Numbered from the stretch's first letter, positions 1 through 50,055 are shown. The stretch: DNA of 50,055 bases from a virus (IMGVR_UViG_3300037474_000056:1-50055); one strand, 5' to 3'. Numbers and translations are program-made. Notes: generated from the letters alone by a model not told the origin.

Positions 1-164
1 GGCCGGCCGGCTTGGGGGGATCCCGCGGGCGGGCCGCCCACCCCTCCACCAAGGAGGCAGCGTGAAGCCCACTATGAACGGCACCGAACTGCTGCTCGCG
101 CTCGGCGCCCAAGCCGAGAAGAGCGCGCGTGACGCGACGATGCGCGGGTTCCTTCTCGGCGCCT
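1..164 (+). repeat. Terminal direct repeat, left copy (circular assembly overlap)
   Basis: Matches 49892-50055, with mismatches only at positions 23, 27, 31 and 38. Confidence 0.95.
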
Positions 165-259
165 CCCTGATCGTGGACAAGGGCATCGAGGACGGCGGGC
201 TGAACATCGCCACCTTGTTCGAGCTCCGCGAGTTCCTCGACCTAGCGCAGGAGCAGTAG
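62..259 (+). CDS. Hypothetical protein
   Basis: AAGGAGG RBS upstream; GTG overlaps the stop of 49627..49956 across the circular junction. Confidence 0.7.
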   Translation: MKPTMNGTELLLALGAQAEKSARDATMRGFLLGASLIVDKGIEDGGLNIATLFELREFLDLAQEQ

Positions 260-703
260 ATGCCGGCGTACACCGTCGTGTCCGTGCAGGATCAGGTCCG
301 GGATTGGAAGACGGGGAAGGGCGTCCCGTGGAAGTCCTACCGGGTCACGCTGCGCAACGAGCACGGAGCCGAGAAGCCCAACGTAGAGGTCTCCCGCCCG
401 GCCACGGAGCCGGCCCCCGCGCCCAACGAGGTCATCGAGGGCACGGTCGAGAACCGTGAGCAGTACGGGCCGAAACTGAACACTCCCCGCCGCGGCGCCG
501 GGGGAGGCGGCGGGTTCCGAAGCAAGCCGCCCGAGGAGCGACGCAGCATCGCGATGCAGCACGCGCAGAAGTGCGCGGTGTCAATCCTCCAGACGAGCGG
601 CGATCCCGCGATGACGGTCGACGGACGCATCAGCGTGGAGTCCGTGATGGAGATCGCCAAGCAGCTTTTCGATCAGGTCCAGAAGGCGGAGGCCGGCCAG
701 TGA
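260..703 (+). CDS. Hypothetical protein, possibly ssDNA-binding
   Basis: Beta-rich N-terminus, Gly-rich linker and C-terminal helix; lies upstream of the resolvase. Function is inferred only. Confidence 0.5.
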   Translation: MPAYTVVSVQDQVRDWKTGKGVPWKSYRVTLRNEHGAEKPNVEVSRPATEPAPAPNEVIEGTVENREQYGPKLNTPRRGAGGGGGFRSKPPEERRSIAMQHAQKCAVSILQTSGDPAMTVDGRISVESVMEIAKQLFDQVQKAEAGQ

Positions 704-1020
704 GCGCTCTGTCGACGCCGCAGCAGATCATGGAACGGCTCGAGCAGATCGACCGTGACCTCGCCGAACGTCAAGCGGAGTTGGAGCAGGCCGCGATGGA
801 CTGGTTCCGGAAGAAGCGCGACCGGGAGCATGACTGGGCGGTCGCGTTCGCCGCGGCGGAAGGCACCGACACCAAGCGTAAGGCTCAGGCCAACCGTGAG
901 TCCTCCCGGATCGGCGCTGAGGAAGAGGGCCGCTGGGAGGGCCTGAAGGCGGTTGTTCGGGTCCTTGAAACCCGGGCCACGATCGGCCAGTCACTACTGA
1001 GGAGCCACGGACGCGCATGA
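700..1020 (+). CDS. Coiled-coil protein, possible recombination mediator
   Basis: GTGA overlap with the previous gene; all-helical charged sequence. Confidence 0.55.
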   Translation: MSALSTPQQIMERLEQIDRDLAERQAELEQAAMDWFRKKRDREHDWAVAFAAAEGTDTKRKAQANRESSRIGAEEEGRWEGLKAVVRVLETRATIGQSLLRSHGRA

Positions 1021-1547
1021 CACTGCAGCGACGCACTCCCCTGCGGGCGCAGCCCCGCGGCAAAGGCAACCGTGGTGAGCGCGCCGTCGTCGACATGCTC
1101 CGCGCCCGCGGCTGGCACGAGGCCCGCCGCAACTGGATGAGCGGGGGGCAGGGCGGCGGCGACATCATCAACGGCCCCGTCGGCGTCCACCTCGAATGCA
1201 AGTGGCACGAGACGTGTCGCGTGTGGGAGTGGATCAAGCAGGCCGAGAACGAGGCTCGGCCGACCGACATCCCGACCGTGGTGCTCCGGCACAACCGGTC
1301 CTCCTGGTGGGCGGTCATGCCCGTCGATGAGTTCGCCGCGCTGGCTGAGCTCACGACGGCGCTGACGAACACGATCGTGTGGCACAAGCGGACCCTGCCC
1401 TTGTGGCGCCTGCTCGATGAGGCCGCCGGCCGCGCTGTCGGGCAGGAGATCCCGGTCGTGAGGTTCTCCCGGCCCGGGTCGCTGGTGTATTCGGCGGCGC
1501 CGGCTGATGTGGTGTTCGATCTTCTGGCTGAGAGGGAGCTGGCCTGA
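1017..1547 (+). CDS. Holliday junction resolvase, Hjc-like PD-(D/E)XK nuclease
   Basis: KGNRGER...GDII...HLECK motif pattern. Confidence 0.8.
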   Translation: MTLQRRTPLRAQPRGKGNRGERAVVDMLRARGWHEARRNWMSGGQGGGDIINGPVGVHLECKWHETCRVWEWIKQAENEARPTDIPTVVLRHNRSSWWAVMPVDEFAALAELTTALTNTIVWHKRTLPLWRLLDEAAGRAVGQEIPVVRFSRPGSLVYSAAPADVVFDLLAERELA

Positions 1548-2419
1548 TGTCGCAGCAGGATCGTGTGTTGGCGGCTCTCTCGCGCGCAGGCGCGCGCGGG
1601 ATCACGCAGGTGGACTTCCTCCTCCCAGACGTAATCGACGGAGGTCCTCCGATCACCCGCCTGCCCGCGCGTATCAAGGAACTTCGCGACGCCGGCCTGC
1701 CGGTCCGCAACGGAGGGATACGCGACAAGTGCCGCGTCTTCCGACTCCTTACTGCCATGTACGCGATCGATGCCGAGACCGGATGCTGGAACTGGGGCGG
1801 CACCCGGAACCCGGTGACCGGCTACGGAATGCTCGACAACGCGTACGCGCACCGGCTGATCTACGAGCACGAAATCGGCCCCATCGGAGTAGATCTAGAA
1901 CTCGACCACCTCTGCCGCAACCGGGCGTGCGTCAACCCCGACCACCTAGAGCCGGTCGCTCATGCCGAGAACGTGCAGCGCGGCGCCGTCGCCAAGCTCG
2001 ACCCCGACGACGTTGAGCTGATCCGGGCGTCCACGGAGTCGACTGAGGACCTCGCTCGGCGATACGGAGTTGCCAGGACCACTATCTGGCGAATCCGCCG
2101 CGGATCAGGATGGGGCGGCGAGCGCGCCGCCGACGTGATCCACAACGCCGAGAAGACGCACTGCAAAAGGGGGCATGAGTTCACCCCCGACAACATCTAC
2201 TCGCCGCCCGGTCGCCCCGAGGTTCGAACGTGCCGCGCATGCCGCACGCTCGCTGGGCGCAAGCGCCGAGACGACAAGCTGCGTGCCAGCGGCCCAGCCG
2301 CGCATGACGGCACCGAGGGGACGGGCAAGCCGGGAGCTTCCCCGTCCCCTGAACCTTCCGGGGTGCTGTTTGAGACCCGCCCCGCGAACCACATGTGGAG
2401 CGCCCGTGACGCTGCGTAG
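1547..2419 (+). CDS. HNH endonuclease fused to an N-terminal winged-HTH domain
   Basis: CWNWGG...AHRLIY...DHLCRNRACVNPDHLE; KTHCKRGH Zn motif; N-terminal ITRLPARIKELR helix. Confidence 0.85.
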   Translation: MSQQDRVLAALSRAGARGITQVDFLLPDVIDGGPPITRLPARIKELRDAGLPVRNGGIRDKCRVFRLLTAMYAIDAETGCWNWGGTRNPVTGYGMLDNAYAHRLIYEHEIGPIGVDLELDHLCRNRACVNPDHLEPVAHAENVQRGAVAKLDPDDVELIRASTESTEDLARRYGVARTTIWRIRRGSGWGGERAADVIHNAEKTHCKRGHEFTPDNIYSPPGRPEVRTCRACRTLAGRKRRDDKLRASGPAAHDGTEGTGKPGASPSPEPSGVLFETRPANHMWSARDAA

Positions 2420-2603
2420 ATGCATGCACTGCTACGGGTCCGGCTGGGACAGCCCGCCCAGGGAGAACCGCCGCAAGTGCCGTGAGTGCGGCGGTGAGGG
2501 GCAGGTCCCGGAGAGTCACGCGTGGGCCGGTTGGGAGCTGTCGCTCGATTTCTGCGCGCACAACCACACGTGCCCCCTCCAGCAGCGGAAGGCGGCGGCG
2601 TAG
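2406..2603 (+). CDS. Small Zn-finger protein (DnaJ-like CxxCxGxG)
   Basis: CMHCYGSG and CRECGGEG. Confidence 0.6.
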   Translation: MTLRRCMHCYGSGWDSPPRENRRKCRECGGEGQVPESHAWAGWELSLDFCAHNHTCPLQQRKAAA

Positions 2604-2947
2604 TGCCCTGGGTGAAGCTCGACGACACGTTCTGGATGAACCCGAAGATCGTCATGGCCGGCGAAGCCGCCGCCGGGGTCTTCGCGCGGATGCTCGCGTA
2701 CTGCGGGTGCTACATGACCGACGGGCTGGTCCCCGCGCCCATGGTCGAGGCGATCACGAAGAACAAGAAGGCCCTGGACGCGCTCGAGGAGAACGGGCTC
2801 ATCACCCGGTACGAGACCGGGACCGTCTACATCCCGAAGTACCTCGAGTACAACCGGTCCAAGCAGGAGCTGGAAGCGGATCGCAAGCAGCGCCGCAACA
2901 ACGGCGCGCGGGGTGGCCGGCCCAGGAAGGTCGAAACCGGGCCGTGA
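2603..2947 (+). CDS. RepA-like replication initiator, N-terminal domain
   Basis: MPWVKLDDTFWMNPKI...TDGLVP...YLEYNRSK, typical of actinophage RepA-like proteins; followed directly by iterons. Confidence 0.75.
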   Translation: MPWVKLDDTFWMNPKIVMAGEAAAGVFARMLAYCGCYMTDGLVPAPMVEAITKNKKALDALEENGLITRYETGTVYIPKYLEYNRSKQELEADRKQRRNNGARGGRPRKVETGP

Positions 2948-3051
2948 ACCGACTCGCCTACCGAACCGCTAACCGACTCGGATACCGACTCGGTTTCTGC
3001 GAGCTAACCGAGTCGGTTAGCGGGCCGGATACCGACTCGGGTACCGAGTCG
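2948..3051. repeat. Iteron array, putative replication origin
   Basis: ACCGA(C/G)TCG-like units at 2948, 2960, 2972, 2984, 3007, 3031 and 3043 (about 12-bp phase); palindrome GCTAACCGA-G-TCGGTTAGC at 3003-3021. Confidence 0.75.
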
Positions 3052-3237
3052 CCTCACGTGCGCGCGATCGCGGCCTGTCCTGTCCTGTCCAGGCCTTTCC
3101 AGACCTGCCCTGTCCCGAGGGCCTTCCACACATGGATGGGATTGAACTTTCAGAACGGCAACGGCCCTTTCTGCTGTGAAAGCGAAGTTGAGGGCTCCGC
3201 GCCCGTCACTGGTCAAGCGAAGGAGGAATCGGCTGCG

Positions 3238-3645
3238 ATGAGTCGGCGCATTCCACGTCGTGGCGTCCGCCACCCGCACGAAGCGGTCAAGCAGGCCCGC
3301 GAGCTCTACGAGGGCGGATGGACTGACGGGCAGATCGTGCGCATCCTCGGCTGCCGCGGCTACGAGGTGACCAAGTCCAGCGTCCGCCGCTGGACCCGCC
3401 CGAAGGCAGCTGAGGCGAGCTTGCGCCACACCCGCAAGCGCGCCCGGGGCCTGTCCGGCCGGCTCGGGTCGGGTCGGCACTCGGTGGAGTATCAGGAGAC
3501 CAGGGTCAGGGCGCTCGCCGCGCAGGGCGTGACGTACCTCAACATCGCCCGGGTGATGGCGTTCGACTACCCGGACAGCACTTGGAATGACGACCGGGTC
3601 CGCAAGATCGTTGGTCCGTCCCGAGCGCGAAAGGTGGCAGCGTGA
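3238..3645 (+). CDS. Tandem HTH DNA-binding protein
   Basis: AAGGAGG RBS; two HTH-like segments. The ORF could extend upstream to the GTG at 2944. Confidence 0.6.
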   Translation: MSRRIPRRGVRHPHEAVKQARELYEGGWTDGQIVRILGCRGYEVTKSSVRRWTRPKAAEASLRHTRKRARGLSGRLGSGRHSVEYQETRVRALAAQGVTYLNIARVMAFDYPDSTWNDDRVRKIVGPSRARKVAA

Positions 3646-4379
3646 GCAACTGCTTCTACGCCGGCCGCCCCGTCCGCCTCCCGGTCCTGTCCGTCCGCTG
3701 GCTCGAGGAGTCCTGCAACGGGCGGACTCGCAGCCCCAGGATCACCGAGCGGGGCTACCGTCGCGGCGTCAAGCCCGGCAACTACGGCAAGAAGTACCCG
3801 CCGGAGCCGCTCACGCCGCAGGAGGTGCTGCGCCTCCTTGACGCGATCCCCAACACGAAGGCGGGTATCCGGAACCGGGCGCTGATCGCGGTGCTGTGGC
3901 GGACTGGTTTGCGGATCGAGTGCGAGGCGCTCCGGCTGCTGCCGCATCACCTGGACTTCGACGCGAAGCGGGTTACGGTGCTCAGGGGCAAGAACGGCAA
4001 GCGCCGGATCGTCGCGCTGGACAGCTTCGCGATCACGCACCTGTCGCCGTGGCTGTGGGAGCGCGCCCGCCTCGGCATCCCGGACACCGCCCCGCTGTTC
4101 TGCTCGGTGTCGCAGCCAAACCCGGGGCGGCCGATGTGGAGCGCCTATGTCCGTGAGGTGATGCACGAGTATGGCCGCCGGGCCGGCATCCCGAAGCGCA
4201 TCCACCCACACGGGTTCCGGCACTCGATGTGCTGCGACCTGATCCGGGAGGGCTTCCCGCTGTCGCACGCCCAGGCCCAGCTGGGCCACTCGAGCATCGC
4301 GACGACGGCGATCTATGCCCGGGGGTTGGGGGCGGATGAGGCGTTCAATGAGATCGCGCAGCGGGAGGTCCCGCGATGA
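3642..4379 (+). CDS. Tyrosine recombinase, catalytic domain only (FimB/FimE-like architecture)
   Basis: TGLRI (R), GKNGK (K), HPHGFRH (HxxR), LGHSS (H), TAIY (Y); no full core-binding domain. Confidence 0.9.
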   Translation: MSNCFYAGRPVRLPVLSVRWLEESCNGRTRSPRITERGYRRGVKPGNYGKKYPPEPLTPQEVLRLLDAIPNTKAGIRNRALIAVLWRTGLRIECEALRLLPHHLDFDAKRVTVLRGKNGKRRIVALDSFAITHLSPWLWERARLGIPDTAPLFCSVSQPNPGRPMWSAYVREVMHEYGRRAGIPKRIHPHGFRHSMCCDLIREGFPLSHAQAQLGHSSIATTAIYARGLGADEAFNEIAQREVPR

Positions 4380-4606
4380 GCGATCTTGTCGGGCCTGGCA
4401 GCCACTTCGAGGGGCACCGACCCCCTGGGAGCACGGGGCGCGTGCAGGCCTCTGAGGTGGCCGCTGAGCGTGACCGGTACATCCGGGCGTTCAACCGGCT
4501 GGAGAAGGCGGTCACGAACCACATCAAGGACCGCTGTATCGACAGCGACGACCTAGAGCACGTTCACCGAGTGGTGCTCCGGGATCTAGCGGAGGGCACG
4601 CGATGA
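4376..4606 (+). CDS. Hypothetical protein
   Basis: ATGA-coupled on both sides. Confidence 0.65.
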   Translation: MSDLVGPGSHFEGHRPPGSTGRVQASEVAAERDRYIRAFNRLEKAVTNHIKDRCIDSDDLEHVHRVVLRDLAEGTR

Positions 4607-5277
4607 GCCAGCTTCGCAACGAACTCGACAGAGGATTCGCGGTGTCCGAACTCGGCCTGTGGGAAAGCACGCTGATCCCCGCCGAGGGCGGCACTGTCAG
4701 CCGCGTCAAGCGGCACGCCGACTACAAGCGCGAGGATCGTGGCTACGACACGCCCTGCTGGATCTGGCAGCGTTACGCCCACACGAGGGGATACGGCTAC
4801 GTGACCCTCGACGGCGTCTCACGGCTCGCTCATCGCGAGTACTTCCGCCGCGCCTACAACGTCGACATCACGGGGATCGACGTGCACCACAAGTGCCACG
4901 TCACGCTGTGCGTCAACCCGGACCACCTCGAGGCCAAGGACCGCGTCAGCCACCTGGCCGACCACAAGCAGGAGGCGTCCACGCTCGAGTGGGAAGACAT
5001 CCGGGCTATCCGTTCCCGGGCGTTCGAGGGCGCCGCGGCGCTCGCCCGGGAGTACGGCGTCACGCACCAGTACATCAGCCTGATCCTCACTAACCAGCGG
5101 TGGGTCGACGCGGCCTACGCGCCGGCGAGCACCGAACTGACGTGCGCCCGTCCTGGCTGCGACCGGACGTTCACGCCGCGCACGGCCATGGCGCGGTTCT
5201 GCGGGACTCGCTGCCGCAATCTGCACAACAACCGTGTCGGCTCGGGCTACTACGAGCGGCGGGGGATTGCCGCATGA
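4603..5277 (+). CDS. HNH endonuclease
   Basis: CWIWQ...LAHR...HHKCHVTLCVNPDHLE; C-terminal HTH and FCGTRC Zn motif. Confidence 0.85.
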   Translation: MSQLRNELDRGFAVSELGLWESTLIPAEGGTVSRVKRHADYKREDRGYDTPCWIWQRYAHTRGYGYVTLDGVSRLAHREYFRRAYNVDITGIDVHHKCHVTLCVNPDHLEAKDRVSHLADHKQEASTLEWEDIRAIRSRAFEGAAALAREYGVTHQYISLILTNQRWVDAAYAPASTELTCARPGCDRTFTPRTAMARFCGTRCRNLHNNRVGSGYYERRGIAA

Positions 5278-5957
5278 GCGAGATCCGCGAAGAACTCACG
5301 CTAGGAATCGCGCCCTACTACGCCGACGATCGCGTGGCGATCTACCACGCTGACAGCCGCGAACTGCTGCCCGTGAAGCCGCTCGAGGCGCTGCTGCTGT
5401 CCGACCCGCCCTACGGCATGGACTACGAACACGGCGCCCGCAAGGGCGGCCGGAAGATGGGCATGGACGGCCACAGCATCGTCGGCGATCAGGAGCCATT
5501 CGACCCGTCGCACCTGCTTGCGTACCCGCGAGCGATCCTTTGGGGCGCCAACCACTACAGCCACCACCTGCCCGCCATGCGCGGCTGGGTGATCTGGGAC
5601 AAGCGCGATGGGACCCCGTCGAACGATCAGAGCGACTGCGAGCTGGCCTGGACCAACATCCTGTCCGTCGCCCGTGTGTTCAGCGCCCGCTGGTCGGGCG
5701 GCCACCGCACCGGCCGGGAGCAGCGCGAGGGGCGCCTGCACGTCAACCAGAAGCCCGTCGCGCTGATGGGCTGGTGCATCCGCCTGGCCGGCGACGACGC
5801 GCTGATCCTCGACCCGTACATGGGCAGCGGGTCCACGCTGGTTGCCGCACGCGAGCTGGGCCGCAAGGCGATCGGGATCGACATCGAGGAGGCGCACTGC
5901 TTCACCGCCGCACAGCGGTTGTCGCAGGGGTGCCTGGACTTCGGGGAGGCGGCGTGA
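5274..5957 (+). CDS. DNA methyltransferase (N6-A/N4-C, beta class)
   Basis: DPPY catalytic motif, HVNQKP, and LDPYMGSGST SAM-binding motif. Confidence 0.9.
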   Translation: MSEIREELTLGIAPYYADDRVAIYHADSRELLPVKPLEALLLSDPPYGMDYEHGARKGGRKMGMDGHSIVGDQEPFDPSHLLAYPRAILWGANHYSHHLPAMRGWVIWDKRDGTPSNDQSDCELAWTNILSVARVFSARWSGGHRTGREQREGRLHVNQKPVALMGWCIRLAGDDALILDPYMGSGSTLVAARELGRKAIGIDIEEAHCFTAAQRLSQGCLDFGEAA

Positions 5958-6328
5958 ATCCTCAGGAGCTTCGGAAGGAGACCAGCGTGACTGACAAGTT
6001 CTTCGGCCGGTCCGGAGCCGACCTCATCGCCGCCGAGCGCCAGCGTCAGATCGATCGGGAAGGCTGGACGGCCGAGCACGACGATCAGTGGGAAGACGGC
6101 GAGCTGCGCAAGGCCGCTCGCGTCTACCTCCAATGGGTTGGCGCCACCTACATCAACCGGGTCGACTCGGAGGGGCGGCGAGCCGTGCCTCCCGGCTGGC
6201 CGTGGGACCGGGAGTGGTGGAAGCCCAGCGAGGATGTCAGGGCGGATCTGGTCAAGGCGGGTGCGCTGATCGCGGCTGAGCTTGACCGTCTCAACCGCCA
6301 GAACTACGGGGGCGGCGCGAATGGGTGA
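5954..6328 (+). CDS. Conserved phage helical protein
   Basis: IAAERQRQIDREGWTAEHDD...WPWD..WWKP...DLVKAGALIAAELDRL, a widespread phage domain of unknown function. Confidence 0.75.
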   Translation: MNPQELRKETSVTDKFFGRSGADLIAAERQRQIDREGWTAEHDDQWEDGELRKAARVYLQWVGATYINRVDSEGRRAVPPGWPWDREWWKPSEDVRADLVKAGALIAAELDRLNRQNYGGGANG

Positions 6329-6572
6329 GACGCTGCCAAGCACGGCCTACGAGTGGCGAGAGCCTGGGCGTGACGGCGACGTCTACCGGTCGCTGGTGTC
6401 CGTGTGGTTCTGGGACCGCGACTGCCCGCACGAGGGCGACGAACCGCGCGTCTGTGTCACCTGCGAGGACCGGGAGTACGACTTCACTGCCTCTAGTGGG
6501 CTGAGCCTGGCGCAGGCGGCTGAGCTTCGCGATGCCCTGTCGAGATGGATCGAACGAGGCGGGCGATCGTAG
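6321..6572 (+). CDS. Hypothetical protein
   Basis: Start overlaps the upstream stop; coupled to the next gene. Confidence 0.6.
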   Translation: MGETLPSTAYEWREPGRDGDVYRSLVSVWFWDRDCPHEGDEPRVCVTCEDREYDFTASSGLSLAQAAELRDALSRWIERGGRS

Positions 6573-6820
6573 TGCTTAGAAGGCGAAGCGATACTCCCGG
6601 CATCCTCGAGCGAGCCTGCGTGTGCGGCCATGACCACACGACGCACCGTGGCGAGGAAGTCCACTACTGCCTGGAGTGCTCCTGCTCCGAGCACATCCCG
6701 CGCTGCCAGAACTGCGGCGAGGAGTCCACGCTGGCGCGGCTCAACAGCCGCTTCGACGTCTGCTCCCGGCGTTGTGCCCTCCAGCTCGAGTACGCCGCGA
6801 CGCGGGAGATTCCAGCGTGA
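6572..6820 (+). CDS. Cys/His-rich Zn-binding protein
   Basis: CVCGH..H...CLECSC and CQNC...CSRRC. Confidence 0.65.
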   Translation: MLRRRSDTPGILERACVCGHDHTTHRGEEVHYCLECSCSEHIPRCQNCGEESTLARLNSRFDVCSRRCALQLEYAATREIPA

Positions 6821-6990
6821 GTCTCCACCGCCTCAGGCTAAGCCTGCCCCGCACCGCCCCTGACGGCCGGCGAGACCTCGACCTAGAGATCCGTGCGTTC
6901 GGCCGGCGCTACCACTCCATCGGACGTCCGATGTGGGTCCTCTACGGCGCCCTGGCGTGGCTGTTCAACCGGCATGGGTGGGATCGCTAG
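6817..6990 (+). CDS. Hypothetical protein
   Basis: GTGA overlap with the previous gene. Confidence 0.55.
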   Translation: MSLHRLRLSLPRTAPDGRRDLDLEIRAFGRRYHSIGRPMWVLYGALAWLFNRHGWDR

Positions 6991-7014
6991 GTGCCCAGCA
7001 AAAGCTCGCGAGCA

Positions 7015-7049
7015 TTGACACACCGGTACCGGTACCGTAATCTACCGGT
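7015..7049 (+). promoter_or_regulatory. Sigma70-type promoter for a leaderless mRNA, with ACCGGT operator repeats
   Basis: TTGACA (7015-20), 17-bp spacer, TAATCT (7038-43), ATG at 7050; ACCGGT repeated in the spacer and at 7044-49. Confidence 0.8.
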
Positions 7050-7322
7050 ATGGACAAGTACTTCGATCGTGATGGCAAGCCCATCACCTACATGCAGTGG
7101 ATGGGCCTCATGTCCGCCGGCAACGGTGTCGCTCGAACCGAGTTCGATGGCGGCTCCGTCTCAACGATCTGGCTCGGCAATGACCACGGCGCCGGCGACG
7201 GTGCGCTTTTCGAGACTGCCGTGTTCTACGACGACATCGACCGGCGCAACGACACCTACCGGTGGAAGACGCTCGCCGAGGCAGAGGTCGGCCATGCCCG
7301 CGTCGTCAAAGAGGTGTCGTGA
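7050..7322 (+). CDS. Hypothetical protein (leaderless)
   Basis: Follows the promoter; GDGALFETAVF...Y...AEAEVGH. Confidence 0.75.
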   Translation: MDKYFDRDGKPITYMQWMGLMSAGNGVARTEFDGGSVSTIWLGNDHGAGDGALFETAVFYDDIDRRNDTYRWKTLAEAEVGHARVVKEVS

Positions 7323-7462
7323 TGCCTCCTGTTCGTATCGAATTCACCGTCCCGCAGGAGACGTACGAGCGCATCGAGGCGGCGCGCGGGTTAGTGCCGC
7401 GCGCCGCGTGGATCAAGGCGCTGATCGACCGCGAACTCAAGGAGCAGACCGACGATGAATGA
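7322..7462 (+). CDS. Ribbon-helix-helix DNA-binding protein
   Basis: VRIEFTVPQETYERIEAARGLVPRAAWIKALIDREL: a beta strand followed by two helices. Confidence 0.75.
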   Translation: MPPVRIEFTVPQETYERIEAARGLVPRAAWIKALIDRELKEQTDDE

Positions 7463-7574
7463 GCACTGCAAGCACTGCGGCAACGGCGGCATGGTCTGCC
7501 TCTTCTTCGACCACATCACCAAGCGCGCGGGCATGTACTGCCGGACCTGTAAGCGGTGGCTGAACGATGCCTGA
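7455..7574 (+). CDS. 39-aa Zn-ribbon protein
   Basis: Read manually: CKHC...CRTC; overlaps both neighbours. Confidence 0.55.
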   Translation: MNEHCKHCGNGGMVCLFFDHITKRAGMYCRTCKRWLNDA

Positions 7575-7740
7575 TTCTCAGTCGCTTCCGGATCGCAGCG
7601 ACGGGACGCTCACGGCTTTGATCGCGGTCGGCTTCGTCGCGCACGGAGCGACCAACCGGGGCGCCTGGAGGGTCGCGTATCACCTCGGCGGCGGCGACCT
7701 GCTGGAGCCGGCGCCGCGACTCATCCTGTCCACCAACTGA
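7567..7740 (+). CDS. Hypothetical protein (57 aa)
   Basis: Read manually; ATGCCTGA coupling to the previous gene. Confidence 0.5.
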   Translation: MPDSQSLPDRSDGTLTALIAVGFVAHGATNRGAWRVAYHLGGGDLLEPAPRLILSTN

Positions 7741-7754
7741 CCGGAGACGACGTA

Positions 7755-8243
7755 ATGGACCTTTCCGAGCGTCCCTGGCAGAGCTGGTACATCTTCGTCT
7801 GCCCGAAATGCTTCGCCCGCGTCAACAGCGGCGAGGAGTCCCCGCCGCTCTGCGGCATGCACTTCCCTGAGGAGGTGCGGACGAAGCTGGTCGAGGTCGT
7901 GCCGAAGCCCACCCGGGGGGCCGTAGACCGCGAGGAGGCGGTCAAGGCGATGCAGCGCGCGATCCTCAGCGAGTTCGGCTGGGGGCTGGCGCTCAGCGGC
8001 AGGGAGACGCGCCTGCGGCGACTCGCCGAGGTTGCGGTGGACGCGCTTCCCCCTGCCCGGGGGGGCGTGTCGCCTGAACTGGTGCGCGATCTTGGCTCCG
8101 CGTGGCGCGCGGACGACGGCGCGGCGATCGCGCTCGCTATCGCACGGCTGGAAAACGCGGCCGGCCTGAGCGAGCAAGGCGACCCGCCACCCACCGCGGG
8201 GGCCTTCACTGCTGTTCTTGACGAGGAGGACGCAGATGGCTAA
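7755..8243 (+). CDS. Hypothetical protein with N-terminal Zn motif
   Basis: GGAG RBS; CPKC...CGMH. Confidence 0.65.
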   Translation: MDLSERPWQSWYIFVCPKCFARVNSGEESPPLCGMHFPEEVRTKLVEVVPKPTRGAVDREEAVKAMQRAILSEFGWGLALSGRETRLRRLAEVAVDALPPARGGVSPELVRDLGSAWRADDGAAIALAIARLENAAGLSEQGDPPPTAGAFTAVLDEEDADG

Positions 8244-8400
8244 GCCACAGTCTCCGCTCTGCCAGTGCGGGCACTCCCGCGGGTGGCACGCCGCGGGCTG
8301 TCGCCGGTGCTCCTGCTCGGAGTTCCGTGTGCCGGACCTGATGGCCGCGCTCAAGGCGTCGCTCGATGCTGCTGCTTCCCGAGAGGAGGACGCCAAGTGA
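8236..8400 (+). CDS. Small Zn-binding protein with Ku-like C-terminal helix
   Basis: GAGGAGG RBS; CQCGH..H..CRRCSC followed by VPDLMAALKASL. Confidence 0.65.
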   Translation: MAKPQSPLCQCGHSRGWHAAGCRRCSCSEFRVPDLMAALKASLDAAASREEDAK

Positions 8401-8678
8401 TCGCCTGGGCGCCTCGTAAGGGAGTCGCCGGCCCGTGGCACGTGTCGCTTCAGGACGGCCAATACCCGGCCATGTCCCTTTGCGGTGTTCGTGTGCAAGG
8501 CGTCGAGCGCTACGTCAAGCGAGACCCGCACAAGATCGACGACTACCGCGGCGAGCGCTGCAAGCCGTGCTGGCGTGAGTGGCGCATGATGACTGCCGCC
8601 TCGTACGCCAAGCAGGACCAGCACGAATCTGCTGCTTCCCCGAGGACTCTCCCTGATCGAAAGGACACCGATGCGTGA
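8397..8678 (+). CDS. Hypothetical protein
   Basis: GAGGAGG RBS, GTGA overlap; WH...LCG...CKPC. Confidence 0.65.
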   Translation: MIAWAPRKGVAGPWHVSLQDGQYPAMSLCGVRVQGVERYVKRDPHKIDDYRGERCKPCWREWRMMTAASYAKQDQHESAASPRTLPDRKDTDA

Positions 8679-8937
8679 GAAGCCCCTAGACGCCCTGCTG
8701 GACTCGATCGAGACGCTGGACGTCAACAAGATCAGCGGCGTAATCAAGCGCTTGGAGTCGGTGTCGCAGCAGAACCCCGGTCTCATCTTTCACGAGGTGG
8801 ACAAGGCCAAGCACAAGATCGAGGCTGCGATCCAAGATCTCATCGCGGCCCAAGGCGAGCTGCAACGCGCGGTCGGCCGCGTAGTCGTGAAGCAGCACCG
8901 CGAGCGGCCCCGTGAGGAGGCGATGCCCCGTGCCTAG
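8671..8937 (+). CDS. Helical hypothetical protein
   Basis: AAAGGA RBS; coupled to neighbours. Confidence 0.65.
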   Translation: MREKPLDALLDSIETLDVNKISGVIKRLESVSQQNPGLIFHEVDKAKHKIEAAIQDLIAAQGELQRAVGRVVVKQHRERPREEAMPRA

Positions 8938-9184
8938 CGAGCTTCCTCGTCAAGGCTCCGGAGACTGGGCGTTCATCGGGACCACCGCCGAAGGCGTGGA
9001 GGTGCGCGTCGAAGGTGAGCCCTACTCGCCCCGCGTCTGGCTGGACGGCGTCGAGGTCGCGGTGACGGGCATGCCGCAGCTTCTCCGCGATGGGGGTACG
9101 CGACACATCCCGACTGAGCGCGGGAGGCTGACACTGCCGCACCGGATCGGCAATCCTGACCGGACGCCGAGGCTCGCGTCATGA
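8930..9184 (+). CDS. Hypothetical protein
   Basis: GAGGAGG RBS; GTGCCTAG overlap. Confidence 0.6.
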   Translation: MPSELPRQGSGDWAFIGTTAEGVEVRVEGEPYSPRVWLDGVEVAVTGMPQLLRDGGTRHIPTERGRLTLPHRIGNPDRTPRLAS

Positions 9185-9366
9185 CTAGCCAAAGCACGAC
9201 TATTTCGATCACGGTCAAGCAGGGTGTGCGCGGTATGGGCTGGGTGTGGTCGGTCCAGCGGGTCGATCCTCATCCGGTTGAGCAGCTCGGCGGTGGCGTG
9301 GCGGGCACGCGGCAGGAGGCGTGGGCTGATGTGGCGTCGGTGCTTTACGACCAGGGCGATGCATGA
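9181..9366 (+). CDS. Hypothetical protein
   Basis: ATGA-coupled. Confidence 0.6.
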   Translation: MTSQSTTISITVKQGVRGMGWVWSVQRVDPHPVEQLGGGVAGTRQEAWADVASVLYDQGDA

Positions 9367-9626
9367 TGAGCTCAGCTCAAAGCACGCGAGAACGTTTGAC
9401 CGACCCGCAAGTCTGCGTTCTTCGCGCCGTCCAGGTCATGCAGGACGGCCCCGATGAGTACGGCCACGACGCAGAGGGCGACCTGAGCCTCTGGTCGGGG
9501 AACCTCACCCACACGCTCCGGGTGCTGCGCCGGCGTGGGCTGATCGAGGACTACGACGTGATGGAGCCCGACATGTACTACACGAACGTGCGCCTCACGG
9601 CGGCGGGGCGGGAGGCGCTCCGGTGA
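9363..9626 (+). CDS. Winged-helix-like protein
   Basis: LTDPQVCVL...TLRVLRRRGLIE...VRLTAAGREAL. Confidence 0.6.
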   Translation: MMSSAQSTRERLTDPQVCVLRAVQVMQDGPDEYGHDAEGDLSLWSGNLTHTLRVLRRRGLIEDYDVMEPDMYYTNVRLTAAGREALR

Positions 9627-9808
9627 GCTCATCACGAAGCAGCGGAGATGCACTGACCACCGTCGTCACTTACGACGCCGAGGCACGGGCCTCCTATCAG
9701 CAGTTGCGCGATCTGCCGGTGGCGTACACCCGTGAAATGTGGGAGGGCGTGTTCTACGACTTCGCCGCTGACGGCTCCGTGGTCGGAATCGAGCGTCTGT
9801 ATGCCTGA
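9623..9808 (+). CDS. DUF2283-like small protein
   Basis: VTYDAEARASY..L...T.E....FYDFAADGSVVGIE pattern. Confidence 0.7.
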   Translation: MSSSRSSGDALTTVVTYDAEARASYQQLRDLPVAYTREMWEGVFYDFAADGSVVGIERLYA

Positions 9809-10076
9809 CTCGCTCACAACGCAAAGCAGCGGAGACGATCTGACCCATGGGGAGATCCCGCGCGACTTCTGGCGCGAGATTCCCTGCGGCCATCCGCCCG
9901 ATCCCGTTGCCGCCTTCGCGAGTTGTGCTGGCTGCTCGGCGGGGCACTGGGTCTGCCATTGCGGATGGCAGCTCAACGTCGCCGAGGCGCTTCCCGAGCG
10001 CCTACCCGAGGCTCCCGGCCCGATCGTGCTGTGCGGGAAGTGTGGTTGCTACGTGGCGGTGCCCGATGCCGTCTGA
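9801..10076 (+). CDS. Cys-rich Zn-binding protein
   Basis: CGH, CAGC, CHCG and CGKCGC motifs. Confidence 0.6.
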   Translation: MPDSLTTQSSGDDLTHGEIPRDFWREIPCGHPPDPVAAFASCAGCSAGHWVCHCGWQLNVAEALPERLPEAPGPIVLCGKCGCYVAVPDAV

Positions 10077-10428
10077 GAACCGCGAGGGGCTACAGGACAG
10101 CAAGCGAGAGCTGCGCTTCGAGGGCGTCGTGGACTACTGGGAAGGCGGGCTGCTCGACGTCGGACCGCGCATCGGTGAGCGCGACGTCATCGGGGAGATC
10201 GAAGAACTCTGGCCCTGGTCGTCCTCCAGCAGCAAGGACCGCGAGGTTCGAGTCACGCTCGGGGTCGAACCGCTCGCGGAAGGGCCGCTTTGGGCAATCC
10301 ACGGCTTCGGCGGCACGGACGTCACTCCGCCCGAGTCGCCAGAGATCACGGTTGGAGACTTCGACCTCCTCAAGCGCCTCTACGACCTCGACGGGCGCGA
10401 CGTGATCCTGATCGTGGAGGACGTCTGA
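10066..10428 (+). CDS. Acidic hypothetical protein
   Basis: Start overlaps the upstream gene; normal codon usage. Confidence 0.65.
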   Translation: MPSENREGLQDSKRELRFEGVVDYWEGGLLDVGPRIGERDVIGEIEELWPWSSSSSKDREVRVTLGVEPLAEGPLWAIHGFGGTDVTPPESPEITVGDFDLLKRLYDLDGRDVILIVEDV

Positions 10429-10463
10429 GGCCATGTCGCTTTCACGCGGCAGCAAGCGAGGCC

Positions 10464-10682
10464 ATGCCTGACGGCAACGTCATAGGGTTGCCCGTCCGCG
10501 AGCCGGAACGCTACGTCACGCGCAGCGAGCTCGCCGGACTCATGGGCGTCTCTTTGCGCCAGGTCGACGCTTGGCGCAAAGACGGGATGCCGTGCGAGAC
10601 ATGGGGGCTCCGAGTGGTTAGGTTCCAGCCGAGCCGCGCCATGGCCTGGGTGCGGCAGAACGCCCACAAGGAAGCCGCATGA
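10464..10682 (+). CDS. Excisionase (Xis-like HTH)
   Basis: YVTRSELAGLMGVSLRQVDAWRKDGMP...VRF; lies upstream of the integrase. Confidence 0.75.
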   Translation: MPDGNVIGLPVREPERYVTRSELAGLMGVSLRQVDAWRKDGMPCETWGLRVVRFQPSRAMAWVRQNAHKEAA

Positions 10683-10828
10683 CCGACCTCGAACGCGCAC
10701 TCTCCGAACTGCGAGCCGCTATCGCCAGGGAGCTACGCAACGGCGGCGCCCACTTTTTCGTCGGCGTGTGGGTCGGGATGCTGATCATGTTCATCGCGTT
10801 CGTCGCTACTCAAGGCTGGCCGTCGTGA
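10679..10828 (+). CDS. Small membrane protein (49 aa)
   Basis: Read manually; hydrophobic FFVGVWVGMLIMFIAFVAT; ATGA/GTGA coupled. Confidence 0.6.
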   Translation: MTDLERALSELRAAIARELRNGGAHFFVGVWVGMLIMFIAFVATQGWPS

Positions 10829-11880
10829 TCCAGCGCCGCCCCAACGGCCGGTACGCCGTCACCGTCTACGACCCCGCCCTCAAGCGCCGCCGGCAGGTCG
10901 GCACGTACGACAAGCTCCGGGACGCCCGCAAGGCAGAAGCCGAAGCCAAAGCGGAGACCCGGAGCGCGGACCGCGAGACCGTCGCGGCGTTCGCCGCCCG
11001 CTGGACCACTGATTTCCCGCGGCCGAAGGTCAGCACGAACCTGCACAACGCCGAACGCGTCAGCGAGTTCGCGCGCCTCCACGCCCGGACCGCCATGAGC
11101 GATGTGACCGCCAAGACCGTCGACCGGTATCTCTCAGCGGACCCGCGCCGCAAGCAGCGCGTCCCCGCGCTCCGCGCGATGTTCAACGACGCCCGCCGCC
11201 GCGGCATCACCACCCACAACCCTTTCGCTGACCTCGGCCTGCCGACGACCCGCGGGAACCGGGACACGCCTCCCCCGTCACAGGACCACATCGCGGTCAT
11301 GCTCGAGCACGCCTGGAACCTCACGCCGCCCACATTCGCGGCGTGGCTGACGTTCGGCGTCTACACGGGGATGCGGCCCGGGGAGCTCGACGCGCTGCAC
11401 CGTGACCGCATCGACCTTGAACGCGACGAGGTCCATGTCACCGAACAGTGGAGCGTTGGGGCGAGGGACTTCACGCGCCCCAAGAACGGCAAGACCCGCG
11501 TGATCGCGTTGACCCCGCCCGCCAGGGACGCGTTCCTGCGCATCCCCCGGGAGTCGCAGTTCGCGTTCACGACGTTGCGCGGCACCCACTACACGCCATC
11601 GTCCCGGTCGTTCCACTGGAACCGGGTCCGTGCCGCCGCCGGCCTGCACGACAAGACCCTGTACCTCTGCACGCGGCACTTTGCGGGCTGGTACCTGCTC
11701 AACGTGCTCGACATGGACGCCCCCGTTGTGGCGCACCAGTTGGGGCATGAGGACGGTGGCCGTGAGGTGGAGCGGACGTACGGGCACCGTGAGCGCGCCC
11801 GGTCGTTGGAGAAGATCAAGCGGGCGTGGGCGGCCGAGGTCCGGCCGTTGCGCGCCGTGGACCGGAGGGACACCGCATGA
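10825..11880 (+). CDS. int: Phage tyrosine integrase
   Basis: N-terminal arm-binding-like region; TGMRPGEL, PKNG, TRH, LGH, RTY catalytic motifs. Confidence 0.92.
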   Translation: MIQRRPNGRYAVTVYDPALKRRRQVGTYDKLRDARKAEAEAKAETRSADRETVAAFAARWTTDFPRPKVSTNLHNAERVSEFARLHARTAMSDVTAKTVDRYLSADPRRKQRVPALRAMFNDARRRGITTHNPFADLGLPTTRGNRDTPPPSQDHIAVMLEHAWNLTPPTFAAWLTFGVYTGMRPGELDALHRDRIDLERDEVHVTEQWSVGARDFTRPKNGKTRVIALTPPARDAFLRIPRESQFAFTTLRGTHYTPSSRSFHWNRVRAAAGLHDKTLYLCTRHFAGWYLLNVLDMDAPVVAHQLGHEDGGREVERTYGHRERARSLEKIKRAWAAEVRPLRAVDRRDTA

Positions 11881-12161
11881 GCCTCGTTGATGACTGGAAC
11901 GAGCACTGCCCCACGTGTCGGATGCCGCTGGTCGAACGCACCGTGACGTGGGGTCCGCCGCCTGACGGGCTCGTCGAACAGGGCGCCGATGGCGTGCGCG
12001 TCACGGCGATCATCGGACGCGTACCGAAGCGCATCGAGGTCACGTGCTCAAGTGGCCACAGGTTCACCGCGCAGACGCATGAGTGGTCCATCGACCGGGG
12101 CCACCGGTATCGCGGATTGGCTCCAGTAGGTAGCCACGAAGGTAGCCAAACCGCTGATTAG
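11877..12161 (+). CDS. Zn-ribbon hypothetical protein
   Basis: ATGA overlap; CPTC...CSSGH. Confidence 0.55.
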   Translation: MSLVDDWNEHCPTCRMPLVERTVTWGPPPDGLVEQGADGVRVTAIIGRVPKRIEVTCSSGHRFTAQTHEWSIDRGHRYRGLAPVGSHEGSQTAD

Positions 12162-12336
12162 CAGGCAAAATGCCCTGTCTCCCCGACCTAAACCCCGCTG
12201 TTGCAGCCAAATGCACAGCACCGCACCGACGCAGGCGCAACCCGCGCCACAGCGTCAATCCTCACGCAGCAGGGCCGAACCGCACAGTCCGCGGCCAGGC
12301 CCGTGTAGGTAGCCACGTAGGTAGCCGCCGGCTACC
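12126..12336. other. Putative attP with integrase arm-type sites
   Basis: GTAGGTAGCCACGAAGGTAGCC (12126-47), GTAGGTAGCCACGTAGGTAGCC (12305-26) and an inverted GGCTACC (12330-36), flanking about 155 bp downstream of int. Confidence 0.75.
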
Positions 12337-12380
12337 CATCCACCCCCGTCTAAGGCTCAATAGCGAGCATCGGAGGCCCC

Positions 12381-12860
12381 TTGAAGATCTACGTGATCCT
12401 GCCGCCTGACGCCATCGGCGAAGTCATGCGCGGCGAACGCACCGAACTCCCCACCGTCGCCCCCGCCCCCGTAGGCGCCATCGTCGCCGTCAAACGCGCC
12501 CGCAACCGCCGCCCCACCTGCCTGCTCGAAGTCACCGACTGCCAACCCGACACCGACGGGCACACCCTCACCGTCCGCATATCACCGAACGAACACGAAC
12601 CCCTACTCCTCGCCGCCGACTCCAGCCGCGGCTACACCAACGACCCGCGCCTCGCGCTCAAGGGCGAACCCGAAGCCGTCCAGATCGAGATCCTGCACGA
12701 ACGATGGAAGTACCGTTCCGCGAAGCGCCTGACCGAAGCCAGGTCGGAGCCGCAGCGCCGGCACCGCGCACGCGAGCTCGAACGCCAGGTCCGCAGCCTC
12801 GCGCTGGCGGATGACCCGAAAGTCGACCGGATCGAGATGATCCTCAAGGAGGCCGCATGA
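12381..12860 (+). CDS. Hypothetical protein, possible ASCH/PUA-like N-terminus
   Basis: GGAGG RBS with TTG start; VMRGERT...VG..V.V...LEVT pattern. Confidence 0.55.
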   Translation: MKIYVILPPDAIGEVMRGERTELPTVAPAPVGAIVAVKRARNRRPTCLLEVTDCQPDTDGHTLTVRISPNEHEPLLLAADSSRGYTNDPRLALKGEPEAVQIEILHERWKYRSAKRLTEARSEPQRRHRARELERQVRSLALADDPKVDRIEMILKEAA

Positions 12861-12982
12861 TCGAATGCGGCCGTAGAGGCTGCCCGTCGGCGCCCGGGTG
12901 GTGGTGCCCGAAGTGCCTGCCGCGGACCTACCCCGCCATGCTGCCCGACTTGCGAGATGTCTATCCCGCCAGGCGGTTGTAG
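12857..12982 (+). CDS. Small Cys-containing protein (41 aa)
   Basis: Read manually; AAGGAGG RBS, ATGA overlap. Confidence 0.5.
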   Translation: MIECGRRGCPSAPGWWCPKCLPRTYPAMLPDLRDVYPARRL

Positions 12983-12988
12983 GTTCCC

Positions 12989-13008
12989 GTACCCCGATGG
13001 GGTACAAT
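12989..13008 (+). promoter_or_regulatory. Palindromic operator overlapping a -10 element
   Basis: GTACCCC-GAT-GGGGTAC (12989-13005) overlapping TACAAT (13003-08). Confidence 0.5.
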
Positions 13009-13195
13009 CCCGCCTAGCTGCCCGCCAGATCCCGTGAGTACGGACCCGGGATCGCTGATGAGCAACCATGCCGGCCCTAGTCCGGCGACCCCCGAATCAC
13101 GGAGCTTGGAGGCCCGCCGTGATCAACAGCAGCGTCATCGTCTGGGACGGCACAGCCCCAGGCGACATCTACGTCATCGGACCGGGACGCCCCCA

Positions 13196-13375
13196 ATGGC
13201 CGACGACCGCATGACCAGCGCCGAAGCTGAACGGCGACTCGACAGCATCTTCATCTGCGGCGGCACCCCCGAAGAGCGCCGATTCGCCATCAAGCGATGG
13301 ACCGACGCGCTAGCCCGCGAGTGGTACGTCCAACGATCCGCAGAGAAGAAGGCAACCGCGAAGGCCGTCCGATGA
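13196..13375 (+). CDS. Hypothetical protein
   Basis: Start uncertain (13196 or 13211); coupled to the next gene. Confidence 0.5.
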   Translation: MADDRMTSAEAERRLDSIFICGGTPEERRFAIKRWTDALAREWYVQRSAEKKATAKAVR

Positions 13376-13545
13376 GACGCCCGGCCGCGGTCATCAAACA
13401 GTACCTGTGCGGCCATTACCACACGCACGAACTGGACTGGCCGTACTTCGACATGCTCGGTTACGCCCGCTGCCGGCACTGCCATGCGGACATGACCGTG
13501 CCGCCCGCGTCGGTTGGTGCAACCCACCCCGATAGCGGCGACTGA
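13372..13545 (+). CDS. Small Cys/His protein
   Basis: ATGA overlap; LCGH.H...CRHC. Confidence 0.55.
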   Translation: MRRPAAVIKQYLCGHYHTHELDWPYFDMLGYARCRHCHADMTVPPASVGATHPDSGD

Positions 13546-13548
13546 GCC

Positions 13549-13701
13549 ATGAGAACGCGCAGCACACGCCAATGGATCGGCGCGATTCTCCGCAACGTCG
13601 CCCAGAAAATCGACCCGCAGCCCACGTACCTGTCGTGGACGTACCACACCGAGACCGGGAATTACACGGTCACGCACTGGACTAGGCCCCCGCGGGGGTG
13701 A
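13549..13701 (+). CDS. Hypothetical protein (50 aa)
   Basis: Read manually; fills the gap between neighbours. Confidence 0.45.
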   Translation: MRTRSTRQWIGAILRNVAQKIDPQPTYLSWTYHTETGNYTVTHWTRPPRG

Positions 13702-13704
13702 CCG

Positions 13705-13980
13705 GTGTCACGGTTCGGGCTGACTCCGCGCGAGCGCGAGTTCGTTGAGCTGCTCGCCCAAGGTCACCGCGCGACTGAAGCCGCCCGGATCATGGGAATC
13801 GCGGACTACACGGCCCGCGAGTACCGCCGTGGCGCGTGCCGCAAGATGGGCGCCACCTCAGGTTTGCAGCTCGCGGTCCGGTGGCTGCTCGAGGTCGAGC
13901 TAAAGCGTGTCTATCTGGCCGGGTACCGCCGCGGTGCCCGGGAGGCCAGGGAGGCGTGGGAACGCGCCTGGAAGTCCTAG
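13705..13980 (+). CDS. LuxR/GerE-type HTH transcriptional regulator
   Basis: GLTPREREFVELLAQG..ATEAARIMGI...TA..Y......KMG. Confidence 0.85.
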   Translation: MSRFGLTPREREFVELLAQGHRATEAARIMGIADYTAREYRRGACRKMGATSGLQLAVRWLLEVELKRVYLAGYRRGAREAREAWERAWKS

Positions 13981-14008
13981 CACTAAGACCGGCTCTAAGG
14001 AGGCCGCG

Positions 14009-15010
14009 ATGCCCAAGTATGACGTGCGCCTCGAGTCCCAGACCGACTCCCAGGCGCGAATCCTCACCCTCGACGCAGACACCCCCGACCAGGCCCGGCA
14101 GATCGCCGAGCAGTCCGAGGTGGACCTCGCGAACTTCACCCTGCTCCCGCCGGAAAAGGACGTGTGGGAGCAGCCCCCCGGAACCCGCGACGACGAAACG
14201 GACGGTCTCGTTGACCTGTCCCGGTGGGACGCGCACGACAAGCAGTGGGCGGACTGGGCCGCCGGCCTGTCCTACAAGGACGCGGTCAAGGCCGCCAAGG
14301 ACCGGCTCGCCGGGTACGAGCACTGCACCGACATCACCAGCCGTGGGAAGGTGCGGGCGACGTCGCTGAAGGGCCGGCCGCTCGCCCGTCTGCTCGCGCA
14401 CCGCCAGGCCGAGCCGTACGCCGTCACCGAAGTCCGGGAGATCACTCAGGCTGGGCTCGACGCGCAGGAACTCGTCCGGCTCGCGAAGACGCTGCGGGAG
14501 AACGACCCGTCCGCCTGGTCGGCGACGTTGCAGCGCCTCCATGACGCCGGTGTGCCGCTGAACGCGGTCACCGCTGTCCTGTACGGGGTGCCGTGGCAGA
14601 AGCAGATCGACGGGTCCTCGACGACCGTGTTCAGCTCGGCGACGGTGAAGATGAGCTTGCACACCGGGTACACGCTCGATCAGGACGCGCACGACTTCTT
14701 CAACGACGTGTCCGGCACGGAGATCGCGAACGGCAACGGGTACACCACCGGCGGGTACACGTTCGCTAACAAGGCGAGCAGCTACGACACCGCCAGCGAC
14801 CAGGTTCGGCTTGACAACACCGTCGACCCGAACTGGACGAGCAGCACGATCAGCGCGACGGACGCGATCGTGTGGGTCGACACCGCCGGTGCCAGCAGCA
14901 CCGACCCGGTGTACGGGGCGATCGACTTCGGCGCCACCGTCACCACCTCGAACGGCACGTTCACGATCGCCCTTGACGCGACGGGCTGGGCCGTCTTCGA
15001 CCTCACCTAG
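14009..15010 (+). CDS. Virion accessory protein with long N-terminal extension
   Basis: AAGGAGG RBS; C-terminal domain (TVKMSLH...GYTTGG...W...TI.A..A....DFG..VT.SNGTFTI) typical of minor virion proteins. Confidence 0.65.
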   Translation: MPKYDVRLESQTDSQARILTLDADTPDQARQIAEQSEVDLANFTLLPPEKDVWEQPPGTRDDETDGLVDLSRWDAHDKQWADWAAGLSYKDAVKAAKDRLAGYEHCTDITSRGKVRATSLKGRPLARLLAHRQAEPYAVTEVREITQAGLDAQELVRLAKTLRENDPSAWSATLQRLHDAGVPLNAVTAVLYGVPWQKQIDGSSTTVFSSATVKMSLHTGYTLDQDAHDFFNDVSGTEIANGNGYTTGGYTFANKASSYDTASDQVRLDNTVDPNWTSSTISATDAIVWVDTAGASSTDPVYGAIDFGATVTTSNGTFTIALDATGWAVFDLT

Positions 15011-15016
15011 GCCGTT

Positions 15017-16357
15017 GTGGCGAGCATCTCGGCCACGATCGGCCGACCCGGCGCTGTCGTCCTCGCCGTAGCCGCGTTGGCGGTCGCGGCGGTCACCGTC
15101 CCTGTCGTCACCGGCGGCGGGTCCGGCGGGTCTGACACGGCGAACATCTGGGTTGAGCTCGGCGCCGGCACCTGCACGGGCGGCAGCTCAAGCACGCCGA
15201 TCACGTATGCGGCGTCAGCGAGTCCCGACCGGCGTTGCGGCACACTCGACCAGGCCAACGACGCCATGAACAGCGGCGACCTGGCGTGCATCCGGCCCGG
15301 TACCTACCCGGGGCAGCTGGTCACCGGCAATAAGACGTCGGAGACGACGTTCCGTGGCTGCGAGGACGGGGTCACGTTCACCGAGCCGTACGCCGACCCG
15401 CTCAACAACTGCCCGGCGGCGCCGGGGGTCGATGCGTTCCAGACCGGCATCCTCTGTGTCACCGCGAACTTCTTCACATTGGAGAACGTCACAATCGACC
15501 AGGAAGACCTGATCCGGGAAGCGACCGGGATCGGGCAGGCCAACGGGGCGGACATCACGTTCCGGGACGTCAACTTCCACGGCGAACGCCCCAGCTTTCA
15601 GGCGCAGGGCGACCGGTTCCACTGGGACGGCGGCGAGATCGGCGAATCCGGCCAGCCCGCCGGGCAGCGGTGGTGCGGTGACGGCAACCCGATGACGTTG
15701 AACGGTGACGACACGGTCATCGAGAACCTCACCATTTGGCCGCAGGGGTCCGATCAGACCCCGTACACGTCGAATCCGTGCGGCAGCGCGCAGAGCAGCA
15801 ACGGGTTCCATTTGGAGAACATCCGGGTGGAGGGCGCCGCAGGCGTCATCATCCGCAACAACGAGTTCAAGGCCGGCTCCGAAGCGGGGTCCGGGCACAT
15901 CTTCTTCACCGGCGCCGCAACGACCGGGGCGGTGATGGAGGGCAACTACTTCGGCGCGAACTCTGACGGGGCGAGCGCCGCTCAGAACTCCAGCAACATG
16001 ACGAGCGGGTGCGGGTCGTTCACATGGCGCTACAACACGTTCGAGCAGCCGTTCCTGCCGTCCGCGCCGTGTGACACCAACGGCACCTGGACCGGGAACG
16101 CTGGGGCGTATCACTGCGGCGGCACGCACAGCAAGAACGTCTGGTTCGGGTCCTCGTCCTGCTCGGGGGATACGACCGTGTCCGGGGCGTTCAGCAACCT
16201 TGGTCTGACCTCGTCCGGCCGACCACAGTCCGGGAGCGCCGTGATCAACGCCGGGGAAGCCACCTGCGCCACCGTGTCGCCGGATCATGACGGCACGGCG
16301 CGTCCCACCGGGGGCTCGAACTGTGACGCGGGCGCGTTCGAGTACGCGGGCGGCTAG
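15017..16357 (+). CDS. Exported/membrane-anchored parallel beta-helix protein (pectate-lyase-like)
   Basis: N-terminal hydrophobic helix; TLENVTI/VIENLTI/IIRNNEF repeats; C-terminal GSAVINAG...DGTARP...DAGAFEY (choice-of-anchor-Q-like). Confidence 0.75.
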   Translation: MASISATIGRPGAVVLAVAALAVAAVTVPVVTGGGSGGSDTANIWVELGAGTCTGGSSSTPITYAASASPDRRCGTLDQANDAMNSGDLACIRPGTYPGQLVTGNKTSETTFRGCEDGVTFTEPYADPLNNCPAAPGVDAFQTGILCVTANFFTLENVTIDQEDLIREATGIGQANGADITFRDVNFHGERPSFQAQGDRFHWDGGEIGESGQPAGQRWCGDGNPMTLNGDDTVIENLTIWPQGSDQTPYTSNPCGSAQSSNGFHLENIRVEGAAGVIIRNNEFKAGSEAGSGHIFFTGAATTGAVMEGNYFGANSDGASAAQNSSNMTSGCGSFTWRYNTFEQPFLPSAPCDTNGTWTGNAGAYHCGGTHSKNVWFGSSSCSGDTTVSGAFSNLGLTSSGRPQSGSAVINAGEATCATVSPDHDGTARPTGGSNCDAGAFEYAGG

Positions 16358-16551
16358 CCCGGCTGTATCTCACCGCGCCGGAGCGGTGTCTCATGCCCGC
16401 TCGAGCACCGGACCATCGGCGGCTCGTCGGCGTAGATCGCGTCGTAGACCTGTTTGCGGGTCGGCCGGATGTCAGACCCGCACCAGCACACGAACATTGG
16501 CGCAGGACGCGCGACCTGGTGCTGCCGCCGCCGAGAACGATGTCTGAGCAT
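16354..16551 (-). CDS. Possible small Zn-ribbon protein
   Basis: CWCG...CSSGH; fills the intergenic gap on the opposite strand. Confidence 0.35.
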   Translation of the reverse strand: MLRHRSRRRQHQVARPAPMFVCWCGSDIRPTRKQVYDAIYADEPPMVRCSSGHETPLRRGEIQPG

Positions 16552-16611
16552 GCCAGGACGCTACCCACCAGCCCGCGTCCCGTGTCCTGCCCGAACGGCT
16601 AGGAGCTGCAG

Positions 16612-17907
16612 ATGGCTTACCGGTTCGCGCCGGCATCGAGCGCTTACATCGAGATCTCCCCAGGGCCGTTCGTCGGATACGCGATGCGAGCCGCCGGCGC
16701 CCCATGGTCGTGCTACGCGCTAATCAACCGCAACGGCCTCGCAACCTGGCAGGGCATCGTCACGATCAACGACGGCGCCGGCACCCCGGCCGCCTACTAC
16801 CACTTCCTCGAGTTCAGCCCGGGCAACAACCTCGTCGGCGACGATTCGGTGTTCGCGTCATGGACTAGCACCGAAACGTTCACCAGCACCACCGAGGACA
16901 CGATCCTCGGCATGGCGTTCGCCGGCACTGACAATGTTGTCAACAACGCCCGCTACGACTTCAAAAAGGGCGCCGCTGCGTGGGGGTCGGAGAACGAAAC
17001 GATCGACCTCGGCGGCAACGGCACCACCGTCGGGTCCGGGTACCGCATCCGGATCGGCAACAACCACGACCTCGGCGACGACGGCGACTTCGACCTTGTT
17101 TGCCTCGGCCTGATCAAGAGCCAGCTCAGCCAAGGCACCGTCCAGTCACTGTCGCAGAGCTCGTTCTCGGCGTGGCAGTCCGTGTTCACGGGCACCGGCG
17201 CGATCCTGCTGCGCTTCGACGACATCGCCGCACGCAACGACGTCAACGGCAACGGCGCCAACGAAACCGCCCGCAGCGCCAGCGGCATCACCGTCGTCGC
17301 TGACCCATCCGGATTCTTCGGCGGCACCGGCGCGACCGTCACCAACGTGCCCGCCGACGGCACCGGCGCGTTCCCCGCCCCGTCGCTTAGCACCGGCAGC
17401 ACGGTCACCACCCCCGCCGCGGACGCCACCGGCGACTTCCCCGACGACATGCCCCTGTCGGTCAGCGTCACGACCGACCCCGCCGACGCACTAGGCGACT
17501 TCCCGATCCCCGCCGTCTCCGGCACCGGCGACGCCACCGTAACCACACCACCCGCCGACGGGCTAGGCGACTTCCCTGTCCCGGCGTTCGCTACCGGCTC
17601 GAGCGTCACCACGCCGGCCGCCGACGCAACCGGCGACCTACCCAACCCAGCGTTCCAAACAGGCGCGACCGTCACCAACATCCCCGCCGACGCTGCCGGG
17701 GACTTCCCGGTACCCACCCAGGTAGGCGCCCCCGTCGTCCGCGTCCGCACCGGCAACCGCACCACCGGCGCAACCGAAGTCACCGCCCGCCAAACGGGCG
17801 CCAACGAACCCGCCCACACCACCGGGGCCGCAGAACCCGCCCACACGACCGGCGCCGAAGCCGTCCTCAACACCACCGGCGCCGCAGAAGTCGCCCTCGT
17901 CGCCTAG
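16612..17907 (+). CDS. Fibre-like virion protein: lectin/LamG-like N-terminus plus Thr/Pro-rich repeats
   Basis: AGGAG RBS; beta-sandwich-like N-terminus; six VTxxxADxxGxFP repeats and five TTGAxE repeats. Confidence 0.65.
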   Translation: MAYRFAPASSAYIEISPGPFVGYAMRAAGAPWSCYALINRNGLATWQGIVTINDGAGTPAAYYHFLEFSPGNNLVGDDSVFASWTSTETFTSTTEDTILGMAFAGTDNVVNNARYDFKKGAAAWGSENETIDLGGNGTTVGSGYRIRIGNNHDLGDDGDFDLVCLGLIKSQLSQGTVQSLSQSSFSAWQSVFTGTGAILLRFDDIAARNDVNGNGANETARSASGITVVADPSGFFGGTGATVTNVPADGTGAFPAPSLSTGSTVTTPAADATGDFPDDMPLSVSVTTDPADALGDFPIPAVSGTGDATVTTPPADGLGDFPVPAFATGSSVTTPAADATGDLPNPAFQTGATVTNIPADAAGDFPVPTQVGAPVVRVRTGNRTTGATEVTARQTGANEPAHTTGAAEPAHTTGAEAVLNTTGAAEVALVA

Positions 17908-17916
17908 GAGAACCGC

Positions 17917-18258
17917 ATGGCGTTCAAGATCAAAAACGGGGACACCGCCCCCGCCTACGTGGTCGACCTCCAAGACGACGTCGACACCACCCCCGCCGCC
18001 ATCAACCTCACCAGCGCCACCAGCGTCACATTGAAGATGCGCGAACACGGCACCACCGGCGCCCCCGTCCTCGACGAACCCATGACCATCACCACCGCCG
18101 CCAGCGGCCGGTGCACCTACGAATGGCAGACCGGGGACACCGACAACACCGGAACCTACGACGTCGAATTCGAAATCCTCTGGAACGACGGCACCATCGA
18201 AACCGTCCCCAACGACGGCTACCTCACCGTCGAAATCACCGACGACCTCGACGACTGA
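17917..18258 (+). CDS. BppU N-terminal-like virion adaptor protein
   Basis: IKNGDTAP...INLT...G.CTYEW...DT..TGTYDVEFEI.W.DG.IETVP. Confidence 0.7.
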   Translation: MAFKIKNGDTAPAYVVDLQDDVDTTPAAINLTSATSVTLKMREHGTTGAPVLDEPMTITTAASGRCTYEWQTGDTDNTGTYDVEFEILWNDGTIETVPNDGYLTVEITDDLDD

Positions 18259-18416
18259 TGCCCCGCACCCCCAAACCCGACAAGCCAGCCAAGAAGGGCA
18301 AGACCACCAGGCCCGCTCCCGTCCGTGTAGCCACCCCCCGCCCCAACCCCGCCGTCACCCCCAGCCACCAACAGCCCAGCGCACCCACCAACCCCGCACC
18401 CCAACGCTGGACATGA
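18258..18416 (+). CDS. Small basic Pro-rich protein
   Basis: TGATG coupling to the previous gene. Confidence 0.4.
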   Translation: MPRTPKPDKPAKKGKTTRPAPVRVATPRPNPAVTPSHQQPSAPTNPAPQRWT

Positions 18417-18419
18417 CCC

Positions 18420-18731
18420 ATGCCAACCCGCCTATGCATCGATAGGTGCGGACAGCCAGCCGTCTACCGGGGCCGCTGCCAGGAATGCGCCGCAGCCAGG
18501 GAAGCAGCCACCCACAGCAACAAGGCGTTCTACAACTCGCGCGCCTGGCAGATGCTCAGACGGCGCGTGCTCTACGAGCAGCCCATCTGCCAGCACTGCG
18601 ACAACGCCCTCGCCGTGGACGTAGACCACATCGTCCCGATTGAACAAGGCGGACAGCGCCTAACCCGAGCGAACTGCCAAGCGCTTTGCAAGCGCTGCCA
18701 CTCCCAGAAGACCCGACGGGAACGCAGCTAA
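18420..18731 (+). CDS. Terminase-associated HNH endonuclease (HK97 gp74-like)
   Basis: FYNSRAW..LR..VL..QPICQHC...VDHIVP....G.....NCQALCKRCH..KT. Confidence 0.9.
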   Translation: MPTRLCIDRCGQPAVYRGRCQECAAAREAATHSNKAFYNSRAWQMLRRRVLYEQPICQHCDNALAVDVDHIVPIEQGGQRLTRANCQALCKRCHSQKTRRERS

Positions 18732-18757
18732 GCCACCACCACAGGAGGACGGCCCCA

Positions 18758-19006
18758 ATGGCCACACGCACCCTCACCACCACGGTCACAGGCGACTACG
18801 ACAAGCTCGTCGCCAGCCTCGCCGCAGCCACCAAGGCCAGCCACGAGGCGTGGCAAGCACTCACCCAGGCCGAGGAACGCAACGCGCAGGCAGGCCAAGA
18901 ACTCAACAAGGCCCGCGCCGCACTCCGCGACTACGACAACCAGCGCGTCGCCGAACTCCTCGAGGCGGAGCCAGACCTCGAGCACCTCCACGACGAGGTC
19001 AGCTGA
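18758..19006 (+). CDS. Coiled-coil hypothetical protein
   Basis: AGGAGG RBS. Confidence 0.65.
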   Translation: MATRTLTTTVTGDYDKLVASLAAATKASHEAWQALTQAEERNAQAGQELNKARAALRDYDNQRVAELLEAEPDLEHLHDEVS

Positions 19007-19100
19007 ACCGCACGGGGGGAGGGGAGGGTCGCCACCACGACCCGCAAAGACAGAAGACCGCCGGGTGGCTCAGCGTATATGGGGCTGATTTTTCTAGGAG
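19007..19100. other. Putative cos/packaging region
   Basis: Non-coding gap between HNH and TerS containing GGGGGGAGGGGAGGG; the + strand switches abruptly from C-rich to G-rich here. Confidence 0.55.
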
Positions 19101-19310
19101 GTGATCGCAGTGGACAAGACGCCTGACATGACGCAGGACGAGATGGTGGAGGTGTTGAAGGCGATCATCCGGGATGGGAAGAACGGTGCTGCCAGGATCG
19201 CGGCGATCAAGGAGTTGCGGGCGATCCAGGGCGGGGAGAAGAAGCAGACGTCTGGGTTCGAGGCGCTGGACGGCGAGTCGGTGCCGTCGCGCCGGTTGAA
19301 GGCGGTCTAG
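19101..19310 (+). CDS. Putative terminase small subunit
   Basis: AGGAGG RBS; directly upstream of TerL; short and helical. Confidence 0.6.
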   Translation: MIAVDKTPDMTQDEMVEVLKAIIRDGKNGAARIAAIKELRAIQGGEKKQTSGFEALDGESVPSRRLKAV

Positions 19311-20789
19311 GTGGGGCTGGAGCCGTTCACGCTCGAGCACTTCGTGGAGTACGCGAAACTGCTGGTGTACGACGACGGTTCGCAGCGTGAGCCGGAGGAT
19401 TGGCAGAAGGGGCTTGCGGCCGACTTGTTCGCTCGGGGGCCGGATGGGCTGCCGTTGTTCAAGCGGAACTTGTGGATCGTGCCGGAGGGGAACGGCAAGA
19501 CTACGTTCGTCGGGATGCTCGCTTTGTACGGGGCGGATTACACGCCGTCGCCGTGGATTCCGGTTGGTGCCGCGGCGGCGAAGCAGGCGAAGATCATGTA
19601 CCAGCAGGCCGCGGGGTTCGTGACCAGGACGCCTGGAATGTCGGAGCGGTTCGAGTGTCTGGACGGGATCAAGCTGATCCGGTCGCTTCGGAATCCAGGA
19701 CCGGGCATCGAGATTTACGCGCATGACCCGAAAACGGGTGACGGAGTGATCCCGGCGCCGTACGCGCTGGTCGACGAGCTGCACCGCCACCCGGACATGC
19801 GGTTGTGGAGCCTGTGGGGCGGCAAGCTCCGCAAGCGGCAGGCGCAGATCGTCGGGATCTCGACCGGGGGGGAGCCGGACACGCCGTTTGAGGACATGCG
19901 CGACGCGATCCGTCGGCGCGCGACCGACAAGCAGTACGACGGCGCCTATCTGCGGGCCGCGGCGAAGGGCGAGGTGCTCCACGAGTGGATGGTCCTGAAG
20001 GACGAGGACTGTTCGGACATGGCGGCGGTGAAGGCTGCGAACCCTCTGTCGACGATCACTGAAGCGACGCTCGAGGAGGACTTCGGGCTCTACGACGACC
20101 TCGGGGATTGGAAGCGGCTGAAGTGCAACCGTCCGACGCGCAGCCACAAGTCGGCGGTCACGGACAAGGAATGGGATGACGCGGAGACCCGCGAGCGCAT
20201 CCCGGCCGGCGCTGCGGTAGACGTCGGCCTGGATATCGCGTTCAAGTGGGACACGACGGCGGCGGTCCCGTTGTGGCGCGGCCCGAAGTTCCGGCTGTTG
20301 GGGGAGGCCAAGATCCTTGTTCCCCCGCGGGACGGGTCGTCGATGCATCCGGACGTGATCAAGGACGCGATGCTTGAGCTCACCACGGACTACAGGGTCG
20401 AGACGGTCGTGATGGACATGGAGCGCGCGGCCGACATCGCTTCGTGGATCGAGGATGAACTGGGGATCACGGTCATTGACCGGGCGCAGGGCAACAAGGA
20501 CGCCGTCGCTGATTACAACGCCTTCATGGACGGCCTGCGGAACAGCACCGTCAAGCACACGGGCGACCCGGGACTGCGGTCGCACGTACTGCATGCGGTC
20601 GCGCGGAAGCTGCCGGGCGGCGATTTCCGGTTTGACAGGCATTCCACGGTCCGGCAGAACGCCCGGGCGCAGGATCGGCGCGTGATTGACGCGTTGACGG
20701 CCGCCGCGATGGTGGTCGAGCACTCGACGAGCGCTCCTCCGCGCAAATCGGTGTACGCCGAACGGCGCGAGCTGTTCGCAAGCTACTGA
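19311..20789 (+). CDS. terL: Terminase large subunit
   Basis: Walker A PEGNGKTT, Walker B ALVDELH, GIST, nuclease GLDIA..WD and IDALTA. Confidence 0.93.
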   Translation: MGLEPFTLEHFVEYAKLLVYDDGSQREPEDWQKGLAADLFARGPDGLPLFKRNLWIVPEGNGKTTFVGMLALYGADYTPSPWIPVGAAAAKQAKIMYQQAAGFVTRTPGMSERFECLDGIKLIRSLRNPGPGIEIYAHDPKTGDGVIPAPYALVDELHRHPDMRLWSLWGGKLRKRQAQIVGISTGGEPDTPFEDMRDAIRRRATDKQYDGAYLRAAAKGEVLHEWMVLKDEDCSDMAAVKAANPLSTITEATLEEDFGLYDDLGDWKRLKCNRPTRSHKSAVTDKEWDDAETRERIPAGAAVDVGLDIAFKWDTTAAVPLWRGPKFRLLGEAKILVPPRDGSSMHPDVIKDAMLELTTDYRVETVVMDMERAADIASWIEDELGITVIDRAQGNKDAVADYNAFMDGLRNSTVKHTGDPGLRSHVLHAVARKLPGGDFRFDRHSTVRQNARAQDRRVIDALTAAAMVVEHSTSAPPRKSVYAERRELFASY

Positions 20790-20799
20790 GGGGGTCAGC

Positions 20800-22728
20800 A
20801 TGGGGTGGAACCCCTTCAGAAGGAGCGAAAAGGCGCTCACGGCCACCCCTGCGGTGCTCGAAAGCGTCCGTGACGGTTGGTCCCCGTACCCGCTGCTGGG
20901 CGGCGGTGCCCGTCAGCGCATCCTTGACACGTACAACACCGCCAAGAGCGCGAACTACCAGTGGATGTACCGGCAGTCCCCCGCCGTCCGCGTGGTGATC
21001 GACTGCCTGGTCCGCAACATCGGGCAGCTCGACCTCCGGCTGTACGAGGAGATCAGCGAAGCCGAACGTGAGCCGCGCCCCGACCACCCGGCCGCCCTGT
21101 CGCTCAGGTACCCGAACGAGACGACGACCGGCGCGAAGTTCCGCCGGTCGCTGTTCAAGGACTTCCTGATCAACGATGACGCGTTCTCGCTGATGCTTCC
21201 CGCGTCCGGGAACCAGCTGGTATTCCAGTGGGTGCCGACTCACCGGGTCGAGATCCGCGGGTCGAGCATGTGGACGGCGGAGGGGTACCGGGTGTGGCGG
21301 CGTGACGGCACGTTCGTCGACTTCGACCCGGACCAGATCCTTCACTGGCACGGCGAGAACCCCGACGACCCGCGCACCGGCCTCTCCCACCTGGAAACGC
21401 TCCGTGACGTGATCGCGGAGGACGCCGCGTTGCAGCAGGCGATCGTGGAACTCGCGAACTCTGGGATGACCGAGCCCGCCTGGGTGTTCCGACCCGGGGA
21501 CGCGCCGCAGTGGGATAACGACGACCGGAAAGGGTTCGAGCAGGACCTCACGAACCGGCTCAGGCGCCGCAACCGCACTCCGGTGGTGCTCGAGGAGGGC
21601 ATGGAGATGCGGTCGTTCGGCGTGTCGCCGAAGGACGCGGAGATGATGGAGGTCCGCCGGTGGGCGATCAGCCAGATCGCCCGCGAATACGGCGTCCCCT
21701 TGGGGATGGTCGGACTGGCCGATGACGTTGAACAGGCCCGCAGCCAGTTCTACGCGGACACGCTCCCACCGTATTGCGAGGACTTCACCACCACCCTGAA
21801 TCAGCGGGTGCTGGTCCGGGCGTACAACTGGACGGACGGGTGCTTCGAGTTCAACCTCGACGAGAAGCACATGGGCGACGACCGGCTCAAGGCGCTCGTC
21901 AGCGCTACGGGCCGGCCGGTGATGCTGACCAACGAGGCCCGCGCGAAGATCAACCTTCCGCCGGTCGACGGCGGCGACGAGCTCGTGACGCCGCAGAACG
22001 TGACGGTCGGTGAGAAGCCGTCCGTGGACGTCATGCCTGTCCAGGACCCCAACAAGCCGGAGCAGGACGGCTCCTACCGCACTGAGCAGCCGAAGGCGCT
22101 CACCAAAGCGGAGGAGTTCGAGCCGCTTCCGCAGCTTCACCCCGGTCGTAAGGGGGACCTGGACCGTCAGCACCGCAACATTGACCTTGCGCAGGCCGCG
22201 GTTGAGCGGCATTTCACCCGGTTGCACCGGGCGCTCCGGGCGGATGAGCGCCGCAAGTCGGCGACGGACTGGTCCAGGTGGGATCAGGAGTTCACGAAGG
22301 ACATAAACCGGGTCGTTGAGGACATCGTCGAGCGTGAGGGCACGATCTACGCGTTCAAGCTCGGCGGCACGTTCGACATGGGCCGTGTCACGAAGTACCT
22401 GCAGGCCATGTCCGAGGGTGTCGCGGAAGGCATCAACGGCACGATCCGCGACGAAATCACCGAGCTCGGGTTGGATGGGGCGTTGGCGCGGCGCGCGCAG
22501 CACGTCGAGTCCGCCGGTGCCGGTCTCGGCGCCGGCGCCACCCGGTGGGCGAGGGAGGAAGCGGCCCGCCAGTCCCCCGGGACCGAAAACCGGGTGAAGA
22601 CGTGGATTCCTCACACCAAACGGCACGCCCAGTTCGGCGGGCAGACGGTCCCTTTGGGCGCTGACTGGCCGGCCGGGTTCGCGCCGGGTTCCGCTCCCGG
22701 GTGCCGTTGCACCCAAGCGATCGACTGA
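20800..22728 (+). CDS. HK97-type portal protein fused to a MuF-like C-terminal domain
   Basis: GLSHL, VLEEGM, IAREYGVP, TNEARAKINLPP..GGD; C-terminal KTW...RH....GQTVP....GCRC. Confidence 0.9.
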   Translation: MGWNPFRRSEKALTATPAVLESVRDGWSPYPLLGGGARQRILDTYNTAKSANYQWMYRQSPAVRVVIDCLVRNIGQLDLRLYEEISEAEREPRPDHPAALSLRYPNETTTGAKFRRSLFKDFLINDDAFSLMLPASGNQLVFQWVPTHRVEIRGSSMWTAEGYRVWRRDGTFVDFDPDQILHWHGENPDDPRTGLSHLETLRDVIAEDAALQQAIVELANSGMTEPAWVFRPGDAPQWDNDDRKGFEQDLTNRLRRRNRTPVVLEEGMEMRSFGVSPKDAEMMEVRRWAISQIAREYGVPLGMVGLADDVEQARSQFYADTLPPYCEDFTTTLNQRVLVRAYNWTDGCFEFNLDEKHMGDDRLKALVSATGRPVMLTNEARAKINLPPVDGGDELVTPQNVTVGEKPSVDVMPVQDPNKPEQDGSYRTEQPKALTKAEEFEPLPQLHPGRKGDLDRQHRNIDLAQAAVERHFTRLHRALRADERRKSATDWSRWDQEFTKDINRVVEDIVEREGTIYAFKLGGTFDMGRVTKYLQAMSEGVAEGINGTIRDEITELGLDGALARRAQHVESAGAGLGAGATRWAREEAARQSPGTENRVKTWIPHTKRHAQFGGQTVPLGADWPAGFAPGSAPGCRCTQAID

Positions 22729-22758
22729 TCGTTACCTAGCCGCCTGAAAGGAAGGCAA

Positions 22759-23535
22759 ATGGAGCATCTTCTGCTCAAGGCGGCCACGACCGCCACGGAT
22801 CAGGGCACCTTCACGGCGGTCATCAGCACCGCCTCGGTGGACCGTGCCAAGGACATCATCGAGCCCGCGGCGATGGTTGCGTCGCTGGCGAAGTGGGCGG
22901 CGCTCGGCAAGCTCGTTCCGCTCGCGTGGAACCACACTGACGAGGTCGTCGGCCACATCGACCCTTCCACCGCGGAGATCGTCAACGGCGAGGTCGTCGC
23001 GAAGGGCTACGTCGACCATGAGCCGCGCCCTGAGCAGCCGGACTACCACGGGCCGCAGGCGTGGAGGCTTGTCAAAAGCGGCACGCTCAGCTTCAGCTTC
23101 GGGTTCCTGTTCGACCCGAACAAGGACGTGACGAAGCTCGCGAACGGCCGGTACCGCGTCAAGAACCTCGACGTGTTCGAGATCAGCGTGATCCCCGTCG
23201 GCCCGGCGAACAACGACACCCGCGTCCTGTCGTGGAAGTCCGCCGAGGACCGCGACAACGTCATCCAACAGCTTCAGGACGTCACGGACCGCCTCGAGAA
23301 GCTCGAGAAGGCCCTAAAGGACGTCCAGGAGGCGGGCACCGCGACCCAGGAGCCTCCGGCTCGCGTCGCTGACCCGCTCGCAACGAAGGCCCGCGCAGTC
23401 GTCATGGACTTGCTGGCCGAAGGATCAAAGCCACCCGCAAGGGTCACCCAGGAGCAGCCGCCAGGGCCGGACATTGAGCCGGAGGAGCTGAAGCGCCGCT
23501 CGCGTGACCTCATCGTGTCCCTACTTAGCGATTGA
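22759..23535 (+). CDS. HK97-type prohead protease
   Basis: VDRAKDII, PLAWNH, SFSFGF, EISVIPVGPAN. Confidence 0.9.
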   Translation: MEHLLLKAATTATDQGTFTAVISTASVDRAKDIIEPAAMVASLAKWAALGKLVPLAWNHTDEVVGHIDPSTAEIVNGEVVAKGYVDHEPRPEQPDYHGPQAWRLVKSGTLSFSFGFLFDPNKDVTKLANGRYRVKNLDVFEISVIPVGPANNDTRVLSWKSAEDRDNVIQQLQDVTDRLEKLEKALKDVQEAGTATQEPPARVADPLATKARAVVMDLLAEGSKPPARVTQEQPPGPDIEPEELKRRSRDLIVSLLSD

Positions 23536-23544
23536 GGTAACGAG

Positions 23545-24879
23545 ATGAACCGCTACGAGCGGCAGATCAAGGGCATCGAGGAGGCCCAGTTCAAGCACGC
23601 CAAGTCCATCGAGGACATGTACGAGCTTGAGCGCAAGGAGGACCGCGCCCTCACCGAGGACGAGCGCAACGAGGTCCAGGAGCACGTCAAGGCGATCGAG
23701 ACCCTCAAGGTCGAGAAGAAGGAAGCCGAGGCCAACCTCAAGACCCTCCAGGAGGCCGAGGACCTCGGCCGCAAGCTCGGCCCCGCGGTCAGCAACCTCG
23801 ACCGCATCCAGGTCGGCGCCGACCGGCAGGAGCAGCACGTCCACAACATCGTCGCCAAGAGCCTCGGCGAGCAGTTCACCGACAGCCAGGCGTACAAGAG
23901 CGCGGTCAACCAGTACCGCGAGGCCGGCGGCCGGTTCCAGCAGGGCTTCAGCACCGGCGCGATCGCGCTCGAAGCGAAGGGCACCCTCATGGAGGGCGCC
24001 GGCGGCGGCGGTGGCCCGCTTGCCGCACCGGTCCCGCAGGTCATCCCCGGTGTCGTGGAGAAGCTGTTCCAGCCGCTCACGTTCGCCGACCTGCTGCTGT
24101 CCGGGCAGGCGTCCACGAACAGCCTCCGGTACGTCGTGGAAGGCACCGCGACCAGCGGCGCCGCAGGCGTGGCTGAGGGCGGTTCGAAGCCCCAGTCGAC
24201 CCTCGGTCTGACGACCACGGACGAGCCGATCAAGAAGATCGCGACCTCGCTGAAGATCTCCGACGAGATGCTCGAGGACGCCCCGGCCGTCCAGTCCTAC
24301 ATCAACGGGCGGCTCACGCTGTTCGTCCGGATCGAGGAGGAGCGCCAGCTCATCCGCGGCACCTCGGGCGGCAACGAGGTCCAGGGTCTCCTCACGTCCC
24401 GGTCGGTTCCGGTGTACGCGGGCGGCACCGCCGCCGGCAACCGCGCCGTCCAGCTGTTCAAGGCCATGAACGGCCTGCGCGGCTCCGCGTTCCTGGAGCC
24501 CGAGTGGATCGTGATGCACCCGACCGACTGGGAGGCCGTGCGGCTGCTCACCGACACCGCCGGCCAGTTCTACGGCGGCGGCCCCCTCCAGGGCCAGTAC
24601 GGCAACGCGGGCATGGTCGGCGCGTCCGGCCAGATCAACGGCGCCCAGGACTACATCTGGAACAAGCCGACCTACGTCACCGGCATCGTCGGCGCCGGCA
24701 CCGCCATCGTCGGCACCCGCTCCAGCGCGCAGGTCTGGCGCAAGGGCGGCATGTCCGTCGAGGCGACCAACAGCAACGAGGATGACTTCCTCAAGAACCT
24801 CCTCGCGATCCGCGCGGAGGAGCGTCTCGGCCTGGCCGTGTACCGGCCGACCGGGTTCGTCGAGGTTCGTCTCGCCTAG
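23545..24879 (+). CDS. Major capsid protein (HK97 fold)
   Basis: Coiled-coil delta domain; VAEGGSKP, KIA..LKISDEMLED, WIVMHPTDW, IRAEERLG..V.RP..F. Confidence 0.95.
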   Translation: MNRYERQIKGIEEAQFKHAKSIEDMYELERKEDRALTEDERNEVQEHVKAIETLKVEKKEAEANLKTLQEAEDLGRKLGPAVSNLDRIQVGADRQEQHVHNIVAKSLGEQFTDSQAYKSAVNQYREAGGRFQQGFSTGAIALEAKGTLMEGAGGGGGPLAAPVPQVIPGVVEKLFQPLTFADLLLSGQASTNSLRYVVEGTATSGAAGVAEGGSKPQSTLGLTTTDEPIKKIATSLKISDEMLEDAPAVQSYINGRLTLFVRIEEERQLIRGTSGGNEVQGLLTSRSVPVYAGGTAAGNRAVQLFKAMNGLRGSAFLEPEWIVMHPTDWEAVRLLTDTAGQFYGGGPLQGQYGNAGMVGASGQINGAQDYIWNKPTYVTGIVGAGTAIVGTRSSAQVWRKGGMSVEATNSNEDDFLKNLLAIRAEERLGLAVYRPTGFVEVRLA

Positions 24880-24893
24880 GCACGACTCAATGG

Positions 24894-24923
24894 TGCGCCC
24901 CACCCAATACTGGGTGGGGCGCA
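24894..24923 (+). terminator. Stem-loop after the capsid gene
   Basis: Perfect 13-bp stem TGCGCCCCACCCA/TGGGTGGGGCGCA with a 4-nt loop; weak U tract. Confidence 0.65.
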
Positions 24924-24951
24924 GCAGTCTTCTACCCACCGGGGGCGGCCG

Positions 24952-25509
24952 ATGAGTCCCGATCCGTTCATCACCACGACCGACTTGGTCAACTACATCG
25001 GCCGCGGTGGGACCGCCGACCCCGGCATGGTCATCGCCGTTGACGCCGCCTGCGACATCTGCCGTGACGTCGCCGAGCAATCGTTCAACCAGGCGACCAG
25101 CACGATCACGCTGGACGGGACCGGCACCGACGCGATCCTGCTCCCGGAGCACCCGGTCACCGCCGCCGGCACCGTCAGCGTGAACGGCACCGCCGTCACC
25201 GACTACGTCCTCAACGACAACGGCATCCTGTACCGCCGCGTCGTCGACTGGGACGACTGGACCGGCACCACGCTGACATGGCCGGAGGGCCGCCAGAACG
25301 TCACCGTGACGTTCGATCACGGCTACTCCAGCGCTGACCTGCCGCGGAGTGTCCGGATGGTCGCGTTGGCGATCGCCGCCCGGCTCGTCGTGCAGGGTCC
25401 CGCACTGCAGGAAACCGTCGGTGAGGAGTCAGTCCGGTACGCGGTCGCGAACACGGACCTGACCGCCGGGGAGCTCCGCATCCTCCGCAAGTACCGGAGG
25501 ACCCGCTGA
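24952..25509 (+). CDS. Head-tail connector/adaptor
   Basis: Position after the capsid gene; LDGTG...LPEHPV...VTFDHGY...LP. Confidence 0.8.
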   Translation: MSPDPFITTTDLVNYIGRGGTADPGMVIAVDAACDICRDVAEQSFNQATSTITLDGTGTDAILLPEHPVTAAGTVSVNGTAVTDYVLNDNGILYRRVVDWDDWTGTTLTWPEGRQNVTVTFDHGYSSADLPRSVRMVALAIAARLVVQGPALQETVGEESVRYAVANTDLTAGELRILRKYRRTR

Positions 25510-25886
25510 TGCCATTGGGCACGTTCCTCAACGGCGGCACCGCGACCCAGCTGCGCGGCCTGCTCTGGCTTTCCCTGTCTGACACGGGGCAGGTCGGGAC
25601 GCTCACCTCGGCGTCGGACAGCGGCGGCGGCGCCAGCCAGTCGTGGTCGTACGGCTCGAGCGTGCAGTGCCGGATCGACCCGATCAGCTCAAGCGGCGAC
25701 GACGAAACGATCGTCGCCGGCCGCCTGTCTGACCGTTCCACCCATGTGATCACCGTGCCGGCCGGCACGAACGTCGCGACCAGCAACCGGTTCCTGATCA
25801 CCGGGCGCGGCACGTTCGAAGTGACGGCTGTGCGTGAGCGGACCGCTGAGGCCGCCCGACTTTTCGAGGCCGTCGAGGTCTCCTAA
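25509..25886 (+). CDS. Head closure (stopper) protein
   Basis: Position; SDSGGG...W......CRI...FEVTAV. Confidence 0.7.
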   Translation: MPLGTFLNGGTATQLRGLLWLSLSDTGQVGTLTSASDSGGGASQSWSYGSSVQCRIDPISSSGDDETIVAGRLSDRSTHVITVPAGTNVATSNRFLITGRGTFEVTAVRERTAEAARLFEAVEVS

Positions 25887-25994
25887 CCACCGTAGGGGCG
25901 GGCGGTTCTTGGTGGCTCCGCTCCGCCCCTGCGTCCTTCGTGACGCCCACCCCAGCCAGCCACCAAGTAAGCCACCAAGCGAAGGGAGCGGTCG

Positions 25995-27197
25995 ATGACA
26001 CGACCGAAAATCCTGTGGCACTCCAACGCGCCATGGACGCCGACCGGGTACGGGCAGCAAACCGGCCTTTTCACGCCGCTGCTCAACCAGAAATACGACA
26101 TCGCCATCTCGTCGTTTTGGGGCCTGGAGGGGTCCCGGATCGTCTGGAACGACATGCCCGTCTACCCCGGGATGGGTGGCACGTTCGGCAACGAGAACCT
26201 CGTCGACCACGCCCGCCGGCACTTCGACGGCGACCCGAAGGGCGGGCTTGTCGTCACCCTCATGGACGTGTGGGTCCTCGACCCGCGCATGGCCTCCCAG
26301 ATCAACCTGGCGTGCTGGGTCCCCGTCGACCATGAGCCGGCGCCGCCGCAGGTCTCCCAGTTCTTCATTGAGTCCGGCGCGGTCCCGATCGCCATGTCGA
26401 AGTTCGGGGCGCAGATGCTCGGCCGCCTCGACCCCTTGTACGTGCCGCACGGCATCGACACGGACGCCTACCAGCCGCACGACAAGGCCAAGGTCCGGGA
26501 GCAGGTGGGGGTGCCTCAGGACGCGTTCCTGATCGGCATGGTCGCCGCAAACAAGGGCCGCCCGTCCCGCAAGGGGTTCCAGCAGGCGTTCCAGGCGTTC
26601 AAGAAGTTCTCCGAGACGCACGAGAACGCGTACCTGTACCTGCACACCGTCATCGACGGCGACATCGCGCAGGGGGAGAACATCCCCGGCATCCTCGCCG
26701 CCCTGGACATCCCGAAAGACCGGGTGTTGACGGCGGACCAGTACCGGATGCTGTACGACCCGTACTCGCACGACAGCATGGCCCGCATCTACTCGGCGAT
26801 GGACGTCCTCTTGAACCCGGCGATGGGTGAAGGGTTCGGGATCACGGTGCTGGAGGCGCAGGCGTGCGGCACCCCCGCGATCGTGACGGACTTCAGCGCG
26901 ATGCGCGAAGTGTGCGGCGCGGGCTGGCATGTCGGCTATGACCCGTACTGGACGGGCCAGAACTCGTGGATGGCGATGCCGTCCATCGCGGATATCGCGA
27001 GCGCCCTGGAGGAGTGCTACCAGCTGCCGAAGCACAAGCGGGAGCGGCTCTCGCAGGGCGCCAGGCAGCATGCGGTGCAGTACGACCTGCGCCGGGTCGC
27101 GCAGCAGCATTTCCTTCCGGCGTTGCGGGTCGCTGAGCAGCGGTTCGCGAACCAGCAGCCGGTCTCGATCGCCCCGCGGCTCAAGGCGGCGGCATGA
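25995..27197 (+). CDS. Glycosyltransferase, GT4-like (GT-B)
   Basis: TGYGQQ, PHGID, RKG, YSAMDVLL....EGFGITVLEAQACGTP. Confidence 0.92.
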   Translation: MTRPKILWHSNAPWTPTGYGQQTGLFTPLLNQKYDIAISSFWGLEGSRIVWNDMPVYPGMGGTFGNENLVDHARRHFDGDPKGGLVVTLMDVWVLDPRMASQINLACWVPVDHEPAPPQVSQFFIESGAVPIAMSKFGAQMLGRLDPLYVPHGIDTDAYQPHDKAKVREQVGVPQDAFLIGMVAANKGRPSRKGFQQAFQAFKKFSETHENAYLYLHTVIDGDIAQGENIPGILAALDIPKDRVLTADQYRMLYDPYSHDSMARIYSAMDVLLNPAMGEGFGITVLEAQACGTPAIVTDFSAMREVCGAGWHVGYDPYWTGQNSWMAMPSIADIASALEECYQLPKHKRERLSQGARQHAVQYDLRRVAQQHFLPALRVAEQRFANQQPVSIAPRLKAAA

Positions 27198-27394
27198 GAG
27201 TCACATGGGAGGCGCGAATCACCCGGAACGGGTCGTGGCCGACTCCGTGGCGCTGGGAGGTTTGGCGTAAGCAGCACGACCCGATCGACGTGAAGCTTCG
27301 CACCGGTTACGCGGTCAGTAAGGACCGCGCTCGCCGTAAGGCACTCAGGGCGAAACTGTCGATGGAGCGCGACGATGTGCAGGTGACGCTATGA
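27194..27394 (+). CDS. Small basic hypothetical protein
   Basis: ATGA-coupled on both sides. Confidence 0.6.
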   Translation: MRVTWEARITRNGSWPTPWRWEVWRKQHDPIDVKLRTGYAVSKDRARRKALRAKLSMERDDVQVTL

Positions 27395-28149
27395 GGGTTG
27401 GTTGGCTCGCAGACCACTCTGACGTTGCCGGCGGCGCCGAATACACGCAGGCCGAGTTCCGCAACGCCGCCCCCGACACCGTCGAGATCGTCGACTGCCG
27501 CCCCGGCGCCGTCGTCAAGAACCTCGACGTCTACGTCATCCACAACAACGTCCAGTACGAGCTCAAAGACCTCGAGCGGATCGGGGACCGGCCGTGCATC
27601 CGGTACTGGCATGACGTCGGCCCGCACCTCCAAGAGGGGTGCCGCGAGTGGCTCGACCAGCATGCGACCGCGGTGTGCTGCTCCCCGATCCAAGCGGAGT
27701 ACATGGGCCTAGAAGCCATCCTCATCCCGCCGCCAGTCGACCTGACACGGTTCGAGGAGGCCAGCGCGAAGGTCAACGGCAGCCGCGACGGTGTCGTGAG
27801 CGTCGGGTCGTGGCGGAACTACGGGAAGGCCGCTCACAAGGTCGGGCAGTGGGCCGCTTCGCAGGGCCTCTCGGTGGACTTCTATGGCGGCGGCATGTTC
27901 GCCCCCGTCGGGTCCGAGGAGGTCGAGTACGACCTGATGCCGGACCTGCTCGCCAAGTACGAGACGTTCGTGTTCCTGCCGATGGTGATCGAGCCGTTCG
28001 GGCGGCTCGTCGCGGAAGCGCACGCCGCCGGCTGCCACGTCATCACGAACAACCTCGTCGGCGCCCGGTACTGGCTGGAGGAGAACCCGGACGCGATCAC
28101 CACCGCGCCCCGGGACTTCTGGGCGCTCGTGCAGGAGGCCGCGAAGTGA
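27391..28149 (+). CDS. Compact GT4-like glycosyltransferase
   Basis: GGAE N-terminal motif; FVFLP...EPFGRLVAEAHAAGC. Confidence 0.85.
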   Translation: MRVGWLADHSDVAGGAEYTQAEFRNAAPDTVEIVDCRPGAVVKNLDVYVIHNNVQYELKDLERIGDRPCIRYWHDVGPHLQEGCREWLDQHATAVCCSPIQAEYMGLEAILIPPPVDLTRFEEASAKVNGSRDGVVSVGSWRNYGKAAHKVGQWAASQGLSVDFYGGGMFAPVGSEEVEYDLMPDLLAKYETFVFLPMVIEPFGRLVAEAHAAGCHVITNNLVGARYWLEENPDAITTAPRDFWALVQEAAK

Positions 28150-29129
28150 GCCGGCACCTCGTTACTGGCGGCGCCGGGTTCATCGGCGCCGCGCTCGTCC
28201 TCCGCCTCATCAACGAGGGTCATGAGGTGACGGTGCTGGACCGGTTCAGCCGCGGCAAGCACAACCGGCTCCCGCACGGGGTCCGGACCTTGCACTGCGA
28301 CATCCGGCACGCTGAGCCCGTCCACGACGCCGTCAAGGACGCCGACGTCATCTGGCATCTCGCATACGTGCAGGGAACCCAGACGTTCTACGCCGACCCC
28401 AAGGACGTCATCGACGTCGCGCTGCACGGCATCGTGAACCTGCTCGCCGGGGTGGAGAAGGCCGGGCAGAACCCGGACCTGATCCTTGTCTCGACGTCGG
28501 AGGTGTACCAGAACCCCCCGGAAGGGATGTTCCCCACCGACGAGACGGTGCCGCTGTCGGTGCCGGACGTCACGAACCCCCGGTACTCATATGGGGGCGG
28601 GAAGATCGCGCAGGAGATCGCGACGCTCGCGTACTCCAAAGCCGGGGTGCTCGGCCGCGCCGTGATCGTCCGCCCGCACAACATCTATGGGCCGGACATG
28701 GGGTACGAGCACGTGATCCCGGAGTTCGCGGTCCGGATGCTCGGTTTGCCGTCCTACCAGCAGAAGCCGGGGCTGCAGCAGTTCCACATTCAGGGGACCG
28801 GCCTTGAGACGCGGAGCTTCTGCCACATCACCGACTGTGTCGACGGGCTCATGGTCGCGCTCGAGCGGGGTGAGGACCGCAACGTGTATCACCTCGGCAA
28901 CCCTGGGGAGGAGCACACGATCCGGCATCTCGCCCGGCTGGTTGCGCAGCACTACCAGCGCAAGATCACGGTGATCCCGGGGACGCTGCCGAAGGGTTCC
29001 CCGACCCGGCGGCTGCCGGACATCTCCAAGCTGCGGGCGCTGGGGTTCGAGCCGAAGGTCGGCCTCCGTGACGGCCTCGCCGGCACGTTGGACTGGTATG
29101 ACCGCGACCAGCTGGAGGTGGCGGCATGA
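28146..29129 (+). CDS. NAD-dependent nucleotide-sugar epimerase/decarboxylase (extended SDR)
   Basis: TGGAGFIG, STSEVY, YGGGK (YxxxK), RPHNIYGP, ETRSFCHI. Confidence 0.92.
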   Translation: MSRHLVTGGAGFIGAALVLRLINEGHEVTVLDRFSRGKHNRLPHGVRTLHCDIRHAEPVHDAVKDADVIWHLAYVQGTQTFYADPKDVIDVALHGIVNLLAGVEKAGQNPDLILVSTSEVYQNPPEGMFPTDETVPLSVPDVTNPRYSYGGGKIAQEIATLAYSKAGVLGRAVIVRPHNIYGPDMGYEHVIPEFAVRMLGLPSYQQKPGLQQFHIQGTGLETRSFCHITDCVDGLMVALERGEDRNVYHLGNPGEEHTIRHLARLVAQHYQRKITVIPGTLPKGSPTRRLPDISKLRALGFEPKVGLRDGLAGTLDWYDRDQLEVAA

Positions 29130-30295
29130 GCGCCCGCCCCGTCATCCGGTGCCAGTCCTGCGGCAGCTACGGCCTCGAGCTTGTCCTGTCGTTGGGGTCG
29201 AGCCCGCCGACGTGCGCGATGGCGCACGTCGGGTCCCGGCCAGCCATGGAGCCGCATCACCCGCTCGATCTGCTCAGGTGCCCGAAGTGCACGCTGGTGC
29301 AGCTGTCGGTGGTGGTGGACCCGGAGGACGTGTTCCCCCCGGATTACCCGTACAGCTCTGGGAACTCGAGGGCGTTGCACGCGGACTTCGAGGATCTCGC
29401 AGCGGAGGTCACGGGCATGGTCGGCGGTCTCGACCCTTTCGACGTGGTCGTGGATATCGGCGCGAACGACGGGACCTTGCTGAGCAAGTTCGAGGAGTGC
29501 CGCACCGTCGGAGTTGAGCCGACGCGGCAGGTCGGGAAGATCCGAGGCGCCAGGTTCGAGCGGTTCTTTAGCGAGGAAGTCGCCCGGGAGATCGTCGACC
29601 GGCACGGACGCGCGAAGGTGGTCACCGCGTGCAATGTGATGGCGCACGTTTCCGACGTCGCGGACGTCATGCGCGGCATCGGGCACCTGCTGGCGGACGA
29701 TGGCGTGTTCGTCGCTGAGAACCATGACCTGCGGTCCGTGCTCGACGGGCAGTGGGACACGGTCTACCACGAGCATCTGCGGTTCTACAGCCCGGGCAGC
29801 TTCAATGCGCTGCTGGAGGAGCATGGGTTCGGCGCGGTGACGTGGCGCAAGATTCCGACGCACGGCGGCTCGTTCCGCATGTTCGCGGTGAAGCGTCCGA
29901 CGGGCGTGAAGCCGGCCGATCCGGACTACGACTTCGACCGGCTCGGCGGGTGGGCGGCTGATGCCCGCCGCAATCTGCGCGCGAACCTGGGGGACCTTGC
30001 CCGGCCGGCGTGGGGGATCGGCGCAACCGCCCGCGCGACCACGATCATCAACTACTGCGGCCTCGACGTCGAAGACATCGAGTGCGTCTGCGAGGTCCCC
30101 GGCTCAGACAAGATCGGCCGGTACGTCCCCGGCACGCGCATCCCCATCGTGGACGAGACCCGCCTGTTCGAGGAGCAGCCCTCCCATGCGGTGCTGTTCT
30201 CCTGGCACTTGGCGGACGTGATCGTCCCGAAGCTCCGGGAGCGCGGCTACACCGGGGAGATCATCGTGCCCCTCCCGACCCTGGAGACGGCATGA
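29126..30295 (+). CDS. NDP-sugar 3-C-methyltransferase (TcaB9/EryBIII/NovU-like)
   Basis: CQSC...CPKCTLVQL Zn site, DIGANDG, NVMAHV, YHEH, HGGS, C-terminal IGATARA.T..NY...GT.IPI. Confidence 0.92.
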   Translation: MSARPVIRCQSCGSYGLELVLSLGSSPPTCAMAHVGSRPAMEPHHPLDLLRCPKCTLVQLSVVVDPEDVFPPDYPYSSGNSRALHADFEDLAAEVTGMVGGLDPFDVVVDIGANDGTLLSKFEECRTVGVEPTRQVGKIRGARFERFFSEEVAREIVDRHGRAKVVTACNVMAHVSDVADVMRGIGHLLADDGVFVAENHDLRSVLDGQWDTVYHEHLRFYSPGSFNALLEEHGFGAVTWRKIPTHGGSFRMFAVKRPTGVKPADPDYDFDRLGGWAADARRNLRANLGDLARPAWGIGATARATTIINYCGLDVEDIECVCEVPGSDKIGRYVPGTRIPIVDETRLFEEQPSHAVLFSWHLADVIVPKLRERGYTGEIIVPLPTLETA

Positions 30296-30636
30296 GCGGA
30301 CGGTTCGAAGACCACCGCGGGATCATCCAGGACTGGTTCAACGGCCAGCCCATCGACGCCGTCGCCTACATCACCACCAACAAGGGGCATGTGCGCGGCA
30401 ACCACGTCCACCACCACACCGCCCAATGGACCCTCGTCCTGTCCGGCCGGCTGCTGATGGCGTCCGGCGATGAACGGCATGAGGTCGGGCCGCTCGAGCT
30501 GACGACGCACCCGCCCGGTGTGCCGCACGCCTGGAAAGCCCTTGAGGACACCGCCTGCTTGGTGTTCACGCGCGGGCCGAGGGCGGGGGAGCAGTACGAA
30601 TCGGACACGGTCCGGCTTGAGGAGCCGCTGCTATGA
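30292..30636 (+). CDS. Cupin, NDP-4-keto-sugar epimerase/isomerase-like
   Basis: FEDHRG, VRGNHVH, PPGVPHA. Confidence 0.8.
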   Translation: MSGRFEDHRGIIQDWFNGQPIDAVAYITTNKGHVRGNHVHHHTAQWTLVLSGRLLMASGDERHEVGPLELTTHPPGVPHAWKALEDTACLVFTRGPRAGEQYESDTVRLEEPLL

Positions 30637-31418
30637 GGGTCGGAATCATCGGGCTCGGCGTGATCGGCTCCGCGCAGGCGGACATGTTCCGCGAGTACGA
30701 GCAGGTCGCCTACGACCCCGCCCACCACGACACCTACCCGCACCAGGAACTCGCCGCGTGCGACTTCGTCATCGTGTGCGTCGGCACCCCCGAAGGACCG
30801 GACGGGCACGCCAACCTCTCCTACGTCGAACACGCCGCCGCGCAACTCCCCGACGGGGTCCCGGTCGTCATCCGCTCCACCGTCCCGCCCGGCACCACGG
30901 ACCGGCTCTTCGCCGACACCGGCCGGCTGTACGCGCACGCCCCCGAGTTCATGGGCGAGAACGTCCAGCACTCCTGGCAACGCCCGGTGGATGTGCCGTA
31001 CATGATCATCGGTGGCACCCCGGAAGCCACCCGGTTCTTCCACGAGCGGTTCCGGCCCGTGTTCCCCGGCCAGATTCGCGAATGCACGTCAGCGGTCGAG
31101 TCCGAGCTCGCGAAGTACACCGCGAACCTGTACTGGGCGACCCGGGTGACGTTCGTGAACGAGATCGCGAAGATCTGCGAGCAGTTCGGCGCCGACTACG
31201 AGAACGTCCGGGCCGCGTGGCTGTCAGATCCGCGGATGACGAGCGTGTACACCAAGCGCGCCGGCTACCCGCCGGGGTTCGACGGCCGGTGCTGGCCGAA
31301 GGACATCGCCGCCCTGACTGCCGCGTCGGCCGACGCCGGGTACGACGCCGGGTTCCTCCGGGCGATCATCGAGGCGAACCACCGGTTCCGGTCGGAGCGG
31401 CTCAGGGAGGCGGCGTGA
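30633..31418 (+). CDS. UDP-glucose/GDP-mannose dehydrogenase family, short form
   Basis: GLGVIG, CVGTP, RSTVPPGT, PEF, AKYTAN, GFDGRCWPKD; C-terminal domain absent. Confidence 0.88.
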   Translation: MRVGIIGLGVIGSAQADMFREYEQVAYDPAHHDTYPHQELAACDFVIVCVGTPEGPDGHANLSYVEHAAAQLPDGVPVVIRSTVPPGTTDRLFADTGRLYAHAPEFMGENVQHSWQRPVDVPYMIIGGTPEATRFFHERFRPVFPGQIRECTSAVESELAKYTANLYWATRVTFVNEIAKICEQFGADYENVRAAWLSDPRMTSVYTKRAGYPPGFDGRCWPKDIAALTAASADAGYDAGFLRAIIEANHRFRSERLREAA

Positions 31419-32050
31419 CCCCTTCCTGGGACCTGCTCATCTGCAGCATCTGGCACCGCACCGACATGCTCGCCGAGCTGCTCGGCGAACTGGAGCGGCA
31501 GTACCAGCCCGGGCTGGGGGTGCGGGTGTGCCGCGACAACCTCGGGATGACGTACGGCGACAAATGCCAGCTACTGCTCGAATCGTCGACCGCTGATTAC
31601 GTGTCGTTCCTTGACGATGACGACTGGGTCGAGCCGGACTTCGTCGGCACGATCATGGCCGCACTGGACAAGCAGCCGGACTACGTCGGGTTCAAGGTCA
31701 AGTACACGGTCAACGGTGAGCCGCAGATCCCCGTCTACCACACGCTCAGGTACGGCGGCTGGGTGAACAACCCGGAAGCCCTGTACCGCGACATCGTCCA
31801 CTTCAACCCGATCCGCCGGGATCTCGCCCTGCAGGGCCGGTGGGAGGGCGGCGACGGCGCTGACCGACGGTGGGCTGACCAACTCCGCGCCAAAGGTTGC
31901 GTCCGCAACGAAGTGTTCATTGACCGGGAACTGCACCTCTACCGATTCCGGTCCCACGACACGTTCACGCTTAGCAGCGTCCAGGCCCCATTGGAGCAGG
32001 AACCGCCCGCCCCGAAGATCGAGCACGAGTTCCTGACGTGGGTGAGCTAG
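31415..32050 (+). CDS. Glycosyltransferase, GT-A/GT2-like
   Basis: YVSFLDDDDWV (DxD motif). Confidence 0.85.
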   Translation: MTPSWDLLICSIWHRTDMLAELLGELERQYQPGLGVRVCRDNLGMTYGDKCQLLLESSTADYVSFLDDDDWVEPDFVGTIMAALDKQPDYVGFKVKYTVNGEPQIPVYHTLRYGGWVNNPEALYRDIVHFNPIRRDLALQGRWEGGDGADRRWADQLRAKGCVRNEVFIDRELHLYRFRSHDTFTLSSVQAPLEQEPPAPKIEHEFLTWVS

Positions 32051-32781
32051 CCGTCATCGTCCCGTCCCGCGGCAGGCCGCAGAACATCGCCCGGCTGCAT
32101 GAGGCGATGAACCGGACGTGCCGCGGCCAGACAGACCTGATCGTCGGAGTCGACGACGACGACCCGCACCTCGACGACTACCGGACGTTCACCGGCGGCA
32201 CCGTCGTCATCCGCCCCGGCCTGAAGGGACGGCTGGTGCAGTGGCTCAACGAGCTCGCGGTCCCGAAGGCCAGGACGCACCGGTTCGTCGGGCATATCGG
32301 CGACGACAACGTTCCGCACACCGTCGGCTGGGACGTCCGGATCATGGAATCCCTGGAGCGGAACCTGTTCTGCTTCGGCGACGACCTCGACCCCGGCCGG
32401 CCCGCCGGCAGCCTGAGCATTCACGTGTTCATGCAGTCGGAGGTGATCAAGCGGCTCGGGTACATGGGGCCACCGTCGATCCGGCACATGTACGTCGACC
32501 CGGTCTGGTTCGCGTGGGGGAACGCAACGTCGATCGAGTTCCTCCCGGATGTCGTGATCGAGCACCTGCACTACACGATCAGCGGCAAAGCCCTGGAGGA
32601 CGAGTCCTACCGTGCCTCAACGGGGTTGATCCCGACCGACTGCGCGAACTACAACCAGTATTGCGACGACCCGTGCGGGCTGAACGCCGACATTCTCAAG
32701 CTCGGCGGTACCCCGTACACGCCGGAAGCGCTGGCCGCGTTCAACCAGCGGCTCAACATCCCGAAACGGTGGCCCGGATGA
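32038..32781 (+). CDS. Glycosyltransferase, GT-A/GT2-like
   Basis: VIVPSRGRP, VDDDD, IGDD, HMYVD, IEHLH. Confidence 0.82.
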   Translation: MGELAVIVPSRGRPQNIARLHEAMNRTCRGQTDLIVGVDDDDPHLDDYRTFTGGTVVIRPGLKGRLVQWLNELAVPKARTHRFVGHIGDDNVPHTVGWDVRIMESLERNLFCFGDDLDPGRPAGSLSIHVFMQSEVIKRLGYMGPPSIRHMYVDPVWFAWGNATSIEFLPDVVIEHLHYTISGKALEDESYRASTGLIPTDCANYNQYCDDPCGLNADILKLGGTPYTPEALAAFNQRLNIPKRWPG

Positions 32782-33455
32782 CCGTCTCGATCCTGCTCGC
32801 CACAACCGGCCGGCCAGACATGGTCGAGCACTTCACCCGCAGCCTCATCGACACCACGCAGGATCACCAGATCGAACTGGTCGTCGCCGTGGACGCCGAC
32901 GAGGAAACCGTCCGCCGCGTCGCCACCGTCGTGAACGACACGCATGTCGAACTGGTCGTGGACTACAGCGACGAGTACCGCGGCTCCAGCCGCGCATGGA
33001 ACGACGCCCTCGCATCCAGCAGCGGGGAGATGGTGGTGCTCGCCGCCGACGACCTCGAATTCCAGGCCGGATGGCTGGACGCTGCCCTTGAGACGATGGC
33101 TCAGCATCCGGACGGGTGGGGGTTCGTCGGATTCAACGACGGGCACTGGCGCGACGAGCTCTCCACCCACTACCTGATGAGCCGCCGGTTCGTCCGGGAA
33201 GTGCTCGGCGGCGTGGTGGCTTGGGAGGCGTACCGGCACAGCTTCAACGACCGGGAAGCCAACGCCCGCGCCCGCATCGCCGGCCGGTACGCGTGGTGCG
33301 AAAACGCACGGGTGCTGCACAGGCACTGGATCTTCGGTGACCGCCCCCAAGACGAAACAGACACGAGACTGCTCGCGCTGCACGGCGAGTCCCAACGGGC
33401 GTATGACGAAAGGGAAGCCGCAGGCTTCCCCGACGAGCAGAAGGCGGTGATCTGA
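32778..33455 (+). CDS. Glycosyltransferase, GT-A/GT2-like
   Basis: SILLATTGRP, WN, AADDLEF, HSFND.E, HRH. Confidence 0.82.
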   Translation: MTVSILLATTGRPDMVEHFTRSLIDTTQDHQIELVVAVDADEETVRRVATVVNDTHVELVVDYSDEYRGSSRAWNDALASSSGEMVVLAADDLEFQAGWLDAALETMAQHPDGWGFVGFNDGHWRDELSTHYLMSRRFVREVLGGVVAWEAYRHSFNDREANARARIAGRYAWCENARVLHRHWIFGDRPQDETDTRLLALHGESQRAYDEREAAGFPDEQKAVI

Positions 33456-33793
33456 TGGGCGCAACCCTCAAGACCAGGCTGCCAGAGATCGCCGCCGAAC
33501 TCCGCCCCAAGGTCAGCGCCGCGGTGAAGCACTCCGCGCAAGTCGTAGCCGAGGACGCTGAGGCCCGGGTGCCGGTCGGACCGCCGACCGTGCATCTCAA
33601 AGACCGCATTCACGTTGAGCGCAAAGGCCCCGCCGAGTACGCCGTGATCGCCGGTGACGAGGAAGCGTTCTACGGGCACATGGTCGAGTTCGGCACGTCC
33701 CACAGCGCCCCACGTCCGTTCCTGCTCCCGGCGCTCGAGGCGAGACAGGACTACGCGGTGTACACCGTACGTCAGGCGCTGATGGACCTATGA
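33455..33793 (+). CDS. HK97 gp10-like tail completion protein
   Basis: RVPV...HLKDRI...FYGHMVEFGT....PRPFLLPA. Confidence 0.85.
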   Translation: MGATLKTRLPEIAAELRPKVSAAVKHSAQVVAEDAEARVPVGPPTVHLKDRIHVERKGPAEYAVIAGDEEAFYGHMVEFGTSHSAPRPFLLPALEARQDYAVYTVRQALMDL

Positions 33794-34215
33794 GCACCGC
33801 CATCAGGAGAGCGATCTACGGCCGGTTGGCCGGGGACACCACGCTGAACAACCTGCTCGGCACCCCCGCCCCGAACTACGCCAAGAGCATCTACCACCAG
33901 CAGGCACCGGACGGCGCCAACTACCCCATGGTCGTGTTCAACAAGCAAACCGGGGCACCCACGGAAGCGTTCGGGGACCCGTCCGCGTACGAGACCGACA
34001 CGTGGCTGATCAAGGCCGTTGACCGCAACACCAGCGCTGACACGGCGGAGGCGATCCAGGCCCGCCTGGACGCGCTGCTGTCAGACGGCACCCTTTCGAT
34101 CTCCGGCGCGTCGCTGATGTACCTGCGACGCCAGTCAGACATCGAATACGCCGAAACGACTGACGGCGTCCGCTACCAGCACGCCGGCAGCCTGTACCGA
34201 CTCTTGTCCCAGTAA
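33790..34215 (+). CDS. Tail terminator (DUF3168-like)
   Basis: AIYGRL..D..L...APDGANYP.VVF; lies before the tail tube gene. Confidence 0.8.
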   Translation: MSTAIRRAIYGRLAGDTTLNNLLGTPAPNYAKSIYHQQAPDGANYPMVVFNKQTGAPTEAFGDPSAYETDTWLIKAVDRNTSADTAEAIQARLDALLSDGTLSISGASLMYLRRQSDIEYAETTDGVRYQHAGSLYRLLSQ

Positions 34216-34333
34216 CGCTGCACCCAAGCCACCTACCGGGTTAGCGCCGCCCTGGCGGTCAGCCCAGCACTCTCCCGCACCGCAATCCCGCGGCGGGATC
34301 ACAGCAACACGACCCGTTAGGGGGAATGCCGCA

Positions 34334-34768
34334 ATGGCGAAGTTCGTCCTGCGCAACGCGTTCATCCAGGTGAACAGCGTCAACCTGTCCGACCACTGCT
34401 CGAGCGTGACCGTCGAGTCGTCCGCGGAGGAGATCGACCTCACCGCGTTCACGTCCGCCGGCTACCGCGAGTTCGCGCAGGGGTTCAAGGACGCCACGAT
34501 CACCGCGACGTTCTTTCAGGACTACGCGTCCGCGAGCGTCCACCAGACCCTGCAGCCGCTGTACGACGCCGGTGGCACGTTCACCGTCTACGTCAAGGCG
34601 GACGCCACGACGACGTCCGCGACGAACCCGCGCGTTGAGCTGATCAACGCCCGCATGTTCGGATACTCGCCGCTCGCCGGCGCCGTCGGCGACGCGTCGA
34701 CCATGGACGTGACCTTCAGGAACGCGGGGACCGCGGGCCTGACGTACGGCACCACCGGCTCGCCGTGA
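34334..34768 (+). CDS. Major tail (tube) protein
   Basis: LSDH..SVTV......D.TAF......GFKDATI...F.QD...NP......Y.PL.G.VGD. Confidence 0.85.
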   Translation: MAKFVLRNAFIQVNSVNLSDHCSSVTVESSAEEIDLTAFTSAGYREFAQGFKDATITATFFQDYASASVHQTLQPLYDAGGTFTVYVKADATTTSATNPRVELINARMFGYSPLAGAVGDASTMDVTFRNAGTAGLTYGTTGSP

Positions 34769-34774
34769 CACACG

Positions 34775-34812
34775 AGGCCGGGGGCTATAGCGCCCCCGGC
34801 CTTCCCGTCTTT
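34775..34812 (+). terminator. Terminator-like hairpin after the tail tube gene
   Basis: 11-bp stem AGGCCGGGGGC/GCCCCCGGCCT followed by TCCCGTCTTT. Confidence 0.55.
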
Positions 34813-34902
34813 CAAAGCCCACCAACCAGTCCGGGCCACGACACCCGACCCCTCCGGGGGCATCGGACGTCACCGGTCACCGGCGAAGGAAAGGACAGCG
34901 CA

Positions 34903-35337
34903 ATGCAGCGCTCCAACAAGGACGCCTGGCTCAACGGTCCATCGGACCTTGCCGAGGCAGACGTTCACGACGTGCCCGTCAAGGGCCAGTCCGTCCGTGT
35001 CCGCGGCCTTCCCGCCGCCTACTCCAACCAGGCCACTTCGGAGGCGCTCGAGTTGATCACCGGGCCGCGTGGCGAGCAGACCGCCCACGTGAACACCGAG
35101 AAGCTCGAGGTGCTCCAGTTCGCGCACGGCGTCATCGACCCGGTCTTCACGGTCGATGAGGCCCGTCAGGTCGCGCAGAAGTTCGGCCCGGCATTCCGGA
35201 AGGTCGTCGAGAAGATCGACGAGCTGTCCGGCGTGGACAAGGAGGCGATCGAGAAGACGAACGCCGCCTTTCAGTCTGGCGGATCAGGCGAGGCAGGGGA
35301 AGACCTGGACCTTGCAGCTCCGGCCCGGGTTGGTTGA
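34903..35337 (+). CDS. Tail assembly chaperone (G)
   Basis: AAGGA RBS; between tail tube and tape measure genes; VRVRGL, IDELSG. Confidence 0.85.
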   Translation: MQRSNKDAWLNGPSDLAEADVHDVPVKGQSVRVRGLPAAYSNQATSEALELITGPRGEQTAHVNTEKLEVLQFAHGVIDPVFTVDEARQVAQKFGPAFRKVVEKIDELSGVDKEAIEKTNAAFQSGGSGEAGEDLDLAAPARVG

Positions 35338-35515
35338 CCCGATCTTCATGCACGAGCTCGCCGAGCATCTCCACATGACCGTGGGGGAGTTGTGCTGGGG
35401 CCGCGGGACGCCCATGTCTTTGCATGAGTTGTCCGTGTCCTGGCCGGCGTACTTCGCGTACAAGCAGCGAGTGAACGACAGGGCCGCCGCCAAGCCGATC
35501 CAGGAGACGTTCTAG
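35270..35515 (+). CDS. Tail assembly chaperone T segment (frameshift product)
   Basis: Overlapping +1 frame: FMHELAEHLHMTVGEL...MS..E...W.AYF. Confidence 0.7.
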   Translation, partial: FSLADQARQGKTWTLQLRPGLVDPIFMHELAEHLHMTVGELCWGRGTPMSLHELSVSWPAYFAYKQRVNDRAAAKPIQETF

Positions 35516-38500
35516 TGGCGAACCAGGCGGCTGTCCTCAGCATCCTCATCCGGGCGAACACGTCGCAGGCCAGCAGCGCCCTGTTGAAGTTCAACCAGGG
35601 CCTGACGGCCACGGAGAAGCATGCGAGCCGGACGACGAGCGTCATCGAGAAGGGCGCGAACAAGGCCGCTGACGCTCTGGAGTCGCTGGCGAAGGTCGTC
35701 GCGATCGGCGGCGGCCTCACGGTCGCCGCCGGTTTCGCGTACTCGGTGAAGAAGGCTGCCGACTTCGAGCAGCAGCTCTCCTCTCTGGGCGCGGTCGCTG
35801 ACGCTTCGGCGAAGCAGATGGACCGGCTGCGCAAGCAGGCGATCCGCGCCGGCGCCGACACGAAGTTCAGTGCGATGGAGGCCGCGCAGGCGCAGACCGA
35901 ACTCGCGAAGGGCGGCCTGAAGACCAGCCAGATCCTCAAGGGCGGGTTGAAGTCTGCGCTTGCGCTTGCCGCCGCGGGGGAGATGGAACTCGCGGACGCG
36001 GCGGAGACGACCGTGAACGCGATGAAGCTGTTCGGGTTGCGCGGCAAGGACGCGATGAAGATCGCTGACGGTCTCGCGACCGCCGCGAATCGCACGACCG
36101 CGGACGTGTCGGACTTCGCGCTCGCGTTCAAGATGGGCGGGTCGGCGGCGAAGGCCTCCGGCATGTCGTTCAAGGAGACGACAGCGGCGCTCGAGGCGCT
36201 TGCGTCGGTCGGTATCCGCGGATCGGACGCCGGCACGTCGTTGAAGGCGATGCTGGTCCAGTTGGCGTCGCCGACTGAGAAGCAGCAGAAGCTGATGAAG
36301 AAGCTCAACCTCGACTTCTTCGACAGCGAAGGCAAGATGAAGTCCCTGACGTCGGTGTCAGGGATGCTCCGTGACCGGCTGAAAGACCTCACGAAAGAGC
36401 AGCAGCTTCACGCGGTCAAGACGCTCGCGGGCACGGACGGTATGCGCGCGATGCTGTCCCTGTTTGACGCTGGCCCGCAGAAGATTGCGAAGTTCCAGCG
36501 CGAACTCAGCAAGCAGGGCACTGCGGCGGAGGTCGCCAAGAAGAAGCAGGACAACTTGAAGGGCGCGGTCGAGCAGCTCGGCGGAAGCCTTGAGACGCTC
36601 GCTATCCAGATCGGTACTGCGGCGCTGCCGACGCTGCGGGAGCTCACGGAGGATGTCGACAAGTTCGTTGACAAGGTCTCAAAGATCGTCGCGCGTGACG
36701 ACCTGGACCTAGGGGAGAAACTCGACCAGATTTTCGAGGTTGCGAAGGTTGACGCGCAGCCGTGGATCGACAAGCTCAAGGCCGCTGTCGAGAAGGCTGA
36801 CATCCCGAAGAAGATCGGGGACCTGATCAGCGCGGCGACGCCGATCATCGCCGCGGCGGCGGCGAAGGCGGCGGGGACTGCGGCGGTGTCGTTCGCTCGG
36901 GCGTTCGCTGAGGCCGACATCTGGGGGAAGCTGGTCATCGGCGGATGGCTGCTCCGGAAGATGGGCGGGCCGGGCGCGTTCAAGAAGCTCGGTGTGCTCG
37001 CCGGGGCGGAGATGGGGAAGGGCATGGCGGCCGGCGCGGCAGCGACGAGCGCGGCGGGTGGTGCTGCGGGCGCCGCGGGCGGCAGTGTCGTCAAGAACAC
37101 GGCCGCCACGGCGGGCGCGGCGGCTGCTGGCAGCGCGTCCGGTTCGTTCGCGAAGGCTGCGGCCGGTGCGGCAGCTGGCGCCGGCGCGGCGGTGCAGTCC
37201 AAGGCCGCGGCGGCGGCCTCCGCGGCGAAGGCGATTGCGCCCGCGTTCTTGGCGTTGAAGGTCGCTACGGACTTCATGAAGGACAAGTCCGATCTTGGTC
37301 TGCTCGATCAGTACGCCGACACGATCGAGCGGGTCTCCAAGAGCGGTGACGCGGCCGGGATGCGCAAGCTCGCCGACCAGATGCGCGCGACCGCGCAGGC
37401 CAACAACGACCTGACGAGGGGCAAGCATCTCCACCTGTTCGCCGACGCTCTGGATGCGACTGCCGCGAACGGCGGGCACGATCTTCGCCAGTTGCAGGAC
37501 GCCTTCCGGGTCATGGCGAAGAGCAGCGGCGGCGATCTCGAGCGGCTCCGGGACGAGTTCACCAAGACCGGCGGGAAGCTCAACCAGCTTGAGCGTGACC
37601 ACGGCGAGGTCGTCGACAACATCCGGTCGAACTGGTCGCGGCTGCGCGGCAGCACCGGGGTGACGCTGAAGGACGTCCGGGAGCAGGTCCGGTCCTCGAC
37701 GAAGATGATCAAGGCCCGGTTGGGTACGGACACCGCCGAGGGTAAGGACGCGCTCGTCCGGAACTTCAAGCTCGCCCGGCAGGCGATCCGGACGACGATG
37801 CGCGACAGCAAGGGCATCACCGCGGAGGGGCTCTCCGAGATCCGGCGGCTGATGGCGAAGGAACTCCGGGACGTCTACGGGATCAGCCCGGGTGCCGCTC
37901 TGTCGATCGCCAAGCACGGCGACATCAAGGGCAAGGCGGGACTCACCCCGGGGCCGGCTGGCCGTCAGCGCGGCGGCGCGATCTTCGGCGGAAAGCCGAC
38001 CGGGGACAGCATCCCGGCGATGCTTGAGCGCGGCGAGTACGTCATCAACCGCAAGGCGGTCGACAAGGTCGGTCGCCGCAACCTTGACCGGCTGAATTTC
38101 GGGATGGCCCCACGGTTCCAGGGCGGCGGCATCGTCGGCCTCGGCCGGGAACTCCAGCGGGAGGGGTATCAGGTCGGGGAGCACCCGGCGTTCGGCGGCG
38201 TGCACCCGGTGCATACCGGCACGTCGTATCACTACAAGGGCATGGCCCTGGACGTCAACGCGGACGGGTGGCCGGGCGGTGAGGCGGCGGCACTGGACAA
38301 GCTGTACTCCCGGTTGAAGGGCATGAGCGGGATCGTGGAGTTGCTGTGGCGGGTCGCCGGCCACTTCGACCACTTGCATGTAGCGATGTCGGGGGCCGGC
38401 GGACCGCTCGGGAACCTCGGCGGCATGGACGCGCCGAAGCTCGCCCGGCTGCTGGTGGACGGACCGCAGAGCGGCATCAAGGGGATCGTGCAGGGCGCCT

Positions 38501-40029
38501 TGGATCTGACTCGCGGCGCCGCGCAGAAGCAGCTTGACGCGGTCGCCGCGAGCTCGGGTGGCCCGGGCGGCGGCACGTACTCGAACTGGTCGGGGTCCTG
38601 GGTTGACCTCATGGGCACGATCAGCAAGGAACGCGGCTGGAACCTGGCGGATTGGAAGCGCCTGGTGGATAAGGAGTCCGGCGGGGACCCGAACGCCCGC
38701 AACCAGTCCAGCGGCGCGTACGGGCTCGGCCAGTTCCTCGGCTCCACGTTGGAGGCGTACCGCAAGTACGGGGCGGGGTCCTCGGACCCGGTTGATCAGA
38801 TCCGGGCGATGGCGCAGTACATCTCAGACCGGTACGGCAACCCGTCCGCCGCTCTGGCGTTCCACAACGCGAACAACTGGTACGCCGCTGGCGGGTCGGT
38901 CGGCAAGGCTGGAGGTACCCGGTCCGGGCTGGGGGCGCTCGGCGCGAAGGGCAACCTGACGCAGCGGCTGACCCGGGCGATGGCGCGCGGCACGGGCGTC
39001 AAGGAACTGCTCAAGAAGGTCCGCGGGATCGGGCTGCCGGCCCGGCTGGAGAAGGATCTCGCACGGCTCGCGTCGGACGCGGACGTGTTCGGGGACCGCG
39101 CGTCCCGGGCGGAGTCGCTCGGCCAGCCGGTGAATGGCAAGTCGCAGGCGGAGTGGCTCAACGACCAGCTGGCTGCCCTGTTCGCGTGGCGCAACCGGAT
39201 CATCGAGGCGGAGCAGGTCGTTGTCGCTCGCCGCCAGCAGATCGCGGACATGATCGTCCGTGCCCGCGCCAGGTTGGACGCGGTCGGCGGAGCTATCGCC
39301 GCGGCGTCCGCGGAGCGCGGGCTGCTGGCCGGGAAGCTCGAGGAGGCGCAGAAGCACCCCAAGCGCAACAAGGACCTGATCAAGACGCTGAAGGGCCGGA
39401 TCGGGAAGATCGACGCGGCGCAGAAGCAGCGCGGCAAGGTTCAGTCGGCGACGAAGAGAGCACTCGGCGGCAACAACAGCGGCCTGATCGGGCAGCGCGC
39501 GAAGCTCAACACTGCCCGCGGTGACCTGCTGTCATCGCTGGATGAGGTGCAGGGCGCCGGGTCCCCCACGGGGATCTTGAAGACGCTTCCGGCCGTGGGT
39601 GTGTTGGGTGGCCGGATCTTCGATGTGCAGATGGCGCTCCGCACGCTCGGCAGCGAGCAGGCAGTCACGGATGACAGTGCCCGCACGGGCGCTCTGGAGC
39701 AGCTGTTGCGCGAGTCGAATCTTCGGTTCGCGGTGTCGCAGGCGCAGTACAAGGTGTTCCAGGACGCACCGAAGTTCCACACGGGCGGCATCGTCCCCGG
39801 CGTCACCGGCCAGGAGGTTCCGGCGGTGGTGAAGGCCGGGGAGGGCGTGTTCACCCGGGAGCAGATGGCCGCGATGGGCGCCGGCGGCCAGGTCGTGGTG
39901 ATCGTGCAGGACGGCGCGGTCGACAAGAGCAAGATCCGTGTGATCGCCGGTGAGGAAGCGCAGCGTGTCACGAGGACGCAGGCGCGTAACAGTGCGCGCG
40001 GGTTGCCGGGACGGGGGGGCGGGATCTAA
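35515..40029 (+). CDS. Tape measure protein with peptidoglycan-hydrolase domains
   Basis: 1504 aa; TP901-type core (AADFEQQLS, TKFSAMEAA, AGTSLK); HYKGMALDV...HFDHLH and KESGGDPNA...AYGLGQF. Confidence 0.95.
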   Translation: MANQAAVLSILIRANTSQASSALLKFNQGLTATEKHASRTTSVIEKGANKAADALESLAKVVAIGGGLTVAAGFAYSVKKAADFEQQLSSLGAVADASAKQMDRLRKQAIRAGADTKFSAMEAAQAQTELAKGGLKTSQILKGGLKSALALAAAGEMELADAAETTVNAMKLFGLRGKDAMKIADGLATAANRTTADVSDFALAFKMGGSAAKASGMSFKETTAALEALASVGIRGSDAGTSLKAMLVQLASPTEKQQKLMKKLNLDFFDSEGKMKSLTSVSGMLRDRLKDLTKEQQLHAVKTLAGTDGMRAMLSLFDAGPQKIAKFQRELSKQGTAAEVAKKKQDNLKGAVEQLGGSLETLAIQIGTAALPTLRELTEDVDKFVDKVSKIVARDDLDLGEKLDQIFEVAKVDAQPWIDKLKAAVEKADIPKKIGDLISAATPIIAAAAAKAAGTAAVSFARAFAEADIWGKLVIGGWLLRKMGGPGAFKKLGVLAGAEMGKGMAAGAAATSAAGGAAGAAGGSVVKNTAATAGAAAAGSASGSFAKAAAGAAAGAGAAVQSKAAAAASAAKAIAPAFLALKVATDFMKDKSDLGLLDQYADTIERVSKSGDAAGMRKLADQMRATAQANNDLTRGKHLHLFADALDATAANGGHDLRQLQDAFRVMAKSSGGDLERLRDEFTKTGGKLNQLERDHGEVVDNIRSNWSRLRGSTGVTLKDVREQVRSSTKMIKARLGTDTAEGKDALVRNFKLARQAIRTTMRDSKGITAEGLSEIRRLMAKELRDVYGISPGAALSIAKHGDIKGKAGLTPGPAGRQRGGAIFGGKPTGDSIPAMLERGEYVINRKAVDKVGRRNLDRLNFGMAPRFQGGGIVGLGRELQREGYQVGEHPAFGGVHPVHTGTSYHYKGMALDVNADGWPGGEAAALDKLYSRLKGMSGIVELLWRVAGHFDHLHVAMSGAGGPLGNLGGMDAPKLARLLVDGPQSGIKGIVQGALDLTRGAAQKQLDAVAASSGGPGGGTYSNWSGSWVDLMGTISKERGWNLADWKRLVDKESGGDPNARNQSSGAYGLGQFLGSTLEAYRKYGAGSSDPVDQIRAMAQYISDRYGNPSAALAFHNANNWYAAGGSVGKAGGTRSGLGALGAKGNLTQRLTRAMARGTGVKELLKKVRGIGLPARLEKDLARLASDADVFGDRASRAESLGQPVNGKSQAEWLNDQLAALFAWRNRIIEAEQVVVARRQQIADMIVRARARLDAVGGAIAAASAERGLLAGKLEEAQKHPKRNKDLIKTLKGRIGKIDAAQKQRGKVQSATKRALGGNNSGLIGQRAKLNTARGDLLSSLDEVQGAGSPTGILKTLPAVGVLGGRIFDVQMALRTLGSEQAVTDDSARTGALEQLLRESNLRFAVSQAQYKVFQDAPKFHTGGIVPGVTGQEVPAVVKAGEGVFTREQMAAMGAGGQVVVIVQDGAVDKSKIRVIAGEEAQRVTRTQARNSARGLPGRGGGI

Positions 40030-42057
40030 ATGGCCGAAACGATCGTTCTGGATCACAGCGCGGCGATTCTGTCCCGCACCCAGGTTGAGATCACCCCGTG
40101 GATCAGTGACGCGGGCGTGGACTGGGGGGACGCGCAGATCGAGCAGTACCTGGCGGATGGGACGTACGGCGCGAGCCCGGTGGATTACCGGATTCCGAAC
40201 CGGACGATTACGATCCCTTTGAAGCTGCAGGAGCGGGGTACGGTGTCGTTTGAGACGGCCCGGCGGTGGTTTCAGGCGAAGGCGGCCCGGTTGCAGCAGG
40301 AGGGCGGCGCGATCACCCGGATTACGGCGACGGGGACGTTGCACGCGGATGTGGTGAACGCGTCGTTGAAGCTCGGTGGCGGGTGGGGCCAGTCCGCGAG
40401 GAGCTATGACGCGGACGCGACGTTGACGTTGACGTGCCTGCCGGATTTCTACGGCAACGAGATCACGTTGGATGACATCACGGAGACGACGAACCCTGAG
40501 CTCATCAGCACGTTGAAGCTCAGTGGGTCGAACGCGACGATCAAGGGCGACTATCCGGGGCGGGTTCGGATCGTTGTCGACGAGGACGACAACGACAACC
40601 AGTACGGGATGTTCTGGGGCATCCGCTCCAGGAACTACAGCAGCGCGACCACGGCAGCCCTCGCCTACCAGGCGGAAGCGCTGACGCCGCTGGACGCCGC
40701 GGCGACGACCGCGATCGCGGGGGCCAGCGGCGGCACGGTCGTCCGGCACAACTCGCTCGCGACGGCGTGGACGCCGGTGCTGTCGACGCAGATCCTGAGC
40801 GGCGGCGCCCAGATGACGCACCAGGGGTCCTACCGGGTATGGGCGCGCGTCTACAGCACTTCCGCGACACCGCCGGACGTCCGGCTGGTATGGGATGTCG
40901 GCGACCTCACGAACGTGACCGAGAACAATGCGTGGACCGTGCCGGCCGCGTCCCAGTTTTTCATCGGCGACCTTGGGGTCGTGCGGCTCGCTCCCGCCCC
41001 GGTCGGCACGCACCGCTGGCAGGGCATCATTCAGGCGCTCGGCGCGGCCGGGGGAGAGAACCTGTCAGTCGACCGGATCTGGTTTCAGCCGCTCGACGAA
41101 TACGCGGGTGTCCTGACCGCACCGTTCTCAAGCGCGCCAGGCTTGGTGTCGTTCTCCGCGAGGGACGAATTCACCGGCATGTCCGTGGGGGGCACGCTGA
41201 ACGGACGGGTCGCACCGACTGGCGGCACATGGTCTACGACGGGGTCCGCCGGTGACTTCCTCGGGAACGCCGGTTTCACGGGGGACGGGGTGACCGACAT
41301 GGTCGCGAGGACCGCGACCGGCACCAGGTTCGCGTTGGCTGGCACAGCCACATACTCGTCCGTCGCGGTCTCGGTCGGCAAGGCGTTCACCGGGTTCGCG
41401 AGCACGAACGCGTTCCTCGGCGCCCTCGCAAGATACGTCGACTCCAGCAACTACCTGGCTTTGAAGTGGAGCGCGAACACGGTCCGTATCGACGCCGTGG
41501 TATCCGGTGGCACGACCACACTTGACTCGGTAGCGTGGCCCACAGCGTTCCCGCCGTTTGTGTATCTGCGCATGGATCTCGTTGCCTCGACGCGAGGGGA
41601 AGCCAAGGCGTACCTCTACGACGGGCAAACCGGCGCGACCCTCGGGTCACTGAGCGGCTGGCATTCCGCGCTGGCTAGCGGTGGCGCGATCGCCACCGGA
41701 CGGGTCGGGCTCGTCGACATGGGTTCAAGCACTGGCGGCGGACCGTTCGCCCAGTATTACGACGAGTTCCTTGTGTGGCGTCCGGACCTCGATGCCGTCG
41801 CCTACGCTGGCCAGAGCCTCGAATTGCGGACCGACGGGATGCACCGGGAGGACAGCACCGGGACCGCATACGGCCCGGTAGCCCGTGTCACCGGGGACAT
41901 GCCGCGCCTGCCTGTCGCAGGTATCGAGAACCGCCCAGTCGAACTGCTGATCAAATCGACCCGCGGCGACCTCGACCAGATCCCGGACTCCGGGATCGAC
42001 GACATCAGTGCACGGGCGACGTACCGGCCGTGCTACCTCTTCCTCCCGGATAGCTGA
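40030..42057 (+). CDS. Minor tail protein (distal-tail-like, with inserted beta domains)
   Basis: First gene after the tape measure; NRTITIPL, LTCLPDFYG. Confidence 0.7.
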   Translation: MAETIVLDHSAAILSRTQVEITPWISDAGVDWGDAQIEQYLADGTYGASPVDYRIPNRTITIPLKLQERGTVSFETARRWFQAKAARLQQEGGAITRITATGTLHADVVNASLKLGGGWGQSARSYDADATLTLTCLPDFYGNEITLDDITETTNPELISTLKLSGSNATIKGDYPGRVRIVVDEDDNDNQYGMFWGIRSRNYSSATTAALAYQAEALTPLDAAATTAIAGASGGTVVRHNSLATAWTPVLSTQILSGGAQMTHQGSYRVWARVYSTSATPPDVRLVWDVGDLTNVTENNAWTVPAASQFFIGDLGVVRLAPAPVGTHRWQGIIQALGAAGGENLSVDRIWFQPLDEYAGVLTAPFSSAPGLVSFSARDEFTGMSVGGTLNGRVAPTGGTWSTTGSAGDFLGNAGFTGDGVTDMVARTATGTRFALAGTATYSSVAVSVGKAFTGFASTNAFLGALARYVDSSNYLALKWSANTVRIDAVVSGGTTTLDSVAWPTAFPPFVYLRMDLVASTRGEAKAYLYDGQTGATLGSLSGWHSALASGGAIATGRVGLVDMGSSTGGGPFAQYYDEFLVWRPDLDAVAYAGQSLELRTDGMHREDSTGTAYGPVARVTGDMPRLPVAGIENRPVELLIKSTRGDLDQIPDSGIDDISARATYRPCYLFLPDS

Positions 42058-42060
42058 CCG

Positions 42061-43704
42061 GTGCGCCTTGTTGAACGGCCGCCGCTGCGGCTGCAGGCAA
42101 TGGTCATCCCGCCTGTGGGACAGGCGTACCGGTGGGGAGACGACGCGCCCGAGGCGGGCGACGTGCTGGCCGACCTGCGGTTCAGCGACACCATGCCGGG
42201 GGGGTTCGAGTCGCTTGAAGGAACGCTCGCACGGGACCCGACCGCGGAGTTCCGTGACCTGGAGCGTTTGTCCACGATTCAGTTGCTTGACGCGGGCGGG
42301 TCTTCGGTCGTGTGGGAGGGGCGACTTGAGCGCATCCCGCGCGTTTCGGGGGACCGGATGTCCGTCGCTCCCAGCGCGGTGGGCTGGCAGTCAGCGCTCG
42401 AGGACAACAAGTCAGCGGTGCTCGTCGTCATCGACCGCACACTCGGCGCGTGGCGCGGTCCCGGCGCCGCCCGGCAACTCGCGCTCGCCGTTGCGGACAA
42501 CTCGCAGGGAGAGTTCAGTGTTGCGTCCGAGGGGGCGCTGGCGTTCACGCTCCGCGGACCGTGGGGAGGGTCAACCGCCGGGATCACCGCCGAGGCGTAC
42601 TATGAGGCGCCTGCAGGCGAGACTGTGGCGGAGGTCGCGTTCGCGTGGGCGACGAACGACAACGTCGGAACCGACGCTTCTTTCCTTCTCAGGGCTTTGA
42701 GCACAGACGACGAAGCATCGTTCCCTGAGAACTCGGCGGACGTGCTGACCGGTTCCACCTCCGGCACGTTGACCTTCAACCCGACCACCCCGCTGCGGAT
42801 GGGCGTAGTCCAGTTCCGGTACCCGACCGCCGCCGGCGGGGACGGACTGGATTACGGCGTCAGCCTGACCAATGTCCGCGTCCAGGGCTCCCACGGACTG
42901 ACCGAGCACGGCACGACCGCCGGCGAAGAAGGGTTTCTAGCGTCAGACATCGTCGCCTACGCCGTGCAGCGATGGGCGCCGATCCTGAACATCTCCTCCG
43001 ACTCGATCACCCCATCGGCGTTCGTGATACCGCAACTCACGTTCCTTGAGCCGACCACGGCAGCGGAGATCATCAAAGGCGCTACCCGGTTCAACCTTGA
43101 GGACTGGGCCGTCTGGGACAACAAGACGTTCTACTGGCACCCGCGCGGAACCCGCGGCCGGAACTGGCGGGCAATGGTCGGACCGAGCGACCTACAGGAG
43201 ACCGGCCCGCAAATCGACCGGCTTTGGGAGAGCATCGTCGTCCAGTACCAAGACGTTGACGGCTCAACGAAGACGGCAGGGCCGCCAGGGTCAGGCGCCG
43301 ACACGGAGGACGCGGCCCTCAAGGACACCGACCGCGACAACCCGGCCAACAAGCTCGGGATCGTGCGCCGCGACCTGCTCGTCATGGGAACCAGCACCCC
43401 AGCCGGCGCGATCGAAGTCGGCCGGCGGTTTCTGGAGGAAACGAAGGCGCTTGACAGCAGCGGACAAGCGAAGATCAGCGGGTACGTCACCGATGACCGC
43501 GGCGTCATCCACCCGTACTTCGCGATCCGGTCCGGGGACACGATCAGCTTCATCGACGCTGCCGACCCGAGTCCCCGAAGGATCGTCCGGGCCGACAAAT
43601 CAACCAGCGACCGGAGTTGCACCCTCGACCTCGACGCACCGCCGGAAGGTCTGCAAGCGCTATTGGAGCGGCTCGGGGTCGTGCTCGTTCCGCTCGGGCT
43701 CTAA
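42061..43704 (+). CDS. Minor tail/baseplate hub protein
   Basis: Position; FSDTMPGGF, VWEGRLE, IRSGDTI. Confidence 0.7.
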   Translation: MRLVERPPLRLQAMVIPPVGQAYRWGDDAPEAGDVLADLRFSDTMPGGFESLEGTLARDPTAEFRDLERLSTIQLLDAGGSSVVWEGRLERIPRVSGDRMSVAPSAVGWQSALEDNKSAVLVVIDRTLGAWRGPGAARQLALAVADNSQGEFSVASEGALAFTLRGPWGGSTAGITAEAYYEAPAGETVAEVAFAWATNDNVGTDASFLLRALSTDDEASFPENSADVLTGSTSGTLTFNPTTPLRMGVVQFRYPTAAGGDGLDYGVSLTNVRVQGSHGLTEHGTTAGEEGFLASDIVAYAVQRWAPILNISSDSITPSAFVIPQLTFLEPTTAAEIIKGATRFNLEDWAVWDNKTFYWHPRGTRGRNWRAMVGPSDLQETGPQIDRLWESIVVQYQDVDGSTKTAGPPGSGADTEDAALKDTDRDNPANKLGIVRRDLLVMGTSTPAGAIEVGRRFLEETKALDSSGQAKISGYVTDDRGVIHPYFAIRSGDTISFIDAADPSPRRIVRADKSTSDRSCTLDLDAPPEGLQALLERLGVVLVPLGL

Positions 43705-44234
43705 GCCGCGCGGATCACGGCGCAGACGCGGGCGTGACGGCGAGCCGTCGGGAAATACCCGTACGCCGTCTGCCAGTCCAGGATCAGCGCGCGCCCCCGG
43801 CGGTACCCGCGAGGGGAGAGCCGCAGCGCGCACGCCGCATACGCGTCCGCGAAGAACTCGCCGGGCTGATCGTCCTCTTCGGTTGACCACCACGGCGCTC
43901 CGGGCCGGAACCCCAGCAGTGGCGTGAGCCGGCCCCGGTCCGTGTCCGTGAGACGCTGATAGTCGAAGAGATGCCCGAGTTCATGCCAGCGCTCGAACGC
44001 GTCCGCACCGGCGACGAACACTTCGGCTGAGTCGACGTTCGCGCAGGCGACGACGTCGTCGCGGCCAGGGCACCCAGCCTCTCGAACCGTCCAATGGTCC
44101 GGCAGCGGCACCCCGGGCCCGACCGGCAAGCTCGCCGCTGTGTCGGTGACGCGCCCGATCTTCGCCGCGTGTACCGGGGCAGCGAGCAACAAGGTGAGAA
44201 GAATCCCGGCCACCGCGGAGCTCACGACTTGCAT
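43701..44234 (-). CDS. Secreted zinc metallopeptidase-like protein (moron)
   Basis: Signal peptide ILLTLLLAAPVHA; HELGH; downstream EFFADAY. Confidence 0.75.
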   Translation of the reverse strand: MQVVSSAVAGILLTLLLAAPVHAAKIGRVTDTAASLPVGPGVPLPDHWTVREAGCPGRDDVVACANVDSAEVFVAGADAFERWHELGHLFDYQRLTDTDRGRLTPLLGFRPGAPWWSTEEDDQPGEFFADAYAACALRLSPRGYRRGRALILDWQTAYGYFPTARRHARVCAVIRAA

Positions 44235-44446
44235 CTTGAGCACCGTACACCGGTAGCCGCCGGACCGTCTACCACCCTTAGGGGTGGACATGCAGCAGGA
44301 GACCGCACCCCTCGCCCACGGTTGGAGGCCCGGACGAGGGGCACGGCATCGTGACCCTATTAGTTCCCCGAACGTCACGCCCTCACCCATAGGTGTGACC
44401 TGTCCCTGCCTCCAGCCGCAAGCCGCACCCCCCAGATGGAGGCACG

Positions 44447-44863
44447 ATGCCGATACCCGAGGAACACAACGTGCCCGACCGCCGCGCACAGCCTCCAGTG
44501 GACCTGAACGTGATCGCCTACCAAGTAGGAGCCCTCCAGACAGCGCTCGACAAAGGTCTCAGCGCCCTCGAACGGGTACTGGAGAAAGGCTTGGACGCTG
44601 TCGCGACCCGCCTGGACAAGATCGAAGAACGCCAAGCGAGCACCGAGCTCAAGCTCGAAAGGCAAGACGCCCGCCTGCAAGCGCTCGAGGAATACAAGAC
44701 CGAGCTTGAGAAACGGGATGCTGCTGCCGCCGCCGCGGCCGCATCCGACCTCAAGGCGGCCACAACGGAGTCCCAGCACATGAAGACGCTGCGGATGCTC
44801 GGAGGGTTCTTGGTCGGCGCTGCCGTTGTCGGCGGATTGATTCTCGCGATCCTGGCCGGGTGA
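44447..44863 (+). CDS. Coiled-coil membrane protein of the lysis cassette
   Basis: GGAGG RBS; heptad repeats and a C-terminal TM helix. Confidence 0.75.
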   Translation: MPIPEEHNVPDRRAQPPVDLNVIAYQVGALQTALDKGLSALERVLEKGLDAVATRLDKIEERQASTELKLERQDARLQALEEYKTELEKRDAAAAAAAASDLKAATTESQHMKTLRMLGGFLVGAAVVGGLILAILAG

Positions 44864-44872
44864 CCTGAACCC

Positions 44873-45127
44873 TTGTCGACACTTCAAGCCTTGGCGCTTC
44901 TGCGCCTCGTGATTGTTGTCGTGCCCCTGTACTTCGTGGTGCGTAGCCGCTACTGGATTCTCGCCGCGGTACTGGTAATCGCCGCTTTGGTGCAACTGCT
45001 CGCCGCGTTGAACGTGGCCCGTGAGGCGACCGGCGCGATCGCGGTGATCGTGTACGGCCTGTTGGCCGCGCACGCGATGGACGTGTCCCGGCGCAAGCAC
45101 CCTCGCGCCGCCCACCAAGACAAGTAG
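44873..45127 (+). CDS. Three-TM membrane protein (holin-like)
   Basis: Three hydrophobic segments and a basic tail. Confidence 0.55.
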   Translation: MSTLQALALLRLVIVVVPLYFVVRSRYWILAAVLVIAALVQLLAALNVAREATGAIAVIVYGLLAAHAMDVSRRKHPRAAHQDK

Positions 45128-45158
45128 TCGAAAGGCCGCCCCTTGAGGAGGGGTCCAT

Positions 45159-45389
45159 ATGCAGAAGACCGTCGGCGTTTCGCCGAAGCTGATCGTCGCT
45201 GGCCTCGCCGCCGTCGCGACGTACCTCGTCACCCAGACCGTGCTCGAGCTCCCGCCGTGGGCGGTCCTGCTCTGCCAGGTCGTCGTCATCCTCGCCGGCG
45301 TGTACGCGGCCCCGCCCGGGCAGGTCCAGACCCTGGACCCGTCCGCAGAGACCCGGGACCTCCACGAGAACCCTGACCTCGGTGTGTGA
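45159..45389 (+). CDS. Putative holin
   Basis: GAGGAGG RBS; two TM helices; coupled to the endolysin. Confidence 0.7.
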   Translation: MQKTVGVSPKLIVAGLAAVATYLVTQTVLELPPWAVLLCQVVVILAGVYAAPPGQVQTLDPSAETRDLHENPDLGV

Positions 45390-45982
45390 TGGCCAAAGCG
45401 ATCAAGGCCCTCGCCGGCAACAACGGCGGCCGGGTCTTCGACTACCGCGGCACCGGAGCGATCACCGCGAACGGTGGCCGCATCCCGCTACTCGCGATGG
45501 TCGAGCACATCCCGGTCGTGCCGAACAAGCCCGGCACGGAGGACTTCGACACGCTCGCCCGTGTGATCCGCGCGCAGGGTCTGGGGTTGCAGGCGGCGAC
45601 GGACCGTGAGGGCAACGTCGCCCTTTTCACGAACCTGAACCGCATGTGCTTCCAGGCCCGCGGCCTGAACGCCGCGTCGTGTGGCGTCGAGCACATGCAC
45701 ATGACGACCGGGGAGGCGTGGACCCGTGAGCAGTTCAACGCGTCCGCGTGGCTGTGGCATTACGCCAAGGTCGTCTACGGCCTCAAGAAGCGCCGCGGCC
45801 GGCTCGCCCCGGCCGGGCCGGGGCTCGCCCGGGTCGTCAGGACGGGGCACGTCACGCATCAGGAGGTGTCGACGGCGGCCCGGTTCAACGACCGGTCCGA
45901 TCCGGGGCCGGGCTACGACTTCGAGTATGTCCAGCACGCCGCGAACTACTTCGGGAGGCGCCGTACGTTCAAGGGCGCCTGA
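45389..45982 (+). CDS. Endolysin, amidase-2-like
   Basis: VEH, DREG, GLN..SCGVEH, THQEVS....RSDPG; no obvious cell-wall-binding domain. Confidence 0.8.
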   Translation: MAKAIKALAGNNGGRVFDYRGTGAITANGGRIPLLAMVEHIPVVPNKPGTEDFDTLARVIRAQGLGLQAATDREGNVALFTNLNRMCFQARGLNAASCGVEHMHMTTGEAWTREQFNASAWLWHYAKVVYGLKKRRGRLAPAGPGLARVVRTGHVTHQEVSTAARFNDRSDPGPGYDFEYVQHAANYFGRRRTFKGA

Positions 45983-46021
45983 AGCTGTCCGCCCCTTGAG
46001 GCACAATCGAATGACCGTCCT

Positions 46022-46055
46022 GAACGCCTCGTCGGCCTTGCCCGGCGGGGCGTTC
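46022..46055. terminator. Hairpin after the endolysin
   Basis: GAACGCCTCGTCGG/CCGGCGGGGCGTTC stem with G-U pairs. Confidence 0.55.
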
Positions 46056-46319
46056 CGCCGTTTAAGGGCCAAACAACGGTTGGGAACCCTTGTCCTGTCA
46101 CGGCCCGTACTCGTACATCCGTCGAGGTCCGATCCCGTACCAAGTTGGCTCGGTCGCATTCTCCCTGCTCCTTGCGGTCAAAGCACAAATTCGTCCAAGA
46201 ATCACCGTCCGGATCGTGACGGTTGCGACAACCCGCGCCGAGGGTCTAGCTTTCACATCTCGTTTCGGCTGATGGGCGGGGGACCGCTAAGGGGAAGGGT
46301 CGGCCCGCCAGCCGGAGGC

Positions 46320-46577
46320 ATGGAATCCCCCCGACGCTGGAGCCGCCATATGCACGCAATGCCGATGATTCAGCTCCCCCAAAACGAAGCGTGCGCCCGG
46401 GGGTGTGAGATCGTGGCGGCATCGGCGCAGGCCGTGGGGGAGGCGACGCCTGGACCGGACGCGGACTTGTTCTTGGAGCTCGCCGATGGTCTCAGGCGGC
46501 AGGCCGCCACTCTGCGGGGAGGGCGTCCAGGAGACTCCCGGTGCTCTTCCGCGCGTCTTCGTCTGGTGCGGGGATGA
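46320..46577 (+). CDS. Hypothetical protein convergent with the repressor
   Basis: GGAGG RBS; overlaps the 3' end of the repressor gene. Confidence 0.4.
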   Translation: MESPRRWSRHMHAMPMIQLPQNEACARGCEIVAASAQAVGEATPGPDADLFLELADGLRRQAATLRGGRPGDSRCSSARLRLVRG

Positions 46578-46950
46578 GCGCGAGCGCGGCGAGGATCATG
46601 TCGAGTTTTCGTTCGATCGCGTCTAGCTGAGATCGGCTCTCGTCCGGGGCCATAACCCCGGCTAGATCTGGGGTCTTGGTCTTGTCCGGCTCAGACATCA
46701 TGAAGTAGCTCACCGGAACGCCGAGAACGCCGGCGAGCGACTCGAGGGCGTCATCGCGCGGCCGGTTCTTACCGCGCTCCCATAGAGAGATCCGGTTGTG
46801 CGTGATCTTGCCCGGCATGCGACGGGCGACGTCGTCCTGCGTGAGGCCAAGTTCCTCGCGGCGGTCGCGGATGCGCGCGCCCATTCGCTCTAGGTACTCG
46901 GCGGCCATGAGTTCGAACCTACGGGCGGCCAGGCTCTTTGTCTTTGTCAT
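46492..46950 (-). CDS. CI-like XRE repressor
   Basis: RIRDRREELGLTQDDVA...ISLWERGKNRP....LAGVLGV; divergent from the Cro-like gene. Confidence 0.88.
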   Translation of the reverse strand: MTKTKSLAARRFELMAAEYLERMGARIRDRREELGLTQDDVARRMPGKITHNRISLWERGKNRPRDDALESLAGVLGVPVSYFMMSEPDKTKTPDLAGVMAPDESRSQLDAIERKLDMILAALALIPAPDEDARKSTGSLLDALPAEWRPAA

Positions 46951-46965
46951 TTCGCTATCTCTCGC

Positions 46966-47015
46966 TTGACTAGCTACGAAAGAATGAGTATGCTCACTTC
47001 GAAATGGCTAGTCAA
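46966..47015. promoter_or_regulatory. Overlapping, oppositely oriented promoters of the genetic switch
   Basis: + strand TTGACT(46966-71)-17-TATGCT(46989-94); - strand TTGACT(47015-10)-17-CATACT(46992-87). Confidence 0.75.
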
Positions 47016-47249
47016 CCCTCTCGTCAAATCAAGACCATCGTCGCCGCGAACGTGCAGGCCGCGCGGCTCTCGCAGGGCCTGACGCAGAGCCAGCTCGCAG
47101 CGCAGATCGGCGTCGAGAGCATGGCTGTCAGCCGTTGGGAGCGCGGGCAGGTTCGCCCGTCTGACTCGAACCTTCAGGCGCTCGCGTCCGTGTTGGGCCA
47201 CGACCCGTCGTGGTTCTTCGTCGACCGCAACAAGAAGGCAGCCGCATGA
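47004..47249 (+). CDS. Cro-like XRE regulator
   Basis: ARLSQGLTQSQLAAQIGV....VSRWERGQVRP. Confidence 0.88.
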   Translation: MASQPSRQIKTIVAANVQAARLSQGLTQSQLAAQIGVESMAVSRWERGQVRPSDSNLQALASVLGHDPSWFFVDRNKKAAA

Positions 47250-47623
47250 CCCACGCTGAGGTCGTCAACGCGCTCCGCAACGACGTCGAGACGCACTGCG
47301 ACGTCTACACCAACTCACGCCGGGGGCACCAGGCGCACGGACAGCAGCAATCACATGGCGTGAGCGAGGCTCGCCTCGCTGCTGCTGGTGGGCACCCGAG
47401 TCACGCGACGCGCCCCGAGGAGGCCTACCGTGACGGGCGGGGCGCGTCGCCCACTCCTGACAACGAGTGCGGCTGCGGTCACCGCTCCGGTGACCACCAG
47501 CGCATCCGCGGCGCCGGCATGTTCGCCCGGCAGTCCGGCCGGTGCCTGTACTGCGAGTGCTCTGGCTTCACCGAGCCGACGTTGCGGACGGTCCCTGGGA
47601 CGAACGGCAGGCGCCATGTCTGA
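47246..47623 (+). CDS. Hypothetical protein with CxCGH Zn domain
   Basis: CGCGH..DH...CLYCECSGF. Confidence 0.6.
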   Translation: MTHAEVVNALRNDVETHCDVYTNSRRGHQAHGQQQSHGVSEARLAAAGGHPSHATRPEEAYRDGRGASPTPDNECGCGHRSGDHQRIRGAGMFARQSGRCLYCECSGFTEPTLRTVPGTNGRRHV

Positions 47624-47867
47624 ACTCTCCGACGCGATGGTCACCGTCGTCCTGTTCTGGGCGTACGCGTGCGGCGTCACCCTCATCGTGCTCGGCGTGG
47701 TGTGCGCGTACTACTGGCTCGAGGAGCACTCCAACCCGGTCACGGACTGGTGGGTTGGCCGGCATCGCAAGCGCGCGCTGGCGGAGATCGATGCGCTGTA
47801 CGGCATCCCGGTGATGGACGGGAGCGAGTGGCCCTCGTGGCCGTCGTCGCGTGAGGGGGCGATCTAG
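47616..47867 (+). CDS. Membrane protein
   Basis: Long N-terminal hydrophobic segment. Confidence 0.6.
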   Translation: MSELSDAMVTVVLFWAYACGVTLIVLGVVCAYYWLEEHSNPVTDWWVGRHRKRALAEIDALYGIPVMDGSEWPSWPSSREGAI

Positions 47868-48146
47868 GTGCCTGGACAGACAAGCACGCGAGAATGGCTG
47901 GCCGAGGCGCTGATCGTCGGCACGTTCAGCAGCAGGTGCGGCGCGTGCGGGCGCGGAGCGTTCCCGAGCGACGAGACGCACGACCGCCTCGCCGGCTACG
48001 GCTGCGCTGGCGAAGCCACTGACTGTGGCGTCCGCTGGCGGTTCGTGACCACCGACTACGCCGGGCCGCACATGGAGGAGGCGACGCGCAACCTGCGTCC
48101 CGACCTCGAATGGCGGCCGCTGTTCCCTGACACGAGGGCCGCGTGA
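47868..48146 (+). CDS. Cys-containing hypothetical protein
   Basis: GAGGGG RBS; CGAC...H...CG. Confidence 0.65.
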   Translation: MPGQTSTREWLAEALIVGTFSSRCGACGRGAFPSDETHDRLAGYGCAGEATDCGVRWRFVTTDYAGPHMEEATRNLRPDLEWRPLFPDTRAA

Positions 48147-48388
48147 TGCAGGAGCCTCGTCAGGAAAGCAGCGGAGAATTCGGGCGCTACCAGTGCCTGT
48201 GCGCTGAGGGGTTCCCGGAGGCTTGCCCGTGCCGCGAGGGTGAGGTTGAGGCCATGCGTCGCGTCCTCAGTTCTGCCGACGGCACCGTGGAGCCGTGGGC
48301 CGACCACCACTACAGGGCGGAGGCGTGCGCCGCCCTGCGTGTTCTGTTCGAGGAGGGCTACGTGCTCGTGGAGCGGCCCGATGCCTAG
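48143..48388 (+). CDS. Hypothetical protein
   Basis: GTGA coupling. Confidence 0.6.
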   Translation: MMQEPRQESSGEFGRYQCLCAEGFPEACPCREGEVEAMRRVLSSADGTVEPWADHHYRAEACAALRVLFEEGYVLVERPDA

Positions 48389-48800
48389 CGAGAGCCGCCA
48401 AGAAAGCACGCAGTTGCAGAAGGCTGCGCCGTGTGAGCACGCCTTCCAGCACCACCCGATGTCCGACGACTTCGGCGTCTGCTCCAAGTGCGGTGCCGAG
48501 GAGGACTTCGACGCGCCATCCACTGAGGGCGGCGCATCCCGCGACGAGCAGCCGACCGGCCGCGAGTGCCCGTACTGCGGGTGCCACTTCCGGCGCCTGT
48601 CCGACGAGCGCGGCCACAACTGCGCGGCCGGGCAGCGGATGCGGGACGCCGCCCTCACCGCCAGCGGGGGGGCCGTATCGGCTGGCGATCTCGACCGACT
48701 GCTTCGCGACGTGGACGCCTACTTCGCGGGCGCTCATGTCAACGCGGGCGTGGTGATCGGCCAGATCCGGTCGCGGATCAAGGGGTTGCCCGATGCCTGA
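48381..48800 (+). CDS. Zn-binding hypothetical protein
   Basis: CEH...CSKCG and CPYCG...HNC. Confidence 0.65.
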   Translation: MPSESRQESTQLQKAAPCEHAFQHHPMSDDFGVCSKCGAEEDFDAPSTEGGASRDEQPTGRECPYCGCHFRRLSDERGHNCAAGQRMRDAALTASGGAVSAGDLDRLLRDVDAYFAGAHVNAGVVIGQIRSRIKGLPDA

Positions 48801-49092
48801 TTCCCGCGTGCTTCGGGACAAGACCTCCCTGTCGACGCGACAGCGTCAGGTGCTCACGTCGGTGTACCGCTGCGGTCCCTGCGCCAGCACCGAATACCAC
48901 GTCTGGAAGCAGGGCCGGACGCTCGGGTTCTGGAGTGCGCTGGCGCTCTACGACCACCTCAAGAAGCTGACCGACCGTGGCTACCTGACCCGCTCCGGCG
49001 GGCGGGGTAGCTACCAGTACCGGCTCACAGAGAAGGGCGCGGACGCGATCAACGCGAGGTTCCTCACGAGTCCGTGGGAGGGCAGCGACTGA
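48793..49092 (+). CDS. LexA-N-like winged-helix protein
   Basis: LSTRQRQVL...LYDHLKKLTDRGYL.R...YRLTEKG. Confidence 0.65.
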   Translation: MPDSRVLRDKTSLSTRQRQVLTSVYRCGPCASTEYHVWKQGRTLGFWSALALYDHLKKLTDRGYLTRSGGRGSYQYRLTEKGADAINARFLTSPWEGSD

Positions 49093-49283
49093 TGTGGGAC
49101 ACCGACCGCATCCGCCGCGCCCAGCGCGTCGTCGTCGACCACGCCGAGTTCGAACGCAAGCGCCAGCAGCAGGCGCAGGAGCGCGAAAGCCATAACCGCC
49201 TGTACCGCCCGACGGGGAACGTCGTCCCGCTCGGCTCGCGTGCGCGCGTGTACGAGTGGCCGGAAGGAGACAACGTCGCATGA
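49092..49283 (+). CDS. Hypothetical protein
   Basis: TGATG coupling. Confidence 0.6.
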   Translation: MWDTDRIRRAQRVVVDHAEFERKRQQQAQERESHNRLYRPTGNVVPLGSRARVYEWPEGDNVA

Positions 49284-49630
49284 GTATCACCGCCCACTAC
49301 AGCCATGCTCACGCAGGGTTCGCCGTTGCCGCTCGAATGTTCGATTGCACGCCCATGGTGGCGCGCGTCGCTCTAGCGATCCACGACCGCGGCGAATCAG
49401 CGACAACCCACGAGCTTGAGACCGACCTGTGCGTGCATGGCTCCGCGGTTCGCCGGGCGCTCCTGTGGATGTACGAGGCCGGCGTCGCGGTCGGTGAAGG
49501 CGACGACGGCAAGCGCCGGAGGCAGGGCGTCGTCACGCGTGTACGTCTGACGCCCGCTGGCCAAAACATGGTCTGGACCGTGCTGCGTGCCGCGCGTGCC
49601 GCGCGTGACGACCTGGAGCTGGCCGCATGA
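49280..49630 (+). CDS. Winged-helix (MarR-like) protein
   Basis: ATTHELETDL....SAVRRAL..M...G.........VRLTPAG. Confidence 0.6.
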   Translation: MSITAHYSHAHAGFAVAARMFDCTPMVARVALAIHDRGESATTHELETDLCVHGSAVRRALLWMYEAGVAVGEGDDGKRRRQGVVTRVRLTPAGQNMVWTVLRAARAARDDLELAA

Positions 49631-49956
49631 GGCCGTTCCGCAACCGGCACGAGTACGGCGAGACGTACGCGCAGTACGAGCAGCGCGCGCGTGACCGCGC
49701 CGACACCGTCCACACCGAGGACCTCCCCGGCGACCATGAGGCTGCGTACGCGCCGGTGCCGTGGTGGGCGATCGACCCGTCTTTCAAGCTTGCGCCTGTC
49801 CCGATGCCCTCTCACTTGCTCGGGTCGCGCAAGAACCCCGCCGCGCTCTCCTCAGGTCATGGAACCCCACGCGGCGGTGGGCAAGACGCGCGGCCGGCCG
49901 GCTTGGGGGGATCTCGCCGGCTGGCCGCGCACCCCTCCACCAAGGAGGCAGCGTGA
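49627..49956 (+). CDS. Hypothetical protein
   Basis: ATGA/GTGA coupled; ends in KEAA like many genes in this genome. Confidence 0.55.
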   Translation: MRPFRNRHEYGETYAQYEQRARDRADTVHTEDLPGDHEAAYAPVPWWAIDPSFKLAPVPMPSHLLGSRKNPAALSSGHGTPRGGGQDARPAGLGGSRRLAAHPSTKEAA

Positions 49957-50055
49957 AGCCCACTATGAACGGCACCGAACTGCTGCTCGCGCTCGGCGCC
50001 CAAGCCGAGAAGAGCGCGCGTGACGCGACGATGCGCGGGTTCCTTCTCGGCGCCT
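49892..50055 (+). repeat. Terminal direct repeat, right copy
   Basis: Matches 1-164 with 4 mismatches. Confidence 0.95.

Follow-up and report, generated by a model that had tools for sequence, protein, structure and literature searches.

Genes and Sites at the Locus

The window, that is, the whole 50,055-nt stretch of viral DNA that was analysed, contains a second tyrosine recombinase gene, xis and integrase genes, and small accessory genes, many of which carry a degenerate site in their first codons. The features are given below, with the strand where it was assigned; ranks are out of 50,032 positions and were obtained with a matrix from other loci.

3642–4379, plus strand: second tyrosine recombinase (245 aa), a catalytic domain preceded by an N-terminal coil of ~50 residues
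4603–4634: left half-site, HNH gene start (rank 46)
5960–5991: 5′ site, gene 5954; fair on the left, weak on the right (rank 590)
6566–6597: best site, at the beginning of gene 6572, whose GTG start codon is inside the left arm (rank 1)
7001–7013, plus strand: right half-site (window-matrix scan), within a short frame that opens at 6991
7576–7607: 5′ site, gene 7567 (rank 19); shares its centre with the L552 site
8037–8068: intragenic left half-site/RGAV-type linker, gene 7755 (rank 1,832); labelled a site only after a breakpoint had been seen there
8366–8397: inverted (3′) site, end of gene 8236 (rank 32)
8626–8657: inverted (3′) site, end of gene 8397 (rank 65)
8933–8964: 5′ site, gene 8930; shared in part with a related contig
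9191–9648, plus strand: right half-sites in genes 9181, 9363, and 9623 (cores 9192, 9380, and 9637)
9804–9835: 5′ site, gene 9801 (rank 26)
10097–10109, plus strand: weak right half-site, gene 10066; favoured by the window matrix, disfavoured by the independent one (rank 10,860)
10430–10461: site in a 12-codon frame (10433–10471) directly before xis, with no gene body (rank 5)
10825–11880, plus strand: phage integrase, 351 aa, after xis (10464–10682); context and candidate rival enzyme
47862–48833, plus strand: second array after cro, genes 47868, 48143, 48381 (half-site), and 48793 (ranks 91, 100, 3,953, and 596)

All sequences and coordinates quoted in the preliminary description were present in the window, including the exact repeats AAGCAGCGGAGA (9637, 9824, and 48166) and AAGCACGCGAGA (9380 and 47882). 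The element had been ascribed to most small genes; the proportion was about half, as 21 genes were called from 4376 to 10428 and 10 of them bear a listed site, in addition to two short reading frames (6991 and 10433). Weaker copies had been placed at two further starts, and that of the HNH gene has a fair left half (4603), whereas that of the methylase gene (5274) was poor by the independent matrix. Among the copies described as right arms only, 9192, 9380, and 9637 were right half-sites, but 6338 and 10098 scored poorly with the independent matrix. By that matrix, the copies at 5274, 6338, 10098, and 48404 ranked 3,953–11,019. Copies absent from the earlier list were the inverted ones near 3′ ends (8372 and 8632) and the second array after cro. 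Site 5960–5991 overlaps a possible ribosome site of a downstream GTG. The body of gene 9801 is a mobile Cys/His domain, which occurs behind many different N-termini.

Behind the half-site at 7001–7013 lie a promoter-like stretch, gene 7050, and a possible regulator of 46 aa (7322); the promoter was seen by eye only, and a promoter/terminator scan of one stretch called neither element. This block is a self-contained insert following a site.

Characterization of the Second Tyrosine Recombinase

The product of 3642–4379 (protein 3642) matched PF00589 with 122 bits, and its catalytic residues R87, K117, H190, R193, H216, and Y225 were invariant in 50/50 homologues. The predicted structure had a pTM of 0.79, and its best fold match was XerA. 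Protein 3642 is a member of the tyrosine recombinase superfamily by its catalytic set and catalytic-domain fold. No core-binding or arm-binding domain was present: matches to XerC/D/A profiles begin at residue ~50 (profile position ~100), and residues 1–58 were modelled as coil. Simple tyrosine recombinases consist of a core-binding and a catalytic domain, according to an excerpt of one source (PMC8138268). Protein 3642 was rejected as an enzyme of this type, its N-terminal core-binding domain being absent. Further, it scored 76.7 bits in two stretches against the IntI model TIGR02249 (cut-off 265) and 50 bits against invertase models (cut-off 222). Single-protein searches of viral contigs revealed no close relatives of the recombinase or of the integrase. 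The array had been described as lying downstream of the recombinase gene, which is true in the window but is not a rule, as relatives have the gene before, after, or opposite the array.

Statistics and Geometry of the Motif

In a frame-aware ranking of 1,422 5-mers over the first 45 nt of the 87 called genes, AAGCA in frame 2 came first, with 8 genes against 0.41 expected (p 1e-8), in agreement with the earlier placement of the element in the first codons. AAGC[AGT] was found at 9/30 accessory gene starts and 0/57 other gene starts (Fisher 2.8e-5), and in 1/239 deeper windows of the same genes. Dyad symmetry was confined to GCTT-N8-AAGC. With the right half as the only anchor, pairing of GCTT with AAGC was maximal at an 8-nt gap (44/84 bases), compared with 15–24 for 13 other gaps. 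When sites were left out one at a time, 10/16 had at most 14 better-scoring positions among 100,042, and 6338 failed; this test is biased because the anchors were hand-picked. The A-ending codons, said to be rare in the genome yet used at the element, were indeed so distributed (11/16 at the arm edge vs 5.7% genome-wide).

The geometry of 13-6-13 inverted repeats stood with regard to the unpaired 6-bp centre, but the arms were poorly complementary: window sites pair at 1–8 of 13 positions (background mean 3.6), and only 5/21 have at least 7 pairs. Most window copies are degenerate or half-sites. The 5′ sites lie 11–32 nt past the gene start with a constant gap and in one codon phase, all array genes are on the same strand, and inverted copies near 3′ ends occur in 2/30 accessory genes.

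Such sites might serve CI or Cro as operators, be acted on by the phage integrase or host XerCD, or encode a needed N-terminal peptide, all of which we regard as very improbable. In favour are the constant frame, the presence of an integrase gene in the phage itself, and a weak cI–cro match (rank 9, score 5.8); against this, neither cI/cro nor the putative attP stretch contained a strong copy. The earlier alternative of repressor operators or stoperators was thus given up for CI/Cro, since the best cI–cro match of 5.8 compares with 23.6 at 6572, and none there exceeded 8.4 by the window matrix. The dif of the presumed host order, GC[TAG]CGATAA-N6-TTATG, was found in 61/81 genomes; it differs from the motif, which speaks against a Xer target and led us to reject the motif as a mimic of host dif. 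TGCTT-N8-AAGCA showed no conservation in 5 genomes. A role of the peptide disagrees with the variety of the peptides encoded (TPPGRS, ELPRQG, and VLRRRS), with their fixed synonymous positions, and with the recurrence of the motif in non-coding DNA upstream of homologous recombinases.

A Family Palindrome Upstream of Recombinase Homologues

In 41/144 homologue loci, the 260 nt preceding the conserved PPEPL codon contained GCTT-N8-AAGC (at most 1 mismatch); the other 103 lacked it. The same search with other gaps gave 8–13 loci for seven gaps and 22 for gap 4, and controls gave 32/424 windows. The upstream core is often a clean 11-6-11 palindrome, the arms of which vary among loci yet remain complementary. 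In 22 well-paired upstream sites, the outermost gap position, which had not been selected for, pairs in 16, compared with 4–5 for the inner three. A matrix from 21 upstream sites, circular for the GCTT/AAGC core and not for the flanks, ranked window sites 1, 5, 19, 26, 32, 46, 65, 91, and 100 of 50,032. Upstream of the window's own recombinase gene there was no strong site, the best nearby having rank 7 and score 6.9. Even should the exchange model fail, the family palindrome would stand as a concrete result.

The clean site is located ~10–70 nt ahead of the start codon in many homologue loci, several of which have an extra half-site ~45 nt upstream. This is the position expected of a promoter, and window site 7002 likewise stands just ahead of a promoter-like stretch. 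The protein could accordingly be mainly a DNA-binding repressor, with the palindrome at its own gene as an autoregulatory operator and the early-gene copies blocking or tuning transcription. We consider this quite improbable, as the catalytic residues are invariant, and neither a constant frame, nor common centres, nor the coincidence of sites with module edges would be needed for an operator. The two roles are compatible, since resolvases commonly combine repression with recombination at a single site.

Arrays at Gene Starts in Homologue Loci

Same-strand pairs of strict gene-start sites were found in 5/8 loci whose recombinase scored at least 175 bits and in 2/122 below that score, counting only loci of at least 5 kb; seven shorter loci with close homologues were thereby left uncounted, 6 of them without a strict site. 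Among the neighbourhoods of the 49 closest homologues (48–78%), the analysis covered that of L001, on the upstream side. No such pair occurred in 40 GC-rich control loci or with gaps of 5 and 11. The proposed co-occurrence of arrays with the recombinase was supported: arrays track the closest homologues, "closest" meaning by score, because the window's tree clade is separate from those of L006, L008, L523, L002, and L007.

A blind 5-mer scan over the homologue loci recovered AAGCG in frame 2 for L008 and L523. In L008, six consecutive genes carry the site at offset 17 in each, and L088 has three genes with near-identical starts and centres and unrelated bodies. The three sites of L524 are heterogeneous and may be due to chance. 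The large chromosomal-island clade (L525–L538) showed no arrays, and no site accompanies the close homologue in L010.

In the reverse direction, the recombinase family was found in only 2/23 motif-picked viral loci, within the sequence covered around the motif, and in 0/5 further whole records, including L550 (57% complete), which shares the L088 site. A motif scan of viral contigs gave 12 loci, of which 11 were unrelated and one (L125) was the same phage (100% over 11,328 nt); L125 and L222 were excluded throughout. A further scan gave 55 loci, none with arrays, and a DNA search of 401 class genomes gave short chance matches only. RTGACGCYT-N8-AAGCG had 38 hits in 401 order genomes, single in 35 genomes and three on one contig of G462, which also carries the best recombinase match; the latter result is partly circular because the pattern drew on that contig. 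None of ten single-hit loci inspected had an array.

Sister arrays in small phages use a different, dif-like site (GATAA-N6-TTATC). Several of these phages show no recombinase; an array of this kind thus does not necessarily require its own enzyme.

Module Edges and Central Sequences

Breakpoints in relatives had been expected at the sites, and this held for 3/5 homology edges of one related phage contig (run X2), which fall in previously known sites (p 0.0014, or 0.004 when restricted to positions near gene ends), but another edge (8204) lies on a low-complexity linker of the RGAV type. Homology to the related contig and to P0146 both begins at 8057, in site 8037–8068; an atlas search with gene 7755 gave only leads under 0.9. 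A further block of the contig begins at 8371, in site 8366–8397, and a match ends with the final base of the central 6 (8644) of site 8626–8657, where the protein homologues P0137 and P0138 also diverge. The contig shares 8932–8953 (start, left arm, and centre of site 8933) and then continues with other sequence. Contigs of runs X1 and X2, which hide rare forms, contained no site-to-site joint.

Central 6-mers recur across viruses ahead of unrelated bodies. Between elements, 16 pairs of 8-nt gaps agreed within 1 mismatch against 3.4 expected (0/2,000 shuffles), the pairs not being independent of descent. Of the non-identical pairs, 10/15 differ only at position 1 or 8.

These observations bear on another explanation, by which the sites began as targets of the recombinase family and are now mere shared boundaries of 20–30 nt, the bodies being swapped by homology or microhomology recombination. 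The prevalence of half-sites in the window agrees with it, as do the whole-codon difference between the related 5′ ends of 8930 and 48143, the RGAV-type linker as a second mark of module edges (8204 and P0146), and L550, with its site and no recombinase in the covered part. Moreover, the junctions of the related contig fit either mechanism, since microhomology at old sites yields the same joints. However, it leaves unexplained the conservation of both arms and of an exact gap in six consecutive L008 genes, the association of arrays with the recombinase, and the clustering of changes between matching sites outside the central 6; we therefore hold it to be rather unlikely.

Comparison with Known Systems

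The sites of Rci/sfx shufflons and FimB/FimE-type invertases lie inside a reading frame and give products in frame, and FimB/E are ~200 aa, similar in size to the enzyme studied here. Unlike in those systems, the repeats here are mostly direct and head many separate genes, and the bodies differ between viruses rather than being inverted. Identity with them, which would call for invertible segments behind one constant gene, was rejected, given the single strand of the array genes and the invertase scores. In Cre-loxP and resolvase-res systems, including engineered exchange with non-matching lox sites, one enzyme acts on a symmetric site by a gene, and identity of the centre decides pairing. The present centre is 6 bp instead of 8 bp, and many degenerate natural copies lie inside genes.

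Like integrons, the locus combines a tyrosine recombinase with an array of unrelated single-gene units divided by related sites, and several family loci have the extra half-site upstream of the core. It differs in being viral rather than chromosomal or plasmid-borne and in having ~28-bp palindromes within coding sequence in place of the long attC hairpin. An IntI-specific insertion is described in an excerpt of one source (PMC8138268); the score of protein 3642 falls far short of the IntI cut-off, and the match is interrupted at the position of that insertion. The sites were rejected as attC, since they pair at 1–8 of 13 positions and no long inverted repeat lay at gene junctions among the 25 longest listed.

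In pdif modules of Acinetobacter plasmids, 11-6-11 sites for XerC/XerD, partly inverse and with varying centres, flank accessory genes, as an excerpt of one report states (PMC9455709). The 11-6-11 geometry is present here, with inverse 3′ copies as rare as noted above, but the site is symmetric, is not the host dif, and overlaps start codons, and the enzyme is element-encoded and without a core-binding domain. The sister arrays resemble these modules more closely.

Repeated elements also head non-essential genes in other phages. Excerpts of the sources describe PeSL cassettes of T4-type phages, swap points that yield mini-circles (PMC2839356), and the ESAS of cluster K mycobacteriophages, imperfect inverted repeats with spacers of 4–13 bp (PMC3203893). 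PeSL, SAS/ESAS, and lambdoid boundary sequences lie upstream of the start as promoter/terminator or translation elements, and no recombinase is known to be tied to them; unlike in ESAS, the gap here is fixed and the site is within the frame. Identity with SAS/ESAS (a 13-bp SAS upstream of the start; 17-bp repeats with a variable spacer) was rejected because of the position past the start and the fixed gap, and identity with PeSL (a promoter and terminator stem-loop between genes) because the sites are inside overlapping, coupled reading frames.

Proposed Exchange of Gene Bodies and Its Meaning

On comparative sequence grounds, site-linked swapping of gene bodies by the phage's recombinase (3642–4379) is the probable explanation. 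The cassette reading of the preliminary description is partly supported by the family palindrome, the 6-bp centre, the arrays with the closest homologues, and the module edges, which are comparative rather than functional support. Because the palindrome also directly precedes relatives of the enzyme's gene, the enzyme likely swaps bodies at in-frame joints. The motif would be a worn copy of the 11-6-11 palindrome that accompanies small catalytic-domain-only tyrosine recombinases, and the enzyme would bind the arms and cross over in the central 6 bp, so that accessory bodies may be swapped, added, or dropped between viral genomes. The start codon lies inside the left arm or ahead of it, and in relatives the arm contains an ATGA/GTGA stop–start overlap; given this and the single phase, a crossover would provide any body with a start and keep frame and translational coupling. 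The recurring central 6-mers may serve as matching codes that set which sites can exchange, and the inverted copies near some 3′ ends might let a double crossover replace one body alone. Among the window copies, many may be decayed relics, and most appear too worn to be taken with certainty as live substrates. A DNA-level role of the site is favoured by the bodiless copy at 10433 and by the one at 7002, ahead of an insert with a promoter-like stretch.

In a wider sense, with chances that we judge evenly balanced, viruses of soil actinobacteria might run a natural cassette exchange by a minimal tyrosine recombinase, with palindromes in the first and some last codons, a stop–start overlap in the arm, and a 6-bp matching code. 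Bodies, and even domains, would be traded between tailed phages and unrelated elements with frame and coupling intact, and a parallel dif-like version would probably use host XerC.

Phage mosaicism is usually ascribed to illegitimate or homology-driven recombination followed by selection. Gene shuffling through built-in in-frame recombinase joints was not found in the literature searched. If true, a site-specific route with a named enzyme, a defined site, and a matching rule could be tested directly using a single small protein and substrates of 30 bp, and it would account for the arrays of tiny unrelated genes with look-alike N-termini. Moreover, a means of dividing such genes into modules would be provided, and a compact recombinase with many natural site variants would be gained.

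Genome Layout of the Phage

The window corresponds to the entire contig of a temperate tailed phage, has a terminal overlap of 164 nt and carries cI, cro, replication initiator, xis, integrase, terminase, portal and capsid genes. Nearly all genes lay on the plus strand, with overlaps of 1–14 nt between neighbours. Judging from the named homologues of the tyrosine recombinase 3642–4379, the host would be a Solirubrobacterales-type actinobacterium. A few letters differed between the two copies of the terminal overlap (1–40 and 49892–49931), and contigs of the sequencing runs X1 and X2 had other letters at positions 31 and 38; thus, a misassembly may affect the window's first bases. Further features were as follows:

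46492–46950, minus strand: cI
2935–3058, after the initiator gene: iterated and inverted repeats, ACCGACTCGG-like; likely the replication origin
7014–7462: TTGACA, 17 nt and TAATCT with repeated ACCGGTA, directly adjoining gene 7050 upstream, then gene 7050 and a possible DNA-binding regulator of 46 aa; looks like a self-regulated insert (a promoter scan made no call for the TTGACA-17 nt-TAATCT stretch)
7910, 8057, 8195, 48519 and 48656, inside the multi-module genes 7755 and 48381: linkers of a second type (CGGGGGGCCGT-like; peptide RGAV or GGAV)
9801–10076: gene for a product with a Cys/His-rich domain, without a Pfam or PHROG family; the domain stood alone or fused behind many different N-termini in 15 homologues
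12100–12340, 3' of the integrase gene: GTAGGTAGCCAC repeats; likely the arm sites of attP

Motif at the Starts of Accessory Genes

The sequence elements quoted in the preliminary description were present in the window, and the enrichment at gene starts was recovered independently of its list. Of the 1,422 frame-aware 5-mers counted over the 5' ends of 87 genes, AAGCA in codon frame 2 had the highest enrichment, occurring in 8 genes versus 0.41 expected (p = 1e-8). Furthermore, AAGC[AGT] occurred in 9 of 30 accessory gene starts, 0 of 57 other gene starts and 1 of 239 deeper windows. For 14 sites anchored by the right half only, GCTT/AAGC complementarity was maximal at a gap of 8 nt (44 of 84 bases versus 15–24 elsewhere), and the left core GCYY was found in 7 of the 14 against a background of 2.5%. 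The motif is a real feature. Of the 21 genes between the recombinase and xis, about half carried it, and not most of them as had been claimed. The inverted-repeat arms were borne out by the pairing peak at the 8-nt gap, but arms in the window paired at only 1–8 of 13 positions, and the copies at 5274, 6338, 10098 and 48404 were doubtful. In addition to that list, genes 8236 and 8397 had inverted copies close to their ends (3' sites), with a phase mirroring that of the 5' sites in codon register. A further addition was a second array 3' of cro.

A role of the encoded peptides was judged very unlikely because they were variable and the motif also occurred in non-coding DNA. CI/Cro operators were rejected, since a strong motif copy was absent from the CI/Cro control region.

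The Recombinase and the Palindrome Upstream of Its Homologues

The six catalytic residues of the recombinase 3642–4379 were conserved without exception across 50 of 50 close homologues. The XerC, XerD, XerA, IntI and FimB/E models matched the protein only from about residue 50, with scores below each model's cut-off. The predicted structure comprised a catalytic domain and an N-terminal coil, with XerA as the nearest fold. The family is unusual because, in the definition given by PMC8138268, a core-binding domain belongs even to the simple tyrosine recombinases.

GCTT-N8-AAGC occurred within 260 nt upstream of the conserved PPEPL codon in 41 of 144 homologue loci, chosen by protein match only and having enough upstream DNA. 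Other gaps gave 8–13 loci (gap 4, 22), and 32 of 424 control windows contained the motif. Many of these sites were clean palindromes whose outer arms varied between loci with complementarity kept, and arm pairing reached 12/12 in L086 and 11/12 in L030, L166 and L092. Among the best 22 sites, the outermost gap position was paired in 16 and the inner three in 4–5, which indicates a geometry of about 11-6-11 and agrees with the 6-bp spacer proposed earlier. Moreover, a matrix from 21 upstream sites, selected for the core and not for the flanks, gave window site 6572 the top rank among 50,032 positions and placed eight further named sites within the top 100. The link between site and enzyme has good support from comparison. 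Repression by the recombinase could also be served by such upstream palindromes, a reading that we consider very improbable. Six loci (L072, L061, L073, L077, L080 and L166) had an extra half-site about 45 nt 5' of the palindrome preceding the recombinase gene, resembling resolution sites with accessory repeats.

Gene-Start Arrays in Other Loci

A blind 5-mer scan of the homologue loci returned AAGCG in frame 2 in L008 and L523, AAAGC in the same phase in L006 and L007, and flagged words in other loci too. In L008, six genes in a row, joined by 4-nt overlaps, each had a site at offset 17, and the same arrangement was seen in L523, L006, L012, L002 and L088. No site was found in L010, and those of L524 may be due to chance. 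The left arm in these arrays was (A/G)TGACGCTT, which contains the stop-start overlap, and L012 carried the GAGCTT form, as in the window. The anticipated co-occurrence with the recombinase was observed: strict same-strand site pairs occurred in 5 of 8 loci (of at least 5 kb) with a recombinase of at least 175 bits, compared with 2 of 122 below that score and 0 of 40 among GC-rich loci that lack the recombinase. With small membrane proteins and an ATPase, L006, L007, L008, L012 and L523 looked unlike tailed phages, so the pairing of array and enzyme crosses element types. Among loci picked by the motif, the enzyme was present in only 2 of 23 and in 0 of 5 whole records, and the hits were mostly chance singletons. 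In a FastTree tree, whose deep support was weak, the window's recombinase clade was separate from those of the array loci. This separation, the cases of L010 and L524 and the low yield of the motif-picked loci count against the association of array and enzyme.

The loci L006, L007, L008, L010, L012 and L523 were related to each other and had small membrane proteins, an ATPase and a small recombinase gene on the opposite strand; Pfam gave no family name for the main genes tested, and these elements may form a group of non-tailed viruses not described so far. A further strong site was common to these loci, and its 8-nt centre was identical in L006, L012 and L130. In L552 (605–1350), a gene-start site was followed by a 22-codon frame and a recombinase gene in reverse, and the recombinase gene itself may travel as a cassette.

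Module Edges and Proposed Exchange of Gene Bodies

A 1,242-nt related-phage contig of X2, from another study, matched window 8057–8204 and 8371–8644, with 280 other letters between the two blocks, and also 8932–8953. Its edges were:

8057: just after a GCTT half-site recognised afterwards
8204: end of a different linker
8371: inside the left arm of a 3' site
8644: final position of the central 6 in the following 3' site
8953: 2 nt beyond the centre of the 8930 site; the contig differs thereafter

Breakpoints at the sites had been predicted, and three of the five edges (all but 8057 and 8204) fell in previously known sites (p = 0.0014, or 0.004 relative to positions close to gene ends). Homologues of gene 8397 diverged at its 3' site (P0137, 76% over residues 1–80, and P0138), the match of P0122, the closest homologue of gene 9801, began at the right arm, and in P0146 several modules were strung together at linkers of the RGAV type. 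This evidence comes from a single contig and a small number of proteins. The RGAV/GGAV linkers were domain-swap points in the X2 contig and in P0146. Three starts and centres recurred in identical order in L088 and L008, ahead of bodies that are unrelated. Across 45 sites of 11 elements, 16 pairs of near-identical gaps were found between elements versus 3.4 expected, the pairs not being independent of descent, and 10 of 15 single differences fell outside the central 6. Assembled contigs showed no site-to-site deletions or circles. From these sequence comparisons, the best explanation is probably that the recombinase 3642–4379 would exchange accessory gene bodies at the sites. Microhomology-driven recombination at relic sites might produce such edges as well and is unlikely.

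Comparison with Host Xer and Known Systems

Host XerCD was rejected as the user of the motif, since the order's dif, GC[TAG]CGATAA-N6-TTATG, is unlike it. This dif was present in 61 of 81 genomes, or 59 of 79 once the unpublished G431 and G444 are set aside. It lay opposite dnaA in G076 and agreed with the actinobacterial type in the supplement of PMC3025954. In the Solirubrobacterales-type order of G002, dif had a variable centre and was usually single-copy; 11 matches in G028 and 5 in G416 were partly clustered, like a pdif array.

The closest systems in their working were the integron and the pdif array, and the defining tests of both excluded the window system. Shufflons keep the reading frame; the frame keeping seen here is shufflon-like, and the defining tests excluded this class as well. 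A full-text literature search, with most subscription papers outside it, yielded no account of sites of this kind or of the enzyme-site pair.

The body of gene 9801 was also found in small GC-rich phages whose accessory genes start with GATAA-N6-TTATC, in one frame and with gap 6 only (4 genes in L296, 3 in L436, 4 in L437, and 1–2 in L297 and L439, all mutually related). These phages were 15–21 kb in size, and L296 equals L225/L305. L297 and L436 had a tyrosine recombinase, and none was found in the incomplete records L296, L437 and L439. The sequence resembles a doubled XerC arm, which makes host Xer a candidate enzyme, and the arrays may be a host-XerC variant of the design seen in the window. 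They show that more than one site sequence underlies the frame-locked recombinase-type sites that have arisen in gene starts.
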